Virus record (IMG/VR): IMGVR_UViG_2778261571_000001
Span: 1 to 6,584 of that record
Reading direction: 5' to 3' (one strand)
Origin: a virus
Taxonomy: Duplodnaviria; Heunggongvirae; Uroviricota; Caudoviricetes
DNA: 6,584 nucleotides
A program made the position numbers and the translations under genes. This document shows positions 1 through 6,584 of this stretch, one piece after another. Position 1 is the first letter of the stretch. Every line of letters begins with the position of its first letter. The notes under the pieces are model-generated. The model did not search any database and had not been told where the DNA came from. It worked only from the letters and a program-made list of their open reading frames with translations.

Positions 1-5
1 AGTTA

Positions 6-81
6 TGGTGCTGGTTAACGGACTTGAACCGCTACCCATTCGCTTACAAGGCGACTGCTCTACCATTGGAGCTAAACCAGC
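6..81 (-). tRNA. tRNA, anticodon UGU (Thr) by manual folding; 76 nt with encoded CCA
   Basis: Reverse complement of 6..81 folds as a cloverleaf: 7-bp perfect acceptor stem GCTGGTT/AACCAGC, D-stem GCTC/GAGC, anticodon stem GTCGC/GCGAA (one G:A mismatch at 27:43), loop CTTGTAA, T-stem AGCGG/CCGTT with loop TTCAAGT, discriminator A, CCA. Position 14 is C rather than the usual A. Folded by eye, not with tRNAscan. Confidence 0.6.
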
Positions 82-86
82 ATATT

Positions 87-161
87 TGGCGGGACAGCGT
101 GGACTCGAACCACGATAAGAAGGTTAACAGCCTTCCGTGATTACCTTTATACGACTGACCC
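87..161 (-). tRNA. tRNA-like element with Asn-type anticodon loop (GUU); degenerate D-arm, possible pseudo-tRNA
   Basis: Reverse complement shows a perfect T-arm CGTGG-TTCGAGT-CCACG, a perfect anticodon arm GAAGG-CTGTTAA-CCTTC and an encoded CCA, but the D-stem GTAT/TCAC has two mismatches and the acceptor stem GGGTCAG/CTGTCCC has a T:T mismatch at position 4:69. It starts immediately after the tR' U-tract and lies 5 nt upstream of the first tRNA. Confidence 0.4.
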
Positions 162-162
162 A

Positions 163-224
163 AATAAAAAATCCCGAAACCGTTGTGCAGGCTCTAACTA
201 TTACCTGCGAACTGTTTCGGGATT
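163..224 (-). terminator. Rho-independent terminator, lambda tR'-like (end of a 6S-like late leader RNA)
   Basis: On the minus strand a long imperfect hairpin AATCCCGAAAC...GGTTTCGGGATT (plus 171..224) is followed directly by TTTTTTAT. It closely matches my recollection of the lambda tR' sequence. Confidence 0.8.
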
Positions 225-354
225 GCATTTTGCAGACCTCTCAGCCTGCGATGGTTGGAGTTCCAGACGATACGTCGAAGTGACCAACTAGGCGGAATCG
301 GTAGTAAGCGCCGCCTCTTTTTATCTCACTACCACAACGAGCGAATTAACCCAT

Positions 355-395
355 CGTTGGGTCAAATTTACCCAACTTTATTCAAAAAGTCAATA
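355..395 (-). promoter_or_regulatory. Late promoter pR' with overlapping qut site (Q-utilisation)
   Basis: Minus strand has -35 TTGACT (plus 388..393), a 17-bp spacer and -10 TAAATT (plus 365..370). The predicted start near 358 lies about 194 nt upstream of the terminator U-tract, which matches the known length of lambda 6S RNA. Position is immediately downstream of Q. Confidence 0.7.
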
Positions 396-435
396 TCATG
401 CCGTTAATATGTTGCCATCCGTGGCAATCATGCTG

Positions 436-1059
436 CTAACGTGTGACCGCATTCAAAATGTTGTCTGCGATTGACTCTTCTTTGTGGCATTGCACCACCA
501 GAGCGTCATACAGCGGCTTAACAGTGCGTGACCAGGTGGGTTGGGTAAGGTTTGGGATTAGCATCGTCACAGCGCGATATGCTGCGCTTGCTGGCATCCT
601 TGAATAGCCGACGCCTTTGCATCTTCCGCACTCTTTCTCGACAACTCTCCCCCACTGCTCTGTTTTGGCTATATCAACCGCACGACCTGTACCGTGGCAA
701 TCTCTGCATCTTGCCCCCGGCGTCGCGGCACTACGGCAATAATCCGCATAAGCGAATGTTGCGAGAACTTGCAGTACCTTTGCCTTAGTATTTCCTTCAA
801 GCTTTGCCACACCACGGTATTTCCCCGATACCTTGTGTGCAAATTGCATCAGATAGTTGATAGCCTTTTGTTTGTCGTTCTGGCTGAGTTCATGCTTACC
901 GCAGAATGCAGCCATTCCGAATCCGGCTTGTGATTGCGCCATCCCCATAGCAGCCATCACATCAGTACCGGAAAGAGAGTCAGAAGCCGTAGCCCGTGGT
1001 GAGTCGCTCATCATCGGGCTTTTTGGCGAATGAAATTTAGCTACGCTTTCGAGTCTCAT
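436..1059 (-). CDS. Q: Late-gene antitermination protein Q (lambda-type)
   Basis: 207-aa ORF with ATG start. The translation matches lambda Q as I recall it throughout, including the zinc-binding region CRDCHGTGR...CGRCKGVGY. It is followed by a lambda-like pR'/qut/tR'. Confidence 0.9.
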   Translation of the reverse strand: MRLESVAKFHSPKSPMMSDSPRATASDSLSGTDVMAAMGMAQSQAGFGMAAFCGKHELSQNDKQKAINYLMQFAHKVSGKYRGVAKLEGNTKAKVLQVLATFAYADYCRSAATPGARCRDCHGTGRAVDIAKTEQWGRVVEKECGRCKGVGYSRMPASAAYRAVTMLIPNLTQPTWSRTVKPLYDALVVQCHKEESIADNILNAVTR

Positions 1060-1244
1060 GGCCTTCCCCTTTTGCCCTGTTTGACCATCAGGACGCCGTT
1101 AACTATTACGTGACGCTCGCCTTTGCTGTCTCGGTTGTACTTGAGCACTGTTCCTCTTGCGCAGGAAAGCATCCTCGCCACTTCGGTCTGATTGCCTCGT
1201 GTCTGGATAAGAAGCTCTGGTATCGTTTGAATTGTGGCGTTCAT
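1056..1244 (-). CDS. ninH: NinH-like small DNA-binding protein
   Basis: 62-aa ORF with ATG start. The motif TIPELL...GNQTEVARML.C.RGTV.KY resembles lambda NinH. Its stop overlaps the Q start (ATGA). Confidence 0.7.
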   Translation of the reverse strand: MNATIQTIPELLIQTRGNQTEVARMLSCARGTVLKYNRDSKGERHVIVNGVLMVKQGKRGRP

Positions 1245-1603
1245 GCGTTCTCCAGTTCGGTGATTTTTATTCCAAGCCTTCCGCCTGGTACTTTCACACC
1301 ACGAATTACGCGAATGTCATCGAATTGCTCGTCGTCTTCCGCAAATCCGGCGTGGATAAGTGAGTCGAGTAAACCTTTCAGGATGTTATCGAGGTCGCGG
1401 CGGCGGGAGTCTGGAACGTCTGCGATGACTTTGATGCGGAGTCGTGATTTGGTGAAAATGTCTAACTTGAGTTGGCGGATTATTTGCTGAACGTCTTTTC
1501 GGTATTTCTGGCCTTTATCGCTGATGTAGTATTGGCTTCCCCGTCTTCGCCAGTAGGTGTTCAGCGACGGTGGGTACGGAAGTGTGAATCTGTATTCTGC
1601 CAT
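1241..1603 (-). CDS. rusA: Holliday-junction resolvase RusA
   Basis: 120-aa ORF with ATG start and an upstream GGAGAGGA Shine-Dalgarno. It has the RusA hallmarks: N-terminal L/TLPxPPSxN, the catalytic acidic cluster RRRDLDN, and a C-terminal GGRL motif. Length matches E. coli RusA (120 aa). Confidence 0.85.
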   Translation of the reverse strand: MAEYRFTLPYPPSLNTYWRRRGSQYYISDKGQKYRKDVQQIIRQLKLDIFTKSRLRIKVIADVPDSRRRDLDNILKGLLDSLIHAGFAEDDEQFDDIRVIRGVKVPGGRLGIKITELENA

Positions 1604-2128
1604 TTATCCTCTCCCATGATTATGGTGATACCCCAATCGTGATTCCGCCAATTTTCTGGCATTAACGGCTAGAGATATGTCATCGTATAATCCAAGAAAT
1701 ATCTTTTTATTATCACTGTTTATATATGCGCCCCACTTTTTATTCTTCTTATAGTAGGCAACACCCATTACTCCAGAGCGATTATTAATAGGCTTTTTTC
1801 TGTTCCTTGAGTTCTGTTTATCATCTACAACGCGCAAATTGCATATTCTGTTATCGCTTTTAATTCCATTTATGTGGTCAATTTCCCCATCAGGTTCGCT
1901 TCCATAAAATGATATCCATGCGATTCTATGAGCTCGACAAACTTTTTTATTTACAGATATACGAACGTATCCTTTTTCATCTATAGAACCAGCAATCTTA
2001 CCGGCATATGTTGAATTCCAGCACTCTCTTACACTTTCTCTTCTTTTGTATATAAACAAACCTGTTTCGCTATTATATTCATACAATTCATTGATTTCTT
2101 TTTGTGTTGGATATCTTTTACCGTTCAT
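1604..2128 (-). CDS. HNH homing-type endonuclease with C-terminal AP2 DNA-binding domain
   Basis: 174-aa ORF with ATG start. HNH core EIDHINGIKSDNRICNLRVV and an AP2-like segment SGVMGVAYYKKNKKWGAYI. The gene is visibly more AT-rich than its neighbours. Its start overlaps the upstream stop (ATGA). Confidence 0.8.
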   Translation of the reverse strand: MNGKRYPTQKEINELYEYNSETGLFIYKRRESVRECWNSTYAGKIAGSIDEKGYVRISVNKKVCRAHRIAWISFYGSEPDGEIDHINGIKSDNRICNLRVVDDKQNSRNRKKPINNRSGVMGVAYYKKNKKWGAYINSDNKKIFLGLYDDISLAVNARKLAESRLGYHHNHGRG

Positions 2129-2415
2129 GACTTAATCTTCCCCTCCTTCAGCAGTATCGCCTGCGTCCTGATCACGCCTTCGAGGTGGTAAAGTCTGGCG
2201 TCTTTGTTGTCGAGATTATGGGTGCGTCGGTCGATCTCCGCGTGGCAGTCACTACAAGCCCATGCGCCGATCAGGTCGTCAGGCTTCATCCCCGTTCCAC
2301 AAATTCCAGCCATCCGGTAATGTGCCAGAACTGTAGTTTCAGGATTACCATTGCATACGCCGTAAATACGTACCTGGCATTCTCTGCCGCGTGCTTCTTT
2401 GCGTAGATTAGCCAT
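2125..2415 (-). CDS. ybcO: Cys-rich DUF1364/YbcO-family nin-region protein (putative nuclease)
   Basis: 96-aa ORF with ATG start and a GGGGAGG Shine-Dalgarno. The pattern RGRECQVRIxGVCNGNPETxVLAH...CGTG.KP.DL....ACS.CH.EIDRRTH resembles the DLP12 YbcO protein as I recall it. In DLP12, ybcO sits directly upstream of rusA. Confidence 0.6.
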   Translation of the reverse strand: MANLRKEARGRECQVRIYGVCNGNPETTVLAHYRMAGICGTGMKPDDLIGAWACSDCHAEIDRRTHNLDNKDARLYHLEGVIRTQAILLKEGKIKS

Positions 2416-3140
2416 TAAGCAGCCTCCCCTGTTACTTTCAGCATTCCGTTATCGAGCAGCTTTCTGGTCAGCCACTGTTGACCACGCCCGGTGATTTTTG
2501 TGGTGAACGATATCTGTATTCCGTGATTTGTGTTGACCGCTGTTTCTTTCACTGTGAAATAGCCGCGATCCATATATTCCTGCATTGGCACATTGCGCCG
2601 GGAACCTGAAGCAATAAGGATTTTGTGATCGCGCATCCACGCAAACAGTTTGTTTTGACCAATTCCAACAACCTTTGCAAAGTTTCCAATCAAAATTCCG
2701 CTGGCCTCGCCAACTCGATCGGCAAACTCAACTTTAGGTGCGGCAATTGCGAGCTGGTTTTCCAGTTGCATTTTCTGCTCAGCAAGATCAGCAGCAAGGC
2801 GCAACGCTTCCGGTAGCGTTTTGGGGATATTAACCGCAGCTTCTTCAAGCTCTCGCCAGCGGTCAACAAGGCGAGCGGTGAACTCTGGCGACAACTGGGC
2901 GACGACAATAATGCTGTCTCGCTTTCCTTGTTCGCCCTCGAAGACGTAGAAATCACGCTTCCCGGTAATAACACCTAAATCATTGATTATGTTAGTGTGC
3001 TGCAATGCAGGAGGCTTGATAACGCCACGTTTCACCAATCTATCTATGGATACTTTTACATTGCTATGGCGGCTTTCTACCAACTCAGCGATTTCAATGC
3101 TTGTCATTTTGATGGCATTGCCATTTATTAACTCATTCAT
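2415..3140 (-). CDS. Phage regulatory protein, Rha-like N-terminus with KilA-C (ANT) C-terminal domain; putative antirepressor
   Basis: 241-aa ORF with ATG start. The C-terminal segment NVPMQEYMDRGYF fits the KilA-C antirepressor domain signature. The N-terminus (MTSIEIAELV...HSNV...I..L) is Rha-like. Confidence 0.65.
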   Translation of the reverse strand: MNELINGNAIKMTSIEIAELVESRHSNVKVSIDRLVKRGVIKPPALQHTNIINDLGVITGKRDFYVFEGEQGKRDSIIVVAQLSPEFTARLVDRWRELEEAAVNIPKTLPEALRLAADLAEQKMQLENQLAIAAPKVEFADRVGEASGILIGNFAKVVGIGQNKLFAWMRDHKILIASGSRRNVPMQEYMDRGYFTVKETAVNTNHGIQISFTTKITGRGQQWLTRKLLDNGMLKVTGEAA

Positions 3141-3303
3141 CGTCTTCTTCCTCGTACATTGAGCTATTCGGATCGCTCATCAGCTCTGCGCAGCAATCGG
3201 AGCACACGTGAACTTCCAGAAAATGCAGCTTTTGACCGCAGTTAGCGCACGTTAAAGCCCGCTCGACGCTTTGTTGTTCGTAACTTCGATTTGGGTCAAT
3301 CAC
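3133..3303 (-). CDS. ninF: NinF-like small Cys-rich protein
   Basis: The core [41 protein letters not shown] matches lambda NinF as I recall it. The ORF track gives a 70-aa product starting at 3345, but a GTG at 3303..3301 overlaps the NinE stop (GTGA) and gives a lambda-sized ~56-aa product, so I prefer that start. Confidence 0.7.
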
Positions 3304-3482
3304 CTTGTTTTCCTCGCACGTTCTCTTAGCCACCGGATATCCCACAGGTGAGCCGTGTAGTTGAAGGTTTTTACGTCAGATTCTTTTGGGATTGGCTTGC
3401 GTTTATTTCTGGATCGTTTCGTTGGAAGGTATTTGCAGTTTTCGCAGATGATATCGATGAAACTTCGTCGCTGTCGTCTCAT
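3300..3482 (-). CDS. ninE: NinE
   Basis: 60-aa ORF with ATG start. [23 protein letters not shown]...[15 protein letters not shown] is near-identical to lambda NinE as I recall it. Its start overlaps the NinB stop (ATGA). Confidence 0.85.
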
Positions 3483-3889
3483 TCGTACCTCCTGTCGGTA
3501 AATCTGACACCCTGACCAATAGCCCAGGCTGTTGTGTACTCGATCAGACTTGCCATGCGCTTCACGCTCATCTGCGCGCTGCTTTCGCGAATGTTGACGT
3601 ATTCGCCTTCAAGGCCTGGCAAAACATCAGCTTCCTGCTTTGTTGCCACTGCATGACCGCTGATCAACAAAACCTTCCATTGTTCCGGTTTTAACCATTT
3701 GCCGCACCATTGAACCTGACGTGCGATATCCGCCAGCATCGCGTGAAATTTTGCGTTCTGGTCAAGGTTGCGCTTGTAGTCAGTAATGCGGATGGTGACT
3801 GGCTTGTCTTTATCGAGTGGTGTTGCGAGGATGGCATTTATTGCGGCTTGCTGTTGTTGCTTAGTTCGGAGGAAGATTGTTTGCTTCAC
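3479..3889 (-). CDS. ninB: NinB (Orf-family recombination mediator)
   Basis: 136-aa ORF with a GTG start preceded by AAGGAG. The motifs LDQN.K.......I..QV.W.G and Y...S.AQM resemble lambda NinB. It occupies the standard position at the head of the nin cluster. Confidence 0.8.
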
Positions 3890-3900
3890 TGAATACTCCT

Positions 3901-4086
3901 TTATTTTTTATGCCTGTAACCCCATTCTTCCAGCAACCTTGCGGCGTACCACCCAAGAAACAAAGGAAAGAACATTACAATGAGATATTCCCCGCCACGG
4001 TCAATGTTCGAAATTGACCAGATTACGATGTAACCAGTGCAGAACAGGAATATTACAAACCCCAAAAAGCTACTTCGTCGACTCAT
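3901..4086 (-). CDS. Hypothetical small membrane protein (2 predicted TM helices)
   Basis: ORF of ~61 aa from ATG at 4086 (the track's 63-aa version starts at a GTG at 4092). AAGGAG lies 5 nt upstream of the ATG. Two hydrophobic stretches (FLGFVIFLFCTGYIVIWSI and YLIVMFFPLFLGWYAARLL) and a basic C-terminal tail. No family recognised. Confidence 0.45.
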   Translation of the reverse strand: MSRRSSFLGFVIFLFCTGYIVIWSISNIDRGGEYLIVMFFPLFLGWYAARLLEEWGYRHKK

Positions 4087-4088
4087 GC

Positions 4089-4409
4089 TCACTCCTTCAC
4101 TTTGATTCCAGCAGCGCGGATGTTTTCCTCATAAGCATCCATTGCATCACCGAAGCCATTGGAATAATCAACAGTAAACCCTTTGGCTAATGCTTCTCTG
4201 CTGTCGATAAACTTTGGCGCGGTTATTTCAATAGCTGATCGCGATGCCTGCCACGTTTGCCAGTGGCCTTGAACATCGTCCATCACGTATTGACCACCAA
4301 TATTACCACTGCCAATTTCATGGTGATTTTCAGGGTAACGGATAAGGTCTGAGGATTCGCCTCCACGTCGCAACCAACTTTCTTCAAACTGCTTTCTTGA
4401 TTCGTCCAT
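4089..4409 (-). CDS. Hypothetical acidic soluble protein, ~106 aa
   Basis: ATG start with a GAGGGT Shine-Dalgarno. No recognisable catalytic motif. Tightly packed between two small 2-TM ORFs. Confidence 0.55.
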   Translation of the reverse strand: MDESRKQFEESWLRRGGESSDLIRYPENHHEIGSGNIGGQYVMDDVQGHWQTWQASRSAIEITAPKFIDSREALAKGFTVDYSNGFGDAMDAYEENIRAAGIKVKE

Positions 4410-4426
4410 CGATACTTACCCTCAGT

Positions 4427-4633
4427 TCAACTCACAAAACGCCACGCCATTTTTGCTACAGCGACAGGCATAACACCGATAATCACCCAGACAAATGCAG
4501 CGCCAAACAACGTATACCATGGGTCTTTACCGTCATTCACAAGACGAATGTAGCTATGCAGAACAATAAATAACGTCAGAAGAATCCATCCAACGCCAAC
4601 GCATTTGAATGCGACGAGCATAAACTCAGCCAC
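4427..4633 (-). CDS. Hypothetical small membrane protein (2 predicted TM helices)
   Basis: 68-aa ORF from GTG at 4633 (GGGGGAGAG upstream); an alternative ATG at 4621 would give 64 aa. Two hydrophobic helices (LVAFKCVGVGWILLTLFIVL and LFGAAFVWVIIGVMPVAVA). The start is uncertain. Confidence 0.4.
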   Translation of the reverse strand: MAEFMLVAFKCVGVGWILLTLFIVLHSYIRLVNDGKDPWYTLFGAAFVWVIIGVMPVAVAKMAWRFVS

Positions 4634-4649
4634 GATTTACTCTCCCCCA

Positions 4650-4680
4650 AATAAAAAGGCCTGCGATTACCAGCAGGCCT
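4650..4680 (-). terminator. Intrinsic terminator downstream of the helicase gene (tR2-like position)
   Basis: 8-bp perfect GC-rich stem AGGCCTGC/GCAGGCCT (plus 4657..4664 and 4673..4680) with an 8-nt loop. On the minus strand it is followed by TTTTTATTT. Confidence 0.55.
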
Positions 4681-4708
4681 GTTATTAGCTCAGTGATGTA
4701 GATGGTCA

Positions 4709-6145
4709 TCAGAATCCTCCTTTCTTCTTGGACTGCGGTTCCTCGCGTTCACGGCGGCGCATTTCAGCAGACTGTTGGTCTGTGTCATAAATAGCGCCAT
4801 TTGCCTGAATGCAATACACCGTGCCGGTATTGCCATGACGATTGAGACGAAGGATTAGTTCGGTTTCACCAGGTGGAACACTGTCATCAAAAGCACCTTC
4901 ACGATGGATCCCCACCCAATAATCGCAATCCTGTTCAATCTGCCCTGTATCTCTGGAGTCACTTGGTAATGGGCGTTTATTGGTTCGGCTTTCCAGTGCG
5001 CGGTTAAGCTGTGTCAGAAGCACAACAACGCAATCAAGCTCTTTGGCAAGGTTCTTCAGTCCTTTGGTGATCATGCCGTAAGCAAGGTCGTTGCGATCGG
5101 CCTTTTCAGCGGTCATTAGTGTCAGGTAATCGACCAGAATCATGCCAACACATCCTTTTTCTCGCTTGATTCGACGGCTTTCGCTGACGATTTGAGCCAG
5201 AGATAATCCCGGCGTGTCGTCGATGTAAAGCAGGTCGATTTCACTTAAGCGATTGGCTGTTTCGATCGCCCTGTTGAAGTCACCATCGTAATCACCCTGA
5301 TAGCCGTCATCAGCGTCATTTGTCGCCGGAAGGTAAAAAATATTCGGGTTAACACCTGACTTCTGTCCCACCAGTTTTTCCAGTATCTGGTCACCAGGCA
5401 TTTCAAGGCTGAACATCAGAGCGGGCTTTTTCTCATGCACTGCGCAGTTGATTGCCATCTGGCTGTATAGCGTCGTTTTCCCCATCTTAGGGCGGGCGCC
5501 AATGACAAACAGAGAGCCTTTCACCAGACCTTTCGGTGACAGCATCCTGTCCAGCGATGGGATCCCTGTGCTCATTCCTCGTTGCTCGCCTGACGGGTCA
5601 AATCGCTTCTCAAGGTCGCTAACCCAGTCTTCCATGACCTCACCAAATGAGCGAAGGCCGCGACGCGATCCGGTTTTTGCATGGTCTGTCAGTTGCGTGA
5701 AAATCGCCTGAATAGCTTCGTACTTCTGCGTTGCAGTCATTCCGTTGCGGGAATATAGCAATTCCGTCGCTTCAGTCATGCGGTTGATGGCGTAGCGTTC
5801 CATTGCGGTTTCGCGAACCTGCATTGCATAGGCAACGATGTTTGCGGAGCTTGGCGTGTTCTTTGCGATCTCAGCGATATAAGCAAAACCGCCAACAGAC
5901 GCCGTTAACGATTTACGCTCCAGTTCATCGAAAAGCGTCAGGCCATCTACTGGCTTTTGCTCCCGGTGCATTCTGGTTATTTCTTCGAAAAGGATTTTGT
6001 GTGGTCGGCTGTAAAATGAATCAGGCTTCAGCATCGCCAGAACTTTCTGGACGCGCTCACTGCTGTCATCATCCAGAAGCAATCCACCAATCACCGCCTG
6101 CTCTGCCTCGATGCTATTTGGCGGCGAATAAAAATTATCGGTCAT
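4709..6145 (-). CDS. Replicative DNA helicase, DnaB family (phage P22 gene 12-type)
   Basis: Walker A GARPKMGKT, DnaB N-terminal motif SIEAEQAVIGGLL, and a DnaB-like H2 region GMILVDYLTLM. I place the start at the ATG at 6145..6143 (GAGG Shine-Dalgarno ~9 nt upstream) rather than the GTG at 6160 used by the ORF track. Confidence 0.9.
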   Translation of the reverse strand: MTDNFYSPPNSIEAEQAVIGGLLLDDDSSERVQKVLAMLKPDSFYSRPHKILFEEITRMHREQKPVDGLTLFDELERKSLTASVGGFAYIAEIAKNTPSSANIVAYAMQVRETAMERYAINRMTEATELLYSRNGMTATQKYEAIQAIFTQLTDHAKTGSRRGLRSFGEVMEDWVSDLEKRFDPSGEQRGMSTGIPSLDRMLSPKGLVKGSLFVIGARPKMGKTTLYSQMAINCAVHEKKPALMFSLEMPGDQILEKLVGQKSGVNPNIFYLPATNDADDGYQGDYDGDFNRAIETANRLSEIDLLYIDDTPGLSLAQIVSESRRIKREKGCVGMILVDYLTLMTAEKADRNDLAYGMITKGLKNLAKELDCVVVLLTQLNRALESRTNKRPLPSDSRDTGQIEQDCDYWVGIHREGAFDDSVPPGETELILRLNRHGNTGTVYCIQANGAIYDTDQQSAEMRRREREEPQSKKKGGF

Positions 6146-6584
6146 CGTGTTCACCCTCACGAACTTTCAGGTAGGTATTATCGTTAAGCAGGAAATCAAA
6201 TCCCTTTTTGTGCCAGACGGTTCCGCGCTGATGGTTTGGGCGCTCTTCGAACATCCATCGGCAATTTTCGCCTACGTAGTTCAAATAATTTCTCCAGTCC
6301 TGCATCGTGAACCCATGCCCGTCAAGCTGGCGGGTTATCACTCCGGCTTTGCGCCAGAACGTTCGGATCTGGTTTTTACGCTTGTCATTCAGTGCGCGGA
6401 TTTTTGGCGCTTCAGGAAGGATTTCGTGGTAAGCATCGACAACATCCTGACAGCTGACGGAAGGTTTTTTCTTGTCAGACTTTTTGTCTGCTGTGGCACT
6501 CTCTAATACGTCAGTATTAGAGATATTATTTATATTATTGTTTATGGACAACCGTTGGACAACCGTTGGACAATCTCCGCTGAG
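6135..6584 (-). CDS. O-like replication initiator, C-terminal portion (5'-truncated by the window edge)
   Basis: The reading frame stays open on the minus strand to position 6584, so the TTG 'start' at 6551 in the ORF track is an artefact. The ORF contains iterons, an AT-rich tract and a palindrome, as the lambda O gene does. The stop lies 5 nt upstream of the helicase start. Confidence 0.65.
   Translation of the reverse strand, partial: LSGDCPTVVQRLSINNNINNISNTDVLESATADKKSDKKKPSVSCQDVVDAYHEILPEAPKIRALNDKRKNQIRTFWRKAGVITRQLDGHGFTMQDWRNYLNYVGENCRWMFEERPNHQRGTVWHKKGFDFLLNDNTYLKVREGEHDDR
6501..6546. other. Origin AT-rich unwinding tract (6523..6546) plus 9-bp inverted repeat CTCTAATAC/GTATTAGAG (6501..6522)
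   Basis: A strongly AT-rich stretch, with a perfect 9-bp inverted repeat and 4-bp spacer next to it. The order iterons, AT-rich, palindrome on the coding strand mirrors lambda ori. Confidence 0.55.
6547..6574. repeat. Origin iterons: tandem 11-bp direct repeats GGACAACCGTT (2 full copies plus a partial third; array may continue off-window)
   Basis: Exact tandem copies at 6547..6557 and 6558..6568, then GGACAA at 6569..6574. The ~one-helical-turn period and position next to an AT-rich tract inside the initiator gene fit iterons. Confidence 0.6.

Follow-up and report, generated by a model that had tools for sequence, protein, structure and literature searches.

An Asn-Thr tRNA cassette of the phage 21/Sf6 type behind a lambda-type late terminator

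The two elements at positions 6-161 of the window (the whole 6,584-nucleotide stretch of phage DNA that was analysed) are bona fide, already catalogued phage tRNA genes, one for tRNA-Asn(GUU) and one for tRNA-Thr(UGU). By sequence comparison, the pair is the Asn-Thr late-leader cassette of the phage 21/Sf6 type, and its position before a holin gene is taken from its relatives (87 of 87). The cassette itself is known and ordinary. As a whole, the findings are probably best explained by a 21/Sf6-type tRNA cassette under lambda-type late control, giving a late, Q-dependent supply of decoders for ACA and Asn codons that would resist TOPRIM tRNases.

The tRNA genes and their late control region

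The features of the region, with the basis for each, are as follows.

1..5, minus strand: start of the spacer after tRNA-Thr, TAACT, first 5 nt (matches the TAACTGAGCCGT spacer class)
6..81, minus strand: tRNA-Thr(UGU) gene with encoded CCA (ARAGORN Thr(tgt); Rfam)
82..86, minus strand: inter-tRNA spacer AATAT, 5 nt (sequence)
87..161, minus strand: tRNA-Asn(GUU) gene with G73, encoded CCA, U4•U69, U13•U22 and a private A12•C23 (ARAGORN Asn(gtt); Rfam)
139..142, minus strand: allele-specific D-arm substitutions, plus-strand G at 139 (tRNA U23→C) and T at 142 (tRNA C20→A) (comparison with HK446)
162..171, minus strand: tR' U-tract TTTTTTATTT, common to lambda-type and phage-21-type terminators, the mosaic joint (alignment)
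172..224 (approximate), minus strand: tR' terminator hairpin (-27.6 kcal/mol, z = -5.6; 98% identical to lambda)
165..358, minus strand: 6S-type late leader RNA, ends approximate and deduced from lambda (site of the pR' -10 hexamer; lambda homology to 44,781)
365..393, minus strand: pR' late promoter, TTGACT, 17 nt, TAAATT (promoter scan)
436..1059, minus strand: lambda-type Q antiterminator gene (Pfam PF03589, E 1.3e-57; protein 206/207 identical to lambda Q)

ARAGORN called both tRNA genes, and both exceeded the gathering score of 29 of Rfam RF00005 (tRNA-Thr at 6-81(-), 61.5 bits, E 7e-12; tRNA-Asn at 87-161(-), 49.8 bits, E 1e-8). A sequence-only reading had earlier described two tRNA-shaped elements following tR' with almost no spacer, the second with perfect T and anticodon arms, the loop CTGTTAA, a broken D-stem and a T:T acceptor mismatch, and the details given for tRNA-Asn hold. 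Both genes are on the minus strand, and tRNA-Asn is therefore transcribed before tRNA-Thr, with its G1 at position 161 and zero spacer to the tR' U-tract.

Each gene has the four arms, a 7-nt anticodon loop with U33, and G18G19, and the T loops are UUCGAGU in tRNA-Asn and of the form UUCRANU in tRNA-Thr. The tRNA-Thr is near-canonical, deviating in a G27•A43 pair flagged by Rfam and in C14 in place of the usual A14. The anticodon arm (loop CUGUUAA) and the T arm of tRNA-Asn are perfect. Its acceptor stem contains the mismatch U4•U69, and its D stem (G10-C25, U11-A24, A12•C23, U13•U22) holds two Watson-Crick pairs only. The identity set of E. coli AsnRS consists of G34, U35, U36 and G73, and that of ThrRS of G1-C72, C2-G71, G35 and U36. 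Both sets are complete in the window, where tRNA-Asn has G34-U35-U36 and G73-CCA, and tRNA-Thr reads GC...GC with A73-CCA and the anticodon UGU. This settles the annotation of positions 1-161: a pair of ordinary phage tRNA genes that had been described before. Short plus-strand ORFs that run across them, such as 137-283, were treated as mechanical ORFs and rejected as genes; some records wrongly list similar ORFs as hypothetical proteins.

The adjoining DNA contains a lambda-type Q antitermination module in which the Q protein, the pR' hexamers, the 6S leader and the tR' hairpin with its U-tract are all present. Through the tR' U-tract, the late control DNA shares 98.2% identity with lambda 43,875-44,781, and this, together with the near-identical Q, bears out the earlier view of the module as lambda-like. 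The TTGACT/TAAATT hexamers are those of lambda, pR' is identical in Kapi1, and the HK446 record annotates a lambda-PR'-like promoter at the same position. The fold energy of the tR' hairpin was equalled by none of 200 shuffles. With 0 nt between them, the terminator and tRNA-Asn leave no room for a promoter-like site, and there is none; a promoter scan of Kapi1 found none from pR' to the holin gene. From this spacing and the missing promoter, we infer that synthesis of the tRNAs depends on Q read-through of tR'. RNA sequencing of a BTP1 lysogen, which induces spontaneously at a high rate, detects the tRNAs and sets them apart from other highly expressed prophage genes.

In the proposed mechanism, RNA polymerase from pR' would halt at tR' unless modified by Q. 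The Q-modified polymerase would pass the terminator, with the tRNAs as the first late products, and RNase P and 3' trimming would free them, thereby separating the late mRNA from its leader and the terminator hairpin; host AsnRS and ThrRS would charge the released tRNAs. It is very unlikely that such processing is itself the purpose of the pair, with RNase P cleavage serving to remove the 6S/terminator leader and to set a defined 5' end of the late mRNA. The 0-nt junction with the U-tract in both lambda-type and 21-type contexts would suit that role, as would the BTP1 late operon transcript, described as starting directly after two tRNA genes. However, late genes are expressed normally in lambda, in HK542 and in many phages that share the Q allele, none of which has tRNAs at this site, and processing alone would not preserve anticodons, discriminator bases and CCA or yield stem covariation throughout.

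Distribution of the cassette and the gene downstream

Existing annotations show the Asn-Thr pair in phages 21, Sf6, SfI, BTP1, Kapi1 and mEp506, and the pair has been described in the literature (PMC3636060, PMC8787464). The cassettes of phage 21, Sf6, SfI, BTP1, Kapi1 and HK446 share with the window the same genes in the same order, the 5-nt spacer, the 0-nt junction with TTTTTTATTT and the start of the post-tRNA spacer, with identity over 76 of 76 positions in tRNA-Thr and 73 of 75 in tRNA-Asn. Compared with 21-type cassettes, the window has its private C20→A and U23→C in tRNA-Asn, and its Q and tR' are of the lambda rather than the 21 type. Homology to lambda covers window positions 164-340 and homology to phage 21/Sf6 covers 1-185; on these alignments, the window is a phage 21/Sf6-type cassette spliced directly onto a lambda-type Q-pR'-6S-tR' region, and the cassette is both widespread and mosaic. 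The same combination of lambda-type Q/tR' and cassette occurs in Kapi1, HK446, mEp506, phiv205-1 and 85 complete E. coli genomes, and the tRNA-Asn of the 160-bp cassette was found in 368 of 5,426 complete E. coli genomes (about 7%). The tRNA-Thr of the window, identical to that of HK446, is the commonest allele (68 of 119 loci), and the inter-tRNA spacer is AACAT in 58 loci, AATAT in 48 and GACAT in 3.

More distant relatives occupy the same Q-to-holin slot in the Klebsiella lambdoid phages ST101-KPC2phi6.1 and Mulock, which carry a homologous tRNA-Asn (86-90% identical) and tRNA-Thr, with U4•U69 kept and with compensatory stem changes that include tRNA-Thr pairs 3:70 and 6:67. Unlike the window, these arrays have the order Asn-Phe-Thr-Arg, adding Phe(GAA), Arg(UCU) and sometimes Gly(UCC), and have no U-tract directly upstream of tRNA-Asn. 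Lambdoid phages repeatedly carry tRNAs between tR' and the lysis genes, as the sequence-only reading had supposed. Recent capture of the genes from the host was rejected, with identity at only 48 of 78 aligned positions for tRNA-Asn versus asnT and 55 of 78 for tRNA-Thr versus thrU. No entry of the phage collection or of the complete E. coli genomes matched the whole window at a coverage above 90%, and none of 18 loci with the exact Q protein or HNH protein of the window carries the tRNAs.

Lambda has no tRNAs at this position, as had been noted before, and holds at the cassette site 163 unrelated base pairs (44,782-44,944, part of 'orf-64'). That these represent a decayed remnant of the cassette was rejected: the alignment score was reached by 64 of 500 shuffles, and ARAGORN found nothing there.

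Stx-converting lambdoid phages have tRNA genes at the head of the Q-dependent late transcript, between pR'/tR' and stx. From this arrangement, the sequence-only reading had expected a Q-dependent cargo gene to the left of position 1, a prediction at odds with the relatives. The TAACT at positions 1-5 matches the TAACTGAGCCGT spacer class. All 87 resolvable loci of this class, among them all 14 with a lambda-type tR', have a holin as their next ORF, within 116-245 nt. In every one of these relatives, the lysis genes follow without intervening cargo. The holins belong to PF05106, PF04971 and PF16080 (Pfam). The distance from tRNA-Thr to the holin is 118-245 nt in Kapi1, HK446, Sf6, phage 21 and the IMG/VR locus L008, which has the same tRNA-Asn allele as the window, and lambda S lies at 242 nt in the nearest relatives, Kapi1 and HK446, and in L008. 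In HK446 the cassette replaces the 163 bp of lambda 44,782-44,944, after which lambda homology resumes up to S. No separate promoter for the tRNAs was found, and the tRNA-holin spacer of Kapi1 held no third or degenerate tRNA and no other Rfam RNA.

It is thus almost certain that the lysis genes, and no hidden cargo gene, come directly after the tRNAs of the window, and the expectation of a toxin-like gene beside 1-161 is removed. This reading predicts CCATAACT followed by GAGCCGTAGCC... to the left of position 1, and a holin gene (of the lambda S, S21 or HP1 type) that starts no more than about 120-250 nt away. It is highly improbable that the tRNAs instead mark a moron slot with a Q-dependent cargo gene, comparable to stx in Stx phages, just beyond the edge. 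The tRNA-plus-toxin arrangement of Stx phages uses the same slot, and ileX near stx2 is cited in PMC3636060. A minority of arrays (Asn, a thrU-like Thr and Gly(UCC)) have a 143-aa ORF with a TerB domain (PF05099, E 4e-16) before the lysis genes, and cargo can therefore sit in the slot. The TerB loci, however, have another spacer (TATGCGGG...), and Stx phages carry other tRNA species, whereas no same-spacer relative has a toxin or other cargo and the holin comes next.

The position of the cassette also bears on the suggestion, made for HK446 by the authors of a preprint on OLD, that such tRNAs make up for a host tRNA gene broken by insertion of the prophage. Many relatives do integrate into tRNA genes (PMC3636060, PMC8787464), but Kapi1 uses argW and SfI thrW, neither of them Asn(GUU) or Thr(UGU) (PMC3636060, PMC8787464), and the att duplication of Kapi1 leaves the host tRNA intact (PMC8787464). 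The cassette, moreover, is a late-operon element remote from int/attP, and the terminator ahead of it is closed in lysogens. Compensation was rejected as highly improbable.

Family traits and a rare allele of tRNA-Asn

Most of the features that make the tRNA-Asn of the window look degenerate are, in the alignment of the family, conserved traits, and only the A12•C23 break is private to the window. Among 25 tRNA-Asn alleles, U4•U69 is unpaired in 23 and U13•U22 in all 25. Over the stems of these alleles, 90.1% of cells are paired compared with 83.4% after shuffling, and double-sided changes number 31 against 8.7 expected, with a covariation score reached by none of 500 shuffles; columns 30-40 and 43-57 were set by the retrieval pattern itself, and their invariance is uninformative. 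Six pairs show double-sided changes, and the co-varying pairs lie in the acceptor and anticodon stems (5:68, 6:67, 7:66, 28:42 and 29:41). Judged by these compensatory substitutions, the tRNA-Asn family is a functional gene and not a pseudogene. The sequence-only reading had left open whether the second element was decaying or a non-canonical phage tRNA. The latter fits the family, in which U4•U69 and U13•U22 are kept while the flanking pairs co-vary; decay could apply at most to the private U23→C.

The substitutions C20→A and U23→C are the sole differences from HK446 within the two tRNAs, and the A12•C23 break is due to U23→C. The allele is rare, being present in 2 of 135 loci, the window and L008, which are different mosaic phages with 90-98% identity in patches. 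An exact 28-mer of the variant D arm matched one IMG/VR contig, that of the related phage L008; it had no match in species-representative genomes or metagenome contigs, and the variant was absent from the 368 complete E. coli genomes that bear the tRNA-Asn. The Rfam score of the window allele is 49.8 bits compared with 55.3 for the canonical allele. Predicted folding favours a non-cloverleaf rod (-24.2 kcal/mol) over the cloverleaf (-18.4 kcal/mol), and in the ensemble the three cloverleaf helices carry a weight of 0.001 for the window allele, compared with 0.21 for the canonical one. Each of the two substitutions strengthens one and the same alternative helix, 20-26 with 48-54, and the minimum free energy structure becomes the rod.

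By these models, U23→C and C20→A weaken the D stem and could make the window tRNA-Asn a weaker tRNA. A stronger version, in which it is a hypomorphic or decaying pseudo-tRNA with a stabilised misfold and only tRNA-Thr functions here, appears rather unlikely. The lower score, the D stem reduced to two Watson-Crick pairs, the predicted rod and the rarity of the allele all point in that direction. Against it, the Rfam score is still far over the threshold, ARAGORN calls the gene, and no change affects the AsnRS identity elements, the T loop, G18G19 or CCA. The presence of the allele in two different mosaic phages indicates that it has been propagated, and position 20 is the most variable site of the family (C, A, U and G), with A20 alone seen in other alleles. 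Cloverleaves of tRNAs are stabilised by tertiary contacts and modifications, so that minimum free energy prediction often misses them, and an A•C mismatch may be tolerable. The rare allele offers a natural variant for gauging how much D-stem integrity this unusual tRNA-Asn needs.

Codon supply and tRNA-cleaving defences

On the combined reading that we prefer, the cassette would add decoding capacity for ACA and Asn codons and would also supply tRNA copies that survive the TOPRIM tRNases of competing mobile elements. A comparison of the cognate codons had been proposed together with the original description of the pair, and it gave an ACA enrichment relative to E. coli with Asn codon choice near that of the host. 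ACA makes up 24.5% of Thr codons in Kapi1 late genes, 34% in its early genes and 37% in the window ORFs, compared with 10.5% in 40 E. coli genes (p = 3e-9), an over-use of 2.3-3.5-fold. Asn codons are more frequent in phage late genes than in E. coli (51 versus 35 per 1000), and the choice between them barely differs from the host. ACA use is even higher in early than in late genes, and the codon match is therefore genome-wide and not specific to the late genes.

Pure codon supplementation, the classical explanation for phage tRNAs, would have the pair supplement decoders that are scarce in the host, chiefly the one for ACA, to suit an AT-richer phage genome, with any nuclease resistance incidental. 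The ACA enrichment and the Asn-rich late genes are as expected from it, and the values reported for SfI agree (ACA, 17.3% vs 7.1%; PMC3636060). We nevertheless consider it doubtful as a full account. The choice of Asn codons is host-like, and the authors of the SfI study found no codon bias accounting for tRNA-Asn (PMC3636060); ACA peaks in early genes, whose translation would precede the synthesis of the tRNAs. Moreover, the tRNA-Thr of HK446 rescued phages from OLD and extra E. coli tRNA-Thr(UGU) did not, so that sequence matters and not only dosage, and three of the five tRNA species found at the slot (Thr(UGU), Asn(GUU) and Gly(UCC)) are published targets of OLD or AriB.

The counter-defence component of the combined reading draws on work on these two nucleases. 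According to a 2026 preprint, Thr(UGU) is the top target of P2 OLD, and the HK446 tRNA-Thr, identical to that of the window, strongly rescued OLD-sensitive phages when expressed. A single tRNA-Thr rescued neither lambda nor OLD toxicity, HK446 also carries a protein inhibitor of OLD, and the preprint authors favour a lifestyle explanation. AriB of the PARIS system cuts Lys(UUU), its prime target, as well as Thr(UGU) and Asn(GUU). It requires U39 for cleavage and is impaired when A41 or U16 is changed. Positions 36-41 read UAAGCG in the window tRNA-Thr and UAACCU in tRNA-Asn, compared with UAAUCA and UAAUCC, respectively, in the host. At positions 16, 39 and 41, tRNA-Thr has A, G and G where host thrU has U, U and A, and tRNA-Asn has A, C and U where host asnT has U, U and C. 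Since both window tRNAs replace U16, U39 and N41, we predict that both would survive AriB; against this, chance alone predicts differences at positions 16, 39 and 41 in any diverged tRNA. No Lys(UUU) gene was found in any of 135 arrays at the slot, and the cassette alone therefore cannot defeat the characterised PARIS system.

A more far-reaching interpretation, which we offer tentatively and do not expect to hold in full, is that the Asn-Thr cassette is a compact, horizontally shuffled counter-defence module against the TOPRIM tRNases (P2 OLD and PARIS-like AriB variants) of rival P2/P4-type elements. The tRNA-Asn would then be an AriB-resistant replacement and not a codon supplement, and U4•U69, U13•U22, the hypervariable position 20 and the D-arm changes of the window would reflect nuclease evasion with charging kept. 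If true, this would account for the conservation, in temperate phages, of a tRNA-Asn that lacks a codon-usage rationale, and would make the cassette a simple marker of prophages that escape tRNA-cleaving immunity.

The viral tRNAs of T5, T4 and Bas32/33, alongside which the HK446 tRNA-Thr was tested in the preprint, include the same anticodons, Thr UGU and Asn GUU. The Thr, Asn and Lys tRNAs of T5 are without U39, as are the window tRNAs, in which U16 and N41 differ as well. The window tRNAs are only about 63-64% identical to those of T5, and close homology was rejected. T5, T4 and Bas32/33 carry large early or middle tRNA arrays, whereas the window has a two-gene late cassette of a temperate phage, with no tRNA-Lys.

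The tRNA pair and its lambda-type control region

All long ORFs of the window lie on the minus strand (ORF scan), as do the late control region and the two tRNA genes that follow it.

Features of the window (all minus strand; ORFs assigned by Pfam)
DnaB-type helicase ORF
NinB ORF
NinF ORF
Antirepressor ORF
YbcO ORF
1604-2128, HNH endonuclease ORF (174 aa, HNH_3), between ybcO and rusA
RusA ORF
NinH ORF
436-1059, antiterminator Q, lambda-type
393-365, pR'-like promoter downstream of Q, lambda hexamers TTGACT, 17 nt, TAAATT (promoter scan)
Leader, between promoter and terminator hairpin
~224-172, strong terminator hairpin (-27.6 kcal/mol, z = -5.6)
171-162, tract TTTTTTATTT, the U-tract directly 3' of the hairpin
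161-87, tRNA-Asn(GUU) (ARAGORN; Rfam tRNA model 49.8 bits, threshold 29)
81-6, tRNA-Thr(UGU) (ARAGORN; Rfam tRNA model 61.5 bits, threshold 29)

The two tRNA-shaped elements noticed in the sequence-only reading are real, both being called by ARAGORN and scoring above the Rfam threshold. They adjoin the tR' U-tract as described there, but their orientation had to be adjusted: both lie on the minus strand, and tRNA-Asn is therefore transcribed first. Its G1 is base 161, directly after the tract, five bases separate it from tRNA-Thr, and CCA is encoded in both. What we take to be the identity elements for AsnRS (G34 U35 U36, G73) and ThrRS (G1-C72, C2-G71, G35, U36) are present in the respective tRNAs. 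The window tRNA-Thr is the commonest allele among the collected loci; in the alleles of Klebsiella phages, pairs 3:70 and 6:67 of tRNA-Thr have changed in a compensatory way. Position 14 is C, where tRNAs almost universally carry A14, the partner of U8; across alleles it is C, U or G, never A, and T5 tRNA-Thr has the reversed combination A8/U14.

The proposed lambda-like Q/pR' module was borne out by the shared hexamers, by a Q protein identical to lambda Q at 206/207 residues and by DNA 98.2% identical to lambda 43,875-44,781. Lambda homology ends inside the U-tract at window 164 and phage 21/Sf6 homology spans 1-185; the joint is therefore the terminator tail common to both terminator types. 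In HK446, which has the same architecture, a 159-bp cassette replaces lambda 44,782-44,944, and lambda homology restarts at 44,945 and continues into S. The replaced lambda stretch was considered as a decayed tRNA and rejected. The cassette is optional, because tRNAs are absent from 10 loci encoding the exact window Q protein and from 8 encoding the window HNH protein; HK542 matches the window from 336 onward and lacks the cassette.

The pair is ordinary and already described. Segment 1-185 is 94-96% identical to phage 21, Sf6, SfI, BTP1, SPN9CC, Oslo and many Salmonella P22-like phages, and most matching phage records annotate both tRNAs. The full segment 1-340, comprising the lambda-type tR' and the tRNAs, is 98.8-99.1% identical to Kapi1, HK446, mEp506 and phiv205-1 and to 85 complete E. 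coli genomes; tRNA-Asn is present in 368/5,426 such genomes. The tRNAs were noted also in Sf6, ST64T, PS3 and p21 in the SfI paper, which gives an ACA bias of 17.3% vs 7.1% and describes the significance of tRNA-Asn as unclear (PMC3636060). The HK446 GenBank record (JQ086372.1, 1506-1661; L141) annotates neither tRNA, and a 2026 preprint on OLD lists a single HK446 tRNA (Thr), which a canonical tRNA-Asn adjoins (ARAGORN).

The HNH_3 ORF (1604-2128) looks to have been inserted as a mobile homing endonuclease, because ybcO and rusA abut in L145, L147, L148 and L150, relatives that share these neighbours; its exact protein has entries in 1,444 blocks of the assembly collection. L150, a genome with the same Q allele, has an HNH_3/AP2 homing-endonuclease gene inserted between Q and pR' (5049-5387), after which its sequence is 100% identical to window 164-355. 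A 106-aa ORF at 4089-4409 (minus strand) has no Pfam match; its same-sized neighbours in related loci are PF26207 (Phage_phiTE_015) in precomputed tables.

tRNA-Asn as a non-standard family

The sequence-only reading had described the weaker element accurately: it has a perfect anticodon arm (loop CUGUUAA), a perfect T arm, a mismatch of U4•U69 in the acceptor stem, and a D stem made up of G10-C25, U11-A24, A12•C23 and U13•U22. It had called the element degenerate, either a decaying pseudo-tRNA or a non-canonical phage tRNA. Among 135 loci gathered by a degenerate pattern that runs from the anticodon loop to the T arm, 27 distinct Asn alleles occur, the canonical one (Sf6, phage 21, Kapi1) in 86 loci; 25 were aligned and counted, the remaining two (one 5'-rearranged, one 3'-recombinant) being left out. 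Positions 4 and 69 are an unpaired U4•U69 in 23 of the 25 (G•U or U•G in the other two), and U13•U22 is unpaired in all. Compensatory changes occur in the acceptor stem (5:68 C-G to A-U, 6:67 A-U to G-C, 7:66 G-C to A-U) and in the anticodon stem (28:42 A-U to C-G or U-A; 29:41 A-U to U-A). Across the 25 alleles, 90.1% of stem cells are paired vs 83.4% in shuffles, double-sided changes number 31 against 8.7 expected, none of 500 shuffles reached the covariation score, and pairing collapses to 35-53% in slid registers; invariance in columns 30-40 and 43-57 is uninformative, since the retrieval pattern constrained them, but it left the co-varying positions free. Because U4•U69 and U13•U22 persist while the stem pairs co-vary, the family is, judged from these alleles, a non-standard tRNA under selection rather than one in decay. 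The non-canonical tRNA of the earlier account thus stands, and decay of the family does not; what looked degenerate is shared by the family, apart from one rare private substitution.

The window allele has two D-arm differences from every phage and E. coli record compared, C20→A and U23→C. Position 20 (window 142, plus strand) is the most variable site of the family, with all four bases among the 25 alleles, and U23→C converts A12-U23 to A12•C23. The allele recurs only in IMG/VR contig UViG_2541047719_000002 (L008), a different mosaic phage, and was absent from the genome-representative and metagenome scans. The Rfam score falls from 55.3 bits (canonical) to 49.8. In folding, both changes strengthen an alternative helix pairing 20-26 with 48-54, stacking on the anticodon stem; the rod has an MFE of -24.2 kcal/mol vs -18.4 for the cloverleaf, and the acceptor, anticodon and T helices carry an ensemble weight of 0.001, against 0.21 in the canonical allele. 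The prediction is suggestive, but MFE models judge tRNAs poorly, and a non-functional window copy seems rather unlikely. A truly degenerating duplicate, unlike the window copy, looks to be the first tRNA-Asn of Klebsiella phage 2b LV-2017 (L006, 2501-3552), which has C14 and a 3' end of ACA rather than CCA; some 820 bp lacking any convincing ORF separate it from a second tRNA-Asn and Arg(UCU), and the record annotates none of these tRNAs.

Genes downstream of tRNA-Thr

A cargo gene had been expected just beyond window position 1. The next ORF is instead a holin in all relatives of the same spacer class, that is, those with TAACTGAGCCGT after tRNA-Thr (the window ends TAACT): 87/87 loci with enough sequence, including 14/14 with a lambda-type tR'. 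For the three phage 21-type loci, the start taken is the annotated one of S21, the ORF caller having settled on a short spurious frame. The holins belong to PF05106, PF04971 and PF16080, and start ~242 nt after tRNA-Thr in Kapi1, HK446 and Sf6 and 120 nt after it in phage 21; in L008, the lambda S frame begins at 242 nt. In all these relatives the outcome is the one that the sequence-only reading had named as refuting cargo, and the comparisons do not support the cargo-gene prediction for the window.

Cargo at this slot is not impossible, given a minority of arrays (Asn, thrU-like Thr, Gly-UCC), with a spacer differing from the window's, in which a TerB-domain ORF comes next. The protein (114-143 aa; PF05099, E 4e-16), encoded ahead of the lysis genes and ~170 nt after the array in L046, L098, L119, L054 and L057, is a genuine candidate cargo gene in that other spacer class. 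The order Asn, chimeric Thr(UGU), Gly(UCC) is found in L014 (5553-5625), L046, L096, L098, L110, L023 and L129. The 5' half of the chimera matches the phage tRNA and its 3' half host thrU almost exactly; it is missed by ARAGORN and scores 47 bits with Rfam. Host thrU and glyT lie within a single operon, and Gly(UCC) and Thr(UGU), both in these arrays, are published OLD targets. Klebsiella lambdoid phages carry Asn-Phe(GAA)-Thr-Arg(UCU), and in some cases Gly(UCC) as well, in the same slot (L004 and L005, ST101-KPC2phi6.1 and Mulock; L084), with Asn and Thr genes homologous to the window's.

Expression, codon supply and tRNA-cleaving immunity

The promoter scan found no promoter-like site between tR' and tRNA-Asn, where there is no room for one. 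From lambda biology, only polymerase modified by Q would carry pR' transcripts past tR'; the tRNAs would then be the first late products, and RNase P cleavage at G1 of tRNA-Asn would remove the 6S/terminator leader. In RNA-seq of a BTP1 lysogen, the two tRNAs are listed separately from the other prophage genes with high expression, and the late operon is described as beginning directly after them. The lysogen has high spontaneous induction, so these data cannot split leaky from Q-dependent synthesis. A perfect 7-bp palindrome, GTTGGGT(N7)ACCCAAC, at window 356-376 (both strands), followed by a T-rich run on the plus strand, overlaps the pR' -10 hexamer and start site and scored as a terminator for antisense (plus-strand) transcription; clear antisense signal over the tRNAs is reported in Kapi1 RNA-seq (PMC12922286).

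Codon usage (ACA as share of Thr codons; Asn per 1000 codons)
Kapi1 late genes: ACA 24.5%; Asn 51
Kapi1 early genes: ACA 34%; Asn 43
Window's nine ORFs: ACA 37%; Asn 47
40 E. coli K-12 genes: ACA 10.5%; Asn 35

The ACA share of late genes differs from that of E. coli (Fisher p = 3e-9), with Kapi1 as proxy for the window's late genes, which are not visible, and one 50-kb region as the E. coli sample. The choice of AAU vs AAC differs only mildly.

The pair was also compared with the targets of two TOPRIM tRNases, AriB of PARIS and OLD of P2. AriB targets Lys(UUU), Thr(UGU) and Asn(GUU) at the motif U36-A-A-U39-C40|N41, with base-specific D-loop contacts reported at positions 16-17; in tRNA-Lys, cleavage is lost with U39→A and impaired by A41→C and by U16→C. 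PARIS is neutralised by the T5 tRNAs for Lys, Thr and Asn in combination.

Positions 36-41
Host thrU: UAAUCA
Host asnT: UAAUCC
Window Thr: UAAGCG
Window Asn: UAACCU
T5 Thr: UAAGCA
T5 Asn: UAAGUU
T5 Lys: UAAACC

Both window tRNAs also carry A16 vs U16 in the host tRNAs, and both are predicted from these positions to resist AriB. Chance differences at positions 16, 39 and 41 would be fairly frequent among diverged tRNAs, and Lys(UUU) is absent from every array at this slot (135 loci).

For OLD, which depletes Thr(UGU), Gly(UCC), fMet, Val(UAC) and Pro(UGG), expression of the HK446 Thr(UGU) tRNA returned plating of the OLD-sensitive HK97, HK542 and Bas34 to near wild type, and extra E. coli tRNA-Thr had no effect (July 2026 preprint). 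The window tRNA-Thr is identical to that of HK446 (76/76), and through this identity its OLD resistance is taken as established by others; HK542, one of the rescued phages, is cassette-less. One tRNA rescued neither lambda nor OLD toxicity, and HK446 additionally encodes an OLD-inhibiting protein (July 2026 preprint). That the common cassette is a counter-defence module is a tentative proposal, with the odds somewhat against it; if true, such a role would give tRNA-Asn a purpose.

What the first reader, a model, noticed from the sequence alone, without database searches (positions are those of the whole stretch)
1604..2128. AT-rich HNH-AP2 homing-type endonuclease inserted between ybcO-like gene and rusA
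This gene is visibly far more AT-rich than the flanking nin genes, which points to recent horizontal acquisition. In the E. coli DLP12 prophage, as I recall its gene order, ybcO is directly followed by rusA, so this ORF looks like an insertion at that junction. It is spliced in with an exact ATGA stop/start overlap upstream and its stop abuts the rusA start. HNH-AP2 proteins are typical free-standing homing endonucleases, which spread by cutting alleles that lack them. It sits between a putative nuclease (YbcO-like) and a Holliday-junction resolvase, so a link to recombination or repair of the cut is conceivable.
Basis: partly seen in the sequence, partly recalled or inferred. Interest (0 to 1): 0.55.

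Follow-up and report, generated by a model that had tools for sequence, protein, structure and literature searches.

The report
Homing endonuclease gene upstream of rusA
A small selfish DNA-cutting gene (an HNH nuclease fused to an AP2 DNA-binding domain) sits exactly at the ybcO/rusA gene junction of a lambda-like E. coli prophage; it is a well-defined but ordinary new example of a known kind of mobile gene.

Summary
A 174-codon ORF lies on the minus strand at 1604-2128. Its ATG overlaps the ybcO stop as ATGA, and its TAA abuts the rusA ATG. GC is 34.9% against 48.8% for the rest of the window (GC3 0.29 vs 0.52, p=5e-9).

The protein is an I-HmuI-like HNH nuclease with an intact D84-H85...N93...N106 motif and a C-terminal AP2 fold.

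Empty sites are common: HK97, HK022, HK620, DLP12 and about 900 complete E. coli genomes. Only 33 of 5426 genomes, and 18 IMG/VR contigs, carry the gene, always at this position.

The gene takes over rusA's original start (ATGAACG) and gives rusA a new ribosome-binding site, a new ATG and a recoded 5' end. That recoded patch (core rusA nt 4-21, linked to nt 40) was found only with the insert.

The insert has four times less synonymous diversity than its flanks. The flanks are as diverse as empty alleles. The gene is under purifying selection and occurs in very different lambdoid backbones.

Best reading: a promoterless free-standing HNH-AP2 homing endonuclease cassette whose target is the rusA 5' end of empty alleles. 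Cleavage is untested. It is a new member of a known kind, of modest interest.

The parts
1604..2128 (-). Free-standing homing endonuclease gene (HEG): 174 aa, ATG to TAA, 34.9% GC
   Evidence: ORF list. Pfam HNH_3 E=1e-16. PHROG 99 'HNH endonuclease' E=4e-63. Composition. All 17 full copies compared are intact, and piN/piS is 0.115.
2122..2128 (-). ATGAACG: the start codon and first bases that belong to rusA in insert-free alleles, here used by the HEG. The ATGA at 2125-2128 overlaps the ybcO stop. The left boundary of the insert lies between 2122 and 2121.
   Evidence: Alignment with HK97: identical through CATGAACG, then divergent. HK97 gp66 and rusA overlap by 4 nt, as do DLP12 ybcO and rusA.
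1937..2104 (-). N-terminal beta-rich region (aa 9-64), which aligns with the N-terminal DNA-contacting part of I-HmuI
1805..1936 (-). HNH (His-Me finger) nuclease core, aa 65-108, with D84, H85, N93, N97 and N106
   Evidence: Pfam HNH_3 on aa 65-108. Residue-by-residue alignment with I-HmuI D74/H75/N83/N87/N96. H85, N93 and N97 are invariant, and D84 and N106 are at least 90% conserved, in 61 homologues.
1634..1777 (-). C-terminal AP2-fold DNA-binding domain, aa 118-165: three strands and one helix
1607..1615 (-). Purine run GGGAGAGGA inside the last HEG codons: a Shine-Dalgarno-like element that the cassette supplies for the displaced rusA
   Evidence: Sequence read directly: TCACCATAATCATGGGAGAGGATAA|ATG. 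Its function is inferred.
1564..1600 (-). Recoded 5' end of rusA (rusA nt 4-40), found only together with the HEG. The core is nt 4-21 (window 1583-1600): GCAGAATACAGATTCACA against AACGAATATCAGTTTGTG in empty alleles. This is the predicted position of the HEG target in empty alleles and the basis of self-immunity.
   Evidence: Differences at nt 12-21 are fixed (97-100% of empty alleles differ); nt 4-6 in the empty set were set by the search pattern. dxy is 0.33 over nt 1-42 with zero diversity among HEG+ alleles, against 0.036 in the rest of rusA. All 18 IMG/VR loci with this 5' end carry the HEG, and the same 18 come back in a peptide-level degenerate scan. All 33 E. coli genomes with the patch carry the HEG, and no genome has the patch alone.
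1241..1603 (-). rusA (Holliday-junction resolvase gene): the host gene whose 5' end was displaced and rebuilt
   Evidence: Pfam RusA E=2.4e-16. From nt 45 onward, rusA in HEG+ alleles is indistinguishable from rusA in empty alleles.
2125..2415 (-). ybcO-like (DUF1364) gene: the upstream flank, unchanged by the insertion
   Evidence: Pfam YbcO E=1.4e-43. There are no HEG-specific differences in its last 300 nt. The polymorphism 2 nt before the ATG is shared by HEG+ and empty alleles.

Best explanation
The ORF is a promoterless, free-standing homing endonuclease gene of the HNH-AP2 family that has invaded the nin operon of lambdoid phages at one fixed position, between nt 7 and 8 of rusA.

Shown:
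- It uses rusA's former start codon, which is translationally coupled to ybcO through ATGA.
- It carries at its 3' end a purine-rich ribosome-binding site and a new ATG for rusA.
- It is always linked to a recoded rusA 5' end.

Inferred:
- During lytic growth the gene is transcribed with the nin genes.
- The protein binds the rusA 5' end of insert-free lambdoid genomes (co-infecting phages or other prophages). By analogy with I-HmuI, the HNH domain would sit close to the insertion point and the C-terminal AP2 domain on DNA further into rusA.
- It nicks or cuts there.
- Recombinational repair from the insert-bearing copy then copies in the gene together with the short stretch between the insertion point and the cut.
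- The recoded patch makes the carrier immune to its own enzyme.
For: Protein:
- HNH_3 at E=1e-16.
- The C-terminal domain has the AP2 fold.

Presence/absence at one exact site:
- None of 310 matching phage records carries the insert.
- 33 of 5426 complete E. coli genomes carry it, always next to the DUF1364 (ybcO-like) gene.
- About 925-957 E. coli genomes carry this ybcO/rusA family, most of them with the site empty.
- IMG/VR holds 18 occupied loci against at least 120 empty ones.

Immunity and co-conversion signature:
- rusA nt 4-21 differ at 11 of 18 positions, and this version was never found without the gene.
- Linkage ends by rusA nt 45 downstream and within 2 nt upstream.

Spread into pre-existing diversity:
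- Synonymous diversity is 0.027 in the gene against 0.11 in its own flanks (ratio 0.25, bootstrap 0.17-0.33).
- Flanks of occupied and empty alleles are not differentiated: dxy equals pi at 0.041 (ybcO) and 0.036 (rusA).
- The identical protein sits in prophages with different replication, Q and packaging modules.

Functional constraint: all 17 full copies are intact, with 12 synonymous against 6 non-synonymous variable sites and piN/piS 0.115.

Cassette design: there is no promoter or terminator of its own on the coding strand, as for the promoterless seg and mob genes of T4 (PMC2988022).

Family habit: relatives at 43-48% identity lie between other conserved genes in other phages or prophages.
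Against: - No cleavage, nicking or inheritance data exist. Everything is comparative.
- Occupancy is low (about 3.5% of sites in complete E. coli genomes), which is not what a strong drive near fixation would give.
- Lambdoid phages recombine so freely that a passive cargo gene flanked by 95-98% identical genes could also end up in many backbones.
- The empty-site set from IMG/VR was selected with a pattern that fixes rusA nt 1-11, and the contigs are not phylogenetically independent.
- AP2 does not reach the Pfam threshold by sequence.
- One occupied genome has a second match to the rusA query, which may be an empty site (H193). The second site was not inspected. If it is an empty site, the enzyme is silent in the lysogen or that allele is resistant.
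- The recoded patch could instead have been selected for rusA translation in its new context.
Confidence: 0.7

Rival explanations
1. Passive cargo ('moron'). The gene was inserted once by illegitimate recombination and has since moved between lambdoid phages only by ordinary homologous recombination in the conserved flanking nin genes. It would be kept because it is neutral or gives some benefit, without endonuclease-driven drive.
For: The lambdoid nin regions are highly mosaic, and the flanks are 95-98% identical across phages, which allows easy exchange. Occupancy is only about 3.5%.
Against: The catalytic site is intact and under purifying selection. The linkage pattern is asymmetric: none upstream, and an invariant recoded 37-nt stretch downstream that is never seen alone. 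That fits obligatory co-conversion or immunity better than random crossover points. The family is a recognised homing-endonuclease family (PMC10448857).
Confidence: 0.18
2. A domesticated nuclease that serves the phage or the lysogen: for example, cutting superinfecting or competing lambdoid phages (exclusion), or acting with the flanking YbcO-like nuclease and RusA resolvase in recombination or repair.
For: It lies in the early nin operon between a putative His-Me-finger nuclease and a Holliday-junction resolvase. It is under purifying selection. PADLOC gives only a weak match to its 'homing endonuclease' model (E=1.6e-5).
Against: More than 95% of otherwise equivalent phages lack it and keep ybcO and rusA directly joined, so YbcO and RusA do not need it. 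There is no match to any known defence system component beyond the generic model. Relatives sit next to unrelated genes. Exclusion would in any case be a by-product of homing-type cleavage.
Confidence: 0.08
3. A packaging-associated HNH like HK97 gp74, which assists terminase at cos, or a pure DNA-binding regulator that has lost nuclease activity.
For: Lambdoid phages do use HNH proteins with terminase. One occupied prophage has such a PF01844 gene next to its terminase (L150).
Against: This gene belongs to a different HNH subfamily (PF13392 with AP2), lies far from the terminase genes, and is present in phages with at least four different packaging modules. Most close relatives of those phages lack it. 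The catalytic residues are conserved.
Confidence: 0.03

Closest known systems
I-HmuI (Bacillus phage SPO1 intron-encoded HNH endonuclease, PDB 1U3E)
   Different: I-HmuI is encoded inside a group I intron and ends in a helix-turn-helix domain. This protein is free-standing and ends in an AP2 domain. Sequence similarity is marginal. Whether this enzyme nicks or makes a double-strand break is unknown.
HNH-AP2 homing endonuclease family (Magnani et al. 2004, as cited in PMC10448857; 'IPA-HNH' genes of Vibrio phage ICP1)
   Same: Same architecture: an N-terminal HNH and a C-terminal AP2. Many homologues found here carry both Pfam domains. The genes lie between conserved phage genes.
   Different: The described members are in lytic phages, cyanobacteria and protists. 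This one sits in temperate lambdoid prophages of E. coli and forms its own tight cluster: one 90% cluster of 145 sequences, with the next relatives at 55% identity or less. The ICP1 genes are too divergent for the HNH_3 profile, whereas this one matches it well.
T4 free-standing HNH and GIY-YIG genes (mobE, segF, segG and others)
   Same: It is a promoterless cassette in the same orientation as its neighbours, inside an existing operon. It is intergenic between conserved genes, with the target in the neighbouring gene, and flanking sequence is co-converted (PMC2988022). Here there is no promoter or terminator of its own and a linked downstream patch.
   Different: T4 enzymes often cut hundreds of bases from their gene. 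Here the linked stretch is only about 40 nt, so the cut is predicted to be very close, more like an intron-encoded enzyme. The host phages are temperate.
HK97 gp74-type HNH next to terminase
   Same: It is an HNH protein of lambdoid phages.
   Different: It belongs to a different Pfam family (PF01844), lies at a different genome position and has a different role (packaging). It has no AP2 domain and is not a presence/absence polymorphism. One occupied prophage carries both genes (L150).

Membership tests
HNH / His-Me finger endonucleases (Pfam HNH_3, PF13392) | Profile match above the curated threshold | tested here: met
   60.7 bits against a cut-off of 24.8, E=1e-16, aa 65-108.
HNH / His-Me finger endonucleases (Pfam HNH_3, PF13392) | Catalytic His (general base) with the adjacent Asp, the structural Asn and the metal-binding Asn all present | tested here: met
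   D84-H85, N93, N97 and N106 align with I-HmuI D74-H75, N83, N87 and N96. H85, N93 and N97 are invariant, and D84 and N106 are at least 90% conserved, in 61 homologues. The roles of the I-HmuI residues are from my own knowledge of the 1U3E work.
HNH / His-Me finger endonucleases (Pfam HNH_3, PF13392) | Metal-dependent DNA cleavage | not testable with these tools
   Needs purified protein.
AP2 DNA-binding domain (PF00847) | Profile match above the curated threshold | tested here: not met
   14.7 bits against a cut-off of 33.3, E=0.04, and only the first half of the profile matches.
AP2 DNA-binding domain (PF00847) | Three-stranded antiparallel sheet packed on one helix, superposable on solved AP2 domains | tested here: met
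Free-standing homing endonuclease gene | Presence/absence polymorphism at one exact position in otherwise homologous genomes | tested here: met
   The position is the same in 33 E. coli genomes, 18 IMG/VR contigs and 10 further assemblies. The site is empty in HK97 and the other phages of the top hits, in DLP12 and in about 900 E. coli genomes.
Free-standing homing endonuclease gene | The carrier allele differs from empty alleles at or near the target, so that it is immune | tested here: inconclusive
   A recoded stretch of rusA (nt 4-40), found only with the gene, is present. That it is the target and confers immunity is an inference.
Free-standing homing endonuclease gene | Horizontal spread with co-conversion of short flanking tracts | tested here: inconclusive
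   The gene has four times less synonymous diversity than its flanks. The flanks are not differentiated from empty alleles. Linkage ends within 2 nt upstream and 45 nt downstream. This fits homing, but recombination without drive is not excluded.
Free-standing homing endonuclease gene | Site-specific cleavage of the empty allele and above-Mendelian inheritance in crosses | not testable with these tools
   Needs an in vitro cleavage assay and phage crosses.
I-HmuI-like intron-encoded HNH endonucleases | Encoded within a group I intron; C-terminal helix-turn-helix DNA-binding domain | tested here: not met
   The ORF lies between two protein-coding genes, with direct start/stop contact and no room for an intron. 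The C-terminal domain is AP2, not helix-turn-helix. It works like I-HmuI in its nuclease half but is not a member of that group.

The most novel reading that the evidence does not exclude
The gene is more than a parasite. As a prophage-borne nuclease expressed on induction or infection, it would cut the rusA 5' end of competing insert-free lambdoid phages. This would lower their yield and force gene conversion of the whole neighbouring nin/Q region, acting as a weapon in competition between prophages. Its position just upstream of a Holliday-junction resolvase would ensure that the repair intermediates it provokes are resolved, giving a self-sufficient 'cut and resolve' unit.
Probability: 0.12. 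Interest if true: 0.6.

Novelty: new member of a known kind. Interest (0 to 1): 0.35.

Why it matters
Homing endonuclease genes have been studied almost entirely in lytic phages such as T4, T5/T1-like phages, SPO1 and ICP1.

This case is a clean natural polymorphism in the genetically tractable lambdoid phages. There are hundreds of sequenced empty sites, including the laboratory phages HK97, HK022 and HK620. The insertion point is exact. An 18-37 nt recoded stretch predicts where the enzyme binds and cuts.

That makes several things directly testable:
- the target specificity of an HNH-AP2 enzyme;
- the length of co-conversion tracts;
- the contribution of such genes to the mosaicism of the nin region.

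It also warns annotators of two points. The rusA start in carriers is not the ancestral one. Two different genes in this region are both labelled 'HNH endonuclease' in public records.

Conceptually it adds a member to a known class and not a new mechanism.

Tried and rejected
- Species-representative genomes (GTDB). An exact 20-mer of the recoded rusA 5' end matched nothing. A protein-based scan found only one distant relative, 41% identical, in a Kiritimatiellae MAG. This gave no information on host range beyond E. coli.
- NCBIfam gave no match for the ORF or for the ybcO-like protein.
- The promoter/terminator scan found nothing on the coding strand in or next to the gene. The single promoter-like site is on the opposite strand and is within chance expectation.
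- Six E. coli genomes matched the rusA 5' query from nt 7 on and looked like possible carriers of the patch without the gene. The two inspected (L143, L144) are ordinary empty alleles that the aligner had extended through mismatches.
- Three literature searches found no paper that describes this gene or a homing endonuclease at the ybcO/rusA junction.
- A GCC-box-like CCGCCG at rusA nt 31-36 of empty alleles, changed to CCACCG in carriers, was considered as the AP2 docking site. About 10% of empty alleles also have the A, so this stays a guess.
- The packaging-HNH reading was rejected on family, position and distribution.

Full report
**Where the feature sits**

All genes of the window read on the minus strand and form the early-right (nin) region of a lambdoid phage. 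In order they are:
- a DnaB-like helicase gene (6160-4709);
- three small ORFs;
- ninB (3889-3479), ninE and ninF;
- a roi/ant-type antirepressor gene (3140-2415);
- a ybcO-like DUF1364 gene (2415-2125);
- the ORF in question (2128-1604);
- rusA (1603-1241), ninH (1244-1056) and Q (1059-436).

The window is not identical to any complete E. coli genome. The best match covers 89% of it at 95.8% identity, which is what a mosaic prophage would give.

**Checking the observation**

The ORF is real: 174 codons, ATG to TAA. Its ATG overlaps the ybcO stop as ATGA (window 2125-2128). Its stop codon is followed directly by the rusA ATG.

The composition differs sharply from the neighbours:
- GC is 34.9% against 48.8% for the rest of the window.
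- The lowest value in any other 525-nt window is 44.2%, giving z = -6.9.
- Third-position GC is 0.286 against 0.516 for the other 13 ORFs (Fisher p = 5e-9).

The same holds for HK97 gp66 and rusA.

**What the protein is**

- Pfam gives HNH_3 on residues 65-108 (E=1e-16). PHROGs gives 'HNH endonuclease' over the whole length (E=4e-63).
- The only solved relative by sequence is the SPO1 intron endonuclease I-HmuI (E=0.0096). In that alignment D84-H85, N93, N97 and N106 fall on I-HmuI D74-H75, N83, N87 and N96.
- In an alignment of 61 homologues, H85, N93 and N97 are invariant, and D84 and N106 are nearly so.
- Foldseek also ranks AP2 domains first.
- By sequence alone AP2 stays below the Pfam threshold (14.7 against 33.3 bits), although many homologues carry a recorded AP2 hit.

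So the HNH-AP2 label is right: clear for HNH, and supported by fold but not by profile for AP2. The literature treats this architecture as a family of homing endonucleases (PMC10448857, citing Magnani et al. 2004).

**Empty and occupied sites**

| Collection | Occupied | Empty or total |
|---|---|---|
| 50,697 phage records | none | 310 match the flanks; the best 31 (HK97, HK022, HK620, N7, mEpX1 and others) match both flanks at 96-98% with the 525 nt missing |
| 5426 complete E. coli genomes | 33, at 95-99.6% identity, always next to the DUF1364 gene | about 925-957 genomes carry this ybcO/rusA family |

Occupancy in complete E. coli genomes is therefore about 3.5%. One occupied copy is truncated by IS1 in a decayed prophage.

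The exact protein is on record in 1444 blocks of the assembly collection. In all ten places shown it lies between ybcO and rusA.

No representative genome of any other species carries the recoded rusA 5' end that marks occupied sites, and a protein scan of the same genomes found no close relative of the gene. In the protein database it forms one tight cluster of 145 sequences, with the next relatives at 55% identity or less. The nearest phage proteins (up to 48% identity) are in lytic T1-like, Felix-like and other phages, where they are often annotated as homing endonucleases.

In empty alleles the sequence is ...GATTAAG(C/T)C ATGAACG AATATCAGTTTGTG CTTCC..., where ATGAACG begins rusA.

In the window the same ATGAACG begins the inserted ORF (ATGAACGGTAAAAGA...). 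So the ATGA overlap with ybcO is the old ybcO/rusA overlap, not a new splice.

Formally, 525 nt are inserted between nt 7 and 8 of rusA. The insert ends in ...CATGGGAGAGGATAA ATGGCAG. This supplies rusA with a purine-rich ribosome-binding site, a new ATG and a new second codon.

Directly after the insert, rusA is recoded:
- carriers: ATG GCA GAA TAC AGA TTC ACA (M A E Y R F T);
- empty alleles: ATG AAC GAA TAT CAG TTT GTG (M N E Y Q F V).

There are further linked differences at nt 27, 33 and 40.

This 5' end is never found without the gene:
- All 18 IMG/VR contigs with it carry the gene.
- A degenerate search for any DNA encoding MAEYRFTLPYPP returned the same 18 contigs.
- In complete E. coli genomes it occurs in exactly the 33 occupied ones.
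- Six borderline hits were found. The two inspected were ordinary empty alleles.

One caveat applies. My empty-allele set was collected with a pattern that fixes rusA nt 1-11, so differences at nt 4-6 are partly by construction. The other searches do not depend on that pattern.

**Population signature**

This analysis used 16 occupied and 108 empty IMG/VR loci with complete flanks.

| Measure | ybcO | Gene | rusA |
|---|---|---|---|
| Nucleotide diversity, occupied alleles | 0.040 | 0.008 | 0.030 |
| Nucleotide diversity, empty alleles | 0.041 | - | 0.036 |
| Divergence between occupied and empty (dxy) | 0.041 | - | 0.036 (nt 43 onward) |

- The flanks of occupied alleles are as diverse as those of empty alleles and are not differentiated from them. 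The exception is the first 42 nt of rusA, where divergence is 0.33 and diversity within carriers is zero.
- At synonymous sites alone the gene has 0.027 against 0.11 for its own flanks (ratio 0.25, bootstrap 0.17-0.33). Its piN/piS of 0.115 is like that of the neighbouring genes.
- All 17 full copies are intact, with 12 synonymous and 6 non-synonymous variable sites.
- Several flank haplotypes of carriers are identical to haplotypes of empty alleles.
- Linkage is asymmetric. A C/T polymorphism two bases before the ATG occurs in both classes, so nothing upstream hitch-hikes with the gene. Downstream, the linked stretch runs to nt 40 and is broken by nt 45.
- The backbones that carry the gene differ in replication genes (O plus DnaB, Toprim primase-helicase, IstB/DnaA-like), in Q family and in packaging module (Sf6-type, Terminase_2, HK97-type with its own PF01844 HNH, P22-type).

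**Most likely mechanism**

Taken together, this is the pattern expected of a free-standing homing endonuclease gene that entered a pre-existing, diverse population of lambdoid nin regions more recently than the age of the flanking alleles. It moves with only a very short obligatory tract.

I infer that the enzyme recognises the 5' end of rusA in empty alleles (about nt 4-40). It would cut or nick there during lytic growth, when the nin operon is transcribed. There is no promoter or terminator of its own, like the promoterless seg and mob cassettes of T4 (PMC2988022). Repair from the occupied copy would then copy in the gene. The recoded stretch would be the part that must always travel with the gene, because it lies between the insertion point and the cut and/or destroys the recognition sequence.

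From my own knowledge, I-HmuI reads mainly the DNA downstream of its insertion point and nicks one strand. That would fit the one-sided patch and leaves open that this enzyme is a nickase.

The presence/absence polymorphism, the exclusive linkage, the diversity contrast and the intact active site are shown. Target, cleavage, immunity and drive are inferred.

**Rivals**

- Passive cargo. A passive cargo gene spread by ordinary recombination is the main alternative. Lambdoid mosaicism and the low occupancy speak for it. The asymmetric, invariant patch and the conserved nuclease site speak against it.
- Role with YbcO and RusA. More than 95% of equivalent phages join these two genes directly, and relatives of the gene sit next to unrelated genes: between lysis and terminase genes in a Mixta prophage, and directly after DnaB-type helicase genes on two phage-like metagenome contigs.
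- Packaging HNH. A packaging HNH of the gp74 kind is excluded by family, position and distribution.
- Defence systems. PADLOC gives only a weak match to a generic 'homing endonuclease' model.

**Comparison and novelty**

The gene works like I-HmuI in its nuclease half, like the T4 mob and seg genes in its genomic habit, and belongs by architecture to the HNH-AP2 homing endonuclease family.

It is not an I-HmuI-type intron gene: there is no intron and no helix-turn-helix domain.

I found no paper that describes it. Public genomes annotate it only as 'HNH endonuclease signature motif containing protein'.

It is a new member of a known kind. Its value is as a clean, testable case in laboratory-friendly temperate phages, with a precise prediction of the target site.

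**Verdict**

| Item | Result |
|---|---|
| Observation | confirmed |
| Confidence in the homing-endonuclease explanation | about 0.7 |
| Interest | 0.35 |

Noticed in passing
L147:3181-3699 (GCA_030143755.1, JASMQD010000001.1): One occupied prophage carries a second HNH_3+AP2 ORF (172 aa, 43% identical to the window's protein) directly upstream of ninB. It is probably another free-standing homing endonuclease gene at a different nin junction. The window has three small ORFs at the corresponding place.
   Followed up: partly
L146:9777-10262 and L153:508-1152: These loci hold ORFs of the T5orf172/MUG113 family, another family linked to homing endonucleases (PMC10448857). One lies after the lysis genes and one between cII and O. 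Lambdoid prophages seem to hold several kinds of such genes.
   Followed up: no
window 2125-2415 (ybcO-like); L001:2101-2391 (HK97 gp66): RefSeq names the HK97 YbcO/DUF1364 protein 'HNH endonuclease', and PHROG 131 does the same. In occupied prophages two adjacent, unrelated genes can therefore both be labelled HNH endonuclease, which can mislead searches by annotation.
   Followed up: partly
L145:341-1531 (E. coli 1008S19, NZ_CP147050.1): This copy of the gene has lost its first 88 nt or so to an IS1 element that abuts cII. The whole replication/nin segment upstream is deleted. It is a decayed prophage in which the rusA patch is still present.
   Followed up: yes
window 3901-4633 (minus strand): Three small ORFs lie between the helicase gene and ninB: 68 aa and 63 aa, both hydrophobic, and 106 aa. 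The 106-aa protein has no Pfam match; the two smaller ones were not searched. This stretch varies between related prophages.
   Followed up: no
NZ_CP054407.1 (E. coli KCJ3K291), hit H193: This occupied genome has a second match to the rusA 5' query, possibly a co-resident prophage with an empty site. If that site is of the sensitive type, the enzyme must be silent in the lysogen.
   Followed up: no
window 3300-3345 (minus strand): The ninF ORF, as listed from its first GTG (3345), overlaps ninE (3482-3300) by 46 nt. In HK97 ninE and ninF overlap by only 4 nt. The true ninF start is probably further downstream.
   Followed up: no

Follow-up and report, generated by a model that had tools for sequence, protein, structure and literature searches.

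The roi gene and its operon context

The window, by which we mean the whole 6,584-nucleotide stretch of phage DNA that was analyzed, contained the genes O, P, ninB, ninE, ninF, roi, ybcO, HNH, rusA, ninH and Q in this order; the positions of the features discussed below are listed in Table 1. The first-pass annotation had described a 241-aa open reading frame between ninF and a ybcO-like gene, with a KilA-C-type C-terminus. This frame was confirmed at 2415-3140 on the minus strand, and its product matched PF03374 with 114.7 bits. The nucleotide identity to roi of HK022 and HK97 was respectively 98.1 and 97.9%. The protein was identical to HK022 Roi at 240 of 241 residues, the sole difference being Q162 in the window and P162 in HK022. 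Given this near-identity to the HK022 gene and protein and the nin-region position between P and Q, the gene at this locus is roi, which encodes the HK022-type Roi of lambdoid phages. HK022 and HK97 carry effectively the same gene at the same place; their annotations likewise flank roi with ninF and ybcO, with the same start/stop overlaps. However, in the window phage an HNH endonuclease gene that HK022 and HK97 lack lies two genes downstream of roi. The roi gene was present in 219 phage records and in 986 of 5426 complete E. coli genomes. It is already known and common in lambdoid phages, so the flagged gene adds nothing new alone.

Table 1. Positions of the features in and around roi in the 6,584-nucleotide window.
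Feature	Position	Strand	Evidence
ybcO/DUF1364 gene, downstream neighbor of roi	2125-2415	minus	PF07102, E 1.4e-43
TAATG, roi stop/ybcO start overlap, 1 nt	2413-2417	minus	identical in HK022/HK97 annotation
roi coding sequence, 241 aa	2415-3140	minus	ORF; nucleotide and amino acid identity to HK022/HK97
C-terminal ANT/KilAC domain, aa 127-229	2454-2762	minus	PF03374, E 3.4e-33
N-terminal Rha-like winged helix-turn-helix domain, aa 12-102	2835-3107	minus	
IHF consensus AATCAATGATTTA, codons 51-55, wing tip I-N-x-L-G	2976-2988	minus	exact WATCARNNNNTTR match
Palindrome CCTGCATTGCAGC, codons 44-48, proposed Roi operator	2999-3011	minus	covariation; perfect 11-bp core at 3000-3010
Predicted recognition helix, aa 25-38, with N27, V30, S31 and R34	3027-3068	minus	structure model
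ATGAATGA, roi start/ninF stop overlap, 8 nt	3133-3140	minus	same in HK022/HK97 annotation
ninF, 56 aa from a GTG overlapping the ninE stop	3133-3303	minus	PF05810; length as in HK022/HK97 annotation
GAGGA Shine-Dalgarno, 8 nt before the roi ATG, in the last ninF codons	3149-3153	minus	read from sequence

The two overlaps pointed out in the first-pass annotation, 8 nt with ninF and a further one with the ybcO start, were both read in the sequence and recur in HK022 and HK97. The roi ATG (3140-3138) lies within the end of ninF, whose stop codon occupies 3135-3133, and the roi TAA (2417-2415) has one base in common with the ybcO ATG (2415-2413). From ninB to Q, almost all gene pairs in the window were joined by start/stop overlaps of 1-8 nt, indicating that coupling characterizes the nin operon in its entirety and is not specific to roi. 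The proposal that roi is coupled within the nin transcript therefore stands insofar as the overlaps are real and the gene has no promoter of its own, but it does not set roi apart from its neighbors. Most members of the family were embedded in operons, with an upstream open reading frame ending within 10 nt in 111 of 175 members.

A promoter scan of the whole window returned 6 promoter-like sites (9.0 expected) and none between ninF and roi, and a scan of the same stretch for LexA boxes returned a single match with one mismatch, in gene P (2.1 expected). Expression control of the antirepressor type, that is, an own promoter together with a LexA, Mnt/Arc or repressor operator, was not found for roi. 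A search upstream for an operator or LexA box, which had been suggested earlier, thus yielded neither LexA box nor promoter; a candidate operator appears instead inside the gene.

Domain architecture and the antirepressor label

Like gene identity and operon context, the domain layout of Roi was directly observed. The PF03374 match lay far above the cut-off of 25.3 bits, covered profile positions 1-106 of 108 and contained NVPMQEYMDRGYF (residues 183-195). Most E. coli roi alleles shared at least 98% identity in this ANT/KilAC domain, also where their N-terminal domains differed. PF09669 (Phage_pRha) scored 25.2 bits against Roi, below its cut-off of 29.9; the alignment ran from aa 12 to 100 of Roi and over profile positions 1-91 of 91. 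A precomputed PF09669 match is present in close Roi homologues, and fold searches with the N-terminal domain gave weak winged helix-turn-helix matches. We call this domain Rha-like but do not count it among the curated PF09669 members. The earlier Rha/KilA-C label was therefore borne out strongly for the C-terminus, and for the N-terminus as a likeness below the family cut-off. An NCBIfam search with Roi gave no match.

The first-pass annotation had also proposed an antirepressor function. If so, the KilAC domain would bind CI-type repressors of the phage itself or of co-resident prophages and inactivate them, in the way that P1 Ant1/Ant2 act on C1, and read-through from pR would reinforce or cross-induce lytic growth. 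The strong ANT/KilAC match is in line with this idea, as are a match to PHROG 63 'anti-repressor Ant' (E 4e-94) and the naming of the domain after P1 Ant and KilA. The C-terminal domains of P1 Ant1/Ant2 and KilA, the founders of ANT/KilAC, are homologous to that of Roi (PF03374), but Roi has another N-terminal domain and other regulation. Of these founders, P1 Ant works as an antirepressor subject to immunity control, and KilA kills the host. We know of no repressor-binding or antirepressor activity of Roi; in the retrievable literature, repressor binding by Roi is absent and the published activity is DNA binding. The roi gene is without a LexA box, a private promoter or immI-like control, and a delayed-early product would appear only once repression is already lifted. 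KilAC domains have other activities as well, namely SOS inhibition, probably via RecA, in AriS (PMC9043618) and division arrest or toxicity in CreP, and the exact KilAC function was called still unclear by Azulay et al. 2022 (PMC9043618). AriS, whose KilAC activity is that SOS inhibition, differs from Roi in coming from a Gram-positive (Listeria) phage and in its AntA/AntB N-terminal domain, and is not known to have an intragenic operator. We consider an antirepressor role quite unlikely, since the gene is roi, known as a DNA-binding regulator, and the label came to it from phage P1 Ant solely by way of the C-terminal domain. About one-fifth of complete E. coli genomes have roi labelled 'antirepressor', a function never shown for Roi.

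A palindrome and an IHF consensus inside roi

The palindrome at 2999-3011 was the only position in roi alleles that was variable yet palindromic. At the aligned position, 100 of 126 diverse alleles were palindromic (64 perfect and 36 matching at 5/6 arm pairs). When the search was made position-agnostic, a perfect palindrome was found in 94 of 180 alleles, compared with 3 of 357 control windows. The palindrome reached 21 bp in relatives, with 82% paired cells against 63% after shuffling. Its covariation score was 0.466 against 0.148 in shuffled alignments; none of 500 shuffles scored as high, and slid controls did not exceed 0.12. In the Pro44 codon, the third base, which is synonymous, covaried with codon 47, showing that protein-level constraint is no explanation. 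The palindrome of the window allele is the weakest in the family; it has an 11-bp perfect core and 5/6 pairs over 13 bp and lacks the 21-bp extension. No such palindrome was present in P22 rha or in the P0142-like Rha clade, indicating that it is a trait of the Roi-type subfamily.

The spacing of the half-sites was also noted. In the 13-bp core their centers are separated by only about 7 bp, an unusual distance for a helix-turn-helix dimer; the 21-bp form is more typical.

Hairpins are classically recognized by this type of covariation, and the dyad spans 21 bp in many relatives. The palindrome could then be a nucleic-acid structure (an mRNA or ssDNA hairpin) or a recombination hotspot, kept for mRNA stability, ribosome pausing or cassette exchange, and not for Roi binding, and the correlation with the recognition helix described below would reflect no more than tight linkage within a mobile cassette. 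However, the RNA hairpin of the window allele was negligible (-2.9 kcal/mol, z 0.10). G-U was not enriched among the sense-strand mismatches, which comprised 19 GT/TG against 46 AC/CA, and an Rfam search of the region gave no RNA family.

The IHF consensus lies 10 nt downstream of the palindrome and is the only one in roi. All 63 distinct roi sequences retained it, although it falls in the most variable stretch. Within the motif, the Ile codon was ATC in 27 of 27 cases and the Leu codon TTA in 26 of 27, against backgrounds of 37 and 14%, respectively; the consensus is held by synonymous codon choice.

Coupling of the predicted recognition helix to the palindrome

In a scan that left out the palindrome-forming codons (aa 45-47), the palindrome core was strongly associated only with aa 23, 27, 30, 31 and 34 (normalised MI 0.55-0.85). 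The columns nearer the palindrome (36-43 and 48-64) reached only 0.08-0.2. Residues 27, 30, 31 and 34 fall on one face of the predicted helix 25-38 in the structure model. The three variable bases of the palindrome followed residues 27, 30 and 34 almost one-to-one. At aa 27, N, S, D and K or H went with T, A, G and C, respectively, at base 3 in 102 of 102 alleles. R or Q at aa 30 went with C, and V, I or T with G; R at aa 34 went with C, and T, S or K with A. When this code was applied to 80 independent bacterial-genome loci, 43/44, 43/44 and 42/42 bases were right, a total of 128/130. The pairings (Asn-A, Lys/His-G, Asp-C and Arg-G on one strand) appear to agree with known preferences and to follow the order of the residues in the helix. 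The palindrome, the IHF consensus and the coupling of both to the predicted recognition helix were shown by comparison of the alleles.

The alleles represent 8 distinct core classes only, and at this level the permutation p values were much less overwhelming (0.0036 for aa 27 and 0.018 for aa 34). The helix codons and the palindrome are also 30-60 nt apart and move jointly as a cassette. Since the two are so close and the class-level values are weaker, linkage may contribute to the association. The stretch from aa 22 to 65 was swapped en bloc among roi genes that are nearly identical elsewhere, and about 10 switches, with helix and site moving jointly, were counted on a tree of the rest of the domain; this parsimony count is a rough indication only, as the merged alignment lost many sites and retained 63 alleles. 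Both the block exchange and the joint switches would also be expected of a structure or hotspot carried along by linkage. Unlike under simple block linkage, however, the columns between helix and palindrome carried little information on the core, and the residue-base pairs were chemically sensible and collinear. We regard the hairpin or hotspot explanation as unlikely.

Returning to the palindrome as an operator, we lean slightly towards a family-wide interpretation, in which Roi-type regulators (hundreds of alleles in Proteobacterial phages and prophages) encode their own operator, in the codons downstream of those for the recognition helix, and read it by a three-residue, three-base code. 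The helix would then make up, with the operator and the IHF site, a portable specificity cassette that is swapped between genes alike in all else and allows promoter-independent autoregulation in any operon. No description of a family-wide Roi operator code was found in the searchable literature, and such a code appears to be undescribed. For one protein, HK022 Roi, the site may already have been mapped in the work of 1996.

Proposed mechanism

HK022 Roi is said to bind within its own gene near an IHF site, with IHF stabilizing the binding, and lytic growth is reportedly inhibited in IHF mutants. The IHF consensus and adjacent palindrome of the window fit this reported binding beside an IHF site. 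An IHF site inside the gene and a closely linked candidate Roi site were found here, and we infer that the palindrome is the published HK022 site.

The full explanation that we favor, with a probability of roughly 70%, is that the Roi winged helix and IHF bind the intragenic operator and thereby limit Roi synthesis. The roi gene is transcribed in the delayed-early nin operon, upstream of the late activator Q and without its own promoter. In this model, the N-terminal Rha-like winged helix-turn-helix would read DNA, the C-terminal KilAC/ANT domain being the second part of the protein. A Roi dimer would bind the palindromic operator in codons 44-48 of its own coding sequence, and IHF, binding 10 bp downstream, would bend the DNA and stabilize the Roi complex. 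The Roi/IHF complex would then hinder transcription through roi, probably acting as a transcriptional roadblock that results in autoregulation. Such a roadblock would limit the dose-sensitive Roi and may also delay the downstream nin genes and Q. If IHF were missing, control would fail and Roi would block lytic growth, which is the published phenotype. Other papers, with reference to Clerget & Boccard 1996 (J Bacteriol 178:4077), name Roi as a DNA-binding protein with a suggested role in lytic growth in IHF mutants.

If true, the comparative result would give a concrete and cheaply testable answer to what Roi/Rha-like proteins bind, and the site of a member would be predictable from three residues. 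It would also provide a natural re-programmable winged-helix code, together with autoregulation via an operator hidden in coding sequence. Because roi lies upstream of Q and of the toxin genes in Stx phages, a roadblock there would matter for when the toxin is expressed.

Comparison with related systems

The P22 (orf201) and phi80 Rha proteins share the related N-terminal domain family, Phage_pRha, with Roi. P22 and phi80 rha reportedly inhibit phage growth in IHF-deficient hosts, the same phenotype class as roi (Mozola & Friedman 1985; Henthorn & Friedman 1995). The IHF consensus of roi is also present in P22 rha, where it occupies the same K-I-N-N-L-G codons. However, P22 Rha is without a KilAC domain, its gene is without a palindrome having arms of at least 5 bp, and the P22 and phi80 rha genes lie in the late operon, whereas roi lies in the nin region.

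A DNA-binding protein with its cognate site in its own coding sequence is also seen in the initiators lambda O and P22 gp18. Initiators of this type bind several iterons, which form the replication origin. By analogy with lambda O/ori, the intragenic site of roi could be a cis-acting anchor or origin-like element, in which Roi loads on the DNA that encodes it and KilAC recruits or blocks a host factor; the site would not serve to control the Roi level. In contrast to the lambda O and P22 gp18 sites, roi has a single dyad and an IHF site, without iterons or an A/T-rich unwinding region. The late-operon position of the related rha genes of P22 and phi80 also argues against such an element, and no connection between Roi and replication was found in the retrievable literature. 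We consider this explanation highly improbable.

Other operator-like matches

The cognate site occurred as one exact copy only in the HK022 genome. Second operator copies within 1.5-2.5 kb were found at 0.375 per locus, against 0.17 in controls; this excess was rejected because it came from one conserved KilAC codon stretch common to all classes, which leaves no second cognate site in that range. With up to 1 mismatch, 6 near-matches to the operator were found in HK022 (1.57 expected), which is suggestive but weak. Two of these six lie in gene P, and they recur in the window at 5726-5736 and 5819-5829.

Identity of the gene and its operon setting

The 241-aa ORF claimed by the first-pass annotation was confirmed by ORF reading on the minus strand, with a Shine-Dalgarno sequence (GAGGA) 8 nt ahead of the ATG. 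The gene is roi, ordinary and already known: its nucleotide identity was 98.1% to HK022 roi and 97.9% to HK97 roi (megablast), it was found by the same search in 219 of 50,697 phage records, and Roi homologues number in the thousands. In HK022 and HK97 the gene is annotated as "roi / DNA binding protein" and lies between ninF and ybcO homologues with overlaps as in the window; HK022 Roi differs from the window protein by one residue (P162 in HK022, Q162 here). Two later papers, citing the characterization of Roi by Clerget & Boccard (J Bacteriol 1996;178:4077), describe it in brief as a protein that binds DNA and has been implicated in lytic growth.

The window had the layout of a lambdoid nin region read on the minus strand, in the order O, P, three small ORFs, ninB, ninE, ninF, roi, ybcO, HNH endonuclease, rusA, ninH, Q and two tRNAs. 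The roi ATG fell within the final ninF codons, giving the 8-nt overlap already described (ATGAATGA), and the stop-start overlap with ybcO was one base common to the roi TAA and the ybcO ATG. These overlaps had been taken as translational coupling of roi; however, coupling is an operon-wide trait rather than roi's own, because similar overlaps occurred at nearly every junction from ninB to Q. The quoted KilA-C motif lay in a region that Pfam ANT/KilAC matched strongly (E 3.4e-33). The Rha call stood in part, since the N-terminal half aligned with Phage_pRha from end to end but reached 25.2 bits, short of the 29.9 cut-off. A strong terminator-like hairpin was present just past the P stop, at the position of the tR2/L2 terminator of lambda and P22, for which the nin region is named; roi expression therefore probably needs antitermination.

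Coordinates of features in the window
Feature	Position	Strand	Details
tRNA-Thr (tgt)	6-81	minus	downstream of Q
tRNA-Asn (gtt)	87-161	minus	downstream of Q
Q	436-1059	minus	
HNH_3 endonuclease gene	1604-2128	minus	174 aa; between ybcO and rusA; PF13392, E 1e-16
roi	2415-3140	minus	241 aa
Palindrome, KilAC part of roi	2547-2559	minus	TTTCACAGTGAAA; perfect, 13 bp; gene nt 582-594
IHF consensus	2976-2988		WATCARNNNNTTR; roi codons 51-55
Candidate Roi operator	2999-3011		CCTGCATTGCAGC; perfect 11-bp palindrome; 10 nt upstream of IHF site
Palindrome between Met1 and Met12 of roi	3112-3124	minus	ATGGCAATGCCAT; perfect, 13 bp; gene nt 17-29
Small ORF	3901-4092	minus	63 aa
Small ORF	4089-4409	minus	106 aa
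Small ORF	4427-4633	minus	68 aa
Terminator-like hairpin	4657-4680	minus	8 bp, 6 G-C pairs, then T run
P, DnaB-like	4709-6160	minus	
Roi-core near-copy in P	5726-5736		CTGCGTTGCAG; one mismatch
Roi-core near-copy in P	5819-5829		CTGCATTGCAT; one mismatch
O	6135-6551	minus	

A conserved IHF site in a mosaic cassette

One exact IHF consensus was present in roi. When 80 related viral loci were compared, identity over the C-terminal two-thirds of the protein was 98% or higher with few exceptions, whereas residues 22-65 fell into at least four allele classes, with only 72-79% identity between classes over aa 1-105. The IHF consensus was intact in 63/63 distinct sequences, although it lies inside this variable block. 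In the wider family the I-N-x-L codons of the motif used ATC for Ile in 27/27 cases and TTA for Leu in 26/27, against background frequencies of 37 and 14% in the same genes, showing that the codon choice is a constraint acting on DNA.

In mosaic E. coli roi genes (loci L026-L082 against window positions 2945-3077, aa 22-65), the flanks (aa 1-20 and 66-241) were nearly identical. The exchanged segment encodes the recognition helix, the operator, the IHF site and the wing, and at least four versions were found in E. coli; such mosaic alleles imply that cassettes have been exchanged repeatedly within the gene. P22 rha (locus L241, 39575-40180) carried the same IHF consensus, AATCAATAACTTA, at gene nt 261-273. 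Many roi alleles have exactly this sequence, likewise in K-I-N-N-L-G codons, but in P22 rha no palindrome adjoins it. This shared element may underlie, at the sequence level, the IHF-dependent phenotype common to Rha and Roi.

A palindrome maintained inside roi

In a scan of allele classes, the candidate operator was the only position in roi that stayed palindromic while its sequence varied. The comparison was then extended to 239 loci, the most distant homologues sharing about 25% identity. Of 126 distinct alleles, 64 carried a perfect 13-bp palindrome at the codon-aligned position and a further 36 had 5/6 arm pairs; the sequences were diverse (e.g., CCTCAAATTGAGG, CCACCAATGGTGG, CCGCCATTGGCGG, CCCCCAATGGGGG, CCTGCGGCGCAGG). 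A position-agnostic search of gene nt 100-190 found a perfect palindrome in 94/180 alleles vs. 3/357 control windows. The dyad reached 21 bp in many alleles, and the window allele had the shortest dyad in the family. Among 84 distinct 21-mers, 82.1% of cells were paired vs. 62.9% after shuffling, and the covariation score was 0.466 vs. 0.148 (0/500 shuffles as high); slid registers gave only 0.04-0.12. All four Watson-Crick types occurred at pair 7-15 (counts 42, 14, 11 and 9). The synonymous third base of Pro44 covaried with the second base of codon 47, indicating that the identity of aa47 (E, V, A, G or Q) is set by the palindrome; selection at the protein level cannot yield this pattern. 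The palindrome was absent from P22 rha and one other Rha-like clade, showing that it is a trait of the Roi-type subfamily, which has the motif VAQLSPEFTARLVDRW in common.

A sense-strand RNA hairpin was not supported as an explanation of the dyad: the window site folded at -2.9 kcal/mol (z 0.1), mismatches had no G-U bias, and no RNA family was found at the site in Rfam. Two further perfect palindromes in roi were invariant among close alleles and thus uninformative for covariation; chance alone would give about 0.35 palindromes of this kind per gene.

A proposed three-residue recognition code

Mutual information with the three variable bases of the palindrome (the core, bases 3, 4 and 5 of the 13-mer) was high only at aa 23, 27, 30, 31 and 34 (0.55-0.85 of column entropy) and, trivially, at the palindrome-forming codons; columns nearer the site (36-43 and 48-64) gave just 0.08-0.2. 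An AlphaFold model from a 70-sequence alignment (mean pLDDT 77, about 85 in the N-domain) contained a helix at 14-21, a turn, a helix at 25-38 and a beta-hairpin at 45-68. Residues 27, 30, 31 and 34 are therefore predicted to share one face of the wHTH recognition helix.

The code was derived from 102 non-redundant alleles. Residue 27 was paired with base 3 (N, T in 58/58; S, A in 17/17; D, G in 10/10; K, C in 13/13; H, C in 4/4), residue 30 base 4 (R, C in 70/73; Q, C in 13/13; V, I or T, G in 16/16) and residue 34 base 5 (R, C in 66/66; T, S or K, A in 32/32). The window Roi (S23, N27, V30, S31, R34) had the half-site CCTGCA, as predicted. With the code fixed beforehand, 80 bacterial-genome loci, including Vibrio, Pseudomonas, Burkholderiales, sphingomonads and Acinetobacter, served as an independent test, and 43/44, 43/44 and 42/42 bases were correctly predicted; several apparent palindrome failures proved to be palindromes offset by two bases, in which the code still held. 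Read on a single strand, the pairings Asn-A, Lys/His-G, Asp-C and Arg-G would correspond to standard side-chain/base preferences, in order along the helix.

Helix codons and site lie 30-60 nt apart and are exchanged jointly with the cassette. Among pairs at least 80% identical elsewhere, the signature differed in 120/120 pairs with different cores, and a rough tree gave about 10 joint helix/site switches. When only the eight distinct core classes were counted, the chance of a consistent mapping was 0.0036 for aa27 and 0.018 for aa34, which is significant yet far weaker than the raw counts imply. No description of an intragenic operator with a three-residue code was found in the searchable literature. 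We put the probability that such an operator and code, across the Roi-type family, are both correct and new at roughly 55%.

Proposed autoregulation by Roi and IHF

The IHF requirement of HK022 lytic growth was reportedly traced in 1996 to roi, whose product, with a helix-turn-helix, is said to bind inside its own gene at a site closely linked to an IHF site, the binding being stabilized by IHF. Mutants able to grow on IHF-deficient hosts were reportedly single Roi substitutions that altered binding. The simplest account fitting the literature and our sequence comparisons would be self-binding with IHF: an N-domain dimer would occupy the dyad within the roi coding sequence, the complex would be stabilized by IHF sitting 10 bp away, and transcription through the site would be impeded. 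Production of full-length Roi would thereby be capped, and downstream genes, Q included, possibly slowed. Without IHF this control would be lifted, in keeping with the growth inhibition published for IHF mutants. As is typical of its relatives, of which 111 of 175 had an upstream ORF ending within 10 nt, roi had no promoter of its own, no second cognate site was found within 1.5-2.5 kb of the gene, and the palindrome, with one exact copy in the HK022 genome, lay early in roi; together these point to promoter-independent negative feedback. The N-domain/operator module was joined to non-KilAC C-terminal domains in 31 alleles, which supports the idea that it may be a portable specificity cassette.

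The two near-copies in gene P, 93 bp apart, were conserved in HK022 (31327 and 31234). When up to one mismatch was allowed, the HK022 genome had 6 sites vs. 1.57 expected, a number reached in only 1/100 shuffles. The copies in P may be secondary Roi sites, or chance.

The antirepressor reading

The first-pass annotation described the gene accurately and called its domain correctly. The proposal that roi acts as an antirepressor was not supported; the label derives solely from the C-terminal domain. The C-terminal half of Roi reportedly resembles P1 Ant1 and KilA. Studied proteins with this domain have several different activities: P1 Ant counteracts the C1 repressor, and P1 KilA kills the host. 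In Listeria AriS the KilAC domain down-regulates the SOS response and the N-domain regulates phage genes (PMC9043618), and in Acinetobacter the protein CreP, which consists of a KilAC domain alone, causes division arrest. The AriS authors considered the exact function of such domains unclear and described KilAC joined to interchangeable N-domains, pRha included (PMC9043618). No report of antirepressor activity of Roi was found in the retrievable literature. A scan of the window, a check suggested by the first-pass annotation, revealed no LexA box or promoter-like site ahead of roi and therefore no control circuit typical of antirepressors. A true antirepressor is very improbable; by analogy with AriS, KilA or CreP, the KilAC domain of Roi would most likely have a host-directed, dose-sensitive activity.

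Neighboring genes

The HNH gene had no megablast match among the 50,697 phage records, HK022 and HK97 had no gene at its position, and just 20 of 5426 complete E. coli genomes showed the order ninF-roi-ybcO-HNH-rusA. The gene probably encodes a free-standing endonuclease of the homing type and was inserted into the nin operon. None of the three small ORFs between P and ninB, a stretch in which HK022 differs from the window, matched NCBIfam; two resembled membrane proteins. The tRNA genes lie where Stx and related lambdoid phages carry theirs, after Q and ahead of the late/lysis region.

What the first reader, a model, noticed from the sequence alone, without database searches (positions are those of the whole stretch)
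3901..4680. Three-gene cassette (2-TM protein, acidic soluble protein, 2-TM protein) in the ren position, preceded by a terminator
Between the helicase and ninB, where lambda carries ren, there are three tightly packed ORFs with no recognisable family: a 68-aa 2-TM protein, a 106-aa acidic soluble protein and a ~61-aa 2-TM protein. The gaps between them are 17 and 2 nt, and two have good ribosome-binding sites. An intrinsic terminator (4650..4680) sits directly upstream and overlaps the putative RBS of the first gene, so expression probably depends on N-mediated antitermination or on an internal promoter. This slot in lambdoid phages often holds superinfection-exclusion or host-interaction morons. 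The two-small-membrane-proteins-plus-soluble-partner layout is compatible with an exclusion, abortive-infection or toxin/antitoxin-like module, but that is inference only.
Basis: partly seen in the sequence, partly recalled or inferred. Interest (0 to 1): 0.6.

Follow-up and report, generated by a model that had tools for sequence, protein, structure and literature searches.

The report
Three accessory genes behind lambda tR2
Three small real genes of unknown function (two membrane hairpins and one soluble protein) fill a swap-prone slot between the lambda tR2 terminator and ninB in an E. coli lambdoid prophage, but each occurs without the others elsewhere, so they look like ordinary phage accessory genes and not a three-part system.

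Summary
On the minus strand, between a DnaB-type helicase and ninB, lie ORF1 (68 aa, 2 TM), ORF2 (106 aa, pI 4.9, soluble) and ORF3 (61 aa, 2 TM). The gaps are 17 and 2 nt, and a terminator sits upstream.

The terminator is lambda tR2 itself, base-for-base, together with the tiny NinA ORF that is translated across it. In lambda and P22 ninB follows tR2 directly. Here three genes are inserted.

All three show coding signatures, including ORF3, which RefSeq's pipeline left unannotated in all 40 listed genomes.

The "cassette" reading fails. Among 114 distinct tR2-to-ninB slots, ORF1 occurs alone, ORF1+ORF2 occur without ORF3, and ORF3 occurs without ORF1 or ORF2. ORF2 relatives also sit in unrelated Swiduovirus and Klebsiella phages with no membrane neighbour. 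Mosaic breakpoints cut through ORF1 and ORF2. ren sits upstream of tR2 and can coexist with the trio.

There are no defence-system or solved-fold matches, and the only family hits are function-unknown ones (PHROG 1165, PHROG 343/PF26207). No internal promoter was found.

Best reading: independent, N-antitermination-dependent delayed-early accessory genes acting in lytic growth. Their function is unknown. The finding is ordinary and of low to moderate interest.

The parts
4709..6160 (-). DnaB-type replicative helicase (P22 gp12 / HK022 P type). It forms the upstream border of the slot.
   Evidence: Pfam DnaB_C E 2.9e-60 and DnaB E 7.7e-31.
4626..4709 (-). NinA mini-ORF (27 aa, hydrophobic) that is translated across tR2. 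Its ATG shares one base with the helicase TGA (TGATG). Its TGA lies 5 nt after the ORF1 GTG (GTGGCTGA).
   Evidence: Read from the sequence. The same ORF is annotated ninA in HK620, SPN9CC, HK630 and P22. The lambda NinA start 30 bp upstream of tR2 is described in PMC4824070. There is no Pfam hit. Whether the peptide has any function is unknown.
4647..4680 (-). Intrinsic terminator tR2: stem-loop 4680-4657 and T-tract 4656-4647.
   Evidence: Terminator scan. The sequence is identical to the lambda ren-ninB intergenic tR2 and to the site annotated tR2 in HK620. The hairpin is present in the RNA fold.
4427..4633 (-). ORF1: a 68-aa two-helix membrane hairpin. The predicted N-in/C-in topology is my reading of the charge distribution. 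When present it is the first gene after tR2.
   Evidence: PHROG 1165, E 5.5e-38, full length. Two hydrophobic segments. AlphaFold helices 2-33 and 38-67, pLDDT 89. Invariant G35-K36 turn (D37 nearly invariant) and an invariant run P56-F66 (PVAxAKMAWRF) in the C-terminal tail. All 72 full-length alleles are intact.
4089..4409 (-). ORF2: a 106-aa acidic soluble protein. Three conserved segments (MDESRKQFEE, WxxWQASRAAIEI, IRAAGIKVKE) frame two exchangeable variable segments.
   Evidence: PHROG 343, E 3e-30. PF26207 is precomputed on homologues. Alignment. 842 clusters at E<=1e-3 among 1.84 billion representatives. AlphaFold pLDDT 70, with residues 19-40 disordered. No fold match.
3901..4086 (-). 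ORF3: a 61-aa two-helix membrane hairpin of very narrow distribution. Its ribosome-binding site AAGGAG lies in the last codons of ORF2.
   Evidence: Hydropathy. Only 4 clusters among 5.8 billion proteins. dN/dS 0.19 against a 72% homologue. All 17 full-length alleles are intact, with codon-position bias 22/8/26. Unannotated in all 40 listed RefSeq genomes.
3479..3889 (-). ninB (Orf recombination mediator). It forms the downstream border of the slot.
   Evidence: Pfam NinB, E 1e-55.

Best explanation
The region is the hypervariable accessory slot that lambdoid phages carry between the tR2 terminator and ninB. It is occupied here by three independent, individually exchangeable genes.

Shown:
- The pR-operon context.
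- The lambda tR2/NinA element immediately upstream.
- No internal promoter consensus.
- Coding signatures for all three genes.
- Independent assortment and intragenic mosaic breakpoints.

Follows from established lambda biology: the genes are transcribed only when N-modified RNA polymerase reads through tR2. They are therefore delayed-early lytic genes and are not lysogen-expressed. Ribosomes translating NinA across the hairpin end 5 nt past the ORF1 start and probably couple into ORF1, as NinA couples into ninB in lambda.

Inferred, low confidence:
- ORF1 and ORF3 insert into the inner membrane as N-in/C-in helical hairpins. Each acts alone by binding a host or competitor membrane protein during lytic growth. 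Possible roles are lytic-phase exclusion of superinfecting DNA or blocking a membrane-acting abortive-infection effector.
- ORF2 is a cytoplasmic host-takeover or anti-defence factor. Its two swappable segments would set target specificity.
For: - tR2 identity with lambda and the NinA overlap.
- The slot is empty in lambda and P22.
- No sigma-70-like site on either strand within 3900-4700.
- Census of IMG/VR loci: 192 of 219 NinB-containing loci carry the tR2 motif. There are 114 distinct slot sequences of 237-1353 nt. Their architectures include ORF1-ORF2 (33), ORF1-ORF2-ORF3 (24), ORF1 alone (24) and f6-ORF3-TM60 (6).
- Sharp mosaic breakpoints inside ORF1 (about 4490) and ORF2 (about 4250 and 4130).
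- The trio follows three different replication modules: a DnaB-type helicase, P+ren, and a DnaC-like ATPase with a ren-sized gene.
- ORF2 homologues lie in early-gene clusters of Swiduovirus and Klebsiella phages, two genes after a Lar-like restriction-alleviation gene. I take these phages to be virulent, but that was not checked here. If so, it points to a lytic-cycle role.
- Coding tests.
Against: - No functional evidence exists for any of the three proteins. Nothing informative came from Pfam, NCBIfam, PADLOC, PDB sequence search or fold searches.
- The promoter scan is a crude consensus search, so a weak or non-sigma-70 promoter could be missed.
- ORF1 and ORF2 are adjacent in 48 of 55 distinct ORF2-anchored slots. 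One highly conserved block spans the ORF1 3' end and the ORF2 5' half. Some functional link between those two is therefore not excluded.
- The census is anchored on the three genes and limited to the best 80 loci per query, so the frequencies are biased.
Confidence: 0.55

Rival explanations
1. The three genes form one functional module. Two small membrane proteins and a soluble partner act together in exclusion, abortive infection or a toxin/antitoxin-like system.
For: - Tight packing: gaps of 17 and 2 nt, and the ORF3 ribosome-binding site lies inside the ORF2 3' end.
- ORF1-ORF2-ORF3 is a common arrangement: 24 distinct slot sequences in 54 loci, and 93 of 5426 E. coli genomes hold at least 80% of the 911-nt region.
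- 51 of 61 ORF3 loci have an ORF2-family gene directly upstream.
Against: - Each gene occurs without the others: ORF1 alone (HK620, HK630 and 24 distinct slots), ORF1+ORF2 without ORF3 (33 slots, HK022), ORF3 without ORF1 or ORF2 upstream (9 loci, and L012), and ORF2 without ORF1 (19 of 80 loci).
- The ORF2|ORF3 co-occurrence (about 0.84) is no higher than ORF2|ORF1 (0.86). It therefore reflects how common ORF2 is in the slot and not a specific linkage.
- ORF2 homologues in Swiduovirus, Klebsiella and Yersinia phages have soluble neighbours only.
- No PADLOC hit.
- Tight packing is the norm throughout nin regions (PMC8022706).
Confidence: 0.08
2. ORF1 and ORF2 are a functional pair, a membrane hairpin plus a soluble partner. 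ORF3 is an unrelated add-on.
For: - ORF1 is present in 48 of 55 distinct ORF2-anchored slots and 69 of 80 ORF1-anchored loci have an ORF2-family gene.
- The spacing is a constant 17 nt.
- One block from the ORF1 3' end to mid-ORF2 is 97-100% identical across genomes whose flanks are about 50% identical. That piece therefore travels together.
Against: - ORF1 stands alone directly before ninB in HK620, HK630, HK75 and 24 distinct slots.
- ORF2-family genes lack ORF1 in 19 of 80 anchored loci, in Gally, and in Swiduovirus, Klebsiella and Yersinia phages.
- The shared block is equally well explained as a recombination linker between allelic ORF1 and ORF2 halves.
Confidence: 0.17
3. The genes are lysogen-expressed morons that protect the host, for example by superinfection exclusion as with P22 SieA or HK97 gp15.
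For: - Small inner-membrane proteins are a typical form of exclusion factor (established knowledge).
- The slot is enriched in small membrane proteins: ORF1, ORF3, TM60 and TM107 make up 77 of 91 companion genes.
- GC is slightly lower (0.43-0.46) than in the flanks (0.48-0.50).
Against: - No promoter-like site lies in or before the cassette on either strand.
- The genes sit inside the pR operon directly behind tR2, so in a repressed prophage they should be silent.
- No terminator follows them, and ninB starts 11 nt after ORF3.
- I take the Swiduovirus and Klebsiella phages that carry ORF2 homologues to be virulent. That was not checked here.
Confidence: 0.12
4. One or more of the ORFs, ORF3 above all, is a chance ORF and not a gene.
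For: - PGAP leaves ORF3 unannotated in all 40 listed RefSeq genomes.
- No family matches, and only 4 protein clusters exist in 5.8 billion.
Against: - dN/dS is 0.19 against a 72%-identical, same-length homologue.
- All 17 full-length alleles are intact, and second codon positions vary least (22/8/26).
- A strong AAGGAG lies 5 nt before the ATG.
- The gene is annotated in phages vB_EcoP-611R6 and phiv205-1.
Confidence: 0.04

Closest known systems
Lambda tR2 / NinA / ninB junction (nin region of lambda, P22, HK620)
   Same: The sequence from the NinA ATG through the tR2 hairpin, T-tract and GGGGAGAG ribosome-binding site is identical to lambda. It has the same position at the end of the replication genes. 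The mini-ORF is translated across the terminator in the same way.
   Different: In lambda and P22 the ribosome-binding site after tR2 serves ninB, and the NinA stop overlaps the ninB ATG. Here it serves ORF1, and about 740 nt (three genes) separate tR2 from ninB.
HK022 genes HK022_58/59/60 and vB_EcoP-611R6 URC09167-69 (annotated hypothetical proteins)
   Same: Same slot and same order. HK022_58 is an ORF1 allele (54% aa identity) and HK022_59 an ORF2 allele (73%). 611R6 has all three genes, at 96%, 72% and 98% aa identity.
   Different: HK022 carries a different, soluble 84-aa third gene and a different C-terminal ORF2 segment. No function is described for any of them.
Lambda Ren
   Same: A non-essential small gene between the replication genes and ninB.
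   Different: Ren lies upstream of tR2, is soluble, and is unrelated in sequence. It coexists with the trio in some prophages. The trio is not a ren substitute.
Small inner-membrane phage exclusion proteins (T4 Imm/Sp, P22 SieA, HK97 gp15). This is a functional analogy only, recalled from knowledge.
   Same: Small size, helical membrane topology and phage origin. T4 Imm and Sp are also made early in lytic infection.
   Different: No sequence or family relationship was detected: Pfam and NCBIfam gave only sub-threshold hits to unrelated families, and PHROG 1165 carries no function. No phenotype is known. SieA and gp15 are lysogen-expressed, which the position behind tR2 argues against here.
Morons as defined for HK97/HK022 (promoter-gene-terminator units inserted between core genes)
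   Same: Extra genes are present in some but not all related phages, at a fixed junction.
   Different: No promoter or terminator of their own was detected. GC is only slightly lower. They are embedded in the early operon and read from pR.

Membership tests
Lambda tR2 intrinsic terminator | The tR2 hairpin and U-tract sequence | tested here: met
   AGGCCTGCTGGTAATCGCAGGCCTTTTTATTTGG is identical in the window, lambda and HK620, where it is annotated tR2.
Lambda tR2 intrinsic terminator | Position after the replication genes, inside the NinA mini-ORF | tested here: met
   NinA is at 4709-4626 and spans the stem at 4680-4657. The same layout is described for lambda in PMC4824070 and annotated in P22.
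Lambda tR2 intrinsic terminator | Terminates pR transcription and is overridden by N | not testable with these tools
   Follows from lambda biology. N and nutR lie outside the window.
PHROG 1165 (function unknown) | Full-length profile match | tested here: met
   ORF1 residues 1-68 match profile positions 1-68 of 68, E 5.5e-38.
PHROG 343 / Pfam PF26207 (function unknown; possibly the source of PGAP's name 'phiTE_015 family') | Profile match | tested here: met
   PHROG 343, E 3e-30. PF26207 is precomputed on 98%-identical homologues. The local Pfam and NCBIfam copies hold no matching model, so the PF26207 name and its link to the PGAP label are unverified.
Ren | Sequence similarity to lambda Ren and position upstream of tR2 | tested here: not met
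   No Ren-related match was returned for any ORF by Pfam or PHROGs. ren is present upstream of tR2 alongside the trio in L007.
Moron | Own promoter and terminator flanking the inserted gene(s) | tested here: not met
   No sigma-70-like site within 3900-4700 on either strand. No terminator lies between ORF3 and ninB. The scan is consensus-only.
Moron | Atypical base composition | tested here: inconclusive
   GC is 0.425-0.46 against 0.48-0.50 in the flanks, a small difference.
Known anti-phage defence, abortive-infection or toxin-antitoxin systems | Match to a defence-system protein model | tested here: not met
   PADLOC gave no hits at E<=1 for all three proteins.
Multi-gene system (any kind) | Components co-occur as a unit across genomes | tested here: not met
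   Every gene is found without the others.
Class II holin / pinholin | Two TM helices with a charged C-terminus, encoded in the lysis cassette downstream of Q | tested here: not met
   Two TM helices are present, but the genes lie in the early operon upstream of Q (436-1059). The ORF1 tail has only 2 basic residues. No holin family hit.
Phage superinfection-exclusion membrane proteins (SieA, Imm, Sp, Cor, gp15) | Homology to a characterised exclusion protein | tested here: not met
   No exclusion-protein family was among the Pfam, PHROG or NCBIfam matches; the only hits were sub-threshold and to unrelated families.
Phage superinfection-exclusion membrane proteins (SieA, Imm, Sp, Cor, gp15) | Blocks plating or DNA entry of other phages | not testable with these tools
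   Needs expression and plating assays.

The most novel reading that the evidence does not exclude
The tR2-to-ninB slot may be a dedicated hotspot for small inner-membrane hairpin proteins. At least four unrelated families occur there (ORF1, ORF3, TM60, TM107), plus the hydrophobic NinA peptide. They would all aim at the same host membrane process during early lytic growth, for example shutting the DNA-entry route or disarming membrane-depolarising abortive-infection effectors.

ORF2, a large family with two swappable segments on a conserved three-segment scaffold, may be a modular anti-defence protein whose segment exchange tracks host immunity.
Probability: 0.1. Interest if true: 0.6.

Novelty: already known. 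Interest (0 to 1): 0.25.

Why it matters
The significance is modest.

- The slot and its genes are common. DNA of this ORF1 allele occurs in 420 of 5426 complete E. coli genomes and ORF3 DNA in 195. The ORF2 family has 842 clusters among 1.84 billion representatives.
- None of the three proteins has a described function, so they are reasonable candidates for accessory-gene screens.
- RefSeq's pipeline left ORF3 unannotated in every listed genome, although it behaves as a conserved coding gene.
- The locus is a clean example of lambdoid mosaicism. Breakpoints fall inside genes, and the tR2/NinA element acts as the fixed joint between the replication and nin modules.

Tried and rejected
- Family searches. 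Pfam, NCBIfam and PADLOC scans of all three proteins gave only sub-threshold noise (T4SS_pilin, Acyl_transf_3, an antiporter subunit).
- PGAP labels. NCBIfam scans of proteins that PGAP names 'phiTE_015 family' and 'FlbD family' found no model. The source of those names is unresolved.
- Pfam scan of 10 divergent ORF2 relatives: nothing.
- ORF1 against ORF3, profile-profile: unrelated (probability 0.45%).
- The Gally annotation 'similar to P22 EaD': the ORF2 profile finds nothing in the whole P22 genome, so this was rejected.
- ORF1 equated with NinA: rejected. NinA is the separate 27-aa ORF across tR2.
- Rfam at E<=0.1 finds only the two tRNAs.
- The second terminator-like site at 4598-4571 has 3 G-C pairs, lies inside ORF1 and is within chance expectation.
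- Literature searches found no functional study of these proteins.
- H-19B copies could not be used because the record has frame disruptions there.
Full report
WHAT IS THERE

The window is the early-right (pR) operon of an E. coli lambdoid prophage, read on the minus strand. The genes, with Pfam assignments, run in this order:
- an O-like replication gene (6135-6551)
- a DnaB-type helicase (4709-6160)
- the region in question
- ninB (3479-3889)
- ninE
- ninF
- a Roi/KilAC antirepressor (2415-3140)
- YbcO (2125-2415)
- an HNH_3 endonuclease (1604-2128)
- RusA (1241-1603)
- NinH
- Q (436-1059)
- tRNA-Asn and tRNA-Thr

The closest complete E. coli genomes cover 84-89% of the window at about 96% identity.

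CHECK OF THE OBSERVATION

| ORF | Coordinates | Start | Length | Hydrophobic stretches | pI |
|---|---|---|---|---|---|
| ORF1 | 4427-4633 | GTG | 68 aa | two | 9.0 |
| ORF2 | 4089-4409 | ATG | 106 aa | none | 4.9 |
| ORF3 | 3901-4086 | ATG | 61 aa | two | 9.4 |

The gaps are 17 and 2 nt, and Shine-Dalgarno-like sequences precede all three. AlphaFold models ORF1 as a confident helical hairpin: helices 2-33 and 38-67, pLDDT 89.

The genes are real.
- The ORF3 homologue on contig L012 is 72% identical and has the same length. It gives dN/dS 0.19.
- Across the fetched loci, all 17 full-length ORF3 alleles and all 72 full-length ORF1 alleles are intact. Second codon positions vary least.
- This matters for ORF3 because RefSeq's pipeline leaves it unannotated in all 40 listed genomes. 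Only four protein clusters exist for it among 5.8 billion proteins.

THE TERMINATOR IS LAMBDA tR2

The hairpin at 4680-4657 with its T-tract is identical in sequence to two known sites. One is the tR2 terminator in the lambda ren-ninB intergenic region. The other is the site annotated tR2 in HK620.

The identity extends from the ATG of the 27-aa NinA mini-ORF (4709-4626) to the GGGGAGAG ribosome-binding site after the T-tract. The NinA ATG shares one base with the helicase stop codon. Its own stop lies 5 nt after the ORF1 GTG.

In lambda the same ribosome-binding site serves ninB, and the NinA stop overlaps the ninB ATG. In lambda and P22, ninB follows tR2 directly.

The NinA start and its position across tR2 are described in PMC4824070. 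That paper also shows that ribosomes close to tR2 suppress termination.

From established lambda biology, genes behind tR2 are expressed when N-modified polymerase reads through. No sigma-70-like promoter was found on either strand within 3900-4700. The trio is therefore best read as delayed-early lytic genes.

NOT THE REN POSITION, AND NOT A UNIT

ren lies upstream of tR2. In E. coli UTAK-6 the order is P-ren-tR2-ORF1-ORF2-ORF3-ninB. The same genes also follow a DnaC-like ATPase module and DnaB-type helicases.

I fetched IMG/VR loci anchored on each gene and scored them with profiles. The sets were 80 of 254 loci for ORF1, 80 of at least 324 for ORF2, and all 61 for ORF3.

Of 219 NinB-containing loci, 192 carry the tR2 motif. 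The tR2-to-ninB slot ranges from 237 to 1353 nt in 114 distinct sequences. The main architectures are:

| Architecture | Distinct slot sequences |
|---|---|
| ORF1-ORF2 | 33 |
| ORF1-ORF2-ORF3 | 24 |
| ORF1 alone | 24 |
| ORF1-ORF2-ORF3-TM60 | 6 |
| f6-ORF3-TM60 | 6 |
| rarer arrangements | remainder |

Named phages show the same independence.
- HK620 and HK630 have ORF1 alone.
- HK022 has ORF1 and ORF2 plus a different, soluble 84-aa gene.
- Gally has an ORF2-like gene plus ORF3 and no ORF1.
- Contig L012 has an ORF3 homologue alone, 20 nt after a helicase.

The fraction of ORF3 loci with ORF2 directly upstream (51 of 61) is about the same as the fraction of ORF1-anchored loci with ORF2 (69 of 80). 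ORF2 is simply common in the slot.

ORF2 homologues in Swiduovirus swi2, Klebsiella phage KP591P1 and a Yersinia lambdoid phage have only soluble neighbours.

ORF1 and ORF3 are unrelated to each other.

MOSAIC STRUCTURE

Alignment of the window with four other versions shows sharp breakpoints.
- tR2 is identical in all of them.
- Most of ORF1 (4640-4490) exists as two alleles about 50% identical at the nucleotide level.
- The block 4490-4250 (ORF1 3' end plus ORF2 5' half) is 97-100% identical in all.
- The second variable segment of ORF2 (4250-4130) comes in several unrelated versions.
- ORF3 is either present or replaced.

Breakpoints therefore fall inside genes. This fits the ORF2 protein alignment. 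Three conserved segments (MDESRKQFEE, WxxWQASRAAIEI, IRAAGIKVKE) frame two segments that are replaced wholesale. The conserved C-terminal codons of ORF2 also supply the AAGGAG ribosome-binding site for whatever gene follows.

WHAT THE PROTEINS ARE

ORF1 matches PHROG 1165 and ORF2 matches PHROG 343. ORF2 homologues carry the precomputed domain PF26207. None of these families has a known function. ORF3 has no family.

The ORF2 family is large: 842 clusters at E<=1e-3 among 1.84 billion representatives. It is found in Escherichia, Salmonella, Cronobacter, Enterobacter, Citrobacter, Klebsiella and Yersinia phages.

The ORF2 AlphaFold model has pLDDT 70, with the first variable segment disordered. 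It has no informative match in the PDB or BFVD. PADLOC and NCBIfam give nothing useful. Literature searches found no functional work on any of the three proteins.

MOST LIKELY MECHANISM

Shown or well founded: these are three independent accessory genes in a recombination-prone slot. They are transcribed from pR through tR2 under N control, with ORF1 probably translationally coupled to NinA.

Inferred, at about 0.3 confidence:
- ORF1 and ORF3 are N-in/C-in inner-membrane hairpins. The topology is my reading of the charge distribution. Each would act by binding a membrane protein of the host or of a competitor during lytic growth.
- ORF2 is a cytoplasmic host-takeover or anti-defence factor. 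This rests on two observations. It occurs in early clusters of Swiduovirus and Klebsiella phages (which I take to be virulent, unchecked), two genes after a Lar-like restriction-alleviation gene. It also has a segment-swapping architecture.

RIVALS

- A three-gene module is contradicted by the census.
- An ORF1-ORF2 pair remains possible. The two are adjacent in 48 of 55 distinct slots and share one conserved block, but each also occurs alone.
- Lysogen-expressed exclusion morons are disfavoured by the position behind tR2 and the lack of a promoter.
- A spurious ORF3 is disfavoured by the coding tests.

VERDICT

The "ren position" and "cassette/module" readings are not supported.

The feature is a catalogued, functionally uncharacterised set of lambdoid accessory genes at a known mosaic joint. 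It is of low to moderate interest. The main leads are the apparent richness of small membrane proteins in the slot (77 of 91 companion genes in ORF2-anchored slots, from biased sampling) and the large, modular ORF2 family.

Noticed in passing
window 1604-2128 (minus strand): A 174-aa HNH_3 endonuclease ORF (Pfam E 1e-16) sits in a sharp GC trough (0.34 against about 0.49) between YbcO and RusA. It is absent from the otherwise collinear prophage L005, where the two genes abut. It looks like a free-standing homing-type HNH insertion.
   Followed up: partly
window 6-81 and 87-161 (minus strand): tRNA-Thr (TGT) and tRNA-Asn (GTT) genes lie directly downstream of the Q antiterminator gene. This is the position where Stx-type and related lambdoid phages carry tRNAs.
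   Followed up: no
window 3901-4086: ORF3 DNA is present at 95-100% identity in 195 of 5426 complete E. coli genomes, but it is unannotated in all 40 listed rows. It nevertheless shows clear coding signatures. This looks like a systematic annotation gap for a small membrane protein.
   Followed up: yes
window 4250-4490: A block spanning the ORF1 3' end, the 17-nt spacer and the 5' half of ORF2 is 97-100% identical in genomes whose flanking ORF1 and ORF2 parts are only about 35-50% identical. The last 63 nt of ORF1 alone match at 93-100% in genomes whose remaining ORF1 sequence gives no match. This may be a recombination linker or an unrecognised constrained element.
   Followed up: partly
IMG/VR loci, e.g. 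L175, L057, L096, L181, L130: Other small membrane proteins occupy the same slot: TM60 (60 aa, 2 TM) and TM107 (about 107 aa, N-terminal TM). Some slots hold two ORF2-family paralogues (ORF1-ORF2-ORF3-TM60-ORF2-ninB).
   Followed up: partly
proteins P0016/P0045; L236 2032-2283; L237 2206-2442: Some ORF2 homologues (138 aa) carry an N-terminal CxxC...CxC extension that looks like a zinc ribbon. In Swiduovirus and Klebsiella phages the ORF2 homologue lies two genes after a Lar-like zinc-ribbon restriction-alleviation gene. It is unclear whether the extension is a real fusion or an upstream start-codon call.
   Followed up: no
L004 (HK022) 1536-2300: HK022 has an insertion (HK022_56/57, about 700 nt) that begins just after the NinA start. 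It is followed by an intact tR2 hairpin before its ORF1 allele. The conserved joint has therefore been split by an insertion there.
   Followed up: no
L003 (H-19B, AF034975) 1700-2260: The H-19B record leaves the stretch between ren and nin orf-58-A unannotated, including ninB. Its ORF1 and ORF2 homologues there are broken by frame disruptions. These could be sequencing errors in an old record or pseudogenes.
   Followed up: no

What the first reader, a model, noticed from the sequence alone, without database searches (positions are those of the whole stretch)
6501..6584. Lambda-style origin of replication embedded in the O-like gene, cut by the window edge
The coding strand shows iterons, then an AT-rich tract, then a palindrome, all inside an open reading frame. 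The 11-bp tandem repeats GGACAACCGTT lie in the linker-coding part of the initiator gene, which the AT-rich tract translates as SINNNINNISN. This is the ori architecture of lambda, but the iteron sequence is unrelated to what I recall of the lambda iterons, which suggests a distinct initiator specificity. The array probably continues beyond 6584.
Basis: partly seen in the sequence, partly recalled or inferred. Interest (0 to 1): 0.45.

Follow-up and report, generated by a model that had tools for sequence, protein, structure and literature searches.

The report
Known lambdoid phage replication origin
The window ends inside the probable replication origin of a lambda-like phage: short repeats, an AT-rich stretch and a hairpin within the initiator gene. 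The same repeats are already annotated and described in phages Sf6 and L (HK620 carries a sister version), so the finding is correct but ordinary.

Summary
On the minus (coding) strand the window shows three 11-bp direct repeats (TTGTCCAACGG, 6545-6573), an AT-rich tract (6524-6544) and a perfect 10-bp-arm palindrome (6500-6523). All lie in the linker-coding part of a 5'-cut initiator gene (6135->6584), directly upstream of a DnaB-like helicase gene.

Near-identical phages (Sf6, mEp506, IME10, HK106; 98%) supply the missing part: a 33-bp spacer, then a second triplet, giving six iterons in 11-bp register. Some prophages carry three or nine.

The element is already annotated as a putative origin in Sf6. 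The same 11-mer is described as the likely origin of Salmonella phage L.

Comparisons support a lambda-like mechanism. The layout holds down to 39% protein identity. The iterons travel with the N-terminal domain, and that module is naturally swapped with lambda O's. However, the initiator is not detectably a lambda O / Pfam PF04492 homologue; its N-domain looks like a winged helix weakly related to SPP1-type replisome organisers. The iterons also lack lambda's dyad symmetry.

I found no experimental proof of origin activity.

The parts
6135..6584 (-). 3' part (149 codons plus stop) of the replication-initiator gene of the phage L gene 18 / Sf6 gene 43 / 'O' type. The 5' end is cut by the window edge. 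The full gene in close relatives is 891 bp (296 aa).
   Evidence: The frame is open to the edge. PHROG 345 'replication initiation O-like' scores 9.3e-54 on the partial protein and 5.9e-85 on the full-length Sf6 homologue. The DNA is 98% identical to IME10, mEp506, Sf6 and HK106. Annotated neighbours are shown.
6563..6573 (-). Iteron TTGTCCAACGG (coding strand); first repeat of the origin-proximal triplet, and fourth of six in Sf6/mEp506.
6552..6562 (-). Iteron TTGTCCAACGG, second of the triplet.
6541..6551 (-). Iteron TTGTCCAtaaa, third of the triplet. Only the core TTGTCCA (6545-6551) is kept; it runs into the AT-rich tract.
   Evidence: The same truncated last repeat is seen in Sf6, mEp506 and L, and a last repeat shortened in the same way, with each phage's own core, in HK620, Klebsiella phage ST101-KPC2phi6.1, CobraSix, Eho59 and L097.
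6574..6584 (-). Last 11 nt (CTCAGCGGAGA) of the 33-bp spacer that separates iteron triplets. Its presence implies at least one more triplet beyond the window edge.
   Evidence: In the relatives examined at the DNA level that have 6 or 9 iterons (Sf6, mEp506, L092/L093), and in the commonest of the 71 IMG/VR origins, this sequence lies between triplets. Single-triplet variants have GGCAAAAAA here instead.
6524..6544 (-). AT-rich tract (1 G/C in 21 nt), the presumed DNA-unwinding element. It translates as part of NNNINNIS.
   Evidence: It is invariant in 71 Sf6-type origins from IMG/VR. An AT-rich tract sits at the same position in all relatives examined.
6500..6523 (.). Perfect palindrome TCTCTAATAC-nnnn-GTATTAGAGA (10-bp arms, 4-nt loop).
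   Evidence: DNA fold z = -2.76. The hairpin is kept with changes on both arms in the Klebsiella phage (TCTCTTCTAC/GTAGAAGAGA), CobraSix (TTACTACC/GGTAGTAA), Eho59 and L097.
6138..6499 (-). Coding region of the C-terminal domain of the initiator, the presumed helicase-recruiting domain.
   Evidence: In the AF2 model residues about 190-293 are confident. The domain is about 99% identical (100% from SNTDVLES onward apart from a few substitutions) between Sf6-type and HK022/HK620-type initiators despite their different N-domains. In the phage and prophage loci examined it is followed by a DnaB-like helicase gene.
4709..6145 (-). DnaB-like replicative helicase gene (P22 gene 12 analogue). Its start overlaps the initiator's stop codon by 11 nt.
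   Evidence: Pfam DnaB 7.7e-31 and DnaB_C 2.9e-60. The start at 6145 is taken from the 1437-nt annotated homologues.

Best explanation
This is the right-hand half of the vegetative replication origin of a lambdoid phage or prophage. It belongs to the phage L / Sf6 / mEp506 origin type and sits inside the initiator gene.

**Inferred mechanism, by analogy with oriLambda:**
1. The initiator's N-terminal winged-helix domain binds the 11-bp direct repeats. These come in triplets set 66 bp apart, all in one 11-bp register, and so roughly on one face of the helix.
2. The resulting nucleoprotein complex destabilises the adjacent AT-rich tract.
3. The C-terminal domain brings in the phage's own DnaB-like helicase, encoded by the next, overlapping gene.

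**What is shown here:** the sequence elements, their order, their conservation, their co-inheritance with the N-domain, and their interchangeability with the lambda O module.

**What is inferred:** binding, unwinding and helicase loading.
For: 1. **Elements present and non-random**.
2. **Conserved geometry.** The layout is three iterons, a 33-bp spacer, three iterons, an AT-rich tract, then a palindrome, with iteron starts at 0, 11, 22, 66, 77 and 88. It holds in Sf6, mEp506, L, HK620, HK022, Klebsiella phage ST101-KPC2phi6.1, Enterobacter phage CobraSix, Erwinia phage Eho59 and an IMG/VR contig whose protein is only 39% identical.
3. **DNA-level selection.** An 11-bp period is not a multiple of 3, so each triplet is read in all three frames; selection on a peptide repeat cannot explain it.
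   - Among 71 Sf6-type origins, 3 of 46 iteron-core positions vary, against 10 of 33 spacer positions and 0 of 46 AT-rich/palindrome positions.
   - One contig has the linker peptide frame-shifted across the iterons while the DNA repeats are kept.
4. **Iterons travel with the N-domain, not the C-domain.**
   - mEp506 against HK620: C-domain 99% identical, N-domain 45%, iterons different. The megablast match to HK620/HK022 stops exactly at window 6545.
   - Klebsiella phage against Eho59: C-domains of different families (28%), N-domain 58%, identical iteron consensus.
5. **Natural chimeras with lambda O.**
   - Eho59, P0126 and P0172 join this N-domain and its iterons to a lambda-O C-domain. 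For Eho59 that domain is 70% identical to lambda's (6e-63) and a lambda-P-like gene follows.
   - P0136 joins a lambda-O N-domain to this C-domain.
6. **Structure.** AF2 gives two confident domains (28-123 and 190-293) joined by a low-confidence linker (124-188). The linker is the part encoded by the origin, as in lambda O.
7. **N-domain identity.** It gives winged-helix matches, and 8 of 90 diverse relatives hit Pfam Phage_rep_org_N. tblastn also finds SPP1 gene 38 at 9e-6.
8. **Prior annotation and literature.** Sf6 and HK620 carry rep_origin features, and phage L has a published description. PMC8022706 cites genetics (Hilliker 1981) showing that the L replication region can be exchanged with P22's only as a whole.
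Against: - I found no experimental demonstration of origin firing, initiator binding or helicase recruitment for this origin type in the searchable literature.
- The initiator is not detectably homologous to lambda O. Profile-profile comparison of the N-domains gives only 24% probability.
- The iterons lack the dyad symmetry of lambda's, so the stoichiometry and geometry of binding may differ.
- The covariation statistic is modest (Spearman 0.43, p about 0.05, on 21 non-independent pairs).
- The structural model is of medium quality (pLDDT 63.8, shallow alignment) and no fold match reaches E <= 0.001.
- The window itself holds only three of the repeats.
Confidence: 0.85

Rival explanations
1. 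The repeats are only a repetitive or low-complexity coding feature of a disordered linker, produced by slippage or duplication of a 22-aa unit, with no role as DNA.
For: - The region encodes a low-confidence linker.
- The 66-bp unit varies in copy number (1, 2 or 3 units; proteins of 274, 296 or 318 aa), as expected of slippage-prone repeats.
- The two triplets encode the same peptide, CPTVVQRLS.
Against: - The basic period is 11 bp, not a multiple of 3, so peptide selection cannot maintain it.
- The layout and spacing are conserved down to 39% protein identity while the peptide changes.
- Iteron cores are far less variable than the spacer between them.
- A frame-shifted variant keeps the DNA repeats but not the peptide.
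- The repeats co-vary with the DNA-binding N-domain.
Confidence: 0.04
2. The repeats are binding sites for something other than the phage initiator (for example host DnaA or another regulator), or serve mainly in copy control or autoregulation rather than origin opening.
For: - TTGTCCAAC loosely resembles the DnaA box TTATCCACA (my reading, three mismatches).
- In lambda, plasmid-borne iterons can inhibit phage replication, apparently by titrating O (PMC3349717).
Against: - The window has no match to the DnaA-box consensus TTWTNCACA.
- Sister phages with the same C-domain and helicase use quite different repeats (TTACCAGCA in HK022/HK620), which a fixed host factor would not tolerate.
- The repeats follow the phage N-domain.
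- The adjacent AT-rich tract and the position inside the initiator gene fit an origin.
Confidence: 0.05
3. The palindrome at 6500-6523 followed by T-rich sequence on the plus strand is an intrinsic terminator for antisense transcription (an oop-like RNA), not an origin element.
For: - The consensus scan calls it terminator-like on the plus strand (10-bp stem, TATTATTTAT tail).
- The phage L record annotates predicted terminators on the opposite strand at this spot.
- The changes on both arms seen across phages would equally preserve an RNA hairpin.
Against: - The stem has only 3 G-C pairs, the tail is not a U-run, and the scan expects 0.6 such calls by chance in this region.
- No antisense promoter was identified.
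- Lambda and P22 have a palindrome at the equivalent place next to their AT-rich tracts.
- This reading would in any case leave the iteron and AT-rich interpretation untouched.
Confidence: 0.06

Closest known systems
Putative origin in gene 18 of Salmonella phage L (MW013503; Zaworski et al., G3 2021, PMC8022706)
   Same: [quoted passage not shown]
- The layout is the same 3+3, with the same AT-rich tract and a palindrome differing by one loop base.
- The initiator is 82% identical, and a DnaB-like helicase follows.
   Different: - Phage L has A rather than T at repeat position 1 in three copies and small spacer differences.
- Its host is Salmonella.
- The window shows only the proximal triplet.
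Annotated rep_origin in Shigella phage Sf6 gene 43 (AF547987, 28385-28480), and its HK620/HK022 sister type (HK620 O, AF335538, has an annotated rep_origin)
   Same: - Sf6 is 98% identical in DNA to the window across this stretch. Its annotated origin corresponds to window 6545 to about 6640.
- HK620/HK022 share the AT-rich tract, the palindrome, the C-domain and the helicase.
   Different: - Sf6: no meaningful difference.
- HK620/HK022 have a different N-domain (about 45% identical) and different iterons ((T/A)(G/T)TACCAGCA(G/A)). The mosaic joint falls exactly at window 6545.
oriLambda inside gene O of phage lambda
   Same: - The origin lies inside the initiator gene, in the linker between a DNA-binding N-domain and a partner-binding C-domain.
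- The order is iterons, AT-rich tract, palindrome, in the direction of transcription from pR.
- The N-domain-plus-iteron module is naturally exchanged with lambda's.
   Different: - Lambda has four 18-bp dyad-symmetric iterons, bound by O dimers according to the cited literature. Here there are 11-bp asymmetric direct repeats in triplets.
- The N-domain is not PF04492.
- The partner is a phage DnaB-like helicase, not lambda P plus host DnaB.
Origin in gene 18 of Salmonella phage P22
   Same: - The position and element order are the same.
- The partner is also a DnaB-like helicase (gene 12).
- The C-domain is weakly similar (25% over 116 aa, E=2e-4).
   Different: - P22 gp18's N-domain belongs to the lambda O family (48% identical to lambda O).
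- Its iterons are four repeats of about 20 bp built on TCGGTAAAA.
SPP1 G38P replisome organiser and oriL (Pfam Phage_rep_org_N, PF09681)
   Same: - There is weak N-domain similarity: tblastn 9e-6 to SPP1 gene 38, and 8 of 90 diverse relatives hit PF09681.
- From my own knowledge, SPP1 oriL also lies within gene 38 and consists of direct repeats next to an AT-rich region.
   Different: - The window-type protein itself does not reach any Pfam threshold.
- The host range, partner proteins (G39P/G40P) and repeat sequences differ.
- The relationship is not established here.

Membership tests
Phage L / Sf6-type putative origin (six 11-bp TGTCCAACGG repeats inside the initiator gene) | 11-bp TGTCCAACGG direct repeats arranged as triplets | tested here: met
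   The window has three in-register copies at 6541-6573. They are identical to the proximal triplet of Sf6 and mEp506.
Phage L / Sf6-type putative origin (six 11-bp TGTCCAACGG repeats inside the initiator gene) | A second triplet 66 bp upstream, giving six repeats in all | tested here: inconclusive
   That sequence lies beyond the window. The 11 nt of spacer at 6574-6584 match the inter-triplet spacer and not the single-triplet junction, so at least two triplets are implied.
Phage L / Sf6-type putative origin (six 11-bp TGTCCAACGG repeats inside the initiator gene) | Initiator protein of the L gp18 / Sf6 gp43 family, followed by a DnaB-like helicase gene | tested here: met
   The match is PHROG 345 at 9.3e-54. 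The region is 98% identical in DNA to Sf6. The helicase has Pfam DnaB and DnaB_C.
Lambda-type origin architecture (oriLambda-like) | The origin lies inside the initiator gene, in the inter-domain linker | tested here: met
   The frame is open through the elements. The AF2 linker, residues 124-188, coincides with them.
Lambda-type origin architecture (oriLambda-like) | Iterons, then an AT-rich tract, then a palindrome, in the direction of transcription | tested here: met
   Compare lambda and P22.
Lambda-type origin architecture (oriLambda-like) | Iterons of about 18 bp with internal dyad symmetry | tested here: not met
   The repeats are 11 bp, direct, and without dyad symmetry. The lambda iterons TCCCTC...GAGGGA are shown.
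Lambda O protein family (Pfam PF04492, Phage_rep_O) | The N-terminal domain matches PF04492 | tested here: not met
   - The full-length Sf6, mEp506, HK620, Klebsiella-phage and Eho59 homologues give no hit, while lambda O scores 5.7e-36.
- BLASTP against lambda O gives E=4.4.
- Local hhalign gives 24% probability.
- The N-domain itself lies outside the window.
Lambda O protein family (Pfam PF04492, Phage_rep_O) | The C-terminal domain is homologous to lambda O's P-binding domain | tested here: not met
   The protein shows no similarity to the lambda O C-terminus. By contrast, Eho59's C-domain is 70% identical to lambda's. The window's C-domain is the helicase-partnered type, weakly similar to that of P22 gp18.
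SPP1 G38P-type replisome organiser (PF09681) | The N-terminal origin-binding domain matches PF09681 | tested here: inconclusive
   The protein itself gives no hit. Eight of 90 relatives (50% identical to it or less) match, the best at 7e-06, and tblastn to SPP1 gene 38 gives 9e-6.
Functional replication origin (any type) | Initiator binding to the repeats, and origin-dependent replication | not testable with these tools
   I found no experimental report for this origin type.

The most novel reading that the evidence does not exclude
The L/Sf6/HK022 origin class may open DNA differently from the lambda O-some. Its features are asymmetric 11-bp repeats in helical register, grouped in triplets on a 66-bp module that occurs naturally as 1, 2 or 3 copies, together with a winged-helix N-domain closer to SPP1-type replisome organisers than to lambda O. 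These suggest head-to-tail arrays of initiator monomers on one face of the helix rather than dimers on dyad sites. Module copy number (3, 6 or 9 iterons) would then tune origin strength, or tell active phages from decaying prophages.
Probability: 0.25. Interest if true: 0.35.

Novelty: already known. Interest (0 to 1): 0.12.

Why it matters
It adds little. The element is a correct rediscovery of a putative origin already annotated in Sf6 and described in phage L, and it is common: 89 phage records match at megablast level, and there are 311 IMG/VR relatives. A sister version is annotated in HK620.

Its residual value is as an untested model. No one appears to have shown biochemically how this very widespread initiator class recognises 11-bp direct repeats and recruits its own DnaB-like helicase. 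The class has about 8,500 protein clusters at 50% identity. The natural 3/6/9-iteron variants and the swaps with lambda O would make clean experimental material.

Tried and rejected
- **Literature search for the iteron string**: returned only unrelated primer sequences.
- **Reading Oberto et al. 1994 on HK022 O/P** (PMC523588): the paper is not held.
- **PDB sequence search** with the protein, with a 90-sequence profile, and with lambda O: only weak winged-helix matches, and no solved lambda O.
- **Foldseek of the AF2 model against PDB**: generic winged-helix regulators, none at E <= 0.001. This supports the fold class only, not a family.
- **hhalign of N-domain profiles against lambda O / P22 gp18**: 24% probability, so neither homology nor its absence is established.
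- **DnaA-box reading of the repeats**: rejected.
- **Iteron copies elsewhere in the window**, as possible autoregulatory sites: none above chance.
- **IMG/VR scan with a distant relative, P0132**: one locus only, but it confirmed the layout.
- **Identifying the window's exact source:** no record covers 80% or more of it in the phage collection. The best E. coli genome covers 89% at 96% identity. The window is a new mosaic of known modules.

Full report
**What is in the window**

All genes in the 6,584-bp window read on the minus strand. Together they form the right end of a lambdoid early-right operon. In the direction of transcription:

| Window coordinates | Gene |
|---|---|
| >6584-6135 | 5'-cut initiator gene |
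| 6145-4709 | DnaB-like helicase (Pfam DnaB 7.7e-31, DnaB_C 2.9e-60) |
| 3889-3479 | NinB |
| 3345-3133 | NinF |
| 3140-2415 | Roi/Ant-like protein |
| 2415-2125 | YbcO |
| 2128-1604 | HNH_3 endonuclease |
| 1603-1241 | RusA |
| 1244-1056 | NinH |
| 1059-436 | Antiterminator Q |

The finding concerns the last 85 bases of the window.

**Check of the observation**

- **Repeats.** Tandem Repeats Finder reports an 11-bp unit, 2.6 copies, 100% match, at 6545-6573. On the coding strand this reads TTGTCCAACGG TTGTCCAACGG TTGTCCA. A perfect tandem of this length arose in 0 of 1000 first-order Markov resamplings of the window.
- **AT-rich tract.** 6524-6544 has 1 G/C in 21 nt. GC is 0.20 over 6500-6539.
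- **Palindrome.** There is a perfect 10+10 palindrome with a 4-nt loop at 6500-6523. Folded as DNA it gives z = -2.76.
- **Frame.** The reading frame stays open to the window edge and reads ...SINNNINNISNTDVLES....

The contiguous array ends inside the window at 6573, and 6574-6584 is spacer.

**What lies beyond the edge**

The last 485 bases match 89 phage records. Of these, 87 cover at least 80% of the query and 72 are 95-99% identical; they include IME10, mEp506, HK106, HK629, mEp234 and Sf6.

In Sf6 and mEp506 the gene is 891 bp (296 aa). On the coding strand its middle reads:

- three iterons
- a 33-bp spacer ending CTCAGCGGAGA
- three iterons
- TAAACAATAATATAAATAATA
- TCTCTAATAC-TGAC-GTATTAGAGA

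Iteron starts fall at 0, 11, 22, 66, 77 and 88, so all share one 11-bp register. The window holds the origin-proximal triplet plus the last 11 nt of the spacer.

Relatives also exist with one, two or three 66-bp units, giving proteins of 274, 296 and 318 aa. I confirmed these at the DNA level as 3, 6 and 9 iterons. Single-unit alleles have GGCAAAAAA in front of the triplet. The window has the spacer tail instead, so it must carry at least two triplets.

**Already described**

- GenBank AF547987 (Sf6) annotates exactly this stretch as 'rep_origin: putative; repeat region reminiscent of the phage lambda origin; similar to phage HK620'.
- HK620 and phage L carry rep_origin features at the same place.
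[quoted passage not shown] It adds that L gp18 is only 15% identical to lambda O and 25% to P22 gp18 (PMC8022706).
- L gp18 is 82.5% identical to the Sf6-type protein.

**Evidence that the repeats act as DNA and belong to the initiator's N-domain**

*Layout conservation.* The 3+33+3 layout, the AT-rich tract and a hairpin are conserved with identical spacing in Sf6, mEp506, L, HK620, HK022, Klebsiella phage ST101-KPC2phi6.1, Enterobacter phage CobraSix and Erwinia phage Eho59. They also hold in an IMG/VR contig whose protein is 39% identical. The repeat sequence differs between lineages:

| Lineage | Repeat core |
|---|---|
| Window, Sf6, mEp506, L | TGTCCAAC |
| HK620, HK022 | TTACCAGCA |
| Klebsiella phage ST101-KPC2phi6.1, Eho59 | TGCCAAC (Eho59's middle repeat TGCCATC) |
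| IMG/VR contig L097 | TGCCATC |
| CobraSix | TGTCCAGCC |

*Period.* An 11-bp period cannot be maintained by selection on a peptide, because each triplet is read in all three frames.

*Within-lineage variation.* Among 71 Sf6-type origins from IMG/VR, 3 of 46 iteron-core positions vary. The comparison values are 10 of 33 spacer positions and 0 of 46 AT-rich/palindrome positions.

*Frame-shifted variant.* One contig has lost an A from the A-run and one whole iteron. The linker peptide is frame-shifted across the repeats, yet the repeats and the downstream frame are kept. This is a single assembly, so I give it little weight.

*Co-inheritance with the N-domain.*
- HK620 and HK022 share the AT-rich tract, the palindrome, a C-domain about 99% identical and the helicase with the window.
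- Their N-domains are only about 45% identical, and their iterons differ.
- Their megablast matches to the window stop exactly at 6545.
- Conversely, the Klebsiella phage and Eho59 have unrelated C-domains (28%) but similar N-domains (58%) and the same iteron consensus.
- Across 21 pairs, iteron similarity tracks N-domain identity (Spearman 0.43, p about 0.05) and not C-domain identity (-0.13).

*Palindrome.* It changes sequence between lineages but stays paired:
- TCTCTTCTAC/GTAGAAGAGA in the Klebsiella phage
- TTACTACC/GGTAGTAA in CobraSix
- ATCTAATAC/GTATTAGAT in Eho59

The encoded amino acids change as a result.

**Works like lambda, but is not a lambda O family member**

Lambda's origin has four 18-bp dyad-symmetric iterons, an AT-rich tract and a palindrome, in the same order inside gene O (PMC3349717). 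P22 has the same plan with four repeats of about 20 bp.

Natural chimeras show that the modules are interchangeable.
- Eho59 O carries this N-domain type (42% identical, 3e-31), its iterons, and a C-domain 70% identical to lambda O's (6e-63). A lambda-P-like gene follows.
- P0126 and P0172 have the same build as Eho59 O.
- P0136 is the reverse: a lambda-O N-domain joined to this C-domain.

By sequence, however, the protein is not related to lambda O.
- BLASTP gives E=4.4.
- No PF04492 hit appears, although lambda O scores 5.7e-36 in the same scan.
- A local profile-profile comparison of N-domains gives a colinear alignment at only 24% probability.
- P22 gp18's N-domain does belong to the lambda O family (48% identical). 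Only its C-domain resembles ours, and weakly (E=2e-4).

What the domains look like:
- The AF2 model (pLDDT 63.8) has two confident domains, residues 28-123 and 190-293. A low-confidence linker, 124-188, joins them and coincides with the origin-coding DNA.
- The N-domain has a helix-turn-helix plus wing. It finds only generic winged-helix regulators in the PDB.
- Eight of 90 diverse relatives match Pfam Phage_rep_org_N, and tblastn reaches SPP1 gene 38 at 9e-6.
- The family is large: 8,469 clusters at E <= 1e-3. The two domains are found independently of each other.

**Mechanism**

*Shown here:* the elements, their order and geometry, constraint at the DNA level, co-inheritance with the N-domain, interchangeability with lambda's module, and the adjacent overlapping helicase gene.

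*Inferred:*
1. The N-domain binds the 11-bp repeats. These are probably bound as head-to-tail arrays, because the sites are asymmetric and in helical register.
2. The complex melts the AT-rich tract.
3. The C-domain loads the phage DnaB-like helicase.

The role of the palindrome is unknown. An antisense terminator is a minor alternative.

I found no experimental test of this origin type. The nearest experimental work concerns lambda-type O proteins of Stx phages, which have six iterons (PMC7466680).

**Verdict**

The element is an already annotated and published, though biochemically untested, origin type that is very common in enterobacterial lambdoid phages. Novelty: already known. Interest: low.

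Noticed in passing
Relatives L092/L093 (1864-2096), L094/L095 (1864-1964), L002: The origin varies in copy number by whole 66-bp units (three iterons plus spacer). E. coli prophages with 318-aa initiators carry 9 iterons, the common form carries 6, and a Shigella flexneri 8401 prophage carries 3. In that Shigella prophage an IS4-family transposase gene sits where cro/cI should be, so it looks defective.
   Followed up: yes
L096 680-834 (Logan contig SRR23153152_3127): This variant has lost one A from the A-run and one whole iteron. The linker peptide is frame-shifted across the iterons (IVQRLSNGCPTQTPVMARLSAEIVQRLS) and then returns to frame. The peptide looks dispensable and the DNA repeats are kept. 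It is a single assembly, so an error cannot be excluded.
   Followed up: partly
L089 (Erwinia phage Eho59, 838-1788); proteins P0126, P0172, P0136, P0123, P0139: Natural domain chimeras exist. This N-domain and its iterons are fused to a lambda-O C-domain, with a lambda-P-like gene downstream. A lambda-O N-domain is fused to this C-domain. At least two further N-domain types are joined to this C-domain.
   Followed up: partly
window 6545: Megablast matches of HK620, HK022, mEp235 and several E. coli prophages stop exactly at the junction between the iterons and the AT-rich tract. This marks a recombination joint inside the initiator gene.
   Followed up: yes
L099 (HK97 gene O, 653-): HK97 Gp54 begins MGVVKLADYR, identical to the first 10 residues of the Sf6-type initiator, but then continues as a lambda/P22-type N-domain. 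This suggests a second mosaic joint near the 5' end of the gene.
   Followed up: no
window 1604-2128 (-): A 174-aa HNH_3 endonuclease gene (Pfam 1e-16) sits between ybcO and rusA in the nin region. It may be a mobile homing-endonuclease insertion. The best-matching phages align to the window only in several pieces.
   Followed up: no
window 1-335: The sequence downstream of Q (in the direction of transcription) is not covered by the best phage matches (HK633, HK620, HK022), which start at 336. I did not examine it for the late promoter or a qut site.
   Followed up: no
window 6500-6535 (+): The origin palindrome followed by TATTATTTAT is scored as terminator-like on the plus (antisense) strand. 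The phage L record annotates predicted terminators on that strand at the same place.
   Followed up: partly
window 6135-6145: The initiator's stop codon and the helicase start codon overlap by 11 nt, with the ATG at 6145 by homology. This is consistent with translational coupling of the two replication genes.
   Followed up: no
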